From the NCBI GenBank assembly GCA_965113315.1, contig OZ220366.1: 64,000 bases of DNA; one strand, given 5' to 3'. This document shows, piece by piece, positions 1-64,000 of this stretch; within the stretch, counting starts at the first letter, position 1, and each line of letters starts with the position of its first letter. This DNA comes from Podarcis vaucheri (taxonomy: Eukaryota). Below the pieces are notes generated by a model. That model saw nothing but the letters and a program-made list of their open reading frames with translations, was not told where the DNA came from and searched no databases. The translations under genes and the position numbers were made by a program.

Positions 1-224
1 GATTGAGAGCTGCTACCTGAGTGACATTAGCGTCGTCGCCCAGATTCCTCTCCTAGGATTTTACTATTATTATCGTTATGTTTTGCTACTATTATTTTCT
101 CGTCCCCTAAAATGTATTTTATATAATTGACTTTTTAGTTTTATTCTTTGTGTGTTGTATTGTTGTTTTATTGCTATGGCCGATGGCTGACGCAAATAAA
201 GATTCTTATTCATTCATTCATTCA
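1..224 (+). mobile_element. 3' end of a non-LTR retrotransposon (possibly RTE-X-like), truncated by the window start
   Basis: T-rich 3' UTR, AATAAA near 196 and an (ATTC)n tail ending at 224. Confidence 0.55.
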
Positions 225-1579
225 ACTTGATCACCTTATGGCTCCTGTTAGCTCCTAAATCTATGGTTCTTATGTGCAGTCTATTACATATGGCCTAAGA
301 AGGGTATGCATAAACCATATGCTCTTTACTTGAAATACTAGCCCTATCAGCTACAGAACTGGACTATTTGTGGGTAAATGGTTTTATGATAAAATCTAGA
401 GCTGGGAGAAATTGATAAATATATCTAATGATGTATATTACCTCATTTATTTATTTTTTGCTTTAAACAGTTGCATTTTCTGACATCAAATCAACTCCTC
501 TTGGTGCTTGTATGAAGTGGTGATTTTTTTTAATTTTCCTTTCCCCCCTTTCTTTGCTTCCTTCCTATCACATGTTTCACACCTTTCCAACCCCAGCTGT
601 TTAGCAAAAGCAACAGAGGAGTCACAACTCCTTTTATAGACTGATATGTCATTATTCAACTTAATAACCACAGTAATGAGTGGCATGGTAGTGCAGTGAT
701 GCTCACCAAAGCTCCCAACAGCTGAATTGCTGCTGCTTACTCAGAAGGAAGGGGCGGGGCATTGGAAAGGTTGCTACAGTGTTCCTGCAGTGCTTTCATA
801 CCACACTGAGCTCCCCACAATGCCACCTTTCTCTCTTTCCTTCCCAGTAAGCTACAGTGTCAGGATGTGAGGTGAGCACTGCCGCACCACCACGCTGCCC
901 ACTACGGAGTGATTAATAAAGGTCGAATAAGGAAGCCAGGATGAGAGTTGCAGCTTATCTGAGGAAATTACTAGCACTTCAAAAAGCCCTTATTTACTGA
1001 CCAAGAGAGTGGAACTGATTGTTGAACTGACCTGGTTCACATGACAGTTTAAATGCTATTGTTATTACTGTGAGCCGCTTTGAGCTCAACGTTATTGTTG
1101 GAAATGTGGAGTGTGCATATTAAAGTAAGATAACCCATGCCTTTGCAAGAATGAGCAAATGTGTGGGCTCCCAGAGAGGAGCTCACAGTCACTTTGCTCC
1201 TTCCGGGTCCTTTTTACGGCTGTGCCACACAGAGTTAAGCCAAGGTTTGACTTAGTATGTCATCCAAAACAGAATATGTGCTTAAGCTTTCTCTACATTA
1301 ACCCTGAAGTGTAGCCAAGGTTTGTTCTTGCAAGTTCCCCCTTTCCCCTACCTGTGACCTTCTCTCATCCACCCTTTCCACATTCTACCATGGACTCCAT
1401 CTACATTTGTAAAGATAAAGCACTTTATATGCGTTATAACACTGTGCCACCAGATAATGCTATGGAGCCCTGTCTTTTACCGCTGGGATTTCTCTGTATG
1501 AATTTCACAATGCATTTAACTGAATCACTTTTTTGATGTGTCTAGATCCAGCCCATGTTTGGGCCTTCTGATCTTTCAG

Positions 1580-1958
1580 AAGGAGTTATCCTTCCTCCCT
1601 TGCTGATTCCCTATGCCTAGAAATGCTACTCAGAATGCTTCCCCAAGACTACCAACATGCCTTGAAATCCCTCCTCTAAACCCATCTTTTCAATGAAGCC
1701 AATGGAATAGCCTGCTAATTCCAGTGCCTCGGTCTCAATAAACCTTAGTACAACATGTAGCAAACCCACTTACATATTTGTTTCCTGGTTACTCCATTCC
1801 CCTACCCATTCCCTTATTCTTTCCCGTGTCTATTTTTGCAGTCGAAGTCCCTTGGGTGGGGGACCTGTTCTCTATTTCTTTGTAATGTGACTTGTACATG
1901 GGTGGCACTTAGTAAACTGCTGGGTACATAGCTAGCGGGCTAGCTAAATAAATAAAAA
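1580..1958 (+). mobile_element. Old L2 LINE 3' fragment
   Basis: L2-like 'aaatccctcctctaaacccatcttttt' segment and 'ggcacttagtaaa...aaataaataaaa' tail. Confidence 0.5.
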
Positions 1959-2669
1959 TGTTGACTGTTGAATCTTGAACAAAGAGAAGATAACAGATTA
2001 CAGGGTCTGCCAGGCCAGCAGCATATCCTTAGGCTGAGAACAGTCAAATAAGACAAAGGAATGGCTGTGGCGTAGAGTCAGAATGACTCCACTAGAGCTA
2101 AGCAGAGCTACAAATATTAATAAACAGCCTATTTTCTCTACAGATATTTTGTGTCTGGCTATCACTGTCACATATTATTGACTGGTATGTTAAATCATTC
2201 TGCTAGGAAATGCTGCTGTATGTTTATCCCCCGATACAGTCTCTGTCTGAGGTGACAACACTTGAAACAGAGACAATGGGATTTGGTGACTTTTGTTGGT
2301 CAATTATAGTGAAATCTGCTGAATGATGTCACTCTGCCGAGCTTGTATAATTTTCTCTAACACATTCCCTCACTTTCCAAATGCTAAACTACTGAGACAC
2401 AGCAAACCTGCAATCACTAAGTCTGAATCACAAACATGACTGAGAAAGAACTGCCTATACTGGAAAATAAAACCTTTGTATCTGGCTGCGTAACATTTTA
2501 ACAGAAGTGCAGAGCTAGTGTAATTCATAGGTTGGTGATATGTGGTTTGTGGGATCTAGCCAGACTCTGGACTGTGTCAGCTTTCTAGTCCTCATGCTTA
2601 AAAGCATTATTTTTATAATGACAGGTTTGTTATTTGATGTATTTTTGGAGACATCATGTCTGCTACCCC

Positions 2670-2770
2670 TCGTCCAGGGCCAGTGGTGTCCTGAGGAGGC
2701 TCCTGAGGGGACAGATAGAGGGTTCCTGAGGGCCACATTTGTCCCCTGGGCCTGAGGTTTTCCACCTCTG
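2670..2770. mobile_element. hAT (Charlie-like) MITE fragment
   Basis: 'gagggccacatttgtcccctgggcctgaggttttccacctctg' resembles hAT non-autonomous termini. Confidence 0.4.
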
Positions 2771-4084
2771 CACTGGAGCATTGCCTTGTGCAAATGTATC
2801 CTTGTGGAGTGGACAGCTTGTATATGTCTGTACAACTCATAGAATATAGGCAAAAAAGTTCATTTTGCAACATTTCCAGTAGTGCAAATTCTTCTGAATG
2901 GTTTCACCAGCAGACCTGTGGAGTTGGATTCTTCTGTTATACCACACTGGGAAATAAACTCCTGCTAGAACAAGGACCCTTGTGCGAGTGGATGAACAGT
3001 GTCTGATACAAACCACACAGTTTTTCCTGAACACTGGAAAAAAGGAAACTCATAAAATGACAGTTTCTGTCTCATCCAAACTCTTGTCAGCTTTCAAGGT
3101 TAAAGCCATATTTGTGTTTTCAGTTTTTCCTTCTCATAATTGGTAAGGTTATATCTATGAATATTATAGTATCTAATCTGAAAAATTTCAAATAGGTTAA
3201 AAGGCAATCCATCATCTCCTTTAAAATGTGATATTAACAGCTTTATGGTTAAATTAGGCTTTGAAAAATGGGTAAAGGTTGTCTATGAAAAAGCTCTTTT
3301 TTATGACAAAGATAATTGAACCCATGGAGAGGAAAGTATAACCTGGAAACGATTTAGAAAATTCATCACGAAAGTGTGTCATTATATTAATTTAGAGAGA
3401 AAATCACTTTTTTATTTACCCATCTCTAATGAATTCATCTCACTGGGTTCAGAGAAGGGAAGGGAATGACAAAATTTTAATAATGAACATGTCAAACATT
3501 GGAATGTAACCTTGTCATACTCCACATAAGACTGAGTAGTTCAAAAAAAATTTTTTTTAATGCCCTTAACAATCAGTGAAGGGGTTCTTAATATGTAAAT
3601 TCTTCATATAATAAACATTTTTTTATTTGAAAGATAACATAAAATGACTTGGGAAAAGTTATATCCAATAAAACATTAGGGATGCTCTCACTTCTTGCTC
3701 TATTATTCAACAAGAAGGCACATGACTGTGAAAGTTCAATTCTAGAATGAATGTGAAATAAATCAATCCTGAAAAGTAACTATTTATCATCATGAGATGA
3801 TTATAAAGTATAGAACAGAAGTTTGAAGATGGCTGTGTCAAGGACTATTATTTTTTCAGCTCTGAAATTTGGCCAAAGTCAGAGTATGGAGACAAAAAAG
3901 TTTGAGGCTGATTTATGGTCAGCCATATATTTCAGTGCTAAAGTCAATGAGATGATCATAACAGAAATAATAAATTAGGACATCTGAAGGATTATTACCC
4001 GTTTGTGCTGCATTTTAATGCATATTTTAAAATTACAAGTAGTAGACTATACCCAAAGCTACCAAGGATATTAATTAATATACA

Positions 4085-4163
4085 TGTTACATTCCTGCAT
4101 TGCATGGGTTGGGCCAAAGGACTCTTGAGGTCTCTTCCAACCCTACAGCTCTGTGACTCTCTG
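4085..4163 (+). mobile_element. CR1 LINE 3' terminal fragment
   Basis: 'ttcctgcattgcatgggttgggc...gaggtctcttccaaccctacagctctgtgactct' is a typical squamate CR1 3' end. Confidence 0.6.
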
Positions 4164-4697
4164 TTTTTGCTTTTGTAAAGTTAATATACAAATAGCAACT
4201 GGCAGTAACTAATTCAAGCTAAATCATTTGCATAGGTAAAAGCCGCACAGATTACTAATCATTATTACTTTTCAGAGTTCTTTTTCAAACTAGAAATAGA
4301 AGTCTTAAGACTGGTCTATTTCCTGATGACTCAGCCTGCAATTATTCAATGCTTCACATGCTCTCTGTTTATGCCACCATACAGGCTACCATATGTACTG
4401 CTCTTCTTTGTCCTAAATTTGCTTCAATCTCATCCCAATGTCCTGTCCCCAGCTAAAAGCTGTCCAATCCCAACATCCCCTTCCCTGGCAGTTCCCACCA
4501 TAACATCTCCCTATCCAGAATCGTGGTTTTCTGAAAGATCTAGTACATACTAAAGTGCTTGTCAACTATACATGGAACCCTTGGAGATGCTCTTATCAAG
4601 GGCAGTGATAATGATAGTCCCACTTAATAACCAGTGAGATGGCATCTTCTGCCTCTGCCTTCAGCAGGATAATCTGAAAAGAAAGAGTTGAATCTAA

Positions 4698-4877
4698 GGC
4701 TGCATGCACACCATACATCTAAATCACATTTAACATGCATGACTTCCCCCCAAGAACCTTAGGAACTGAAGTCTATCCCTCACAGAAACACAATTTTCAG
4801 CGCCCTTAACAAATCACGTTTCCCAGGATACTTTTGGGGGAAATAATGTGTTTTCAATGTATGGTATACATGCAGCC
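4698..4877. mobile_element. Palindromic MITE, PIF/Harbinger-like
   Basis: TIRs GGCTGCATGCACACCATACAT / ATGTATGGTATACATGCAGCC, inner inverted arms, flanks TAA/GAA (degenerate 3-bp TSD). Confidence 0.65.
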
Positions 4878-5079
4878 GAAGATTAAATTAGTCACAGCTT
4901 GGTCTCACTGAAATCAGCGGGAAATGTTTTATCATAAATGATTTCACTCCAACTGATTTCAATGAGAAAGAAATGTAAATAACTTAGTACAGATCCAACT
5001 CAAAGTATTTTTTGGGCCCATCTGCTCCTGCAACTCCTGTTCTGTTGGTCTCCATGTGGCCTTAACAGTGATAGTACAA

Positions 5080-5340
5080 TGGTCTCTTAAGACAATATGT
5101 GATATATTGTCAATATTTCATCACCTTATAACACAAGGTCTCAAGCCAACTTACAATGCAAAGAAGCAAAATATTAAAGTTACATGCAGTAAAAAAAACC
5201 AAAAGACAATCATATGCTCATTCTCAAACACATCCATACAATTACCATTAGAACAAAAGCCAGCAAAAACCACCCAGGAACAGAATAGAAATTTAACAAT
5301 CAAATGCTTGGGAACAGAGTCTTGCCTGGTGCTGAAAATA
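5080..5340 (-). mobile_element. Old L2 fragment
   Basis: A-rich reverse-complement L2 tail with 'aaatgcttgggaa...gcctggtgc' motif. Confidence 0.4.
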
Positions 5341-6249
5341 GCATGATGTAAAAAGCTGTGAGTTAGTGTCTTTCCAATCTCATTACTGCATTAGCTACTC
5401 CCTAGAATACAGCCTTTAAAAGTAGCATCACATTTAGTTCCAGTGACGGGAGGTTTTCATGGTTTACTTTTTGCTTATTTGCCTATTCCCCAGTACCTTC
5501 AAATTTGAAAATGATCATATGAGACATGACATTCTGTTATCATGTACCAAGTCTAATATCAGTGATTGCTAAACAGGAAGCTACAATTGCTGTTTTTTAA
5601 ACCATGTATTATTATTGTGATATCACACAGCTGAAATCACAGTTCATTTTCTCTGGCCTTCCCAAACTACCTTAGTATTATTTCTAAACCAAACACTTTG
5701 TCCAGCATAAGTCAACTATGGAATCTAGTTGACTAGATACAGGGAAAATAAATGCTGTTTGAGGATTTTGCAGTTGAAGTTGGACTTCAAATCTAATACA
5801 GATGCTAATACCCAAAGTGCATGCATTTGTTAGAGCCAGGATAGGGGTCGAACACACTTGCTGTCTCAGAGGCAACAGCAATTTTAATGCTCTTAGATAG
5901 ACACTGAAATTCAGAAGATGTGAAGAGTGCTATGTCTATCTAAATAAAAGCATTAATGCATATTTGTATATGTGTATATTTGTATATTGTGCACGCTTGC
6001 ACAATCCTACAAAATTTTATACCTCGGCGAGGGTGTCCTAGGGCCATGAAATAGATCAGATATCCTTCTCTGACACTGGTCTTCTGTCTCTGCTGTTGGG
6101 GAAGCAGATTTGAAACCAGATCCCCCCTCTCTTGTCATGACAGAAACATCTAAGGCATTAGCCCAGCTGATCCCCAGAGTTACAATGTTGGCTTTTTCTG
6201 TAAATTGGTTTGAACATGGCTGCTATTCCACCATCAATCCCGCCCGGAC

Positions 6250-6976
6250 ACATTAATTGCTACCAGATCTACGAATAACAAAATGAGTCATATAAGTTGG
6301 CTTGAACTGGGGCCACATTATATCAGTAACATCTGCAAGAGAAATGAGAAGTGTGGGAAGCTAACCTCAGACCTCTTCTTTGGGTGAGCCCAACCCTGTC
6401 CATGCCAAGTGGCATGGCAAAACATAGCCCCAAAGCTAGACACCGCCTTTCATTGTGTAGGGTGCCTTTGTGTGCCCACCCCCTCCCAGAGCCCCAGAAC
6501 TCTGAGCAGATGTGGTAGGCTACCCTCAAAAACATTTCACAAAGGCCCCACATCCATGAGTAGCTGGCCTCCAGAAACATCCTTCACCTTCCAAAGTTGC
6601 ATTATCCTTTGCCACACTTGCCTGCTGAACAATGCTACTCATCCCCAAACTCTTGCTACCACCCTCCCCTGCAAGCCTACAGTACCGAGTAGCTGGGAAA
6701 AGCTGGCCAACTGGGCCAATGTGTGACCAGGCAAAAAATTCCTATTCAGCCTTGGAGCAACTGGAAATCTTGCACTGGAACCTAGGAGTGGGCTGGGCAG
6801 TTGCATAGAAGAAGGAGGAGGAGGAGGAGGAGACACAAACACCCACCCACACCCACCCCTCCAAATAGCCCAGAGATTTTTAATCCTTGTGGACATGCTA
6901 CTGATGCCCTCATGCGTGTACCTATCCTGGTGTTGCAGGCATCTCCTCCTTGCACCCCCCCCCCCAGTTGCCACAA
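6250..6976 (-). mobile_element. Divergent solo-LTR-like element (family 2) with ENE-like motif
   Basis: Clear similarity to 48744-49090 (gggtgagcccaaccctgtccatgccaagtggcatg vs gggtcagcccaccctgtccatggcaaggggcatg; aaaggccccac). Minus strand starts TTGTGGC like family 1 and carries TAGGAATTTTTT...TTTT at 6690-6744. Left boundary approximate. Confidence 0.6.
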
Positions 6977-7789
6977 ATTGTGCTCCTGGGTCAGAATGGA
7001 TAAATATTTAAATGTTAGTTAGGCTCATGGGATACACATCTCATTTTCCAGGAAGTCTGAGAAGATCGACATTCAAACTATACTGCAGGCTTCCTACGTG
7101 ATAGAAATGCAGGGCCGGCAATACAAACTAGCAGATAATGCTCTCCTAGCACTCTCAACTAATTAGTGTGTTTTTTTTTAACATCAGCATGGCCATTTCA
7201 AGATAAAGTTTCAAATGTTTGTTCAGAAGGCTTTATGGATGCCTTTTTTAAATATAAGAACCGTTGATGCATATTAGAAGCATTTGGGTTGAAGCTAAAG
7301 ATGTTATAGGGATTGAGGTGGTTTACCTTTATATATCAATACTTAACGGTTAAAACTCATTCCAAACTGAATATCAGTGCTTTGTAACATTTTAAAAAGC
7401 TGATAATTCTTAGCAGGATTTAGTCTGAGCAACCTCATACTGACATACTGTCATTTCTAAATGTCAAGGATTTTATGCCCACTTCATGAAAACAGATCTC
7501 ATCCTCGGGGATAGTATTTGTACAGCATATCTTTAAAAGCCTTCTAAAATTCAGTTCAATAACCTAGAGTGACCTTTGTTCTTCTACGCAGTCCTTGAAA
7601 CACAGTGAACTTACAAAGAGTTGCTGTATTCTTTCTCTTTTTGCCAGTCTGAAAATTGGTTCCTGCACAATTTTACACACATGGAGACAGCATTCAGTGT
7701 ATGAGGTAAGCTATGGATAATCCCTTATGTGTGGAAAAGGCACAAAGCATGGGATAAATGAGCCTTCTATAACCAGCATGCTCAACTCT

Positions 7790-8240
7790 AATTAATGGAT
7801 AAAGATCGTAAACTGTCCTGCAAGGCTTAGCTATGTCACCCTCACCTTGGGAGAAGGCCTCCCAAACTCTTTGTTCTCACTCTTCCACCATGTGAACCCT
7901 ACCAGCAAGGAGTTCTAAGCCGGATGCTCCAAGCTTAGACTGTGTGGTTTAAGCAAGCCATCTTTGTGTTTCTGCACAAATAATTCAGAAACTCTTACCA
8001 TTTTGGAACCTAAGTTATACTGCCTGCCTTTTCTTGCTGCTGTATGGAAAAGCACATGAATATGACCTTTGACAAGTTTGTAACTAAACCATTTTTAACT
8101 TACCAAACGTATTGTCTCTTTATCTGCTAAGGAAAGTGGAGAACTTTGGAAGCAACTTAGAAAGGATATTTTAAAGGTCTAATGGACTATATTTCCAGGT
8201 TTTACTTTGCAGCATGTTTTGTGATTTTAAAACTCTGTTA
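7790..8240 (+). mobile_element. Unclassified interspersed repeat, copy A (possibly old LTR)
   Basis: Homologous to 26150-26560 (tgtatggaaaagcacatg, tgacctttg, tattttaaaggtctaa, tttactttgc). Orientation arbitrary. Confidence 0.65.
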
Positions 8241-9199
8241 GGGTTTTCTCACCAAAGAGTACTTGCCGCAAACCTGGCATTCAGGGAATTCCCTTTTATA
8301 TCCATACCATCTGTTTCTCCCTTTAACCAAATACAAATTTAAAACCAAGACCAGGGTTTGTCTATAACTGCACCAACCTGGAAAGTACGACTCTGCACAT
8401 TCAGAAAATATGATATTGAAAGAAAGCCTTATTATTTGCAAATCTAGAGCTCAGGTTTTTCAGGTTTGGAGACCCAGCCACTTGTGTGGACAGCCACATT
8501 TTGACAATTTATGGTGGCAGGATGAAAATCATTACTGATACTTCATATGAATAGCTTGCCCATATGGATTACTCCCTGAAAGGTTGCACCTCAAGCAACT
8601 ACCACACCACTGTGGCACATCTTGAAAAGATACATTTGAATGGGTATTGACATTGATTTGCACTCTTTTAACATATTCTTGTGACACTTTGGGGCCATAG
8701 GACATAAGGACAATAGTAAAGGAACCACTATATATATTCCTTTCTTCAGAGTTGGGAAAGAGTCATGGCCCAACCCAACTGCCTTTTGGTCTTATACCTA
8801 TATCAGCTAGGAGTGCAAATAGGCTTTTCTCCATGCCCACTCGTAATGTCTAGTTTGGTACTGAGCCAATGAGGTTTCACCTCTGCCCTTGTTGTGTCAC
8901 TGTGCCCAGAACCACAGGCTCTAGCCTGCTGCTGCTGCTTATATAGAGATTCATTTTATTTTCTGATGTAAGGTGATGCTGTCACTCAAATGCCTGCTTA
9001 AACACAAATGCATTGTCCTTCTGAATATCAAATTGGTACTGGGTTAGATGTGTGCATGTGTGTGCAATGACGTACATATCTTGTAACTTAAAATAATAAG
9101 GTATGAGTGCCAAATTTCAGGTCAAATAATGGGAGGGGAGGAAAGGCGTATACAGTGCAAGAATAATGGGAGTCTAGGGGGTTGCTGCAATTTCATTGA

Positions 9200-9560
9200 A
9201 CAAGCAATGCCACAGAAAGTTAAATCTATTCTTAATTATTTTGTGTTTTTTTTAATTAAGAAGTAAATAACCTTATTAAAAAGAATACTTTCTCTTCTTG
9301 TCATGTTAGTTTGCTCTGTAAGAGACAATTAGTGCAGTCTAAGGGTGAATTATAGAGCTCATTTCATCAATGAGCAGACAAGCTTTCTTTTATGTGCAAT
9401 ATTTGGCATTCTTTGTCAGCAAAGAAATTTGTGCTTCTTTACAGTTTAGTGTATCTTTGTTAGAGAGGAGCTTTCTGCATTTAATTAGGAGAGAGTATAA
9501 CTGATGCCATGATAAAATCTGATAAAAGCAGTTTATATTGTGAAGTAAACTCTCATAGAT
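9200..9560. promoter_or_regulatory. Candidate conserved non-coding element
   Basis: Repeat-free, AT-rich, with clustered TAATTA, TAAATA, TGATAA and CTTTGT motifs; conservation inferred, not tested. Confidence 0.35.
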
Positions 9561-10016
9561 GCACTGCTGGCTCTATGGATTTATTTTGACTGAATGGATG
9601 AATGGATAAATAGATAGTATATGTGTGTCTACATGAAAATAGTGTGATTAAATAAGTAAATATGGAAGTAAGTGAGTAAGTTAGTGTGATTAGAATCACA
9701 GTCTAAGGCAATGAGAGCTTTTATTTTATTCCACATGTTTTGAAGAAGCAGACAGTTTGCATGATAACAGACGTATGTTTTGATTACCTTTAAAGAAGCA
9801 TGGGCAAAACAATTGCTTTAGCTGCTTTAACTGTTTTTAATTTGTGTGCTGCTTGTTTTTGGTGTTGTTGTTGGTTTTTATTGTGGGAGGGGAGATGTGT
9901 CTGGGAAGAGAGGAGCTGGGAGAGCATGTGGGGGCCCAATCATAGTGCTACAGAGTAGGGGGAGGTATGGTGTGGGAGATGGGACAGGCTGTGTGGTCTG
10001 CCTGCACAATTTAGAG

Positions 10017-10130
10017 CAGGGGTCAGCAACCTTTTTCAGCCGTGAGCCGGTCCACCATCCCTCAGACCATGTGGTGGGCCGGACTATTTTTTTTGGAGGG
10101 TGGTGAATGAATTCCTATGTCCCACAAATA
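10017..10130. mobile_element. hAT MITE terminal fragment
   Basis: Starts CAGGGGTCAGCAACCTTTTT; inverted homolog of 34015-34150, the right end of the 33182-34150 element. Confidence 0.75.
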
Positions 10131-11231
10131 CAAATAATTTTTGTCTTTCCATCTATATACAGTGAATGAAAATGCAGACAGGTCCCCCCCCCCAGTTTGT
10201 TTTTCAGTTGCATCATAGGATATACTGATTGATCTGGTGATCTGAATTCTCACGAAACCTATTCTTTTTCTTAGCATTTCTACTTAAGAGTTCAAAACCA
10301 TACTGAAAGTGCCACTATTTAGTGACCTTTTACTCTGTTTCTTATGTATTGATTTTCTTCATCTGACATATGGCGTACCTGCCTGCACCTCTTGTTATTT
10401 TGTCTACAGCAATTATATTCTGTGTGGTGGCATGAACATCTTAGTTATTTGTGCTTCTGTAATATAGTGTTTCCAATATTTTGATGAGTATTTGACACAG
10501 CTGCAGATATCTGCCACACCTGGGCAACCTGTGGACAATTCTGAGCTGACCCTAAGCACCCTGAAGTGGGCGAAATCACTGCTTACTGTGGCCTACTTTC
10601 CCGTGACAGAGGATTTTACAGGCACATAAGAAGCAAGGGGAATAAAGGACTTCCTGCTTCAACAAGGGTAATTAACATAACCACAGAAATAATGCTATTA
10701 ACAATCAATGAAATATGTTACTTGGTTTAGAAAGTTAGTTATTTCTGTTTCCTTAGTTTCCTAGTCTCATAAATTAAAAATGTAAACTGATACTATTAGA
10801 TTTTTTAAATTCATCCTCCAGACAGCATTAAGTTTCTTTCCTTAGAAGAGTGATTCTCAACTAGGGGTCCAGGGACCCCTGAGGGTCTACAGAATGTGCC
10901 CAGGGGGTCCGTGGCACCATCCCCTGCTGGGGGACCCATCGACAAGTTAAAGTACACAGTGAAAGCCTTCCTTGGATCATCCAGCCTCTGCTGGGGGAAA
11001 CTTGTGAGAGTTGCTGGATGGCAACTGGAATTGGGCAAGAACCTATGACACAGTTTCTTAGGGCTTTTGCCATTAGAGGGGGGTGGGGTGGGGAGAGAAA
11101 GAGAGAGAGAGCAAAAAGCTTGCTCCATGGAATGGGTCCACATGCTCATCATTTTTTAAAAACATAAGGGATCCCTTCCCTTTGTGCGCCCCTAAAGGGA
11201 GAAGCTTAAAGGAGACCCCACCTCACCCTGC

Positions 11232-11338
11232 CGGCTGGGGCCAATGCAGCTTGTTTCAGCATGGCTGTTTATCGCCAAACCATTATGTTCGTCTGGTGAT
11301 AAATCACAATGTTGAAAACCCGGTATTGCCCTGCCCTA
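11232..11338. mobile_element. Small palindromic MITE remnant
   Basis: Inverted arms tttcagcat/atgttgaaa and tttatcgcca/tggtgataaa; outer end gtattgccctgcccta looks like a TIR. Confidence 0.55.
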
Positions 11339-14118
11339 ATGTAGACTGGATCAATTCTGAGTGAAGGTTTTTACTGATTATAAGTTAGGTGGAAAAAGCT
11401 TTGAAACATATAGTTCCCTTTTGCTCCACATATCTTTGTGAACAAACATAAAAAAATCTGCTTGATGTTGAACCAGATTTGAGAACAAAAATAGGAAATA
11501 TTGCTCTGCTCTGAATTGTCCAGGAAGCAATTTTAACCACTTGTGGAAGAGTAGTGTGGAGGGATTTTGAACAGAGAGCTGACAGAAAAGCCCCTTCCCC
11601 CCTGTTGCTCTTTGCACTCTTGATCTTAGCCTTGGAGACTGCTGTGCTTTTCTTTACAACAACATAATGTCAGGGGAAAGAACATCACAACTCAGTGTCA
11701 CGTGTAGTTTAAACCTGACCTTGCTACCATGTGGCGTTCTAGATACCAAAATAAGTTTTGTTTCACTTCAAGTTTTTAATATGAACTCGGCACCAAAAAG
11801 TTTCTTTAGTGCAACTCCAAAACATAGTCGTTAAAACTATCCCATTAATGAATGAATGTCCCTCATTCTATACCTACCTACCCCATCTTAGAGACTAACA
11901 AAGAAGAGAAAGTAGATTAAAATTAAATCTGCAAAGAAATCTCTCTTACTTGGCCATTGATTCTTCAGTCTTTCTCAGAACATTTCTAGACATCTTCCAA
12001 TAATTCAGGCTTTTTTCATTTTCTTGTTATATGAAATGACAGTCCTGCAGTTCTCACAATCGATTCAGTTTAGGTTACATGCACATTTTTTAATGGCAGG
12101 GTAACATATATAACAACTTCCTATTTTTAATTCTTATTTTACTTATTCTACAAACTGGGAGGCTAACGGGTGCTGAAATAGCATACCTAATTTGTTGTAC
12201 CAAAGCCTCTCACACCTCATACTCACTGCAGAAGTGCACTTGGTTAAAATAATAATGAGACCACAAGCCTGTGTTGACTGATGCCACATTTCACTTTCCA
12301 TTGTAGAATATAAAAAAATTGCTGAACAACCAAATCTGGATAAGAAAACTTCAACACTACTTCAGAAAGTTCAGCCTTTCCCCTCGACAGAATCCGAATG
12401 CCTTACAATCGTCAGAAAATCAAAAGAATCTATGTTCAGCATTTCTGAAAAACTGAACTGACTTCTTATGTCAAAACATGGATGCATCTGTATTGAGCAA
12501 CATAAAATCAGAAGTCACTTGCAGGTGTTTGAGCTCTACTACTTACTAATTCTTGGGAGGAAGTCACACAAGTATTCCTATAACTTTCTGGAATAATTAT
12601 AAAACAAAGCTATCTTCATTCTCTCTCTTTCCATTTCTGTGTTGTGTTGAAATACACTCCATTACCTAGGCTCCTATAGGGTTTCCTTGACAAGAATTTC
12701 AAGTAATCTACCGAAAGGAAGAGAACTTCACTTTTTGATCATCTTTGACGGAAAGCAGGTTTTGAGGGAAGACAACAGGTAGGAGAAGATTGAGATCTTA
12801 GTCCTGAGTTTTGTACTGAACAAGAGAAAAATAAGTCTTAACTTCTGTCATCTTGCCACTCAGATTTCTTCTTTAGCCCCAGAGAGACAATAATAAGGAG
12901 CATATAGATCAACAGGAGGGGGAAATGCAAGTAGGAATATTAGTTCTAGAACAAATTATACCATGCTGAGGAATCAACTAGAAAGTTGCAACAATTTGCC
13001 TTCATTATTATTATTATTCCTTTTAGCAGCAGGTACATCAACCGAATCTAGCTTCCAAAGTAGATTCAGTTGGAAAATCAACAGCAAAAAGGATTTGCCA
13101 AACTGCTGTGGCAGGGGGTCTTCTGGAATTAAATGTAGTGAAGACAATTAAAGAACGAAGTCACATTAATCCTTGACAGCTGAAATAAGTCTTGTAATTC
13201 AAATGATTTGCATCTCAAATAATTCTAATTTCTAAGTTATATTTGGATCTTTCCCCTCAAAACGCAAGATTAATAACATATACATTTAACCCAAGAACCC
13301 TTGGGAAATTATACTTTCTATGCTCTGAACTCACTGGTGTGTTTGTTTGCATTTCCTCCCATAGAATTAGTAAAGGATTCATGTGCTACTTGTGAACTTT
13401 AATTTGCCTTTCATTTCCTGCCCTTGTTTGAAGATGTGTAGATTGATATTTATATAGAAAGTGCAGATGGTGCCGTAAGCAACTCATCAGCCCCCCAATT
13501 TACTATTACACCGAAATAAATATGAAGCTATGTGACCCCCAAAGTTATGTATTTTAAGCTTATCTCCTCAAATCTAGTATTGCAAAAGAGAAAAGAAAAT
13601 CTCAAGGCCTCAGAGCAACGACACTGGTTCTGGGCAGAGTCCACACTTTGACTCCTCAAAAGGATCTTGCTTGTATGGTAGGGCTCATGTGTGAAATTGT
13701 GAACTAAACTGAAATACAGGCAAATCCCCACTTGCACACATTTGCATTGCACACAACCACGTGCCAAAAGGGGGTAAGGTGGGGGTAGAAGAAGTTGGAA
13801 TGGACTTGCACACATCCTGCTGACAGGTGCAGTGACCCAGAATGGAATTCCCATGTAAGTGGGGGTACACCTGTAATTAAATGATTTATAGAGCAGAAAA
13901 CACATTGTGAAAGTGATCAGGATTTACTTTGTTTTTCATTATTTCCATGCCAGCGAAGTGTATATAACTACTATGTGCTACGTATGCCTCAATGCTAGAT
14001 CTTCATGTCCATTATAGCTGTGTAAATTTTGGAGGCATAACAGGGATTCTGTTACTAAGAGCTACTGGAACTTTTATTTGCTGAAGCCTTTTTAGACGGC
14101 TAAATCTGCTCCACTTGC

Positions 14119-14837
14119 AGTTGCGGTGGACCACGTGGCCACCTCCTCCCCTCCGGAGGTTCCTGGCCATGTCATTCGCCAGCCGGCCAATCTGCTGGCT
14201 GGTGTGTGTGTGTGGCTGGGCCCCATTTAAACTGAGGCACGAGCCAGAGAGCTTCCTCTTGGCTCGCTTCCTCCCTCCCTCCCTATTTTTCAGATTTCGA
14301 CATTAGCCTTGCTATGGACCTTGGTTGGTCACCACTGAGGGGTCTGGTAGGAATTTTTCCACTTGGCAAATTGGCATGGGCCATTTGGTTTTCATCTACC
14401 TCGTATCAATTGCCACAACTTTGTAAGGTTTAGTGGTTAGGCATTGGTTGGTCATATGGGGAGGTGAGGTGTGACCATCACCTGCACCTCCAAGCTTAAG
14501 GGTATTTCCTTAAAGGAATCCAGGGGTGTGGATCTTGTCTGAAGCCCAGGGCAGGGCTAGGGCCATGCCATGACCCCGTCGGGAATCCAGGGGGAGAGCT
14601 CGAGTTGGTTTCCATTGACGGGGCTCCTCCTACTGGTGGTTGATCCTTTCTGGACTTTCTGCATGACGGGCAGGAGTCAGATACAGCTGGATCAATTCCA
14701 ATGCCTAAGCCAATACCGCTCATATTTTGTAACCAAGAAAGTTGTGGCCTAAATTTGCCCAATAACATTAACCTAATATCCGTGTCCTTGTGTCTTATTC
14801 ATCAACGAGGGGGTGGTCTCGGGGTCTCGACACACAA
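14119..14837 (+). mobile_element. Solo-LTR-like element family 1, copy 1
   Basis: CCAAT 14187, ATTTAAA 14225, variant polyA signal AAGAAA 14735; collinear similarity to the 50705-51400, 56121-56880 and 32026-32638 copies. Confidence 0.8.
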
Positions 14838-17188
14838 TGTGGCTTTTCGTAAGCCTGTTTGGAAAATGCCGAAGAATTAAACTCATGCTGAATGTAGGAC
14901 TATGTAAGAGTAGCATCTGAAACAGTAATGTGGCAAGATCTGACTACAAAGCAAGTTCAGAAATAGCAATCTGTGGCGTGTTAGGCAAGTGCTTAAACTG
15001 CTCACCACCTCCCAGCTTTAGAAAATATTCTTGTGCTGTTAGGCCAAAAGAGATCAGGTAACATTCCCTGACCCATAAGCAGCCTCTGGAGCAGGCTTCC
15101 TCACCAGCCTGAGTAACAGATACGTAGATATGTAAGGCAAGGATACCAATGTTAAATACATGTATTCCTGCTATACAAGTCAAAATCACCTGCCACTGTG
15201 TTTTGTTCATTGTTGTTAATTGTGAAATCAAAAGTAAGACATTGCATTTTGCATCTCATAAACAGTCATTTCTGTAAATAAACATGGGCAACAGAAGGTA
15301 TTTTATTTATTTTATTTCCCATTGTAATTTGAATAAGATGGCGTTGGCATGGATTTTATGTTCAAGTACTGGCTATTGGGTAGATAATCCATTATTAAGC
15401 ACTCATTATTTAACTAAAGGAATAAACCAAAGGACAAGTTCCATATTAAGCCTATGCATTTTACTATATTTATTATAGAACAAATGTCAGAACTACTCTA
15501 GTTGTAAGTAGCATATAGCAGCAGCTTGTCTTCAGGATATTCTCGTGTGTTCCATTTCTTGCACCAAACAAATAGCTCTGTGTTTTTAGGCTAATGTGTA
15601 ATGCTAGAGAGCTCATCACATATAGCTCCGAAACTATACTGATCTGCTGATTTTAAGCGTCAAGCTGATCTCAACTCATTTTGTAAGACAGAAATGGGAA
15701 CCACAAATGCACCTTCATGATGTACCATTTTTTGATGCACGCCGCGGGTAGGATGGGAAAGAACACATTCCATGTGTCAATATTTATGCTGCGATTATGG
15801 AGATGACTTCATAGCGGGCACAGTTGTGTTTTTACTTGAAAGGCTGTGCTAAATCTCAGCTGTACACATTGGGACCTAATAACATTTGGAGACCACATGA
15901 GCTATAGGAACGGCAATTTGCCATGTGCTGACTCCAAGTGATAGCAAGCTTCCCAGCAATTGATTACTTGAATGTGCCTTCACTTAAGTCACTTCCAGGA
16001 CCATTTTGTAAACACCACAAGTTTTTTGGTCATTAGCTACTTCATTAAAAGAAAAACAAAAGAGATAGAGAATAAATGCTGGCATCACACATTTGTATTT
16101 GCTGTTTTATCCTGAAGTGGTAACAGAAAAATCTGGCTCTCAAGCCTGTTTACTTCCCAATATTGGCCTATTTTCCAACTTTTTATTCTTTTAATTTTAA
16201 TATATAATCAAGATTAGAAAATCATATTCCCACAGAGAAGAGCATAATCTAAAATTGGCACAGCTAGTGTTTGCTGGGAATGCAAGAAGAGAGAGATGCC
16301 TCATTTGCTTTTAAAATTGATACATTGAGTATAGCACATGTAGGGAAGAATTAACTAACTGTAGCAAAATGTTTTTCTCAACTGCTTCTCTCTGTTGGAA
16401 ACCCCACTATCAGACTTAAAAAACAAAGATAATGAGAAAGGCCTGTAAGCTGCAAAAAGGCACTGTCTATCTTTAATCATTTCAATCCCAGTTTAATGTG
16501 GAATATTATGAAGTAGAACAGTCGTCCTTTTTCCAACATCATTCTCAAATATATCCTTTTACAATTCTAATCCGTTTCTTTTTGTTTTGTTGCTAGGGAT
16601 CATTTTTCAAGGCTCCATCGCCCACAGTGGAATCTGAATTACAACAAACAAAAAGCTGCAACACTTTGAAGATGAAAGTGAATATAAATGTTGCCAACAG
16701 CACAATGCAAAAAAGCAGGAAGTAAGACATGGGCTACATGCTGGTGTCTGACAATAGCACACATATGATATTCAGGATGCTGATGAGAAAACAGTGGTAG
16801 CAATATCAGCTGAGGTCACAATTTGGACGTAAAAGGATGATGCAGCAAACTTACCAGGAAGCCCCAGTAGGTAATGTCTGTTGAATAAAATCCCTCCCAT
16901 CAAATATTTTAGCATAATGTAGATCTTGATTAATGCTCATTTTGCTACAATAGTCTGCAGCATCTATAAATATGCTATGAATAGGATTACCTGCTGACCA
17001 GAACACACATAATATTTATATGTACGTGTATATACATGTGTAAAAGTTGTCATTTCAGGGAAAATAAGTCTACTAACAAAACCTGCCTTCCACCTATTCA
17101 CACCCAACCTTTTTATAGCCACAGCTTTGGCCTCTGCATTCTGCTGCCGCCTCACCACTGCACTGTGTTCTGAAACTGTTAGTGTTAG

Positions 17189-17408
17189 GGATCCATTTCG
17201 GAGCCCCGTTTGCATCTTGAAGCGAACGCAACCCACATCTGCGGGTCACGATTCGCTGCTTCCGCGCATGTGCATGACGTCATTTTGAGCATCTGCGCAC
17301 GTGCGAGCGGCAAAACCCGGAAGTAACGTGTTCCTTTACTTCCGGGTCACCACGGAGTGCAACCCCAAAACGCTCAACCTGAAGCTACTTCAACCTGAGG
17401 TATGACTG
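17189..17408. mobile_element. Tc1/mariner-pogo (Tigger-like) MITE, one end missing
   Basis: Right end CAACCTGAGGTATGACTG followed by TA; internal CCGGAAGTAA/TTACTTCCGG palindrome. Confidence 0.7.
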
Positions 17409-20400
17409 TACTTCTTTCAACATTCAGCTTCAGTGGATGACCCTGAGTTATAGTATTATGATATGGTAGAACAAGATGCAGGGAACTCAACTTTATTCAC
17501 ATCATGCAAAATTTTATACACCTCTGCCATGTCCCCCTTATTTGCCTATTTTTTAAAAAACCAAAAAGCCACAGATTAATTCAGTATTCTCAGTCTCTAG
17601 TGTCACACAGTTATATAAAACTAGTCAGAGCAAATGATGGTTGGGGGACAAGCATTCAGTGTGTGTAAATGTGACAAGACGACATCTACATTAGGGTGTG
17701 CACCAGGATATCATCTTTCTATCAATACTCCATTATTTTTATGGCAGGTACGTTCATTTGCTAGCCACATCCAGATACTGCTCTGGAAATACTTGTTTTT
17801 TGGAGTGTGGGATATATTTAAATCTGTAAAATAAAATATAAAAATGTAAATATTCAACTGCATGCAATGGATAGGAATGAAGGGTGCACTGGTTGCTTTT
17901 GGTAATGGAAATGCAATCTGTATTCCACCATTATCTACATGCTTGTGAGCAATTTCACACTTTTGCAAATTGCTGCAAAATAATCACTAAGAGTGGGTGG
18001 CATTCTCAAGCTGCACACCCTATTATGGCTAAGCACAATTACACTTTTCAAACACTTAGGTATTTCACAGGAAAAAAGAAATCAAGAAGAAACAACACCA
18101 TGATTTTAATTAAAAACAAACCAACATTTCATTTTTATTCCTTCTTATTAACATTATTTATGTGCTATTTGTAAGGCTCTGTGCTTTAGATTTAGTAAAG
18201 GTATAATGTAGATTTTAAAAATATATGCAGACAAGTTAATAAAATTCATACAAGAGAATCTTTTTAGAATGCACATGTGCAATTTCAGTCCATATGGCCT
18301 TTTCTAACATTAAAGATAACTATTGCTTCTGGAAATTGTCCCATAAATGTTAGAAAACTACCCTCTAAATTATAATGCAATTTTCTTTTTTGAATGGAAT
18401 TTTAACATTTGGGTAACTATTGTTTTAATCACCAATGCATTATAGTTCATTTATTTGTTGCAATTATTTGAAGGGAGTGCCTCCGCCTAACTTTCATTTG
18501 AGGACAAATTAAATAGTATAAGCCAACTGGTGAAGAGCACATTTAGAGGTTTTATTACATAAGGTACTTTTATTGGCTCCTGAATGGTGGGGTTTGATTT
18601 GAAGAAAGGATCAGGAAGCACCAAAAACAACCCAAAAGCAGTGCAAGATTGTGTAGCAGCAGTAGCAAATTGCATTCATTGTTGGGTACAGTCTAGACGC
18701 CTATGCATGCAAAGGCTTCCTGTTCTCTCAGCCATGAACAGAAATTGCCCCCACACCCCAGAGTGAGGACTAACACATAAGAATACTGCAGTAAATGCTT
18801 GGTTTCCCTGATTGGGCCATACCACCCCATCTCAAACCCTACACCGCCATTATACATGGGTGAGGTTCTCATTGCCACCCGTCATGACAAGGTGAGCTGA
18901 GGGGGACCCTGTTTCTCTACTCTGTTCCTACTGCCCAGCATTCAGCAGGGCATGAGAAGCCCAAAACACTTCTTCCCAGCAAGAAAAAGCCCTGCCAGGT
19001 GTGGGTGAGTGAGTGGGGCAACTTTTCTCCACTGGCAAAAACTGGTGAATTCACAGCTGTGAATTCAATGGGGAATTCCAATGTATGTGCATAGTAGACT
19101 TCCCTCCACAGGTAAGAATGTTTTGACATCAGCCAAACTATACTTACAAGTATATTACAGCATTATTTTCTTCCCATATCCAACTGCACATTTTTTGACT
19201 AGTTGGGGCAGAATCTTGATGAGGATGAATATTTGAATGCACATCCCATTGAATATAATTGCAGTTATTGATCTTTTGATTGACTAGGTAAAAGTAAATA
19301 TTTCTCGTATGGATTCCTAACTATACAAATATAGGGCTTATCTTAACTAAGATTTGGACCATTGGAAACCCCTTGAATCTGCAATACTGGGATGAGTGAC
19401 TATTGACAAGTGAATGCTTTGTTGTAGTAAATTTACCATTTTAACTAATTGTTTCTGCCAAAATGACTCTGCACTGCCAGCTTTTTGGTGAAGTGGTAAA
19501 AGAGCCAAAACATCACTTTCCAAAATGCAGTTGGCTGTAGAGAAGGGCAGATTTCATATCCTGGAACTGGCAACCAAGCATTCTGCTCTTCCAACCTCCC
19601 AGTCATTTAATTGATGGAGGCACTGTGAACAGCCTTAGGCAATATGAATAACACTATAATTCTCTTATTTGCATGCCCTTCTGGGAGAAACTGAAAACAA
19701 ACCCAACTTACAATTCTATGGGGAGGGGGGTTTGGCGGGGGGAGGACGCCTCTTCTTGACCATTATATTAGCAAGGGCTAAACAGAGGCCACCAACTGCT
19801 CAAATAAAAACTGGCCCTTATACATATTAGAAATCACCAATCTGGCTTAAACAAGGCAATTCCCTTTTATGACAAGCTTGTGTTTTGTATCTACTGAGGC
19901 AGTTTCAGTCTTGCAGTTACTATATTCGTAAAATTGTTATTATCTTCCAGGGAACTACAAACAAAAGACAAATTGAAAGTCCTGCTCCAGAATGGTATGA
20001 ATGACCGAGCCCTATTCTCACCTTCTAAATTAAATGTGTGGAAAGAGGAATGGTTCTGCGCCTGCAGGGCCACCTCAACATCCCCTGTTCAAAGAGCAGT
20101 TTGGAAGATGAGAATAGATGGAACAGTTTGGAAGATGAAAATAAGTGACAAAACTAGATGGCACACAAAAATCCTACCCGTTTCCCTTTTATCTTCTTCT
20201 GTCTTGTTCCTCGCTCTTCCTGTTTACCTTTATTTCAATTACTATTCACTGCCAGGAGGAATGATGCCACTGCTAAAGAGGTGGCAAAACAGATAGAAAA
20301 GTTTTAAGAAAAACTGCTGCCGCTGTGCTGCCATCTTGGAAAAAGCATTTGCCCAGTTTCATAGTCCCATCACTGAAACAAGAGCCCATTTACAGGCCAT

Positions 20401-21116
20401 TTCTATCTGGCCCCACATTTTGAGCTGGAAGCTTTCCATTGGGTATCTGCATGTTTCCCTAACATAGTTTAAGTCTCTCCATTCTAATGATAGGATTATG
20501 GAGAATACCATTCGGGAGCTGTTATGCTTCGCGGAGCTTCATAATCTTTAATCCTTTTAATGCTATCTTTTGCTGCATCACTGATGCCCATGCAGACGAA
20601 CAGCCTGGGGTAGTTAGTGGGTTAAATAAAAACTGGCAGCCTTTATTTGACGTCTCTGTTGAAGTCCCCACAGCTCCTCTGGATGCTGAATCAGGTCAGT
20701 AAATAGGCCACTCAGTTGTTCTCAGAAATAACTACCCACATCTTTCTTCTTTCTCTTGGGAGGGCAGAACTCTCTCTTTGAAATAGTTTCAGAAGTAATC
20801 CACAGCTGGAAGCCCCATGACTACTTGATAGTAATAGGGAGCTCCTCTATGAGAGCCTGCAAATCATGCAGCCTCATAGTAGATGGTCAGAGGATTACTG
20901 TTTTGAGACTGCACCCCCCCCTGGGAATTCTGTTTTTTGAGGGAAGCATATGTGCACTATATATGACACAGACATCCAATGTTGGAAGTTTCAGTACAGA
21001 TAAAGTACTTCTGCATGGAATGCATAGTTAAACTATAGAACTCACTCCCATAGGAGACCACAAAACTGCATGACTTTAAATGAGAGATGGACAAATTCAT
21101 GGAGGACAAGGCCATG

Positions 21117-21117
<1 letters not shown>

Positions 21118-21158
<41 letters not shown>
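21118..21158. repeat. (TA)n microsatellite
   Basis: Direct reading. Confidence 0.97.
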
Positions 21159-21164
<6 letters not shown>

Positions 21165-21960
21165 TAATATGACCAGGTTTTATTTTCTACACATTTTGGT
21201 CAGCTTTCACAGCTGGCCATTATTTTTGGTTGCTCCCCCTCAAACCACCCCACTGTGAGACCGCTGCACATCTGTGCAGAGACAGATCCCTGGCCTTTTC
21301 CAAAGTGCTGGGGCATTAACAGAAGACTCTGAGGGCAAGGCTCTCCTATCATGCTGGGCTTTGCACACTCAGAAGTTGTAAGTGGGGTCCTACCTACTTC
21401 CATGAAACTGGTACCAAGCAGAAACGGGTGCAAAGTGAGATGCTGCCCTCTCATGCCAGTCTTGCATTCTTGGCAAGGTGCAAATAATTTTTGTTCTTTT
21501 TCAAATTCCATGCTGACGCTGAGCAGATGGTCAATGGAAAGAGTTTCATACTTGCTAACAGTGACGAGGGTTTTTGTGCGAAACCCATCTTATGATTCAG
21601 GTGTTGTTGTTTTTTTAAAAAGCAACTAGGTATAGCAGTAGTGAGTGGAAAGCCCACAAACAGTGCATTTTGAGGTGGTAGTGGAACACCAAAGAACTTG
21701 GATTCATGTGATCACCTGAGGGGCTTAATTCTCAAACACCTCAGCTGTGCCATCCTGGAGGCTGAAGGGCAAGAAATGTGTGAAAAACCACCTCTTCATT
21801 TCCTTCCCTGGCCACTGGTAGGGCATCAGATGCACAGTGGATCTGCTGCTCTTGCCTATGGAGTCTGCTCATCTTCAACACATGTAAGAATAAGCTTTTA
21901 AACCTCACTGAGAATCTCCCATCTCTTTCTCTCTCCTCCCCAAAAAACCCATCTTCTTCT

Positions 21961-23107
21961 GGGGGGGCACCAGGGGGCGCATTGGAAGATGGCCGACAAT
22001 AACATCTCTCCGACCCACACGAGGTAATTAAGAGGCTGATATGGGAGTACGCAGCCTCCCTTACCCTCCCAAGGGAATGGGAGGGGGACTGCCTTGCCAG
22101 CGGTGTCCATAATTCACCCCCGGATTCGAAAGAAGGGGGTGTGGGCACTTGGCACGAAGCCCTTGAGTGAGGCCGGCTCTCCTGGACACTGTCTCTAATT
22201 CGTGCACTGGTTTGCATTAGCTCAGAATATATAATTGGAAATAATATAATTGGAAAGAAGCTCATGCACATACATCAAGTGAAGATCGGGAGTAAAGACT
22301 GCTGATTAATGGATCTCTGGGAGCGGAGTGACGGGCTGAACAGTAAATCAAGTGAAGAATCACCATTAAAAGACTGGTACGTTGGAGTGAAACAGAAAGA
22401 GGGGGAGGAAAAAACTTTTCTTTTTTTATCTTATGTGAGTACCAATAACCCTCCCCTCCAGAAAGAAGAACCGTTGCAAATTATTAATCACAAGTAGGAG
22501 ATCAAGAACTGTGTGGAAATGATCAAAGAGACGATTGGTAAAAACATCGGGGAATGGAAAGTTTTATGACACAGTTACTAATGGTGTTTCGCTAAGACAG
22601 GCTTGCCTATAGAAGGACGAAGGGGAGGAGGACCAGGGTCATCGGAATGTGAATGTATGGTTATCGGAATGTGATCTTGACCTGGCAGAGCCCCTTGAGA
22701 TATGTTTGGCAAGCCTGGGGAAATCAATGGACAGACGGAGAGAATGTTCTTTATGGAGGTGTGGAAATGGCGTCTGTTCTTTATGTGATATGATTTTTGG
22801 AGAGTGTAAAATCCACACAGAGGATGTTTGTTTTCAACCCGCTTGTGAAGACTATCAGAGATCGCAAAGAAAGGAATATATGATAATAACAAGAAGATGA
22901 GGAAAGTAACAAAGAGACTATCTGGACAGAACTGGATAGAAGTGTTTAATTAAAGCAGCAACATGAGTGATGTTTGGTCCCCTTTCAGAGCTTGATGTAT
23001 GGGTACCCCCAACAAAAAATTAAAAATCTGGCTGTATAATTTGGAATTAATGCGATTTGGAATTAATGTGATTTGATTGGCCTGTTAATAAAAATTATAT
23101 TTTTTTA
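21961..23107 (+). mobile_element. Non-autonomous, internally deleted L1-like element (~1.15 kb)
   Basis: 18-bp TSD AAAAAA(C/T)CCATCTTCTTC at 21942-21959 and 23108-23125; G-rich start with AAGATGGCC (YY1) at 21986; degenerate ORF2 C-terminal motifs (WRCG..C, VWSPF); AATAAA near 23088. Confidence 0.75.
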
Positions 23108-23469
23108 AAAAAATCCATCTTCTTCCAGTACTGAAATAGGAAATGGCACCCCCGTTCTCTCTTCTAAGGCACTGCTACAGATGTGAAGATTGGTAAACAA
23201 ATGAACAAACAAAAAGAAATCCCTTTTGTAGCACAGGTATGCTTTGCTTCAGTTCAGCATAATAGTGGTCATAATGCTAATGTTTAATGTTAAATATTAC
23301 TATCATTATATTCAACGGAACATACTATTTTAGCAGTATGCACTCATATAGATGGATATAGGACATGGTTAACATGAAAGTAAAGTAAGTTTGTGGGTCT
23401 ACAGACACATACTTCTAAATATGTGATGGTATGATTGTGTATAAATATACATTTATATAAATATTTGTG

Positions 23470-23800
23470 CATGATTGACATTAAATATTCTCCTAATTGT
23501 TTTAATTGCACGCATATACCACAGATTATTTAACATGTTCACAGCAGTAACTATCAGCATCTGCTGTTAGACCTGAAAGGAAATAACATATTATGAAACT
23601 GCCGTAATTAACTACTTATAGAGTTACTATGGAAACAAAATGGACTCACACATGTATCACAGCTGTGTATGATTATGGAGCTGTTATTTTCATTGTTCCT
23701 ATGGCTAATTAAAAAAATACATTCTTTCAAATTTGACTTCATTTTGTTGGATTTTCATCCAAATAACGTTTTGTGTTTAACAACTATCTGAAGTTTATTG
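23470..23800. promoter_or_regulatory. Candidate conserved enhancer with RFX X-box
   Basis: GTTACTATGGAAAC at 23623-23636, several TAATT sites, CAGCTG E-box. Confidence 0.4.
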
Positions 23801-23859
23801 CCTTAATAAGAACATAAGAAATTTTTCTGGGTAAGAATGTTCTCACAGCGGAACACAGG

Positions 23860-24030
23860 GAAGGAATATAAGGAGCTGTCTCCTACCAAGTCAGACCAAA
23901 AGTCCATTTAGCTCAATATTACCTACACTGACTGGCAGTGCCCTTCCAGGATTTCACCCAAGGGTCTTTCTCAGCCCTAAACAGAGATGCCAAGGATGGA
24001 ACCAGGGACCTTCTGCATACAAAGCATAGC
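23860..24030 (-). mobile_element. Old tRNA-derived SINE with CR1-like tail (Squam2-like)
   Basis: 'gagatgccaaggatggaaccagggaccttctgcatacaaagca' (reverse tRNA head) and 'agtcagacca..gtccatttagctcaata..tacactgactggcag' tail. Confidence 0.65.
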
Positions 24031-24947
24031 AACATATTAGTAATGTATTTTTAAAAAATTTAGGGTTTTTTTGGGGGGGGAGTTTTACATGTGTTTGATT
24101 CTATTTTAAATTGCATTATTTTATTGATTTTTTGTTTGATGCCCTGGACTTCTTTGGGAGGAGGGGTAGGAGAGAAATGTAATAAAATAATGGCATAGCC
24201 TCATAAGGCCCCAGAATATCCCTTGTATGAGTAATGGAATGAAGAAGCAAACACTGGACGTACCCTACCCCATTCATTTATAGAATCTAAACTGTGAACC
24301 AGAGCTTGCATATGCCACATATGAGAAGGCTCTGCTTATATGATGCACCTTGAAGAGAAGGGTGGGCAGATTGCACGGACAGAGCTGATTTCTGTAAGCA
24401 TGAAATCAGTTCCGGTATGCAGTACAAGGTTCACAGCAGAAGTTCTGGTCACTGTGTGGGAGGAGCATATAAATTCAAGGCTCGTTCCTTTGGCTTCCTA
24501 TGTCTAAAACTGTACCGGCCATTATCTGCTATGCAGAATTTGGCGTCAGGAGAAACTCAGCTGTCATTATAACAGGAGGTTTCTTGTTCTCATGCCTGCA
24601 GAGAAAATCTCTGAAACAGTGCTGTGAAATATCAAATAAGAGAAAGGATTAAAAGTTGGCAGGAGATGTGACCTTCGAGCCTTACACTGGTCCTAGTCAT
24701 TTCCTTAAACAAAACTTATCTTTCCAGCTTTGTTGGTGTGGCCCATCACACTGCAATATTGTGAAGCTTTGTTTTTCAGCAATCATTTGCTGATTCATAT
24801 TTTAACAAATTCTGTTTGTTATAAGGGTACATTATAAGCAAAGCCTACCAAGACTGAAATACGACCTCGAAAAAATGGCTGTTCCCTAGTACAATAAGCA
24901 AAGTCTAGCCAAAATTGAAATTACCTAAGGCTGCAAACCTGTACACC

Positions 24948-25079
24948 AGGAAAAGGGAACCTGTGAACTTCCATATGTTGAACTATAACTCCCATCCACC
25001 CTGGCCATTGGCAGTGCTGACTGGCCTGATGGAAGTTGTAATCCAATAACATCTGGAAAGACAGAGGTTCCCCATCTCT
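24948..25079. mobile_element. Palindromic ~130 bp hAT-type MITE (aged)
   Basis: 'gggaacctgt..aactataactcccatc' / 'gatggaagttgtaatcc..aggttcccc' inverted arms. Confidence 0.65.
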
Positions 25080-25194
25080 ACTATACATATTTATCTGTGA
25101 GTAAACCACACAGAACTCATTGAGACTCATTTCTGAGTATACATGCATAGGACTGTGCTGTAACTCAGTATTATTAAATGCAATATATCCTAAC

Positions 25195-25312
25195 GCAGTG
25201 CTCTTCAGTCTTGGGTCCCCATGTATTGGACGACAACCACACTAAACTCTGAGCCAGGGATGCTGGGTGTTGTAGACTAGCAAAACCTGGGGACTAAGGT
25301 TGAGGAATGTTG
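25195..25312. mobile_element. Palindromic hAT-type MITE (aged)
   Basis: cagtgctcttcagtcttgggtcccca / tggggactaaggttgaggaatgttg arms. Confidence 0.55.
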
Positions 25313-25318
25313 TTGATA

Positions 25319-25454
25319 CAGGCATAGGCAAACTTGGTCCTCCAGATGTTTTTGGCCTACAACTCTCATCATCCCTAGCTAACAGGACCAGTGGTCAGGG
25401 ATGATGGGAGTTGTAGTCACAAAACATCTGGAGGGCTGAGTTTGCCTATGCCTG
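25319..25454. mobile_element. Palindromic hAT-type MITE
   Basis: TIR CAGGCATAGGCAAACT / AGTTTGCCTATGCCTG with near-perfect internal palindrome. Confidence 0.85.
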
Positions 25455-26149
25455 TATAAGTATGTCTTCCATTGTATTTTAATGGTGGTTATATCTATAG
25501 GTTGTTCCGTTGTTGGAAGCAGATGAGATGATCATCAATAGGGTAATACTTTTCCTTTTGTATTTTAGCTTCTATTATTATTGGATACTCAAGTGAATCT
25601 GTATTTACATAGCAGGTTGATATATCCAGTTCCTCTAACAATATAAAAGGCAAAAGCAAAACTGGTAGATTAATACACAAAGGAAACATCTGCATACTTG
25701 GGAACAATTTTGAAAGTAAAAGATGATTACCACCAATGGTACAATTTAGAGAGATATGATCTAATTATCTTTTGAGAATCTTCATTAACGAGCAATCTTT
25801 GCCTACACACAGAAGCTTGGCAAGTACAATTATCTAAAAGGTTTGTTATGTTAATTTATTTTTTTGCATTTTGCAATGTGCAGCAGGGCACTCAAAAAGC
25901 TGAGCAGAATGTAATAGATGTTTAAGGGAAGAGTCACCAACTCCCCCACAAGCTACTATATTAAATCTATTCATCACATACTTTTGTCTACCTCCAATTT
26001 ACTCCACTCACTTCTTTCAGTCAGCCTTACAGTGAAATGCTTCTTCTACTCTGAGCACGAATATGCCATTTTCAAGTTGCTCTCCCCACCTTCCACACTG
26101 TACCTGTGGGAGAGCGAACCTCATATAACCAACATGCTCAAGTCTAATT

Positions 26150-26560
26150 AATGCATGAAGGGGTTAAGACCATAAAGTAAACTGCCCTGCCAGGTGTAGC
26201 TCGCCTTGGGAGGGATTAGATAATCAAACCTTTCTTCGTCTGAGTCTATCTGAGGAGCTCAGCTTGTGAGGAGGTCTGAGCTCTTACATGTCTTTCTTGT
26301 ATTCCTATATCAATAATTTAGGAACTTTCACCACCGTAACTAAGCCAAGTTTTACTGCCTGTGCAACATTTTCTGGATGTTGTATGGAAAAGCACATGGA
26401 TCTGACCTTTGGAGAGTTTGTAAGCAAACCATCTTTAACTTATCAAATGTGTGATCTTTTTCTATGCTAGGGGAAAAGGGAAACTTCAGAAAGAACTCAG
26501 AAGGGCATATATTTTAAAGGTCTAACAGCCTATATTTACACACTTTACTTTGCTGCTCAT
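26150..26560 (+). mobile_element. Unclassified interspersed repeat, copy B
   Basis: Homologous to 7790-8240. Confidence 0.65.
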
Positions 26561-26949
26561 TGCAAAGTAATCAACCCCCCTCACTCCCCAACAACTTGCA
26601 ATACCAGAGGCTTCTGTGTGATTACAACGACAAAGCCATGTTTGGATTTATATAGTTGGCATTACAGCTACAAGTTCCTTTCTCCACCTCAGACTTCGAC
26701 TGTGATGAAGAGTGCTGTTTAACTTGACAGCAGGAATGAAGCACCTTTGGGTAACTTGAAAACTTATAAATTTAACCTATCAATTGCCACCAGTTCATTA
26801 GATTTCCAACAGACAATATTCTGATCAGCTTCAGGGTTGAGAGAAGGAGCACTTTCAGTGGGAACACAGTATGAAGAGAACCTGCTCATTGCATATGGGG
26901 AATCAGATGGCTTACCCACATCCCCTTTTTTAAATAAAACCAAGGCTCA

Positions 26950-27313
26950 TTTGAATTATGGTGCTGGAGGAGACTCTTGAGAGTCCCATGGACTGCAAGA
27001 AGATCAAACCTATCCATTCTGAAGGAAATCAGCCCTGAGTGCTCACTGGAAGTGCAGATTGTGAAGCTGAGGCTCCAATACTTTGGCCACCTCATGAGAA
27101 GAGAAGACTCCCTGGAAAAGACCCTGATGTTGGGAAAGATGGAAGGCACAAGGAGAAGGGGACAACAGAGGACGAGATGGTTGGACAGTGTTCTTGAAGC
27201 TATTAACATGGGTTTGACCAAACTGCGGGAGGCAGTTGAAGAGAGGGGTGCCCGGCGTGTTCTGATCCATGGGGTTACAAAGAGTAGGACACGACTAAAT
27301 GACTAAACAACAA
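26950..27313 (+). mobile_element. 5'-truncated RTE/BovB LINE 3' end
   Basis: ORF RVPWTARRSN.SILKEISPECSLE...LRLQYFGHLMRR..SLEKTLMLGK is the RTE/BovB C-terminus; (CAA)n tail; 13-bp TSD CAAGGCTCATTTG at 26941-26953 and 27314-27326. Confidence 0.95.
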
Positions 27314-28353
27314 CAAGGCTCATTTGGATACTCCCAGAGCTATGACCACTGATCATCACAGCCTAGTTGGTGTAAGTAACTATGAAGTCATGGCATAGCA
27401 AACAGCTATTGGTCCACATGTCCTGTTTACCTTTAAGGCAATAGGAGTTTCAGCAGCAATGTTTTGGAAATAGCATGAACCACTGGATAACTTACTAGTG
27501 TAGGTATCAATTTGTTGATCAATACTTCAGCCATTAAGGGTACTCCTCACTTGGCTTGTGTTTAGACCAAAACGACTCACAGCCTGACAGCCAGTATGCC
27601 ATTTCACCGGGAAAGAAATGTAAAGACTGTCAAGGAAGTATCAATACAGCTATATACTTCTATTCTCTACCCCAGATACTGAATCTGAAGAAGTTAGGTA
27701 TGACCTGAAAGTACTTTACTTATATATATAAGGTGAACAATGCTAGCGCAACAAAAGTATTTTATTCGTTTCTCACAAAAAAGGAAGCAATTTCTATTGA
27801 CAAATGAGACATTTGATTGTTTTCAAAGGCACAGTTATTCAAAAAGACGTTACAATTAAATACAGTTCAGCAGTTTAAACAACAGATGGCTGCCATCCTT
27901 TATTCTTCAATTTTTTCAAGTAATATTTTACTGCAGTCTGAAAAGGATAATCTGTAATATTTCTTGCTTTTTTGTTTGTTTGCACAAAAGAGCAATCTGG
28001 AAAGGAATAATGACTTGAATGTGAAGGGTGAACATTTTAAAACAGCATTTTATTTTATTTTATTTCTGTTACATTGACTCTGATCCTTACACAGACAAGA
28101 GGCGGTATGAGCAAAAGAGGTTAAATTTTAGACAGATTGGAATAAAGGGAATCACTAAGCCCACAATCTAAAAGATTGTGAAAGCTAATGGAAGTTATTG
28201 TATTGATTTTGACAGTAACATTATACTATAAGCTAGGAGATTGTGCCCTCATAAAGTTAAGTGCTTAAAAAAAATACCTACAAGGTAATAACTACAGAGA
28301 CTTCTCAGTAGCTGCACCACATCTATGGAACTCATTCCTTGGGAATTGCAACT

Positions 28354-28497
28354 GCCTCAGCTTCAGGATCTGTCCTTCCAGTGAGCACTCAGGGCTGATT
28401 TCCTTCAGAATGGATAGGTTTGATCTTCTTGCAGTCCATGGGACTCTCAAGAGTCTCCTCCAGCACCATAATTCAAATGAGCCTTGGTTTTATTTAA
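28354..28497 (-). repeat. Inverted 144-bp copy of 26930-27073 (BovB 5' junction plus unique flank)
   Basis: Reverse complement matches 26930-27073, including the non-TE flank TTAAATAAAACCAAGGCTCA, with 4 clustered differences. Confidence 0.92.
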
Positions 28498-28637
28498 TTT
28501 CAGGTGTCAAGTTTTCTTGCACTTTTGGGTCTTGATTTTTGCTCTGGGTCTTAACTGTGTTATTATTAATGCTGCTATATACTGCTACTATTTTAGCACT
28601 ATTGTTTTCAACTGAACATACTGCTGTCCTGTTATTA

Positions 28638-28831
28638 CCATATTGGCCCGAATATAAGCCGCTCCCTTAAAATTCCGCAGGCACTAATACCTGTTCCAAT
28701 TTACCATATGTCTGTTTCAGTAGCGATATTGTAAAACCCATTTTTTGTAAGGGCGTGAATTTAAGCCACACTTTAATTTTTCACGGTCGGAATTTGGGAA
28801 AAAAGTGAGGCTTATATTCAGGCCAATATGG
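28638..28831. mobile_element. Tc1/mariner-type MITE
   Basis: TIR CCATATTGGCCCGAATATAAGCC / GGCTTATATTCAGGCCAATATGG, TA on both sides. Confidence 0.9.
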
Positions 28832-29384
28832 TATGTTGTTCATCAGCCTGTCTACATCAAGAAGGACAATATATAAATAAAATAAAGATGACGACAACAT
28901 ACAATACTTGATTAACAAGTCTGACTTGTCACAGATATGTGGCATGGCCCACATAGAGCTAGATCGATTCTGATCATTAAGAATTATTTCTTAGCTCTGG
29001 AACAGGTTAATCTTTAACAAGAATAAAGAAAAAGTCAAACAACTTTAGAGAAGTAACAAAAATAACAGAAGAGAATCATGACGTATTCCGGGGGTGGGTG
29101 GGTATCCATTAAAAAGATGCTGCTCAAGAGTGATCCATGACGGTGACCTTTTAATTGCAGACTTGGTAGTCCCAGAGTATGAGAAAGAGGGAGACAAATT
29201 AAGCCAGGAATTACTTTCTTTATTGAGCAATGTCTGACAGTGGATAAACCCTCCCAGCCTCAGAACTTCTAAAAGCTTTTCTCCAGTTCTGTCAAAGGTA
29301 AGCCAGGCTCTATACAGAAGTTGTTGCTTTTCAATCTCATTTTATTCCTCTACAAGATGGGCAAAGCTTTGCATCATTCGAGGA

Positions 29385-29520
29385 CAGTCTTCCTCAACCT
29401 CGGCCCTCCAGATGTTTTGAGACTACAATTCCCATCATCCCAGACCACTGGTCCTGCTAGCTAGGGATCATGGGAGTTGTAGGCCAAAAACATCTGGAGG
29501 GTAGAGGTTGAGGAAGCCTG
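29385..29520. mobile_element. Palindromic hAT-type MITE
   Basis: CAGTCTTCCTCAACCTC / GAGGTTGAGGAAGCCTG; same core as 25319-25454. Confidence 0.85.
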
Positions 29521-29823
29521 GTCTAGGTTATGTTTTACAAACAAGCTAAGGAAGCATCTGGGTTTTATATTTGACTTGAAACTTAAGTCTCTCTTCTCAG
29601 ACCCAGGAATGACTCAATGACAACTCATAAGCATACTCACATGGCGCTATAGAGAAAGACATGGCCTGATCCACTTTTTTCTCCATAAATATATTAGAAA
29701 TATTCAATTATGATTATGTATCACATTACTTCAGTTAAAAAACCTGGATACGCATGAAAAACAAGATTTCCCGCTTTCACCCATGCACACCAAAAACAGG
29801 AAGGTCACTTAAAAATGGCATTA

Positions 29824-30186
29824 AGGTAAAGGTAAAGGTACCCCTGCCCGTACGGGCCAGTCTTGACAGACTCTAGGATTGTGCGCCCATCTCATTTAAG
29901 AGGCCGGGGGCCAGCACTGTCCGAAGACACTTCCGGGTCACGTGGCCAGCGTGACAAAGCTGCATCTGGCGAGCCAGAGCCGCACACGGAAACGCCGTTT
30001 ACCTTCCCGCCAGTAAGCAGTCCCTATTTATCTACTTGCACTTAAGGGTGCTTTCGAACTGCTAGGTTGGTAGGCGCTGGGACCAAAAGACGGGAGCGCA
30101 CCCCGCCGCAGGGATTCGAACCGCCGACCTTTCGATCGGCAAGCCCTAGGCGCTGAGGCTTTTACCCACAGTGCCGCCCGCGTCCC
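29824..30186 (-). mobile_element. Full-length Sauria SINE (Squam1-type)
   Basis: Minus strand begins GGGACGCGGGCGGCACTGTGGG with B-box GGTTCGAATCC and ends in (ACCTTT)n; 14-bp TSD TAAAAATGGCATTA at 29810-29823 and 30187-30200. Confidence 0.95.
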
Positions 30187-31660
30187 TAAAAATGGCATTA
30201 TTCCATATCAAATGTTACCATCCCAGTGATTTTTGGAACAACTTAGGAAAGGGGTTACACAGGTGGCAAGATCTCTTTGAATTATCATCTTTTGGGAAAG
30301 CATACAGAAACAGAATAAAATATGTAAGCTTATAAAGCCTCCATTTTCTTTCACTGTAAATGTGTTCTGGGAATGAGGTATGATACATGATTGAAATTTG
30401 CAGCATGAGTAGTTTTCTACACACTTCTGCCACTCGAGTTTGACAGAAAGCCCTCTCAAATGGCATAGTACAATTTCTAATAAAAAAGCAAATGAATATT
30501 AAGGGAGTAAAGGGACAATGGGAAAACCTATATTGGAATGTAAGACGCAAATGAAATATGCATGGGTGGCTGAAGCCATACTCAGCTGCACTGAAGAATG
30601 AGGGAGGCCAAGTGGTTTTATTTTTAGTTTGGAGGCTAGAAGGTCCACTTGCTTATATGGAATTAGCCAGCGGGACCAAGCAAAACACACCATGAGCATT
30701 AGTAGTAGGAAAGTGAAAGTTTATGATCCGTGAAAAATTGCCTTTGGGCTTTAAGGTATTACAGATTAATCCTCTATTACTACAGAGTAGCATCTAATAG
30801 ACCATTCAGTCTGACTGCACTAAAAGGCGGAGAAAACATTGCTATTAGAGAGAGATCTGGGAATTAGGGTGCTTTCACCCACCCATACAATCATGTCGAC
30901 ACCAGTAGTACCCCACATTGAAGAAATGTGAGTTGGGGAAAATGCTGTATCTGTTATTTACATATGAATTCCAAATACATTGCTCAGGACATACCAAGAA
31001 ACATTGAGTGGGTTCAAAAGCTGACTTAAAAAATACAATCTTTAAGTTGCAAATGTGCCTTTCATTACCAGATCTGGGGAAACACCACAGAAATTGGCTA
31101 TCAATAGTCACACAGGCTTGTGAGGTTTCAGACCCATCTGGCTGGCCTGAGTTTAAAATACAATCATCACAGGACTAAGCTGAAATTTCTCAGAAAAGGA
31201 TTTCCCCCACCCTTTTTTCTTTTCGGAGAATTTTTCTTTTCTGAGCTTCTCCTGAACTGTTGAATTTCAATCCTCCTCTGGAGAGTATTAAGTGAAAAGA
31301 TTTCCCCAGTTGTATTACTATTTGTACCCCACCTTCTTCCCAAAGGAACTTGGGGTGGTAAGTACTGAAATGATAAAACAACAAAACTAAAACTAAAATA
31401 AAAACCATTAAAAGCATCTAAAATATCTGAAAACATTTACCATTAAACACTATATTTTATAGTTTTATAAGTTTTATCACATCCCTGTTATACTGAAGGA
31501 TATGGATACAGCACAGAGGAGAGGAATAAGAGAGAGTATGCCAACTTTTTATCTTCAGGTGTAAGAAATTTAATAAAATTGTAGTGTGTTTTCTTGTATA
31601 CTCCTGGGAGGTGTACAAACCCTGGTTTTCTTCAGACTGTATAAATCTTTTCCGCTTATA

Positions 31661-32014
31661 CAGTGGTGCCCCGCAAGACGAATGCCTCGCAAGACGAAAA
31701 ACTCGCTAGACGAAAGGGTTTTGCGGTTTTTGAGCTGCTTCGCAAGACGAATTTCCCTATGGGCTTGCTTCGCAAGACAAAAACGTCTTGCGTTTTTTGG
31801 AAGTTTGTTTCCTTTTTCTTAACACCGTTAATACAGTTGCGACTTGACTTCGAGGAGCAACTCATAGAACGCGGTGTGGTAGCCTTTTGTGAGGTTTTTG
31901 GCGATTTTTGAAGCTTTTCCAGAACTTTTCCGACACCATGCTTTGCAAGACGAAAAATTCGCTAGACGAAAAAACTCGCGGAACAAATTAATTTCGTCTT
32001 GCGAGGCACCACTG
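31661..32014. mobile_element. Tc1/mariner-pogo (Tigger-like) MITE
   Basis: TIR CAGTGGTGCCCCGCAAGACGAA / TTCGTCTTGCGAGGCACCACTG, TA TSD, internal repeats of CGC(A/T)AGACGAA. Confidence 0.93.
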
Positions 32015-32025
32015 TAAACCAGAAA

Positions 32026-32638
32026 TGCAGTGGGGCCAGGCAGAGATACAGCAAACACAAGGCGCACGTCTTGGGATTAAACAGACCACAACTTTATTGA
32101 TTACAGATGTCAGTAGGTTTTGGTGTAGGTATTGGGTGTGTATCCTGAATCATTTGGCCTTACTGCTGGTTGATAAATTGTCAGGGTCGACCCTGGATTA
32201 AGAATCTTTCCATGAAACACATAGAAGCATCCCCCAGAGGGTTACCATCGAAGGATGTGCTATGGCCTAGTCACCCTGGTTTGGGCAGCTGGACAGCAGC
32301 ACCTTACCCTGGACTCCTTTAACAGGATACCCCACTTCCTTTGAGATGTGTGTGGGGCTCCCAACCCCCTGCTCTGTCTTGACTAAGGGTCCAACCCAAT
32401 GCCTTATTTGCCCACAGGTTGTGACTATTGCTATGAGGTAGGCAAAAAACCCAGACAGCCCCAAATTGACTGGAGGGAAAATTATGACCTAGCCCTAAAT
32501 AATTGAGAATTGGCTGGCTCCAGGGCAGGCCCCAGCAACCCCCATGGCCAGTGGAAGAGGAAGTAACATCCTGTGTCAATCACACAGGCCACGAAAGGCC
32601 TTCCCAGCCTGGTGGTAAGCTGAACTGTGCCACAACCA
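32026..32638 (-). mobile_element. Solo-LTR-like element family 1, copy 4 (diverged)
   Basis: Minus strand starts TGGTTGTGG as in copy 3; AATAAAGTTGTGG at 32086-32098; shares GCCTACCTCATAGCAA, AGGCATTGG and GTTAAAGGA blocks. Confidence 0.75.
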
Positions 32639-33181
32639 CTGCCCCCACTGAAAGGTGAGCATCAGTTTTAAATCTTCCCAGTCCTGCCAAGAAAAAACAG
32701 ATGCCGTTTTTCCTGATCATTTGTGCGGCATTTCAAATGAAGATGAAATGGATGCTGTGGCACCCTTGACAATATGGCATCAAGAGATGATTATGGCCAA
32801 TGTTTTATAAACACCTTAAGGCTTCAAGATGCAAAATTTTTATCACAGCTAAATATAAATAGAAAATCAATACCATCATTTCAAAGACTCATTTTGTCCT
32901 CGTTTCCCCCCCTTGCTTCCATGTGACTTGATTAGAATCCACTTTCAATCGTAAATGCTTGGAAAAAATAGACAGTGTTCTATGCTGTTCACCCCCATTG
33001 AATCCTATTCAACTCAAATACCGTAGTATCAACATAAGACCACAATAATCAGAAACTGACTTAGAACTCGGTATTCATTTCGTTTTATAATGTGGAACTT
33101 CCTGCATACAGCATAAGTTGCAGGTCACTACTGGAGTGGGAATGGAGTGGAATTGACCCCTACAGAGTCAAAACTTTATAG

Positions 33182-34150
33182 CAGGGGTCGGCAAACTATG
33201 GTCCGCAGGCCTGCGGACGGTCCGTGGATCGACGTGGGGATTCTGTTCATTTTGTTTCTGCATCTCCATTTTTTCCCCTGTGCCATTTCCCCCCCTCTCC
33301 CTCACACACACTGCGGCTGCGCCTCCTCCCTCCCTCCTCCTGGCTTCTCCCTGCCCTGCCTAGAAGAGGAAGGAGGCTGGGCTGAGCTGGCTGAGTTTGC
33401 TAGATGACATCGCAGGAGACCGCTGCCTCAGGAGAGCGAGGGAAATTCTTAGGGACGACTCACACCCCGGCCAGCACCTCGTTAATCTCCTACCTTTGGG
33501 CAGGAGATACAGAAGTATAGTCAGCTGCACCAACAGGTTAAAGAACAGTTTTATCCATGGGCTGTTGGGCTGCTGAATGGAAAAAAAATAGTGGTGACTT
33601 CCAAAAAGTACACAGAGTGCGAACAAGTCTGAGTGTTATATGTTGGGGGGAGGGTGGCTTGTTAAATTTCACTGCACACAGGTGGTGAAGTGACAATAAA
33701 GGTTTATTATTATTTATTATTATCTTCCCGCGGTCCGGAGCTCGCTCTGCCGCTGGTGCAGTGGTGATCTGGCCTCCGCTGTTGGCGGGAGGGCCCTCAT
33801 CCCACCCCCAAAGCGCGGAAGAGGTGCCGGCAGCAGGAGGCCCTGCAGGTGGCAGCGCAGCACCAAACCCAGGTGAGGACCCTTCATCCAGACAATGACT
33901 ATCATAAGTGCAGGTAATAAACATTTTTAATTTTAATTTTTATCATCTACAATGCTGTCTGGCCTGCCTGGTGCTCTTGCATGGAATGTGTCCTTTTAAA
34001 ATGAATCTGTGGGTCATTTGTGGGGCCGCCCTGGTGTGGACAGTGTGCATAGGAATTCGTTCATTCCCCCCCCCCCAATATAGTCTGCCCCCCCACAAGG
34101 TCTGAGGGACAGTGGATCTGCCCCCTGCTGAAAAAAATTGCCGAACCCTG
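33182..34150. mobile_element. hAT non-autonomous element with nested Rex1 fragment
   Basis: TIR CAGGGGTCGGCAA / TTGCCGAACCCTG; perfect 8-bp TSD CTTTATAG at 33174-33181 and 34151-34158. Confidence 0.93.
33400..33723 (+). mobile_element. Rex1/Babar LINE 3' fragment
   Basis: Translates LDDIAGDRCLRRAREILRDDSHPGQHLVNLLPLGRRYRSIVSCTNRLKNSFYPWAVGLLN (Rex1 RT C-terminus); AATAAA plus (TTA)n tail. Confidence 0.88.
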
Positions 34151-35269
34151 CTTTATAGGGATGAATGAATGTCCATTTCCAAGCCAAGTCATTTCCACAG
34201 GCATCCATACATTATCTGGATGCTTTAAACATACATATGGTAATGAGCAATTAACATATGTTACAAAGTATTTTCTCTCAAATCATTCATGTTAAAACAC
34301 TTTTTTGGCCATGAATTTTTTTACCCAATTAATAATGATGATGATAGTATCAGAACATTAAGGAAGTGCGAAAGTTGCTGTAAAGCTAAGGTCCAATCTG
34401 CCTATTAGTCTGAATGGCACAAATTATGTCAGTTCATATCAGAATTCACAATGAGCAAATTCCTCAAACATGCCTAGGACTGTGCATTGTATTGAATAGG
34501 TGACTATGTCAGGGATTAATCGAATGTTCTTCACTGCTGTGAAAGATAAACAGGAAACCCTGAAAAGAGCTAAAAATGAGTTTTTATGTCTTCTATGTAA
34601 GTCAATACAGAAAGAACATGTAAGTTGATAGAATTCATATGTAAAATCACTACAAATAAATGTGATTCAGAAAGTTCTGGAGGATTTGATATTAGGGTAT
34701 GGAAGTAGTGTATTAAGCTATATAGTTTCTCAAGTTAAATATTTACACTGTATTTATTTTACAGAAATTACTTTGCAATTATAAGAGTTTATTGGATGAA
34801 TCTTTATTAAATGTTACTGAATCAGTTCAGAGTGATTGACAGCACAAGCCTATGCATGACTCAGAAGTAAGTTCTACTGTGTTCAGTGGTACTTAGTAAG
34901 TGCATTTATGACTTGAAACCTTAGTAAACTACTAAACCATTTTCCAAAGTTAAGCTCTCAAGCTAGCGGAACAGGAGAGTTGAAAGATATTAATGAACCC
35001 AACTAGACCTGAATCAATCGCCCTCCCCCCAATGTTTTGATTTCCTGGTTTGTACAGAGGAAGAGGAAGCAAGACAATATTTCAGAAAAATTCTTCAAGG
35101 AGAATATAAATGCTGTCGTCTGTAAAACATATGTTAAAACATTGACAAATAAAGCATTTTTCTTTTATGAAAAAATCAGTTAGATGGATCCTGAATGGTT
35201 TTGTTTGTTTTACCCACTGGAGTTTGTCTCCTGTCATAACCAGAGCAGCTATTTTCTAATGTGCTTTTT

Positions 35270-35760
35270 GTATTTGCTAAATTTATATCCTGCACATTCA
35301 GTATGCGAGTCTTCCCAGGACAGCTCACAAGGAGACTAAAAGTACAACATGATACAATCTAATTAGAAAACAACAATGCTACAATGCAACAGCAGCAAAC
35401 CCAGCAATAAAAACTCAAAAGAGCACAGTAAAGACAAAACAATGATCCCTAATTTCTTAGAAGATTGAAATGCCCACGTAAATATAAAATGTCTCCGCCT
35501 GGTGCCAAAATGACACAGTGAGGAACAAGGCTCTTTTCCCTGGGTAGGGCATAGGATATTCTCAACCAAGATGGCTGTCTTCCCAGTCACCACCCACCAC
35601 AGAAGGTGAAGCAAAAAGCTCCAGAGGACTACCTACCAGGGTAGGTATGGGACTGCTATGGGAGAAGAACCCAAAAATACTTGTGTCCCAATGCTAGATA
35701 GGGCTTTAAAGTCAATCACCAGTACTTTAAACTGAAAGTGCTTCCAGATGGTAGCTTAAA
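35270..35760 (-). mobile_element. Old L2 fragment
   Basis: Reverse L2 tail 'atttatatcctgc...cagctcaca' and 'agggctttaaagtcaatcaccagtactttaaactg' ORF2 region. Confidence 0.6.
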
Positions 35761-35796
35761 AGTGCAAATGGGTCATTTAGATACTGCAGACAGGTC

Positions 35797-36124
35797 CATA
35801 GCTTCCAAGTGCCCAAATTTAAGCAGGACAGCCACACTTTCTTTGAAGGTGCAGGGTGCCCCAATTTTGTGCCACCTGCAGATGGGAGCAATGGAAGTAG
35901 CTCCTGCAGTGCTTCCTGGCCTTCGGGAAGGAAATGTGAGGCTCTGACAGGATCCCAGAGCCCTCCTGCCTCCTTTCCAAAGCCAGCAAGCACTTACAGG
36001 GGTTTGGGAAGGAGGCAGGAGTATGGCAGAATCCTGTCAGTGAGCTTCAGAAGCTTCCTTGGCTTTGGGAAGGAGGCATGAGGCCCGTGTCCCAATTTTT
36101 ATCAGCATAGTGTTGCAGCATATG
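35797..36124. mobile_element. hAT-like element with CATA...TATG ends
   Basis: CATAGCTTCCAAGTG start, GTTGCAGCATATG end, flanks CAGGTC/CAGGCC. Confidence 0.55.
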
Positions 36125-37369
36125 CAGGCCACTGGCAATGGGTTAATCCTGATTAAAGGTAGGAAAAGGGCCATATTTGATGCTGATGTTTGGATGCTGA
36201 TGACGGTTTGCACGCTGCAGAAAAAACTTGTAAGTCATAAATACAGCCCCGATCCCACAGTAAGCATCTGCCTGAAAGCACCCTGAGTCTGGTAATGAAC
36301 TGGGTGCTAATGGTCCATTGAGATCAAATCAAGTCAAATCACTTTTTCGCATTTTTAAGGCTTAAGCAACAAATGAAAGTATTTGTTTCTAGCCTGTTTA
36401 AAAATGCTGATGTGCAATTTTTTGTGGTTGATGTTATGGTGCATTTACTCCTTAGCTGGGGACGAACTCATGCTCTGCATTTTGTACTGGAGATTAGCCA
36501 TAGTTTGACTTCACAGCTCAGCTCCTGCAAGCGCTATCTCAATTGCCAACAGATGATATTTTAAAGGAAATGTCTGACTTCCTTGTAACATTTGCAACAC
36601 TCAAGATGAAGGTAGATGTGGAACAAAAGCAAAGCTCTGAGGCAGTGATGAAATCCGGAAGTAATAGGGACCCAGATCACTACAAAAGGCTTCTCAACCA
36701 GATATACAGCTCCATTGACTTAAGTAAGATTAAATCACTTAAAACCAAATACTAAAAATTTCATTGGTTTGCAGACTAAGCTAATGCTTGACAGGACTGC
36801 TGAAGCAACCCACAAAAGACTCCGTCCCTTGTTTCTACAGTGTCTCTTCAGACGGAAGATTATTGCCTTCCCCCCATCTGAATAGGGTCCATGCCTGGGC
36901 TATGCGGATGAAGGATACAAGTCGAAAGCAAAGGATGAATGCCTTGGTGCCTCTGTCTCCTGAAAGATGGCATTTATTTTACATTTCTGAAGTGTCAAAA
37001 GAAAATCAGTAAGTTAAGCTTATTAATATGCAGAGCACAGAAGAGACTGCACACACAGTTTGCTGAAAAGCCTGTTGCTAGTACGTCTCCCTGGATGCCT
37101 TTCCTCAACGCTCTCTGGGAAAATACATTTTGTCTTTCTTTATGTAGCCCTGCAGACACAGCAGCGAGGTGCATTTCCCCTCAGAAATCTTGGGCCCCAA
37201 TTGCTTTCTGGTGTGCTAAACAATGGTTTTTGAACCATTTATACTACTTGGGATTGAATGTATTGTGTATATGGGAGGGTAGAGGGGAATAGAAGCTGGA
37301 GCTGTTTCCTCTCGCTCCCCCCCCCTGCTTTAATCTTCGTACCTTCCTTCCCTATTTAAAATGCACTCG

Positions 37370-38180
37370 GGGAATTCATGACTCAAACAATCCTCACATC
37401 ACAATTAATAAATCATGAAGAGGGGCATATTCTTTAAAAAATGCACAATGCATAAGTAATTGCTCAGCTACCAAGTGCTATTCATAAATAGCCTAAATTT
37501 TAAAACAATGATATGGCTGAAACTATTCAACTGGGGAGGGGGGGAGGCTAATAAAAGTGAAGAAACGTAAGACAGAAAAAGAGAAGGGGGACTGCAGGGC
37601 TTGATGGCTATAATGGAAAAGAATATTTTGATTTAGGACTTTAAAATGCGCTAAATTTAGTATACAGAAGTTATTAAAATGATTAATAATGACATGCAAC
37701 TGATATTATAATTGCCTTACTAATCATAGGGGCATTATGCAAAGTTCTTTAAAACGAACAGCATCATTTGCATCTGTGATGTTGCTAATTAGTTTGGTGC
37801 TTTGTACTACCAAAAATGATCACAGAGCAGCAGCATATATTTAGAGGATTTGAAACAAGAGGCATTTATTAAAATGTAACCTTCTAGGCCTGGTGGTGGT
37901 GGCGACTTCTGTCAGCCACTCTGAACTTTCTGCCCCCTTCATTGACTGTGACAAAGGAGGGCGATGCATTTTCTGTGGTGATTCATATACCACACTGACA
38001 GAAATCATTATAGTAGCTTACCCAAAATAACCCACAGCTCTTCGTGAAAAAGGCATTTAAAAATAATGTTGGAACACATGGTAAATGATGACAGCTACAA
38101 GGTCGTCTGAGCTGTGCAGCCGAAATTAATAACTTCCTTGTTACCATCTAGTAACCAAGGCAACAAGAGATACCAGTACA
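37370..38180. promoter_or_regulatory. Candidate highly conserved non-coding element
   Basis: Long repeat-free block with octamer ATTTGCAT 37766, ATTATGCAAA 37734, TAATTA sites and X-box-like GTAACCAAGGCAAC 38151. Confidence 0.5.
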
Positions 38181-39489
38181 AAAGCATGAATATGGATTTA
38201 ACATTATGCATAGAACCCTAGTGGGCAACTAATTTTTAACAGAGGCCAATTTTGGATTAAGGAAGAGTTGGAAGGGCTAACAGCTTGCCCACTGGCTCAC
38301 TCTTATGTTTGTTGACGGATAGGCAAAGGAATCTTTAGTCTCTCGTCTTCCTGAACGTGGATGAGCCTAGGCTGCAGAACTTTAATACATATCTGACCTA
38401 TACTATGAAATGGGGGAGGAAGGCTTCTTAAAAGCTTTCTCTGCACCTGAATAGGAAAAGGAGGTCTGTCGCAGTTGTCCCTCCTGCTCCTTAGCTGCTC
38501 ACTCCAGTTGTTAGTGCCTTGACTCGTGGCACAGGAGTGAGGTGCATAATCGGGGAGGGTTTACCAAAGCCCATGATTATGCTGACAGGGTTAAAGAGCC
38601 CTTTCTCTCTCTCCCAGTGTTCTTGTATGATAGAAAGTGGCTGAGGTGCACTATACGAACAGGGCCTGAATTGAGTCCTCACCCCCTGCCTGGCAGTTGC
38701 TTATTTCTAGCATAGAATAAGCTGAACACAGCTCCATAATGTAAATACAAGTAAAGGTAAAGGGAGTTATGGGTCTGGATTTATCCTGAATGATTCATCT
38801 GAACCACCAGCCTCTACCTGAGACCTTTCCTTGGGTACTGTGGGGCACAGAAATCGGCATACCAATCTATTTTGATGTTTTGGGAGAGTGCACAGGACTG
38901 CATTACTAGAAGAACGTACTTCGTAGGTTACAAAGCAAAATGCCTATTGGTGCTGGACAACGTCCAAGTAACCCCACTTAAATTTTTATCAGTATTTTGT
39001 TATTTTTCAGCTTCCAAGCATGAACAAGTGAGAGATTAAATATAAGATCTCAAACAGCCAAGTGTGCAATCATCTTTTTGTAATTGACTAAAGTTGTGAA
39101 CAGGCATTTTTGCTCTTCTGCTTTTGCTATTGGCGTTGTAATGTTTTCTTCTGACACCAGGTGCTGCTGTAGGGATGTTTCCTTTAATATATAAAGAAAT
39201 AAAGAAAGAATAGTACTATAACAACATTTGGTGACAGAGCACAGCATTACAGCTTAACATTAACTGCAAAACAAAAAACACAGGGAATAAACCAAGCCAC
39301 CACTTTTTCAATAATTGTCCATAATAAAACAGGATAAGCCTCTTTGGTTCTGTGGGACTAAATCAGCATGTGGGGAAGAAATCGAGATCTGGCAAGTGCT
39401 AACTCAATTTCCATAACCAAGAGCCCAAGGTGTTCATAAAATGTCATGGGTATCTTTCTTAATGTTTTATAACATGTGATACAAAGGAG

Positions 39490-39850
39490 CCAGGTATTGT
39501 GCTGACATTAAGCAGTTTTTAAAACTACTTCAACTTTGGCAGAGAGCAGATTAATACCTTATTAAATATGCACAGTTATTAATACTTTGCACAAGGAGTT
39601 TATTGTTGCTGCATTGAATATTTTAATAACCTTCATCCACAAATAGTGCTGAGGACATTATCACAAGCTCATTCATTTTAATTAGTTATCTTATAAATTA
39701 TGCGAGTGGCATCGCCCCAGCTGCCTGGCAGCTAGTAAAGTGCTGTTTCTGTATTCACATGTAAATAACGGTGCGTGACAATTTTAAAAATGTTGATAAA
39801 GGATCGTGTAATTACTGCTATTAACACTACACCTTAAAACAATTGAGGAA
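39490..39850. promoter_or_regulatory. Candidate conserved non-coding element
   Basis: Repeat-free block with TAATTA, TGTAAATA (FOX), TGATAA and retained CpGs. Confidence 0.4.
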
Positions 39851-40094
39851 TGTGTTATACCTGCATAAAGGGAAAGCTGCTTTGAAGCTAAGGAACAAAA
39901 GCATCATCTTACACACTTGTTTTATTTCCTTACTTGGAAGCTGCAAATTTAAATGTACCATCAGAAACAATGTTAGCAACTAGCAGGCCACAGCAGAATA
40001 TTGTGGTTTTAGAAATTATGCAGAATGAAGGCCAGTATACTAGAAAATGCATTTGTGCTTCATCCTAGGTTAAGTTCAAACACTTACTCCCATG

Positions 40095-40327
40095 TAGCCA
40101 GTGTGGTATTGTGGTGGGATTTGAACCTGGAAAGATCCAAGTTCAAATTCACACTGAAAAAGGGAAGCTTACTGGATTGCCTTGGACAAGTCAGTATCTC
40201 TCACCCTAACAGTTAGATTATACTCCAACCTATGCCACTAGGTTGCTGTAAGGACATAATGGGGTGGGAAAGAGCACTGAATTCTGCCTTGAGTTTCTTA
40301 GAAGAAAAGCATGATCAAGATTTATAA
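40095..40327 (+). mobile_element. Old tRNA/CORE-type SINE (MIR/Squam3-like)
   Basis: A-box-like 'ccagtgtggtattgtgg', B-box-like 'aagttcaaattc', CORE-like 'ccttggacaagtca..tctctc', L2-like tail. Confidence 0.6.
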
Positions 40328-40733
40328 AGGTAATGTTTGGCCCAAATTTATGGGCAGATGAGGCCTTGATAAATGTGTGGGTTGAGGGCAATTTTTGTGT
40401 GTGGGGTAGTGGTTGCCAATCATGGCTGGAGCTTCTCTCAGCAGCCACCAACCACTTTTTTTCCTTCCAAAATTCCCTGGGAGTGATGTGATTTGATGAC
40501 AGGAGCTTTTTGGATATATATAAAAAATAGAGTCTGTTTGGAGGAGCTTTATTGTCCAATCTGAGTTTTACCACCCCAGATTTTGTCCTGTGAAAAACCA
40601 AGCAAAATTGTCTCCTCCTGTTTCATTTTGGCGTGGATTTGGCCCTTGTGTTGCAAGGTTGTACCGGGCCCAAGAAATGATCCTTGCAGCTTGAGCTGGA
40701 GTGGTTTTTAGCAGATAGCTATAGGTGACAACA

Positions 40734-41282
40734 GGACGCGGGTAGTGCTGTGGGTTAAACCACAGAGCCTAGGACTTGCCGATCAGAAGGTCGGCGGTTT
40801 GAATCCCCACGATGGGGTGAGCTCCCGTTGCTCGGTCCCTGCTCCTGCCAACCTAGCAGTTCGAAAGCACATCAAAGTGCAAGCAGATAAATAAGTACCG
40901 CTCCAGCGGGAAGGTAAACGGTGTTTCCGTGCAGTGGCGTAGCGTGGGTTGTCAGCACCCGGGGCAAGGCAAGTAATTTGCGCCCCTAACCCATGGATTT
41001 GCGCCCCCTAACCCGTGGATTTGCACCCCCTAACCCATGGATTTGCGCCCCCTAACCCTAACCCCCAGATGTTGCGCCCGGTGCGGCTGGCCCCCCCTGC
41101 ACCCCCCACGCTACGCCACTGTTTCCGTGTGCTGCTCTGGTTTGCCAGAAGCGGCTTAGTCATGCTGGCCACATGACCCGGAAGCTGTACGCCGGCTCCC
41201 TCGGCCTATAGAGCGAGATGAGTGCTGTAACCCCAGAGTCAGTCACGACTGGACCTAATGGCCAGGGGTCCCTTTACCTTTA
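40734..41282 (+). mobile_element. Full-length Sauria SINE interrupted by a hAT MITE
   Basis: GGACGCGGGTAGTGCTGTGGGTTAAACC head, CCCTTTACCTTTA tail, 15-bp TSD CTATAGGTGACAACA at 40719-40733 and 41283-41297. Confidence 0.96.
40932..41121. mobile_element. hAT MITE with internal 21-22 bp tandem repeats
   Basis: Perfect 17-bp TIR CAGTGGCGTAGCGTGGG / CCCACGCTACGCCACTG; 8-bp TSD TTTCCGTG at 40924-40931 and 41122-41129. Confidence 0.95.
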
Positions 41283-42308
41283 CTATAGGTGACAACAACA
41301 ACACAGTCCTAGAGAACAAGATGACAGAACACCACTTATAGTACAGCTCCCAGCTAAAACCACTCTGAAGTATCATCAGATGCTTGTGATCTGCAGCCCA
41401 TCCTGGACAATGATATCCCCCTCTCACAGGTGTTAGGTGGTTAAAGCTGACCTGCTAGCCTAAAAGAGCTATCAAGAGGCAATAACATGCCACATAACAA
41501 ACACAGGAACAAGATCAAACCTAGATGCCAATTCTGCCCTCTGCCAAGACCCATGACTTGGAGACCTTGCAGTTCTCAATCGAGGACTCTGATGAGGAAG
41601 AAATTGAGGCTGCATCGTTGCAGTGAAAACTGTCATATCTGATTTGGGGTCCTTTCAGCTGGAAGACACAGTTTGGTCACCATCCTCTGAATCAAAGGAT
41701 GAGTCACCTGCAGTACCTCTGCCTTGCCAGCCTTGCCGAAATCATCAGCTATAAAATAAGGTGAGTGCTCTTCAATTAGCCAGCCAGTTCCTTCAGGCAT
41801 GCAAATCCTGCCACAATCCAGGATCTTGTCACTCTGCATAAGCTTCAGTTGGCTCTAGCTCCCTGCAGAGGCAACATCTTCTGTAGCTGTCTTCTGTTGC
41901 CAGCAGGGTCCCCTTGGTACGGTCAAAATTCCTGTTATGGCCTGCTCTCTGCTTGAACTTGTTGGACTTAACTTTGATAAAACAATGCCAACTTTTCCTG
42001 TGAGTCTGTCCACAGTGGAAACTCTCATATACACTCTGGGACAGCAGCAGATGGTAGAATGGAGCAGGGTGGGGCAGCATAGCTTGCCTGGCTTCCTAAT
42101 GCAGAGGGTCACTGCCAGTAACCTAGTGCTGAGTAAATTAACACCTATAGCGGGGCAGGATACCATAATTTACTCAGCAACACTAAAAGGAATCTGTTAT
42201 CACCAATTACTTTGAAGGTCATTTTGCATGTATTTTGACCTCTGATTGACTGTACTTTCACATTCCACTGTCATTTCACTCCAACCTTTACATTTCCCCC
42301 CTTTGCAC

Positions 42309-42666
42309 CAGGGGTCGGCAACCTGTGACCCATCAGATGTTCCTGAACGATATACAGTACAGTGGTACCTCGGGTTAAGTACTTAATTCGTTCCGGAAGT
42401 CCGTTCATAACCTGAAACTGTTCTTAACCTGAAGCACCACTTTAGCTAATGGGGCCTCCTGCTGCTGCCGCACCGCTGGAACATGATTTCTGTTCTCATC
42501 TTGAAGCAAAGTTATTAACCCGAGGTAATATTTCTGGGTTAGCGGAGTCTGTAACCTGAAGCGTATGTAACCTGAAGCATATGTAACCCGAGGTACCACT
42601 GTATTCTATAGCCCTTGACACTGGTGGTGGTTAGAGCTGACCGGGGCTGCAGTCTAACAATATCTG
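42309..42666. mobile_element. Aged palindromic hAT MITE split by a Tigger-like MITE
   Basis: caggggtcggcaacctgtgacccatcagatgtt on the left and ggggctgcagtctaacaatatctg on the right of the insert. Confidence 0.55.
42360..42601. mobile_element. Tc1/mariner-pogo (Tigger-like) MITE
   Basis: TIR CAGTGGTACCTCGGGTTA / TAACCCGAGGTACCACTG, TA TSD. Confidence 0.93.
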
Positions 42667-42699
42667 TATACAAGCAAACACCTGACAAATGAAGATCCA

Positions 42700-42785
42700 A
42701 CACTCCATGCCTCTGATGAAGGGGGCTCTGATTCACGCAATCTTAGTAATAATAAAATTTGTTAGTTCTTAAAGTGTTGGCACCC
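42700..42785 (+). mobile_element. Penelope-like element terminal remnant with decayed hammerhead core
   Basis: CTGATGA (42713) ... GCAA (42737, GAAA expected), then AATAAAATTTGTTAGTTCTTAAAGTG as I recall from squamate PLE ends. Confidence 0.55.
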
Positions 42786-43489
42786 GAGCTGAGAACTTGA
42801 AAGAGGCAGGAATGTGAACCAGTCACTGAATAAGAAATTCAAAGTACCTGAGGATTAGTAGTAATAGGATCCTTTCTGCTGAACAGGAAACTTCAAATGC
42901 TCTGCCTTTAGTATTTATTTTAAGAGCCGTTATCCTTAGTAGGATTTCTGCAAGCCAGCCAGGTTAAACATTATATGAGTTTTACCAGAGTCTACACCAT
43001 GACACCAGGGTGGGGTTTTTTGCCATCCCTGTCTCCTGAACAGCATTTTTCAACAGCTCTTCAGCTGTAGACACAGGTGCAAAACGTGTTATGGCCACAG
43101 TTTATCCTCTCATTCTGCTAGAGCTGCATCTCTTTTTATATACATATCAATAGAGCAAATCCTGCTCTATTGGTATTTTTGAATAAAAAGGAAGGGTACG
43201 GAGTGAGGAAAAATCAGGTACTGCCACCAAAAGAATACATAGCATGCAAGAACTCCATTCCAGCTAAAATTAACTGCAACTAAGGTTATAGTCAGGAACA
43301 ATGCATGCACTAATTTGTCATATTTTCAGCATCTAGTATTTGCACAGCTGTTGATACGCCTTATTCTAAACTTTTGGTATGTACAGGAAATATTGTGAGA
43401 TTAGTCTACTATACTGCAATTAATGATATATGGAATTCTGTATACTAGGATTTATTGGTATAAAGCCATAGAATGCCTACAGGAAAAAG

Positions 43490-43636
43490 CAGTGCTTTTT
43501 TTCTAAAATAAAATGTTTAGGGGTACCCTCATTTTCCTACTCTTATTGAAACACTGCCCCTCAATGATGCCAAACTTAGATACACAAAATGCTTAGGGGT
43601 ATGCGTACCCCTGCGTCCCCCCAGAAAAAAGCACTG
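43490..43636. mobile_element. hAT MITE
   Basis: TIR CAGTGCTTTTTT / AAAAAAGCACTG; perfect 8-bp TSD GGAAAAAG at 43482-43489 and 43637-43644. Confidence 0.92.
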
Positions 43637-45485
43637 GGAAAAAGTAACTCTGAGTACAACTGCACAGTCAAGCCAATAATGGGTCATCAAGCTCAAACCT
43701 GTGTTCGCTGAATGTTCTGAACAGGTGCGGCTTCACATTTTAAACTCACTTAGTCATTGTTTTTGCTCACTTCTTGCCTTGGGCCAGTCATCAACTTTCA
43801 GCCTAACCTTCTTTACCTGGCTCTGAGGTAGGTTAGGCTGAGACATATAGAAAGAAGTTTAAAATGACTGCAAAGGGGATTTAGTGCTAGTATTATAGGC
43901 ATCAAATTTTGTTTCATTTGATGATGCACCTTTGTAATATAAGGCTAGAAGGTTAAAGAGTTCCCGGATGTTTTGCTTTGCAATTTGGAATCAAATTGAA
44001 TTACCATTCTTTTTAAAAAAATTAAAAGTAAAAGTACAGTCTCCTTATTGGTTATGGGCCTGGTACATGTGTACATGCTATATTCCCCACTTTGGTGGCA
44101 CTACTCCCAAACACGCACGACTGCAGGAACACTTTCTGTCCCTTACCCAACTCCAAGCTGGAGAGGCTCAGACCCTTACCAGAGTTCAATATTATATTTG
44201 TTGTAGATGGCTGGAGTCGCAAGATTTTAAGCTCATAATTTTCTAGATAAATTTGAAGTAGTACAGAAAGATAACAGAACTAGGGTTTGCACAACTGTGC
44301 TTCCCATATTGGAAAATAATTAAACAATGGATAAACTAATTAAGAATGACCCTTGCACATTAGGACTTACAAATTACTTCCTGCTCCTTAGCACAAAAAC
44401 ACATAGATAATCATTCTGATCCAAGGCAGCTTTTCATTTGACTTCTAAACACTAAAAGCCAAGGAATCTTAAACTATAAAGAATGCTAGTAATTTTCTCA
44501 TCAGCATTCACTTCTCTACCCCTCTTTCTGGCACAGACATACTCCTTAGCAGTAATTTATGCAATTGTTTTTGCAGCTACAGGATACTGTTCGATATCAA
44601 GCTATACCTGAAATGGAACAGAAAATAAGTCCAAACTGCAGGTTTAGATTCCATGCTACAGACAAATGCAGTGTAGTTCTTAGAAGTAGTATTCATACAC
44701 TTTCTTATTCACTTATCATGCAAAAATACACTTGTGATTCTGCAGTACAATGAGATGGTTACAGAGCCCTAGAAGATCAGTACACAAAGCCTATTAAGAG
44801 TCAGTGGATGCTATTTTCTGTTAGTTGTTATAGATCTATGACAGCCCGATCTAGGGAGAGCAAGGGAATAAAGGCTACTCGCAACAACAAACACTCCTCA
44901 TTATTTTGGGAATTGGACTTTAAGACTGAAAGTAACAGCACAGAGATCTCTCCCTCCCCCCCAAAAAAAAAGAGAGAAAGAAAGAAGGATGCTGTTTCCT
45001 GTGACAATTTCCTGACAAAGTATGCTAGGATAAGAAGGTACAGAGTACAGCCAGCCAGTGAGGACACTGAGGGCAGCCTTTTGAGTAATTACCTGATCCC
45101 AATTAAACAGCCCTGGTCAGAAATGTCTAAAGAGGCCCATCAAAAAAACTTAGAGCCATTGTTCATCTTCTAGATGCTAAGTCCTGTCTCAAAATGCTAC
45201 ATAAGTATTTGGGCAACAGATAAATGTATGGTGTTTGCTTCAGGCAAGTGTTCCCTCATGTTTTCTCTGTGACTCAGTCAGAGTAAAAGTAAAGCAGAAC
45301 CTCAAAACAAATTTGGATCAAACCTTTATTTCGCTCTCCACTCCTGCATACACACCAAGTTCAAACTGAAAACATCCTTCCTTTCATTGTAACATTAAAG
45401 CAACAGTTCCAGACCCTTCAAGTAGTCCAAGTACAGTTTAGAAGAGGAAATTGTGGAATGCATAAATGTCAGGGTACTACAGTGC

Positions 45486-46125
45486 CATACCCTCCAACAT
45501 TTTTCCGATGAAAATAGGGACGTCCCTTTGCATAATGATAATTTTACTATTTATACCCCACACATCTTACTGGGTTGCCCTAGTCACTTTAGGCAGTTTC
45601 CAACATATATAAAAACATAATAAAACATTCAACATTTTAAAAACTTCCCTATACAGGATTGCCTCCAGGCAGCTCGGGGGTCGGATAACTCCATACCCTC
45701 CAACATTTCTCCAATGAAATAGGGACATCCCACCATACCCCGTGACGGAGTGAGCTTCCGTTGCTCGGTTCCTGCTCCTGCCAACCTAGTAGTTCGAAAG
45801 CACATCAAAGTGCAAGTAGATAAATAGGTACCGCTCCGGCGGGAAGGTAAACGGCGTTTCCGTGCGCTGCTCTGGTTCACCAGAAGCGGCTTAGTCATGC
45901 TGGCTCCCTCGGCCAATAAAGCGAGATGAGCGCCACAACCCCAGAGTCGTCAGCGACTGGACCTAATGGTCAGGGGTCCCTTTACCTTTACCATACCCGC
46001 CAACATTTCTTCAGTGAAAATGGAAAGGAAAAGTGGGACATTCCGGGATCGGATCAAATCAGAAACTGGGATGGCTTCTCTAAATCAAGGATGTTCCTGG
46101 AAAATAGGGAAACATGGAGGGTCTG
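45486..46125. mobile_element. Composite hAT-like element (CATACCCTCCAAC termini) containing an L2-like piece and a Sauria SINE
   Basis: CATACCCTCCAACAT start, ATGGAGGGTCTG end; terminal motif recurs at 45691 and 45991; flanks CAGTGC/CAGTGT. Confidence 0.7.
45741..45989 (+). mobile_element. 5'-truncated Sauria SINE with internal deletion
   Basis: Matches the body and tail of the 40734 copy; 9-bp TSD ACCATACCC at 45732-45740 and 45990-45998. Confidence 0.92.
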
Positions 46126-48299
46126 CAGTGTACACCCCCCCCCGTCTCCCTAGTGTACAACTAATTCTCCCTGAGATGGCAAGCTTAGGTCTAAAATGGA
46201 CTGCTTTAGATGTAATCTTTCTGCCCATGCCAAGCTCATGTCCTACAACTCTTCTCTCAGGAATCTAGTTTTCTATATGTTGAGAATATTTTTGGATGGA
46301 GAAGCGTTTAGTCACCCACTGAGGCATGTCCCCTCTTAACTACTGACTATTTTTACCTTTTTAATGAAGAGAACTCTGGCACTTGGAAACTTAGGGGAGC
46401 TTCTCTTCAGTTATTTCACTTCAGTTCCTTAAACTTAATTGTATAGTTGTTACAGCTTAGGTCTTAATACTTCGGTTGCAAACCATGGTGGTACTTTCTG
46501 TCAGCTTCCCAACCTTCTATAAATCACACCCCTGAGGCTCCTCTAGCAGTATAACAGGCCCAGGGGAATCATCACACCCTCCAACTGATTTGGGATTCTT
46601 TCTCTAGAATATCTTTAGACCCACGTAGATTGTTCCCTAACAGCTCTACTCCTCCTGTCCCCAATTCAGCTTCCGAGTTTTTCTCTCATCTGTATATTCC
46701 TAAAAAGACACTAGTCTTCCAAACTAAGCTCAGAGACGTCCTTCTCTGGCTACAGATATTTTTCTCAGAATGGATCTTACACACACAGTTCAGGAGCTAT
46801 ATGCTTATGTAGCTGAACCCCAAGAACCTCAATTCCCAGCTATCTTTCTTTTTCCCTCCCAAAGTCCTGTGTCTGCACCCCCCCCAGCAAGCTGTACCCA
46901 CAGCTAATCAGAGAAAAGCTTCAGCCCAGGACTCTGTAAGCTGCACCACTCTGGGGGAATTGCACTGCACCACCAAACTCTGATCTAGCTGAGTTTTCCA
47001 TCATACCCATCTATAATCTGGGGCAGCAAAGCCCAGACACATATTTACCTCTTGACCCTTGTCCATCATGGCTTAATAAAAGCTAGCCTAATTGGCCTGG
47101 ATGTACGTGAATCCCACAGGGCACAATGTATGTAATGTTAATGTTGAATTCTATCTTGGAAGAAAGATGGAATATAAGTATGCAAAAGAGGTAAGGGCTT
47201 GTGAATATTTAATTTTCTTCTCATGAACTACAGCTGAACCAGCTGATTCAATTGTGCTGAACTCAATCACAGCTAAACCTGAATTGGAATTGAACTGGCT
47301 TAGTGGATTCAATACATATCTGACTGGCAACCCAACCAATGCATCAGCCTTATTCACTGTAATCATTATATTACAGTTTGTGCTAATGCACCTGAAGAAT
47401 CACCTTATTACTGGCCAGCTAACAAGATCAAGGACTATTAAACAGCCTTCCTGTACTGGAGTACAGGGGTATATGTGCCATTGTCTCTGCACCAGTAGAA
47501 CTGTGCAAGTACCTCATGCAGCACTTTATGCTTCAACTGTAATACACACCGTACCTCACTTACTATGTATCACATTGCCCAGGTACAGTCCATGGAGCTA
47601 GGCCAAGACACTTAATGTTGTTAGTTTGACTTCCTTGAATGGCTGCAGGTCTATTGAATCCTTTGCCGTTCTTTGAGTAGAAGGCCTGCTAGTTCACTTA
47701 ATAAGTTTTCAATCTGGACTTGATGCAGTCAAATACCCCTTCTGATCATAATCAGGATGCAAGCAGCACTCCAAGGCCAGATATGCTTCAGTTAAAAAGA
47801 AACGCTTTGCCCATTTTGTCTCAGAAGAGTTTCTGCACCCGGGATCCTAGACTAAATCTTTCAAAGAAACACATTTCATCATGCAGGCATTTTGATTACT
47901 TTTTCCTCCACAAAGTACCTAGCTTATTTGTCCTAAAAGGACTGCAACTGACAGTAAAAAGACTGTTTCATTTACTTTAAAGAAGAGGATTAGCATTCAA
48001 AATATCATGGGATCTTGGGTTCTCTCTCGCTTTCTCTTTTAAAGTGAGACAGCAAAGGACTTGAATTTAAATATATGCAAAACTGTGCTGTAATTATTTT
48101 GATCAGTGAAAAATAACTAATTCAGATCTACAGAAAATGTAGGGCATGGATGGCCAGTTAATTTGGTTTTTGTGTAATTAACAGTACCTCCTAGGGTTCT
48201 ATGTTTTTCTCCCTCTTGCAGAACAAAATATTCTGGCATTTAGTATTAGCTATACACTTCATCATTCAAGCAGAAGAAATAGGTCCTCCTAAGAGCAAT

Positions 48300-48620
48300 G
48301 CATGTGCAGTACAAATGTCAGCAAGTGAGATGGCACCCAGCTATTTAGTAGCAGATTGGACTCCGCTCCCAGCAGGCATGCAGTGTCAAAATGGTCAAGG
48401 CCCGCAATTATTACTTCATTTAAGTAATGCCTCGCTATAATTTGAATCTAAAATATCAAAGGCTCCTACAGTCAGCCTTTGTGCATCTAAGTGAGCAATG
48501 TTTACTTCCTTTAAGAGAAACACCAAACCAAGAAGAAGGAAGGGGTGTGAAAATGATATTCATAAAAAAACAACAAGGGGTAAATGAAAAGCAATTATAA
48601 AAAAATCTGCCTAAAATAAC
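48300..48620. promoter_or_regulatory. Candidate enhancer
   Basis: ATCAAAG 48455 (TCF/LEF), CCTTTGT 48476 (SOX/TCF-like) and TGTTTAC 48499 (FOX) within about 50 bp. Confidence 0.35.
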
Positions 48621-48743
48621 TTACTGTGAACTACAGTATCCAATCTCCTCCTATAAAGGAGAATATCTGCTTGCTCCAGAAATCATTTATACATCATAAC
48701 TATCTGTGGGAAAGTTGAGGGTTCACTACAAGAGGCAGTTATG

Positions 48744-49090
48744 TGTTGTGAGTGGATACGGAAATAATGAAAGAAACACAGTAAGTGGGTTGCGCTAGGG
48801 CCACCTTTATTAACAAAGGGGGAATGAACAGTGTGAGAAGGTAAACTATGTTTACCTGCATTGGGTCAGCCCACCCTGTCCATGGCAAGGGGCATGAAAA
48901 GGCAGAGTCCCATTGCATGGGCCTTGCTTTCTTGTGAGCTGGGTTCCTGCCCCATCCCCTCTGCCTGAGTCCCACAATTCTAGGCAGGTGAGACAGGCTA
49001 ACCTCAAGAGAATTTCATATCTAAGCTAAAGGCCCCACAACTCAGAGGAGCTAGCCTCTGGAGAGACTTTTCACCTTAAGAGTTGCCTAA
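48744..49090 (-). mobile_element. 3' half of solo-LTR-like family 2
   Basis: Minus strand ends CACAACA as in family 1 copy 3; AATAAAGGTGGCC at 48799-48811; homologous to 6310-6600. Confidence 0.65.
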
Positions 49091-49160
49091 GAGTGTTCAC
49101 CGGTTTACCTCTCTTCTCATTAACTTTCCACAGACCTTCCTGCCACAGTAGAATGCTTTT

Positions 49161-49407
49161 TGAAGCTTAGGCTCCAATACTTTAGCCACCTCATGAGAAG
49201 AAGGTCTCCCTGGAAAAGACCCTGATGTTGGGGAAGATTGAGGGCACAAGGAGAAGGGGACGACAGAGGAGGAGATGGTTGGATAGTGTTCTCGAAGCTA
49301 CTAACATGAGTTTGACCAAACTGCGGGAGGCAGTGGAAGACAGGAGTGCCTGGTGTGCTCTGGTCCATGGGGTCACAAAGAGTCGACTAAATGACTAAAC
49401 AACAACA
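49161..49407 (+). mobile_element. 5'-truncated RTE/BovB LINE 3' end
   Basis: High similarity to 27062-27313; GACTAAACAACAACA tail. Confidence 0.93.
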
Positions 49408-50704
49408 GTGAATGAGAATCTTTAAACACAGGCCCTTGGTGCAGTGGTGCTATCAAGGCAGGACTTCCGGGCAGAAGTCCAGGATGCCCACTAAGCAGAA
49501 TGGGGTCGCCAAACACAGCAGGCTTGAATTACTTCATTCTTAAGTAAGCATAGTAACACACATTAAAAACTAAAGGGGAAGGGAGCAGGCATATGATAAT
49601 TAAGTCGAGAGTCTTAAATCACTCAATTGCCCCACTGGTCTCATTATAAGTCATGTTTTTATAGGGAGTAGCACCCCAATAAAAACTTGAGCAGCGTACT
49701 GTTAAGAGAACACTAAAACAGTTCTTTTTTTTAATCCTTGAAAAAGATTTTAAAACAACCAGATCTCCTTGCAGCTGAATAATTTCAAGGTTGCCAGGAA
49801 CAGTATATTTCTGCCACAAAATGCTTATTGTTGCTGTTCTTCTTCTTCGAACATATGGGTACCTGCTTTAAGTCTCGCACTTCCATTTTCTAATTAAAGC
49901 AGCATTTCTGTTTTATTAAGAGCTTCAAGAGTTTTGAGTTGTTCTCAAAGTACCTCAAAGGTTTGACCTGATGCTGAAGACTGCAGTTTGCTGCCTTGTG
50001 TTCTTTTAGAAAGAAGAGTAGGATAGAAATTTAAACAACAGTGAGGTGGACCTCAAAGATGCAAACACCCACATGTGCACATACTGCTTTAGGATGTGAC
50101 AAATATTTCAAAACAAGGCCTAGAAACTTCAACACATCTAAACTCAGTGAGAGTTCTTTATCAACATGCTTTGGATTCTCCTGTAGGAAAAAATAATACT
50201 TATTATTCAGCTGTGCTCACTAGATTAATGACAGTTGTATGGTTAACTAAAAATAGTTGGATAGCTTTAGACATGGGAGTTTTCCCCTAAGTAAATGTAC
50301 CATGATGGTACATACCAAATGCCACGTGTTAAAGAAACTCTCAAAAAGCAAATGCGGGAAAGAAAAGTAAGGATACAATTATAGACTTAAATAGGCTGCA
50401 GATTGATGTATTGATCCATACTGCTAGCCAATTTAAAATGCCATCCAGTGTAGGTACTTTAATGACAGGCAGATCCAGCTGCCAATTCATAGCTGCCTGG
50501 GCTGTGAACCACAGTACAGCTGAAAGGGAAAGCCTGAGCAGCACTTTTGCAAGGAGTGCCTTAAGTGTCACCTTTGTCAGTGCCTTCACATGAATATGTG
50601 AATGTGCAGGCTCTGGGAGAGGAGATTGCAGCTGATTTTCTCCTCATTGGTCGGTCTGCTGTTGTGCTGCTTGGGCTAAGCTATGGTTTGTTTTAGCGTG
50701 TCTT

Positions 50705-51400
50705 CTCTGCGCCACGCCCTAGGCTGACCAATCTGGTTAGCCAAGGGGCGTGGCGTGCTCTATTTAAGCAGCCCACAGGCGGGAAGTTGCCCCATTTTCT
50801 GGTTCCTGCTCCCGCAGTTCTCTCTCCCTCCCTCTCTCCCATTAGGCTCTTAATCCTTTGACCTTGCTATGGTCCTCGGTTGGTCGCCTGTTGAAGGGGC
50901 CTGGTAGAAATTTTTCCCCACTTGGCAAATTGGCATCAGCCATTTGGTTTTCCGCATACCTCGTAGCAAATCGTCACAACTTTGTAAGGTTTGGTGGTTA
51001 GGCATTGGAGTATTCGGTTGAAGGTAAGGAGAGGTAGTGGCCATCACATACCTCTCCTATTTCAAGGGTATTCCGTTAAAGGAATCCGGGGTGTGTGTGG
51101 GCCCATCCGAAGCCCAGGCGGGGGCTAGGGCCATGGAATGACCCCTATCGGTGACCCTGGGGGAGTTCCGGGTCGATGTGCATCAACAGGGCTCCCCCTA
51201 CTGGTGGTTAACGGTTCTGAAACTTCCTGTAGGCAGGCAGGAGTCAGATATAGTCGGTTCGGTTCCAGTGCCTAAGCCAATACCACTCACATTCTGTAAC
51301 CAATAAAGTTGTGGCCTTTTTTAGCCCATTGACCTAATATACTGTTGTCAAGTGTCATCCTTCCAACAAAGGGGAGGGTTCAGGGTCTTGCCACGCAACT
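50705..51400 (+). mobile_element. Solo-LTR-like element family 1, copy 2
   Basis: Inverted GC boxes GCCACGCCC 50711 / GGGCGTGGC 50746, CCAAT 50728, TATTTAA 50761, AATAAA 51302, ends CGCAACT. 5' boundary uncertain. Confidence 0.8.
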
Positions 51401-52199
51401 CCAAACTGCCGGTGCAGCCCATCTAGAACTGGCTGTAAACCTAACTTCCACACATGAGAAGCATTTAAATAGCAGCAAAAATAGTAGTCATCATTACTGA
51501 TAAACTAAGTCAATAAATTCCTTTTGTACAACTTTTCAGACTTTTCATGTTTATTCTTCAATTTGCTACAAAAATCCACATTAACTTGTTTCGAGGTAGG
51601 AACCCAGTTTCACAAAGGGTTTGTCATTATGAGTTCCTAAAGAGCTATTAAAGGTGCAGTATCATGTATGTTATGCTTGTATTTTATGACAGCATTCAAA
51701 TCTTATTTCCTAGCTCTCTGTTGCTCATGTTAGATACAAGAGATTCTATTCACTTTATGATATCGTTCATTCAGGGAATCTTGTTATGAAATTTAGCACA
51801 AAGCAGCCCTGTAGGGGGTGACCTTTCGTACTAAATTAGCAGCAATATATTTTTTTCAAGGTGTATGGCAACAGCATTTTTTTCATTTACTTCTCCTGCT
51901 ATGTACATTGTGGCACAGCTGTACACAACTATATCAGTCAGTCAAGTTGTCTGGAAAAAGGTTTAGATTGATTTGCCCTCAGTAATTTGGTTATGCAGGT
52001 GTGCTGAAGTGAAGCAGATGTTGACTGATGGGAGTGGGAGGGTAAGAAGGAGAAGGAGGGCTCATATTTGCTGCTATGCTTTCTTACAACAGCATGCCCC
52101 AAAGATGCAGATGTCAAAAGCATTCTTAGACAGCCTGAGATGGAAACCTCTCACCTGCTTGCTTGCCACATCTGCTTAGATTTTAGGAAATCCATCACT

Positions 52200-52600
52200 T
52201 TATTCATGGCATGTAATTAAAACCAAATTGCACTTTTGAAAGAGACACAACAGTTGAATATTCAGTGGAAAATATGTATTTGCTTATCATTGGTTAAAAA
52301 CCTCAGGTTCTACTCTGTGGAATTATTAGGTAATAATCATATAATTTGCAATCTGATTGTGCCTGGAGTCATTAATCGCAATAAAATATGTTTAGAGAGA
52401 AAGCTCGTTCTGTGCCTTTAGACAAAACTGAAGCAGAACATTCAGTAATTTAATAAAGAGAATCTGGCTGCTTTATCCCCCTCAAGAGTTTTCATTAATT
52501 TGAGAATGTTGTAGAAGCAGGCAAAACAATGACTGCATTAGGAGGCTCTTCAGTTCAACATCACTGTCGATCTATTATAATAATAGAGGAAATGGGAGTC
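52200..52600. promoter_or_regulatory. Candidate conserved non-coding element
   Basis: Dense TAAT/ATTA and GCAATAAA (posterior Hox/Cdx-like) motifs in non-repetitive sequence. Confidence 0.35.
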
Positions 52601-55272
52601 AAACATGTACACAGGAAAATAACTTTGCAGCATAAATGGAGTATCAGTATTCAAAAATGCCCCTACAGAAGTACTTCACTAGACACCACATGCCAGCAAA
52701 AAAACTGACATAATGATAAGTGAAAACCCATGTTCATATATATAACAGCCTTGTGCTACCATGTGATTTACAACATGGAAAATGTCCAACACTATTTTTA
52801 GAAAAGTCTTCTGAAGGTCATAATTTTTCCCCCAAGGCAGCCCTTTGCTTTGGATGTCAATTTTGATACCTAATGCACACTATTGACAGAGTAGACATAG
52901 CCAATATTATAGAGAATAATGAAGCAATGGCTGCCAAACTCATTGTGCCTTTGTATCCATTCAGAGGTGATGTTCTAGCAGAGAAGGATTATGTGGCTAT
53001 CATGCTTAGTCACTGGAAGATATCTCCCTAGCCTTGAGATACCATACACCAACAAAGGTCACCAATTCATTTTTAAGATAATGTTAGAAGCGAAACCAAC
53101 ATTTGGAACAAGAACAACAAAAGTCTTTTGCACCATCAGCAAGTTTTTGTAGGGGTGCCCTATGTACTCAACCCTTTTCAGTTGGCTCCTTGTGGTTAGG
53201 AAAATTTTGTGTGATCTGCATTTTTATGCTGACAGACTAAATTCATACCTTCTGGCCTAATAAAAGGAGCATAACTATCTATTAGGTTTTGTATTTAATT
53301 GAATTTTGTAATATGGTTCTTGGCTGAAGAAAATGAATTAAAAATGCACCTTTTAGGATACAATGTATTCAGAAATGCATACAATATGTATTTGTGATAA
53401 AACTCATAGGTAAATATTATTCTTTTTATTATTTTTGAAGGGGAAGTATTTTTACTGACCCAATGACACAGTGCACAATCTGAGACATAAACTCCTAAAT
53501 TCCTTAAAATATTATGAAGGATTCTGGGGCATACGGTACCCCTTGGATAGCTACTTCCTGCAGCAAAAATATATTGAGCTGACCACATCTACAAACCAAT
53601 CTGTTGTTGTTGTTGTTGTTGTTACTACAGGACTTCTGAATACTGCTCATGTTTCCCTTGATAAAGTTAGACAAAATAGAAAAGCAAACAGGAATTGTGT
53701 AATGAATTCACCGGTAACACGTTTACTGAACTGGAACATAAGTTCAAACAGGCAGCAGTCCTGTCCATACTTACATAAAAATAAGTCCCAATGGAAAAAG
53801 TTGTATGCATAGAATTGGGCTGGGAGACTTTTTATTTTGGAAGAAAAGGCTTCATTAAAAGGAATTGCACTATATAAGTCTAGAACTAGGTTTTAATGCT
53901 TGGAAAAGTGCCAGAAAACCATGGTTCCCCTTCTACACACACACACACTACACCTACAAAATGTATAGCTGAAGATGAAAACTTCCACATGTACAGATGG
54001 ACCAAAAATGCTTAGGATTCAGCTAGAAATGTTTCTAGGTTGTTTTCTTCTAGTTCTGGAGAATAACATTAATTCTATCAGCATTAATGGTGGAGAACTA
54101 AAAAGAAAATGTTCTGAGAGAATCTGATGGGATCATTCCAACAGCCATCTTTTTCATTAAACATGATAGCTCACATATTTTCTTCCACTAAATCTGTTTT
54201 TGTGTAGACTATCAATAGTGGCTCTAGTTAAGTTTATTTTTTTAGAAGAATGCTACCTTACGAACAAAGACAATAGCTCATCTATCCCCTCTGGTCAAAC
54301 ATGCAGAAGACATGACAGCTTGGTTAACAAGAGATGACTTGAGTCAGAGGATAGATAATGATTTCTGTTAAGAGAAGATCAACACACTAGGTATGGCAGC
54401 TCATCAGGCTCCCTGTGAAGATTCCAAGGACTCATTTGCATGGCATTTCAGATGAGGAAGGGGGAGGAGAGGCTTTTAGAAGCCATCCCCTCCCCACTGT
54501 CTGTAGCATGAGGCATGGTCCTAGCTTTTCAATTTATTACACATCACACTTTTAATTCCATTAAACCTATTTAGGTGTTTTGTTTACTCTAAACAACTAA
54601 AACATCCTGCTATCAAGTGCCCAGGATACAAGTCACCCATAAGCCTATTAAGCAGAATAAGCAGAATCTTCATTTTACTTCCCTTCTTTGTGCATTACAC
54701 TGCACTTTAAAAACCTGTAAGGGAATGAATATTTTGATGGTTTTAACAGATCCCACAACGACGAACTGATACGCTCATCGCTAATAATTAGTATGCTGGA
54801 ATTCTGCCAAAGCAGCACAGTAATTAGCTGACAAAACAAACAAGTCTTCTATCTGGATTCATTGGCTATGATGATCGTATTGGCACTATATATTATGGGG
54901 AATTGCAAAGGAATTTATGAAGATGCACAGAAGTCTTCAGTTACTAGTATTAACATGCACCAAGTTTGACAGGGTTAAATTATGCATGCATATATACAAC
55001 TTCTGAAGAGGGTTCCTATTGATCCCCAGTTTCAGAATGTGCATCTTCAATGTTTTATTTAGTTCCAGTTCATATTTAATTTCACTACTGCCAAGCTTAA
55101 TTTCAGACAACCAAGTGGAGGTCTTGTGTACCATTTCCAGCTGATATAAGGCATATTGTGGAAAGACGGTAAAGATATGTGATTTAAATATTGAAAGGTA
55201 GGTTTATTGATTACTTCTCTATTACACCTGTTGGCAAATGATAATAAAAAGAGCCCTACTGGATTGGACTAA

Positions 55273-55519
55273 TGGTGTGGTGTAGTGGTTAAGAGTGGTA
55301 GACTCCTAATCTGGGGAACCGGGTTCGTGTCTCCGCTCCTCCACATGCAGCTGCTGGGTGACCTTGGGCCAGTCACACTTCTTTGAAGTCTCAGCCCCAC
55401 TCACCTCACAGAGTGTTTGTTGTGGGGGAGGAAGGAAAAGGAGAATGTTAGCCGCTTTGAGAATCCTTAAAGGGAGTGAAAGGCGGGATATCAAATCCAA
55501 ACTCTTCTTCTTCTTCTTC
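55273..55519 (+). mobile_element. Squam3-type tRNA-derived SINE
   Basis: A-box TGGTGTAGTGG, B-box-like GGTTCGTGTC, CORE-like GGGTGACCTTGGGCCAGTCAC, L2-type tail and (CTT)n end; inserted into an older CR1-tail-like repeat (55250-55590). Confidence 0.88.
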
Positions 55520-55664
55520 CATCTGGTCCAGCCTTCTGTTTCCCACAGTACAATAAATAGATGCCCCTGGGAAATCCACAAGCAGGGCTTAAGATACACA
55601 CCCAATGCCTACGCCAAAACATGCTAAACATCTGTATTTCATAAAGTTGTGGGCTGTTTAAATA

Positions 55665-55899
55665 CAGCGGTACCTTGGGTTACAAACACCTTGGGTTACA
55701 AACTCCGCTAACTCAGAAGTAGTACCTTGGGTTAAGAACTTTGCCCCAGGATAAGAACAGAAATTGCGCGCCCGCGGTGCGGCAGCAGCAGCAGCAACAG
55801 AAGGCCCCATAAGCTAAAGTGGTACCTCAGGTTAAGAACGGTTTCAGGTTAAGAACAGACCTCCGGAATGAATTAAGTTCGTAACCCGAGGTACCACTG
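55665..55899. mobile_element. Tc1/mariner-pogo (Tigger-like) MITE
   Basis: CAGCGGTACCTTGGGTTAC / GTAACCCGAGGTACCACTG, TA flanks; same family as 42360-42601 in the opposite orientation. Confidence 0.92.
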
Positions 55900-56120
55900 T
55901 AACAGTTGGTTGTGCTTTGGTTACTGCAACTTTAGCATGCCTTGGCTGCAACGCCCATGGCTTGACTGTGCCTGGACCCAAAACATGTCCAATGATGTCT
56001 GATGTTGTGTCACACCATGCCCACTTGTATGGATGAATTTTAGCCCAACATGGCAGTATATCAATAAAAAAAGTCACAGTTCCATACAGCAAAGACTCTC
56101 CTCCCTGGAAGAGAGGGGAG

Positions 56121-56880
56121 TGGTTGTGGGCGGGAGACCGAGCTCCGCCCCTGGTAGGCGGCATTAGCCCCCTCCCCTCCTACCTGGCTGGCGCCCACGC
56201 CTGTTGGGTTGGACTTCCCTTTACACGCCCACCGGAGGTGGCCAACCAGGTGCCTCCGGGGGGCGTGTGTAGCAGCTTAATGCTGTGGTGCCAGCTCCGC
56301 CTCCTCCTCATTCATCGTTATCCCTCAGCGAGTCACCCACCCTCCACTCCCATTTAGCTCAGGGTCTAGGTTTTTGGCCTTGCTATGGACCTTTGGTTGG
56401 TCACCCTGGTTGGCTGGGGGGCCTGGTAGGAATTTTTCCATTTGGCATTAGGCCTTTTGGTTTTTTCGCCTACCTCGTAGCAATCGTCACAACTTTTGTG
56501 GTATTGGTGGGTAGGTTAGGCATTGGATTCATGTGTTGTGCTGTGTCAAGGGCTAGGTGTGGCCATCGCCTATGCTATCTACCGTGGGTTATTCCGTTAA
56601 AGGAATCTGGCGATCGTGTATTCTGTCCGATGCCTGCTTGGCGGGAGGCCATGGCACAACCCTCGGTGACATCAGGGGGTGAGCCTATAGTTGGATGAGC
56701 ATCAACAGGCTCCACCTACTGTTGAATAAACCCACCACCTATAGTCATCCAATGCCTAAGCCAATACCTTTTCACTGCTGTAATCAATAAAGTTGTGGCC
56801 TTTTCTTGCCCATTAACCTTATATCACGTGTCCTTGTGTATTTATTTCACATAGCAGGGTCGGGCCCTCGATCCACAACA
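56121..56880 (+). mobile_element. Solo-LTR-like element family 1, copy 3 (complete)
   Basis: TG...CA termini (TGGTTGTGG / CCACAACA), 4-bp TSD GGAG at 56117-56120 and 56881-56884, AATAAA 56786. Confidence 0.85.
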
Positions 56881-58090
56881 GGAGATGCAGTGTAAAAGGA
56901 ATGTTAAGAGGTTTGGACATAAAGACTAGCATTATAAGCAGGAAAACTCACACAATAATCCCCACATCTCAATATTGTAAGAAATTAATTAATTTGTTTT
57001 TAGTTGATTTACTCAAGTCTCCTAAGATATTATGGCCTTGCTCCAATTGGAACACACGCCTAGTGAGATCATTGGCAGTGCCTTGATTTTTATTTAAGGA
57101 AATAGGGAATGCCCTCAACTAAGTCCCTGCTCCTTATACTACATCAACACTGATAGTGAGAAGGAGAAAGGGGGATAGAATGACATGAGATCAAACACAT
57201 TGTTATATTTAACATGTCTATGATCATAACTTGTGTTTGTGTGGATGTTTAACCCCTTCCCTGCCGTAGTTTCAATGAAAAGCACACCTCATGCTGCTAT
57301 TTGCCCTGGAAAGGAAACACTGGGGTATATTTTCAAAGGAGGTACCTAGTTTGGCCTAGAAAAAGGAGAAAAGTTGATCCCACATTGCAGATGGTATACT
57401 GGATATGGAAAGGTGGAAGAACACTTGCCTAAGTCAATAACCTCGCCCCAGAGGGAGCTTGGTCTCCTGATGTCTTGATTTCTCAGGAGTTGTTCTAAAG
57501 CATCTCATCAGTCAACTGTTTTAAAAGCAATGGATGAAGCTGAGAATTAGAACAGATAGTATCAGGAAAGCTAATCCCAGGAATTTGACCCTATTGAAGC
57601 TGGTGACAAACACAGTATATGAATTTATAAATGCAAATAGCATGATCTAAAGAAGTACCTTGGGAATTCTTTTTGCAGTATATGGGAACAACATGAACGA
57701 ATACAACTAAAAAAAGAAAATGTGAACCATAGCAGTGGCTCAAAGAACAGAAATGTAAAATAGAGCAAGAATGCAAAAAACACTGAAGCAATTGATAGGA
57801 TGAGGTATTGATTTGCAAGTCAATTGCTACAGTTCATTACTATGGTTTTTAATAAAGCTCGTTGATTTTGTGACTTGGGTTTCTGGATTAAATCAATCAG
57901 TTAGCAACTGATGGTCTAATATTACAAGCTAATTGCCTAACAAACCAAATACAGACTTTGAACCAATCAGAATTCCATAGTGGTACTATTTCTTCTGCTC
58001 ACATATACAAGAGAGCTGTTTCTCGGACTTCTTTAAGGGTCACACATGTAACAACACTTCAGATGCTAGTATTTGTAAAGGAGACAAGTA

Positions 58091-58662
58091 CTGTATTTTT
58101 CGTCCCATAGGGTGCACCGCCCCATAGGACACACCTAGGTTTTTTGGGGGGGAAATAAAGAAAAATTTTTTTATTTCCCCCCCAGGTGCGGGGCTGGCGC
58201 GGGGGAAGCCCGAGCTTCCCCCGACCCCAGCCCCCAGAACAGCCTGCTATCCGCAAGCCTAGGGAGCCCGGACGAAGTCACGCCGCTCCCCAGGCTTGCG
58301 GAGAGGTGCGCGAAGCCCAGGCGCGCTCTTCAGCGCATCCCAGGCTTCGGAATGCAGGCAGCTCCGCGCAGCCGTCGGGAGCCCAGTGTGACTTCGCTCT
58401 GGATGGATGCGCGAAGCTGGGCGAAGCCCAGGGCTGCAGGCAGCTCTGCGCAGCCATCGGGAGCCCGGTGCGACTTCATGCCGGGCTCCCAAAGGCTGTG
58501 CAGAGCTTCCTGAAGCCTGGAGAACAAGAGGAGTCGGTGCGCACCGACCCCTCTCGCTCTTCAGGCTTCAGCGAAAGCCTGCATTTGCTCCATAGGACGC
58601 ACACACATTTCCCCTTCATTTTTGGAGGGGAAAAAGTGCATCCTATAGGGCGAAAAATACGG
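58091..58662. mobile_element. Tc1/mariner-pogo MITE with GC-rich internal repeats
   Basis: CTGTATTTTTCGTCCCATAGG / CCTATAGGGCGAAAAATACGG, TA TSD; internal repeated GGGAGCCC and GAAGCCCAGG units. Confidence 0.9.
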
Positions 58663-60593
58663 TATATTCTCACAGTCCCAAACAGATGCCCAGAAGAAGC
58701 CTTAATGCAGAACCTAAGGGCATGGATTAAAACCCTTTTACAAGGCTCCAGTTTTGCCTTTCCTTTTCATCTTCTTTATTCCACATAGTTTCCAAATAGC
58801 ATACTCTCTTTTAAGGAGCTTCACATGTTAGAAATTAATAGGATTTTGATTATTTGATTTTGTTATGAAGGGAGAAATGCCAGCTGCAGAGCAAAGCTAT
58901 TAACATGACTTAATATGTTGATGGCCCATCTAAGAGAAATCCTTGGGCCTGGGCAGACAGGTTGCTAAGGTGATGTGTGTTGTGGTGAAGGAAAAAAGTG
59001 TTTTTAGCTGGGAACAAGAAGGGAGAACAGAAAAGACAGGCTGGCTAAAGGGAAGCTGGGAAAGATGCCTTGGACTCCAATGCTGTACTCCTGTGAGGAA
59101 CAAGTCCCTCTTGAGGTGACCATGCTGGTGTAAATATGCGAATAAATCACATTTCTTAAAGCTGTGACAGCCTCCGCCATTGTCTTGATTCTCAAAGGAA
59201 CACAGATCCTGGGTGAGCACCTGAAACCCCTTGGAATCTTGCTCAGCAGACATTGTGCAACAACATGATTGCAAATTTGTTTGCCGTTGAACTGGCAGCA
59301 ACCATTACTGAGTCTACATCCTTAATATGTTCACAATTTAGAGTTTTCCAAGTACATATTAAATGTTCTGTGTATATTCGTTTTTTTTTCTAAAAGAGCT
59401 AGGAATGACACAATCTTTATAAATCTCTTTAAAAAGATCAGGATGCTGAACTAGGCAGGACTCTGTCTAGTCCAGTAGAAAGGCTCTTCTTATGTGGGCC
59501 ATGTACAGTGAGGAGGCACACCTGAATGCCTCTCTCATATTCTCAATAAGTGTAATGATCTTGGAAGACAGCAAGAAAGCAAATTTCCTGTGGCATTTAA
59601 TGTTATCAGTGCCTGATAATACAAAGTGATGCATGAAATTATGAGTATTAACGAATAATATATTTACAGCAAAAATGTCTGCATTATATGTAGGAATCAT
59701 GTACAAAAATTAACACTTTTTCAGCCTGTTTATATTACCTAGAAGACGGTTAGCTGTTTATTTCAAGTTATACAGTAAGGTTAGCAAAAATGCAGGGTCT
59801 TAGCCTAATAATTCCTCTTGGGGAGTGGGCAATCATGCTATGAGTTGCCCACTGAGGATGATCAAAGCAGAATATGCACAGAGAGGTTCTGCTAATGACT
59901 CACATGGCAAAAAACCCTGAAGTGCATATGAAGTTAGAGTACATTGATTATTTTGTTATTTGATTACTGTAGAAATCAGTTCTGAGCAGTAGGCTAAGCA
60001 TGTTTAACAGGCCAGCTGTGCATCAGCAGGCCTGGATTTTCACTGGGAATTAGTGGAATTTTAGAGGAGATTATTGATTTTTTGTTTGAAGCATTTGAAA
60101 TTTCTTGACATCCCATCAAGCTGGTATATCATGTGGACAGCACATAGGGATGGTCTGTGTGATCATCAGTAGCTGAGAAGAGTGTTCGAAGGATGAAAGG
60201 CAAAGACAAAATCCAGGACAAGGCAAGGCCAGTATTTGGGGTGCAACTGATGCCTGGAACCAAGTGATATCAGGAACAAGCTGTGTTCTTTAAGTGAAGA
60301 ATGTGCCCTAAAAAGAAAGCAAAGAGGAACAGGTGTAATAGGGGAAATAGGTGGGGAATGGACTGTAGATGGTGGGGAATTGACTGTAGATGGTGAAGAG
60401 TGGTAAGGAGGAGATAGAATTGAGACATATGTTTCAGTCAATGAATCAGCAGTAGGCCAACTTCAGAGTAGAAGTATTTGCATTTATTATCAGTAAGACA
60501 ATAACAATATGACAAAACACCTGAAGTCGGCCTAGCACGATACACATTTTTTAAAATCACAAAATGAAATCTAGTAAAGTAAGAATATGAACT

Positions 60594-61007
60594 AGTTGCA
60601 GGACCTTAGCCAGACCTAGCAGAGTATATGCAGAGTTCACAAAAGCAATTGGCAACTGGCTGCAGACAGGCTGGACGAAGCAGGAACCAGGAACTTATAG
60701 TTAAAGGTGTTTATTATATACAGTGGACTATTTACAGGAACAGAACAGAACACGGATATTTGACTAGCTCTCTCTTACACGACTCACAACTCTCAACCTC
60801 CAACTCCTATACTCACTGAACCCTGAACTAACACATTCCAGTTAGTAGACCATAAATCATTATTCCCATGAGAGAGCTTGACCAATCATGGAGCTGTCTC
60901 CATGCCTCTGTATCACCAGGCAGATTACACTCCTTCACATTGCTTTGGCTGTCGGCCAAGCCTAATTGACTCTGTGTGTGAAGCTGCACGTATTCAGATT
61001 CCCAACA
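60594..61007 (-). mobile_element. Probable Gypsy-like solo LTR
   Basis: Minus strand begins TGTTGGG and ends GCAACT, has AATAAAC near 60710; no TSD seen. Confidence 0.5.
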
Positions 61008-62298
61008 CACCTCACGGGAGCATTTCAGAATGTATGATATAAGAAAACAGCATCATAGATGTCAGGGGGAAAAATACACATTTTTGTAAATCAGCATAAC
61101 AATATCAGCAGCTGAAAAGCCACAAGATTTTGGCACACCTTTCTAATCAATGAGGATGAAACTTGTGCACTTCAGATTCAAGATTGTTCTCAACGAAGGC
61201 ATCGTTTTATTAGAGACAATTACCTAATTAGCCCTCTTTCAAGGTGGCAATGAATGAAGCATTCATTTCAACCTCTAGACACGGGGAAGCAAGGCTGACA
61301 GCCAACAATATATTTCACTTCTTAAAATATGTTGAAAACCAAAGAGACCAACTCCAGCAAATGAGCAGAACTCCATGTGATCAACATTCTTGCTGCATAT
61401 GAAGGCTTGGTGGGAATGTCAATAATTACAAATTGAAATAATTTCTTATCTAGTTGGCTTCTAAATAATGTTTATTATGCTACACCCCCAAAAAGCATAG
61501 TGATTGATTAAAGATAGAGTACAAATTTCTTACATATTTGCAGGTTTTTACTATTTTAGAGAAAGATATTAAAAACAATTGCTTATTTTCAGATAACAAA
61601 GACACTATCTGACTGATACCCAGATTTCAAAGGGTTTACTCAGAGTATTTCTAACGCTGGATATCACCAGCTTATGTCACACACATAGCACAAGAATTGT
61701 ATTTTTATCAAACAAATTGTAAAACAAGCTTAAGACTGGCAAAATTTCCAGTTCGTCATCCACTCAATAAAAGAAGGTCGGAGTGCAGGGAGAGTGCCCA
61801 GGGCACGTTCCTTTCTGTTGTCCTTCCCTCACACATCCTTTTTGAAAGTCTAAAGGAGGCTAGAGTTTATCAATTATTTCAAATCTGATACTAGACTTAA
61901 AAATATATTCACTATGGTTCTATCTTAAGAGCACATGAAGCTTGTTTGCATTTATGATTTGACATGGTATCTGAACTGGAGTCTAGACAAGCAAATACTT
62001 TCACCTCTTTCTTTTCTGTTTTCATTCACCACACACCACGTGACTTTATAATGAGTCATGACTACTAGAAGCACAAAAAGAAGCTGTCTTTCAAATAACT
62101 CTTCTTTCACCACTGAAGCTTGACACAAAATAATCGAAACCTCTGACATGATCACAGCACTGAACTGTAGCATAAACATTCTGATTGGAAATACTGTGGA
62201 AAATATAGGAGAAATCCTACAAGGGTCATCGCTGCCACAGATTTACAACTTCAGTACTCTTAAGATAGTGTTGGATATTTTTTTAATATATAAATGGT

Positions 62299-62346
<48 letters not shown>
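62299..62346. repeat. (GAAA)n microsatellite
   Basis: Direct reading. Confidence 0.97.
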
Positions 62347-62779
62347 CTTATGTGTACACAGAGTACACTTAATAATGGAACCAACTACCCTACGATGAAA
62401 AGCTTCAATGGCTATCTTTTAATTAGACGACGGACCATGTGGGAAAAAAGGATAAAAAGTCATATGACTTGGCATCAAGAGGAAAAATCTTAGTGAATGT
62501 GAAGTCCAGAAAGCTTTTATTATTCATTCATTAAAACTATTCCTTAAAAGAAAATAGGAACATGGCAGATTTGTATAGCTGCTTTTTGCTATAATAACTA
62601 GCTCTCTTCACTCAGAAGGCAGAACATGCATACTAAAGCACAAGTGAAACAGAGATAAATGAGCTACAGCTACAAAGGTTATTCATTTCCTGAAGTTTAA
62701 TTTATCAAGGCAATTTTGAGATTATTTTCTCTCTCTGCAAGGAAATCTGTTTGATCACTGGCATTAAACCATAATCTTA

Positions 62780-62803
62780 AAATAAATAAATAAATAAATA
62801 AAA
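62780..62803. repeat. (TAAA)n microsatellite
   Basis: Direct reading. Confidence 0.9.
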
Positions 62804-63687
62804 ACAAAATGGTAATTTGTTGCTCATGCAATCATCAGGTAAACAGTATTTAATTATGGGCATGATTCTGGTTCCATAAGACACAACTTCTAACTGCTTG
62901 ATCCAAAGCCTATAAAAGTAAGTGGGAGCTTTTCCAGTTTGGTATCATGATACAAAAGAGAAGCGTTATGCTTACATGGAATGGTTTGCATACTACACTG
63001 TTAAAAACTGCAGGGATCCAGCTTCTTTCATTGAAACATCTGGTTCTGGCCTTTATGTTGTAGACAGAATTCATTATTTGCTGAGCCAGAAACCTGATAT
63101 GATATAGCAACTACTATGGCTCAGTTATAGGCTGTTGCTCCTTCATTCCAGCTAATTGTCTGAACCAATTTGGAAGATTCATTTCAACTTAATGCATACA
63201 CTGAAATATTTTCCAGTTGTGAAAATGCAAGCGTGGTCCATAACAGTTAGCAACTATCTGTGTTTTAACATATTATGACAAAATACAGTAAAGTAGTACA
63301 TGGTGCTGAAAAATTCTCTAAGGCTGCATATTACACAGATAGGATCCTCTCTCAATGATTATACAATATTTTTATTCAAAGCTCCAGCAATGCTCCTCAG
63401 TTTTCAGAATTCTAAGGATGAGTGGATTGTTCTCATTCAGACTCTGTCTTAGCCAGAACACAGAATGATGAACAAACTTTACATGTTTCCCCCCCACACA
63501 CAGTTTGAAAAATCTGAACAATTTGTCAACATGGAAACTTTCCTGACTGGGAAAGATGATCAGCTCCATTATGTGCTAAACTGCTAATTCATTTACACCA
63601 CATTGGAAGTGATCATTCCAAATCAGTGAATCATGTGCTATTCAGTTTCCAGAGTTATACTTTTCTCGACCTTGCAATAAAGGTGGA

Positions 63688-63822
63688 CAGTGGACCCACC
63701 GGATATGAATTAAATTCATTCTGGAGATCCGTCCGCAAACCAAAAAGTCCGTAGGCGGGTTTGCTGTGTTTGTAACCCGAAAGGTACGAATCCAGAGCAG
63801 TATGTAACTAGAGGGTCCACTG
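63688..63822. mobile_element. Short Tigger-like MITE
   Basis: CAGTGGACCC / GGGTCCACTG termini, TA on the right, internal 'ttaaattcattctggag' and 'gtaacccga' like the 42360 family. Confidence 0.75.
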
Positions 63823-64000
63823 TATTACAATTTGGTGTGAATTACTGCCATTCTTTGACAATTCTACTGGAACAACAACTGCGCTGCACGTAGGTCCAAA
63901 TCATGGGAAAGCACAGAAACAGCTAGAGAGGATTGTATGTGTGAAACAGGTCAAGCCTAGTGAATTGTACTTACAAAAGGTAAACTTGACTGAAGTGTTT

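What the first reader, a model, noticed from the sequence alone, without database searches (positions are those of the whole stretch)
14309..14748. A ~440-nt nested, co-varying RNA fold fills the LTR between TATA and polyA signal (possible PAN-like ncRNA unit)
Conserved helices seen across copies: (1) basal TTGCTATG/CGTAGCAA enclosing the ENE-like motif (50864/50962; 56380/56476). (2) Long-range TTAGGCATTGG/CCAATGCCTAA (14437/14698; 50998/51265 with a G-U pair; 56516/56747 extended to GGAT/ATCC; copy 4 extended by GGGT/ACCC). (3) A hairpin with different stems around a conserved TG(G/A)CCAT core: GAGGTG-AGGTG/CACCT-G-CACCTC (14461-14490), AGGAGAGGTA/TACCTCTCCT (51027-51058), TAGGTG/CGCCTA (56554-56572). 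(4) An ATTCC-GTTAAA-GGAAT-type hairpin. (5) A GGGGG(A/T)GAGC.../...GCTCC hairpin. Sequence turnover with retained pairing points to selection on RNA structure. Because promoter motifs lie about 80-100 nt upstream of the fold and AATAAA closes it, even a solo LTR could yield a ~500-nt structured polyadenylated RNA, or the element has an unusually long structured R region acting in export or packaging, analogous to the HTLV-1 RxRE (inference).
Basis: partly seen in the sequence, partly recalled or inferred. Interest (0 to 1): 0.8.

Follow-up and report, generated by a model that had tools for sequence, protein, structure and literature searches.

The report
Folded tail module of Ngaro retrotransposon
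This is the decaying leftover end-piece of a recombinase-type jumping gene, present in hundreds to thousands of copies in the genome; its RNA is predicted to fold into a conserved shape that would likely hold and protect the element's own poly(A) tail, and nothing shows it to be an abundant RNA gene in its own right.

Summary
Window 14104-14837 is a solo A-spacer-B unit of a Ngaro-type tyrosine-recombinase retrotransposon (A1-ORFs-B1-A2-spacer-B2; RT, recombinase, SGNH hydrolase; no target duplication). The fold has two parts: an ENE-like U-rich internal loop in the spacer, present once per element (49 of 49 complete ends), and a multi-hairpin B repeat closed by a long-range helix. RNA reads from a related species show low-level sense transcription, a fall in depth across AATAAA, and a few template-switch-tagged 5' ends just before the spacer. 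Likely role: a 3'-end module that parks the poly(A) tail beside the ENE of the replicating RNA; triplex untested. No PAN-like abundance was seen. The scan noted the same element and ENE-like arm earlier, in this genome and others; I found no paper on it.

The parts
14104..14837 (+). Solo A-spacer-B unit of a Ngaro-type YR retrotransposon (decayed copy, 81-87% to its 29 nearest fetched relatives)
   Evidence: Ends; same subfamily joined to a YR fragment with a B|A junction in L186
14104..14272 (+). A repeat (promoter part); 3' border inferred by analogy with 8 full-length elements
   Evidence: A1=A2 over 198-234 bp in full-length elements; border in this subfamily not seen directly
14187..14191 (+). 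CCAAT box-like motif
   Evidence: sequence; function inferred
14225..14231 (+). TATA-like ATTTAAA, about 50 bases before the end of A as in other subfamilies
   Evidence: sequence; function inferred
14273..14430 (+). Unique spacer between A2 and B2 (once per element); borders approximate
14309..14409 (+). Basal helix 14309-14316 / 14402-14409 enclosing the ENE-like domain; one pair broken in this copy
   Evidence: 95% of cells paired, no double change
14346..14400 (+). ENE-like arm: lower stem, U5 (14354-14358) opposite U4 (14389-14392), closed by CCA/UGG
   Evidence: motif in 49 of 49 complete ends; U-tracts 3-7 long; triplex not tested
14414..14422 (+). CACAACTTT at the spacer's end, complementary to AAAGTTGTG (14738-14746) at and after the hexamer: predicted 3'-end clamp
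   Evidence: GTCACAACT in 49 of 49 and GTTGTGG in 48 of 49; paired in folds; invariant, so no covariation
14431..14837 (+). B repeat (5' border approximate)
   Evidence: B1=B2 over 359-442 bp, starting 0-7 bases before GGTTAGGCATTGG
14437..14708 (+). Long-range helix 14437-14447 / 14698-14708 closing the B domain
   Evidence: near-invariant
14461..14490 (+). Hairpin H3
   Evidence: swap -1.8 kcal/mol, p 0.009
14500..14521 (+). Hairpin H4 with (G)TTAAA loop
   Evidence: UA to GC change in 3 rows
14523..14577 (+). Stem-loop H5
   Evidence: swap -4.0, p 0.0001
14590..14631 (+). Hairpin H7
   Evidence: swap -7.9, p 0.00001
14642..14693 (+). Subfamily-variable stem-loop H8 (absent in the copy-3 group)
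14735..14740 (+). Poly(A) hexamer, here mutated to AAGAAA, preceded by TGTA
14782..14796 (+). GT-rich stretch downstream of the hexamer (downstream-element-like)
   Evidence: sequence; function inferred
50694..51398 (+). Second solo unit, other subfamily, 5' end lost
56093..56878 (+). Third solo unit, young subfamily (94-95% to 29 fetched copies)
32040..32640 (-). Fourth, old and decayed copy (borders approximate)
55593..55661 (+). Fragment of the 3' part of B of the fourth type

Best explanation
The stretch is the spacer and B repeat of a solo end-unit left by a Ngaro-type tyrosine-recombinase retrotransposon, and its conserved fold is likely a 3'-end module in which long-range helices would bring the new poly(A) tail next to an ENE-like U-rich loop that is predicted to bind and protect it. 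Shown: the parent's layout A1-ORFs-B1-A2-spacer-B2, the single ENE-like arm in the spacer, compensatory change in B's inner hairpins, and sense transcription in a related species. Inferred: transcription starts near the end of A; RNA cut at B1 carries the ORFs but no ENE and cannot rebuild the ends, whereas RNA that reads through B1 to B2 carries the B|A junction needed for recombinase integration and is the only long RNA with the ENE; the B-closing helix and the CACAAC/GUUGUG helix shorten some 330 bases between ENE and tail to a few dozen. Solo units most simply arise by A1 x A2 recombination and then decay; some give a short spacer-B RNA at low level as a by-product.
For: Layout: 50 of 83 YR-anchored loci show B1..B2; A1=A2 in 8 of 20 long loci and in L091, L092; RVT_1 3e-12 and 2e-13, Phage_integrase 8e-7 and 3e-4, Lipase_GDSL_2 1e-4 and 2e-3. 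No target duplication in 23 of 25 young solos, A in the middle of the left trinucleotide in 23 of 25, as described for YR integration (PMC7192593, passages). ENE-like arm in 49 of 49 spacers, once per element in 6 of 6 checked. Covariation. Private changes in solos break pairs in 133 of 185 cases, shared changes in coding lineages in 65 of 109 (p 0.04). RNA: sense-only depth over SGNH, B and spacer in two stranded runs, falling from about 80 to 25 and 30 to 12 across AATAAA; B-to-A junction reads 4; spacer-to-B junction reads 13, 15, 9, 7. Precedent: the Evade ENE stabilises retrotransposon RNA (PMC12501189, first fifth of text).
Against: No triplex, cleavage site or stability effect was measured; no poly(A)-tailed read end is among the loose ends listed (63 and 88 were not shown). 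All-pairs covariation test negative. The ENE arm and the two clamping helices are near-invariant, so they could be protein or primer sites rather than helices. Eleven counted copies have only three U on the 5' side and a G opening the 3' side, short of PAN's five triples. No Rfam match. The reads come from another species (85-99% alike) and unknown tissues.
Confidence: 0.6

Rival explanations
1. The fold is mainly a replication or packaging signal (priming of reverse transcription, template jump, Gag binding) at the start of B, and the U-rich loop is a protein site rather than a poly(A) clamp.
For: The long-range helix begins within 0-7 bases of B's 5' border in the complete ends and is fixed in sequence; it is present in B1, which has no ENE; the primer of YR elements is unknown (PMC7192593, passages).
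Against: The spacer arm has the two-sided U-rich loop with G-C flanks that defines ENE searches (PMC7583470, passages), and a spacer motif pairs right at the hexamer. The two roles are not exclusive.
Confidence: 0.25
2. The structures form a poly(A)-site switch: the end of the SGNH frame pairs with the stretch before B1's hexamer and dampens cleavage there, so that part of the RNA reads on to B2.
For: That duplex is stronger in the B1 than the B2 setting in 35 of 36 elements, swaps poorly between clades (-8.5 kcal/mol, p 0.0006, 8 representatives) and keeps 85-92% of pairs; read-through reads exist.
Against: Opening the hexamer costs more at B1 in only 10 of 36, opening TGTA-to-hexamer in 6 of 13, mostly one clade group; within-clade double changes are not above chance.
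Confidence: 0.25
3. The solo unit is a PAN-like, abundant non-coding RNA gene with its own function.
For: Template-switch-tagged 5' ends at one base eight letters before the end of A, running into the spacer (6 reads; the same base in 14 mixed reads; tag checked); about 426 solo against 52 complete ends in one young group.
Against: Only 78-514 reads per 10.5-12.8 million; in X24 spacer depth (12-28) does not exceed read-through depth; solos decay like neutral DNA; this copy has lost its hexamer.
Confidence: 0.1
4. A solo LTR of an endogenous retrovirus or Gypsy element with a long structured R region.
For: Promoter-like motifs, poly(A) signal and solo excess look alike.
Against: No TG..CA ends, no target duplication, split repeats and a tyrosine recombinase in the parents.
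Confidence: 0.01

Closest known systems
Ngaro superfamily of YR retrotransposons, amphibian type with SGNH hydrolase (Xenopus DIRS-53_XT; PMC9210276, passages read)
   Same: A1-ORFs-B1-A2-B2 layout, RT, YR and SGNH frames, A of about 200-236 bp
   Different: B is 359-442 bp here against 152 bp; a unique spacer of about 175 bp with an ENE-like arm separates A2 and B2; no RNA structure is mentioned in the passages read
Solo AB repeats of Cafeteria Ngaro (PMC8547959) and SIRE = VIPER A2+B2 with a 30-bp unique middle (PMC6681497); passages read
   Same: Isolated A-(spacer)-B units scattered through the genome, attributed to recombination or possibly mobile in trans
   Different: Far more copies here, a long structured spacer, and evidence of transcription
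Single-domain ENE of KSHV PAN RNA and transposon ENEs such as Arabidopsis Evade (PMC7583470, PMC13541005 passages; PMC12501189 first fifth of text)
   Same: [quoted passage not shown]
   Different: Host is a vertebrate YR element (the review lists plants, fungi, slime mould and stickleback retroviruses); an extra AA or AG precedes the 5' U-tract; U-tracts shrink to three in some lineages; 330 bases from the hexamer, bridged by long-range helices; triplex untested
HTLV-1 Rex response element (recalled, not checked in a call)
   Same: A long fold that brings distant 3'-end signals together
   Different: Here hexamer and downstream element are adjacent; what is brought in is the ENE-like arm; no sequence likeness claimed

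Membership tests
Ngaro YR retrotransposon | Split direct repeats A1...B1 A2 B2 | tested here: met
   this copy's subfamily shows the B|A junction behind a YR fragment
Ngaro YR retrotransposon | RT followed by tyrosine recombinase, no DDE integrase | tested here: met
   (2 elements, 9 frames; one YR above Pfam's cut-off, one below; no rve hit)
Ngaro YR retrotransposon | No methyltransferase domain; SGNH frame after YR in amphibian-type members | tested here: inconclusive
   No MT hit and weak GDSL hits below cut-off; absence of a Pfam hit is not proof
Ngaro YR retrotransposon | Integration without target duplication at a short shared core | tested here: met
   23 of 25 without duplication; L075 restores an intact small transposon sharing CAA
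Ngaro YR retrotransposon | RT phylogeny groups with Ngaro rather than PAT | not tested
   no reference sequences fetched
LTR of ERV or Gypsy | TG..CA ends, 4-6 bp target duplication, two like LTRs around gag-pol | tested here: not met
ENE (poly(A)-binding triplex element) | [quoted passage not shown] | tested here: met
   U-tracts of 3-7
ENE (poly(A)-binding triplex element) | Lies near the 3' end of a polyadenylated RNA | tested here: inconclusive
   330 bases before the hexamer; depth falls across the hexamer, but no tailed end was listed
ENE (poly(A)-binding triplex element) | Forms U-A.U triples with poly(A) and stabilises the RNA | not testable with these tools
   needs melting, probing or reporter assays
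PAN-like viral non-coding RNA | Very abundant stand-alone transcript | tested here: not met
   78-514 reads of 10.5-12.8 million in four runs of a related species, tissues unknown

The most novel reading that the evidence does not exclude
Ngaro elements in this lineage make a second, roughly 530-nt capped and tailed RNA (or a mini-circle) from A2-spacer-B2 that is protected by a vertebrate retrotransposon ENE and is copied and inserted by the parent's RT and recombinase, so that the thousands of 'solo' units are a self-spreading short element rather than recombination scars; a helix formed with the end of the SGNH frame tunes the choice between the two identical poly(A) sites.
Probability: 0.2. 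Interest if true: 0.75.

Novelty: new variant of a known kind. Interest (0 to 1): 0.45.

Why it matters
How split-repeat YR retrotransposons read through their first poly(A) site, protect the long RNA and rebuild their ends is almost untested. This family gives a compact, many-copy, recently active case with a defined candidate stability element placed only on the replicating RNA, and would extend poly(A)-binding triplex elements to a vertebrate YR element. The element class and solo units are known, and this copy is decayed, which caps the interest.

Tried and rejected
Rfam: no match at gathering score in the window; only weak non-structural hits (E 1.5-6) around the copy; none at E<=1 for a young copy. 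Helitron/Helentron, Penelope and ribozyme readings were considered from the termini (recalled features) and dropped once YR and split repeats appeared; no ribozyme model was run beyond Rfam. ERV/Gypsy LTR rejected. No RT, YR or SGNH remnant in the window. All-pairs covariation test: nothing at E<=0.05, no excess of complementary pairs among top scores. RNAalifold on the sequence-only alignment of B recovered just 27 pairs and missed H7. Simple hexamer occlusion at B1 not supported (10 of 36; 6 of 13). The dip in read depth over the 3' half of A in bulk runs was not taken as a start site because loose ends show subfamily divergence there. The primary ENE surveys (PMC4864102, PMC3430378) are not held, so their element lists and supplements, which could include DIRS-order elements, were not seen. 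Literature searches with no useful result.

Full report
Observation. Rfam has nothing for them.

The repeat is very common. The three main copies gave 5261, 6477 and 3793 first-look candidates in the 1.6-Gb genome, of which 40 each were scored. Ends are sharp but are not TG..CA: copies end in CGCAA or CACAA and begin just after a short core. Of 25 young solo copies among L061-L090, 23 have no target duplication and 23 have A in the middle of the left trinucleotide (10 CAA, 5 TAA, 4 TAG). One sits in a small transposon whose halves rejoin exactly with one CAA shared. This fits integration by a tyrosine recombinase at a trinucleotide (PMC7192593, passages).

The parent. Five of 30 young loci had the 3' half of the unit repeated directly upstream. 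Longer stretches showed A1, internal sequence, B1, A2, a unique spacer and B2. Two intact-looking elements gave RVT_1 (3e-12, 2e-13), Phage_integrase (3e-4, 8e-7) and weak GDSL lipase hits (1e-4, 2e-3); the three upstream frames had no hit. Of 83 YR-anchored loci (4 chosen for the repeat, 79 from two YR hit lists), 50 had B1 and B2; one tandem locus was dropped, leaving 49. A is 198-234 bp, B 359-442 bp, the spacer about 175 bp. The subfamily of the finding has one exact B|A junction in the genome, and it follows a YR fragment 59% identical to an intact one. This is the Ngaro layout, with the SGNH frame described for amphibians (PMC9210276, passages); solo AB units are described in Cafeteria and as SIRE (PMC8547959, PMC6681497, passages; both papers were leads). 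So the finding covers the spacer and B up to the hexamer, not an R region.

Census in one young group, by exact patterns: 478 spacer-B junctions, 139 ORF-B1 junctions, 52 B1-A2 junctions, so roughly 426 solos, 87 elements with one B and 52 complete ends; the patterns differ in sensitivity. Fifteen of the 52 lie on one 41-Mb contig (p 2e-12). Recombination between like repeats explains both truncated forms; direct insertion of a small circle is not excluded.

The fold. Fifteen copies folded separately give the same plan. Spacer domain: basal helix, side hairpin and an arm with U-tracts on both sides. On 35 sequences (35 of 57 distinct, from 77 of 104 with anchors) 94.6% of cells pair, 4 of 32 pairs have a double change, the clearest being GC/AU/GU at the foot of the arm. 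The arm is in 49 of 49 spacers and occurs once in each of 6 long elements checked. U-tracts run from 3 to 7. B domain: a near-invariant 10-11 bp helix closes hairpins H3, H4, H5, H7 and a variable H8. Swapping arms among 10 subfamily representatives costs 7.9 (H7), 4.0 (H5), 1.8 (H3), 1.0 (H4), 0.9 (closing helix), 1.3 (basal) and nothing for the ENE arm; four control pairings gave -1.0 to +0.3 (this test ignores relatedness). Pairs predicted from one sequence and scored on the others showed 28 double changes against 8.9 for permuted partners in the largest clade (25 sequences), 9 against 2.2 (6) and 15 against 8.3 (21), but 1 against 0.7 (7) and 2 against 3.6 in the finding's own subfamily (19). 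An all-pairs test against 100 simulated alignments found no pair at E<=0.05 (38 sequences). Private changes in solos break pairs more often (133 of 185) than shared changes in coding lineages (65 of 109; p 0.04). Reading: selection acted on the fold in replicating lineages, and solos decay. The window copy has a broken basal pair, AAGAAA for AATAAA, and z -1.4.

First, GTCACAACT at the spacer's end (49 of 49) is complementary to the bases at and just after the hexamer (48 of 49) and pairs in many B2 folds; it would pin the 3' end to the foot of the ENE domain. It is invariant, so pairing is inferred. Second, upstream of B1 the end of the SGNH frame pairs with the stretch before the hexamer (stronger than in the B2 setting in 35 of 36 chosen elements; clade-specific). 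Whether this dampens B1 is open: the hexamer is harder to open at B1 in only 10 of 36, and within-clade double changes are at chance.

RNA. No indexed holder is on record as RNA, but four raw runs of a related species were laid. In two stranded bulk runs depth over SGNH, B and spacer is almost all on one strand, the sense strand under the usual library convention; it falls from about 80 to 25 (X24) and 30 to 12 (X23) across the hexamer; spacer-to-B junction reads number 13, 15, 9 and 7, and 4 reads cross B into A. In single-cell run X21, 6 reads carry the Smart-seq3 tag, eight letters and GGG directly before L191:1774, eight bases before the end of A, and run into the spacer (tag confirmed in 10.1101/817924, passages); 14 mixed loose ends sit at the same base. 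The number of molecules is unknown and other tagged ends lie inside the spacer. Levels are low, 78-514 reads in 10.5-12.8 million. No tailed end was listed. None of this is specific to the window copy.

Mechanism. Shown: layout, single ENE-like arm in the spacer, compensated inner hairpins, sense RNA that partly ends and partly reads through at B. Inferred: only RNA that reaches B2 holds the B|A junction and the ENE-like arm; the closing helix and the spacer clamp place the tail beside the U-rich loop, as ENEs do for PAN and Evade (PMC7583470 and PMC13541005, passages; PMC12501189, first fifth of text). I put 0.95 on the identity and 0.6 on identity plus this role. Rivals are a priming or packaging signal, a poly(A)-site switch and a stand-alone RNA gene.

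Novelty. Ngaro elements, solo AB units and transposon ENEs are each known. Searches for Ngaro with RNA structure and polyadenylation and for ENE with DIRS and triple helix found 0 papers; searches listed none joining the two by title or abstract start; the primary ENE surveys and their supplements could not be read. The scan itself has noted this element and arm before, in this genome (e1-9841171, e1-9588416) and others; my Ngaro and ENE reading was written down before the first look-up, and these notes are not counted as support. Verdict: a new variant of a known kind, interest 0.45.

Noticed in passing
L091, L166, L167, L171, L170 and kin, about 60 bases upstream of B1: The last codons of the SGNH frame pair with the stretch before B1's poly(A) hexamer, with clade-specific matching changes, and enclose a small conserved GAGC/GCTC hairpin.
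   Followed up: partly
G000 contig C41: 15 of 52 complete element ends of one group lie on this 41-Mb contig (2.6% of the genome), as might be expected of a non-recombining chromosome.
   Followed up: partly
many YR-anchored loci, e.g. L153, L155, L156, L208, L209: Elements that end cleanly after a single B (A1-ORFs-B) appear to outnumber complete ones (about 87 to 52 in one group).
   Followed up: partly
L212; G000:C34:8852360-8853145; G000:C41:6597151-6598325: Tandem B|A junctions 0.8-1.2 kb apart, suggesting repeated A-spacer-B units.
   Followed up: no
window 14104-14135 and 14820-14837: The unit starts with a short hairpin followed by a motif complementary to its own 3' end; in this copy about 11 bases of the hairpin and about 60 bases of A are deleted.
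   Followed up: no
window 14280-14293 and the spacer start of several subfamilies: A pyrimidine run ending in AG, like a splice acceptor, opens the spacer in several but not all subfamilies.
   Followed up: no
L091:8612-8819 and 9236-9313: Antisense reads cover the 5' part of A in two bulk runs, and one divergent B fragment is covered about 250-300 deep on the antisense strand, probably inside a host transcript.
   Followed up: no
window 26930-28497: 144-bp inverted arms, 97% complementary, 1280 bases apart: a probable young DNA transposon.
   Followed up: no
window 25316-25457, 29384-29520, 28636-28833, 42351-42610, 55663-55901: Several short inverted-repeat elements (MITE-like); one family is the target of insertion L075.
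   Followed up: partly
window 29822-30161, 40757-41297, 45738-46005: Copies of another dispersed repeat in both orientations (SINE-like by recall), with a 22-bp tandem array at 40983-41058.
   Followed up: no
L097:2662-5571 (minus): A 970-residue open frame near a split solo copy, not identified.
   Followed up: no

Follow-up and report, generated by a model that had tools for sequence, protein, structure and literature searches.

ENEs carried by transposons have been reviewed for plants, fungi and slime mold, with stickleback retroviruses as the only animal case in the portions of these reviews available to us (PMC7583470, PMC13541005). According to the accessible part of the first, the ENE of KSHV PAN forms five triples, four consecutive triples support the helix in mutational work, and most of the stabilisation by TWIFB1 comes from its upper domain (PMC7583470). 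The available excerpt of the Evade study places the ENE of this element in the spacer between ORF and 3' LTR, where it raises transposition (PMC12501189). Solo AB units of Ngaro elements are described in the excerpts of PMC9210276 and PMC8547959, and the section at hand of PMC6681497 mentions an exclusive region of ~30 bp in the VIPER-derived SIRE. A literature search at the level of titles found no link of ENEs to Ngaro/DIRS or CR1 elements; the tables of the primary ENE surveys may list YR elements. Here we describe a hairpin of ENE-like anatomy in the 3' spacer of Ngaro elements from the lizard Podarcis vaucheri, starting from a window of 64,000 nucleotides (contig OZ220366.1 of assembly GCA_965113315.1), in which the preliminary description had seen an ENE-like motif conserved inside a family of solo LTRs.

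The repeats in question are A-spacer-B remnants of Ngaro tyrosine-recombinase (YR) retrotransposons with the layout A1-ORFs-B1-A2-spacer-B2, the class being assigned from repeat layout and ORF domains (Table 1). The copies in the window are solo A-spacer-B units, because the layout of the long element L031, the ORFs of its near-intact relative L221 and the flanks all match Ngaro; the combination of ORF set and split direct repeats likewise fits Ngaro as described in the parts of PMC9210276 and PMC8547959 that were available. A1/A2 and B1/B2 are 99-100% identical in L031, L034 and most of 30 complete elements, A1 lying partly or wholly outside some of the retrieved stretches. A domain search of L221 revealed four long ORFs with matches to RVT_1 (6e-14), Phage_integrase, corresponding to the YR (5e-6), and, weakly, zf-CCCH (0.002), while no rve integrase or methyltransferase match and no separate RNase H match was obtained for this element. 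ORF4 gave only a weak match to Lipase_GDSL (E 0.029, below cut-off) and is referred to as GDSL-like. A solo LTR of an LTR retrotransposon or ERV, as originally proposed, had to be rejected since the repeats are split, the recombinase is of the YR type and the flanks lack a 4-6 bp target duplication, the ends of copy 3 overlapping the target only in AA/CAA. Solo units were probably left by recombination between A1 and A2; a second B immediately 5' of the unit was present in 5 of the 30 loci taken from the search with copy 3. DNA searches returned 3,773 first-look candidates with copy 3 as query and 3,868 with copy 2.

Table 1. Features of the Ngaro units in the window and of the long reference element L031
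Feature	Position	Strand	Remarks
Copy 3 (young Ngaro family), solo A-spacer-B unit	56090..56878	+	corresponds to A2-spacer-B2 in L031
Copy 3 A repeat	56090..56335	+	likely promoter (putative role), TATA-like 56275-83; likely start near 3' end
Copy 3 unique spacer	56336..56513	+	between A2 and B2, once per full-length element
Enclosing helix P0	56380..56483	+	56380-87 pairs with 56476-83; predicted multibranch closure around hairpin
ENE-like hairpin, copy 3	56425..56474	+	lower stem 56425-30/56469-74, upper stem CCA/UGG, apical GGC/GCC
Copy 3 B repeat	56514..56878	+	conserved poly(A) hexamer 56786-91; second AATAAA 56725
Copy 1, older solo unit	14180..14837 (left end approximate)	+	hairpin 14346-14400; conserved hexamer site reads AAGAAA, at 14735
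Copy 2, older solo unit	50700..51400 (ends approximate)	+	hairpin 50903-50960, lower stem damaged; AATAAA 51302
Copy 4, oldest subfamily	32060..32540 (ends approximate)	-	degraded hairpin 32437-32489; AATAAA 32098
Fifth fragment, old-subfamily B-repeat piece without hairpin	55593..55661	+	85.5% to copy 4 over 69 nt
L031 long element, 5' part and B1			A1 830-1049, then internal region, B1 7950-8314
L031 3' part			A2 8310-8529; unique spacer 8530-8707; B2 8708-9072

Several further arrangements were encountered among these elements and in the window. Many young Ngaro families retain open ORF4 frames (2,124 candidates, with 60-100% identity among the 150 scored), which suggests a diverse and recent Ngaro expansion in this genome. 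Long copies of the copy 3 family (L031, L032, L033, L035) are 97-98% alike, with repeats 99-100% identical and ORFs fragmented, and have a 195-bp tandem duplication in ORF4 in common, suggesting that this family is non-autonomous and was moved in trans. L221:5869-7935 and L258 end in a tandem A-spacer-B-A-spacer-B array and thereby carry two hairpins ~810 nt apart. In L220:529-9329 (G000:C10), two 988-bp direct repeats, 100% identical and each with a Ngaro solo unit inside, enclose an insert that resembles a provirus in having terminal repeats of 481 bp and open frames similar to pol. In L017/L018 and L032/L033 (G000:C41), the same element together with the same downstream flank occurs at two places in opposite orientation, probably as a segmental duplication. 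In the window itself, an element at 55662-55901 adjoins the B fragment on its 3' side and has an inverted copy at 42358-42572, MITE-like inverted repeats lie at 25316-25457 and 29385-29520 (with an Rfam mir-5408 match far below gathering score), and a 34-nt palindrome lies in a GC-rich stretch at 58510-58571, inside a 209-codon open frame.

In copy 3, the motif is present exactly as first reported, comprising GGTAGG (56425-30), AA, T5 (56433-37) and CCA (56438-40) on the 5' side and TGG (56458-60), T6 (56461-66), CG and CCTACC (56469-74) on the 3' side. Folding of this hairpin yields -18.9 kcal/mol (z -2.76), a value equalled by 2 of 200 shuffled sequences. The other three copies are homologous to copy 3, and the statement that they share its layout was borne out only in part: copy 1 adopts the same fold, with a stability within the range of chance (z -1.19); in copy 4 the fold is related but degraded (z -0.39), and the claimed fold is absent from copy 2 (z +0.26). 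The distance from the motif to the poly(A) signal, proposed as ~310-350 nt, is 312 nt to the AATAAA at 56786 in copy 3 and ~340 nt in copies 2 and 4.

Genome-wide, four exact patterns of the motif yielded 716, 503, 143 and 18 matches, the sets overlapping, as compared to 0 for each reversed control; the motif is no chance match. To obtain loci independently of the motif, 150 of 2,124 candidates from a protein search with ORF4 were scored, and 36 loci were hand-picked for spread among the 150 matches listed (60-96% identity). A complete 3' end (B1-A2-spacer-B2) is kept in 30 of these 36 loci, all 30 of which carry the hairpin in the spacer, and the remaining six stop after B1, without a hairpin there. 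Likewise, B2 and motif were both present in 23 and both absent in 7 of the 30 top-scoring ORF4 loci, a sample overlapping the motif-blind set. The core was absent upstream of the spacer in all 30 complete elements examined. The hairpin occurs once per element, on the sense strand, ~310-380 nt 5' of the B2 hexamer; the distance from core end to hexamer is 351-380 nt in the 30 motif-blind elements. Among old loci ascertained through B, a recognisable 3' strand was left in only 12 of 30. L105:1500-1540 and L106:1500-1555 are isolated fragments that contain the motif but lack the flanks typical of Ngaro.

The part of the motif that is constant across families is AGG-AA-UUU...UUU-YG-CCU. Long U-tracts, initially taken for the family norm, turned out to be a family-specific extension: the 5' U run comprises three U's in 18, four in 4 and five in 8 of the 30 complete elements. 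It is likewise three U's long in the minimal family, and within the family of copy 3, 26 of 30 young copies have U5/U6. Around this core the stems vary while pairing is kept. All seven lower-stem pairs are intact in each of the 30 motif-blind elements, even though pair 6 is A-U in 22, G-U in 7 and G-C in 1, and pair 7 C-G in 19, U-G in 6 and U-A in 5, these switches of outer pairs being spread over several distinct clades in a tree of the coding region. Variable pairs in this set are filled by G-U in 13 cases and by A-C in none, which points to the sense strand. Among the first 30 of the 503 matches to the pattern that leaves the outer stem free, pair 4 is A-U in 25 and C-G in 5, and pair 5 is A-U in 24 and G-C in 6; in other families these inner pairs change on both sides (U-A, A-U and C-G at pair 4, G-C and A-U at pair 5). 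The upper stems differ among families yet pair, one closing position reading A-G or U-G in some of them, and AA-UUU and UUU-YG persist throughout. The stem-loop with a U-rich internal loop 5' of the poly(A) signal given in the preliminary description is thus supported as a sense-strand structure, with compensatory changes between families in its lower stem.

Statistical support for the pairing was sought in an alignment of 30 hand-picked sequences, about half of which came from motif-based searches. RNAalifold recovered the hairpin inside a larger multibranch fold; 94.7% of the named-pair cells are paired, compared with 25-47% in slid controls, and 18 both-side changes were counted versus 6.7 after shuffling (0/500). 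The enclosing helix P0 appears both in the minimum free energy fold of copy 3 and in the RNAalifold consensus of the 30 sequences, with 95% of cells paired and one both-side change only. A permutation among the five stem types seen twice or more gave p=0.067, and among 12 hand-picked stem types 45 of 48 pairs were formed as compared to 33.3 expected (0/50,000), some of these types being pattern-selected and kinship entering without a model or tree. Mean identity among nine representatives was 0.84 for the core, 0.82 for B1, 0.85 for the upstream spacer and 0.97 for the 30 nt downstream. Conservation of the core thus does not exceed that of its flanks, so that the core may form one arm within a larger structure bound by protein. 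Over window positions 56380-56513, conservation extends to the spacer as a whole, for which a multibranch structure is predicted, and the 30 nt 3' of the hairpin are 97% identical across families. Old copies behaved differently from these master lineages: RNAalifold on 29 sequences produced no consensus structure, and the named pairs were formed in 84.4% versus 83.1% after shuffling (21/500). Selection appears to act on active masters rather than on inserted copies. Taken together, these results identify the hairpin as a genuine RNA structure under selection.

A pattern scan of metagenome and viral contigs extended this picture to a distant element. It gave 70 metagenome and 5 viral matches, of which only the two metagenome contigs L185 and L206 extend both stems; the other 68 metagenome matches look like chance. 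None of the five viral matches extends both stems, the double-loop pattern had 0 matches in the viral contigs, and no relative of the YR piece of L206 was found there. L185 and L206 fold into two stacked loops (z -2.4 and -2.9), the upper one being a U5/U6-AU loop and the lower one the core known from the lizard, which here forms the lower half of a double ENE-like hairpin whose upper half bears the long U-tracts. Both hairpins lie 3' of a YR ORF and between repeats. The repeat that follows the YR gene recurs ~600 nt past the hairpin, for 26 nt before the contig end in L206 and for 133 nt in L185. The order is B1-A-hairpin-B2, like that of the lizard elements; A1 and the RT lie outside the contigs, so that the class is assigned by analogy. 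Upstream in L206 is a broken YR gene whose nearest named relatives are echinoderm proteins (71-72%), and the source of both contigs is probably a marine invertebrate. The hairpin is identical at 65 of 65 nt between L185 and L206, about one third of these positions being fixed by the search pattern, compared with 448 of 536 aligned positions downstream. When L206 is compared with the lizard units, the best nucleotide match is the motif.

To look for transcripts, four raw sequencing runs from a related organism were compared with L031:7600-8720, yielding 62-235 reads per run, mostly 90-99% alike. In the two stranded runs, reads over spacer and B are predominantly sense under the usual convention (spacer depth 8-27 versus 0-4.5), and reads joining spacer to B occurred in all four runs (5, 3, 3 and 5 reads). 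A Smart-seq3 5'-tag cluster of 5 reads, which may represent one molecule, lies at L031:8522, near the end of A (tag design according to the available text of bioRxiv 10.1101/817924). None of the four runs showed sense read-through of A2, and no poly(A) ends occurred among the loose ends listed for them, to which 42 further ends do not belong. Antisense reads over the A repeat (L031:8313-8520) share one flank in both stranded runs and probably derive from one expressed locus. The reads fit short sense RNAs from solo units, but also read-through from host genes.

On its anatomy the hairpin is ENE-like and qualifies as a candidate ENE. Our preferred reading, held with moderate confidence, is that the selected hairpin in the A2-B2 spacer is a variant ENE, a poly(A) clamp restricted to RNAs that have their 3' end in B2. 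Transcription would start near the end of A. Judging from the layout, RNAs cleaved at B1 would encode all ORFs and miss the hairpin, which would be present on full-length RNAs only upon read-through to B2; such RNAs would also hold the B1-A2 junction, which on a B2-ended RNA would be needed to rebuild the element ends. In the available section of PMC6681497, the model proposed for reverse transcription is noted to rely on annealing between repeats. Through U-A-U triples, the hairpin would bind the poly(A) tail that is added at B2, with three triples and A-minor contacts at the invariant AGG/CCU stem as the minimum and up to five triples in families like that of copy 3, and this clamping would likely shield the full-length template RNA from deadenylation. 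Loops of a length suited to about four to five such triples occur in the copy 3 family and in the upper domain of L185/L206. Short RNAs (~0.5 kb) from A2 or from solo units would carry the hairpin as well. A clamp of the ENE type is favoured because U's are kept on both strands, expansions add further U's and the flanks are G-C-rich, and also because the hairpin is placed as in Evade and has a double-loop relative. The ENE idea of the preliminary description gains from the double form of the same core in L185/L206; its element class and five to six U's as the conserved feature were not supported. Arguing against an ENE, the conserved loop provides only three U-U oppositions. As this is a small number of triples and an upper domain is missing in the lizard, an RT or packaging signal and a poly(A)-site enhancer remain candidates.

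The former, the principal alternative, would make the hairpin a replication signal, i.e. a site by which RT or a CCCH-finger Gag selects full-length RNA for packaging or priming and in which the 5x5 loop is read by protein. We regard this as unlikely, though not to be dismissed lightly: the hairpin is unique to template RNA, its core is invariant and asymmetric with fixed AA and YG and three U's only, its equally conserved flanks form the larger predicted multibranch fold, and ORF1 carries the weak CCCH finger. To our knowledge, no tRNA primer is known for Ngaro elements. Against it, the loop has expanded by additional U's in each strand (U3 to U5/U6), which is what a gain in triples would predict, and a second, long U-rich loop is stacked on the same core in L185/L206. 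Replication signal and poly(A) clamp are compatible with each other. Steering of poly(A)-site choice, with the spacer structure serving as an upstream enhancer that strengthens B2 as a 3' end relative to the identical B1, seems improbable to us. B1 and B2 are 99-100% identical, so that any distinguishing feature must lie outside them, and the U-rich spacer is the sole sequence unique to the upstream side of B2; yet the hairpin is 310-380 nt away from the hexamer, and it is pairing that has been kept rather than single-stranded U content. Finally, a chance fold passively inherited by related repeats, which could be read into the three of four window copies that fold no better than shuffles and into the old copies without consensus fold, is hardly credible given that compensatory and G-U changes arose repeatedly in master lineages, that the upper stem turned over with pairing kept, and that a distant element has the same core in the corresponding place and matches the lizard unit best, at the nucleotide level, in this motif.

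Two further links to known elements were considered. An ENE of the MALAT1 type was rejected, as no genomic A-rich tract lies within 400 nt downstream of copy 3 and no MALAT1/mascRNA match was obtained from Rfam; copies 1-3 contain no A4+ run downstream. The suggested comparison with Rfam gave no match at the motif in the window, and none in L185, L206, L322 or L280 either. The suggested link to a similar motif in CR1 3' UTRs was not confirmed, the exact pattern given for it having 0 matches in this genome and the motif being absent within 400 nt upstream of all 14 CR1-like 3' ends examined. In the part seen of a published CR1 alignment, the ORF2/3'-UTR boundary is trimmed and only the 3' half of the motif appears, in one entry. 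Among the first 30 of the 143 matches to the GAAGG/CCTTC pattern, 29 are of Ngaro type by their downstream flank; L374 looks unrelated.

If the clamp is real, an ENE-type element in an abundant, recently active vertebrate Ngaro would extend this kind of RNA protection to a new retroelement order, and would offer a handle on how Ngaro, with a poly(A) signal in both identical B repeats, favours its full-length template. The natural series U3/U3, U5/U6 and double loop would constitute a ready test of the minimal poly(A) clamp. Under the replication-signal alternative, too, the hairpin would represent a well-delimited RNA structure acting in cis, in a replication mechanism of which little is understood. 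A far broader proposition, which we consider rather doubtful, is that an ancient poly(A)-binding hairpin, carried by the read-through template only, is common to YR retrotransposons of animals ranging from marine invertebrates to lizards, that it protects the RNA and holds its 3' end for reverse transcription, and that thousands of solo units give rise to short, PAN-like stabilised ncRNAs.

The lizard hairpin was also compared with described systems, most of them available to us in part. With vertebrate Ngaro-like YR retrotransposons, the Podarcis elements have in common the A1-ORFs-B1-A2-B2 layout, RT, YR and a hydrolase-like ORF4 as well as solo AB units, and they differ in a unique, structured A2-B2 spacer of ~165-180 nt, which the accessible text of these descriptions does not mention for Ngaro (PMC9210276, PMC8547959). 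Like the ENEs of MALAT1 and NEAT1, the hairpin has a U-rich loop between G-C-closed stems, but its tracts are free of G/C interruptions and a poly(A) tail would be needed. Evade (ATCOPIA93) likewise carries its ENE in the spacer just 5' of the terminal repeat, with G-C pairs flanking the U loop; it is a Copia LTR element with four U-tracts and a function shown, whereas the lizard element has split direct repeats, two tracts and a candidate function (PMC12501189, excerpt). Double-domain ENEs of the TWIFB1 type share with it the U-rich internal loop between helices, the origin in transposon RNA and the proximity to the poly(A) site (PMC7583470, PMC13541005, in the parts available), but reside in plant and fungal hAT or LTR elements rather than in an animal YR retrotransposon. 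A double-domain ENE was rejected for the lizard copies, which have a single AA-U/U-YG loop, two loops occurring only in L185/L206. The lizard hairpin is thus single-domain and equals the lower domain only, in which 5' AA stands opposite 3' YG in place of the 3-4 nt bulge given for double-ENE lower domains in the part of PMC7583470 at hand. L185 and L206 come closer to the TWIFB1 type with two stacked loops and a long-U upper domain, the lower domain being atypical. As compared to the KSHV PAN ENE as portrayed in that part of PMC7583470, most lizard families have three U's, an extra AA on the 5' strand and 310-380 nt to the hexamer; both rely on a single U-rich loop, which in the copy 3 family would allow five triples.
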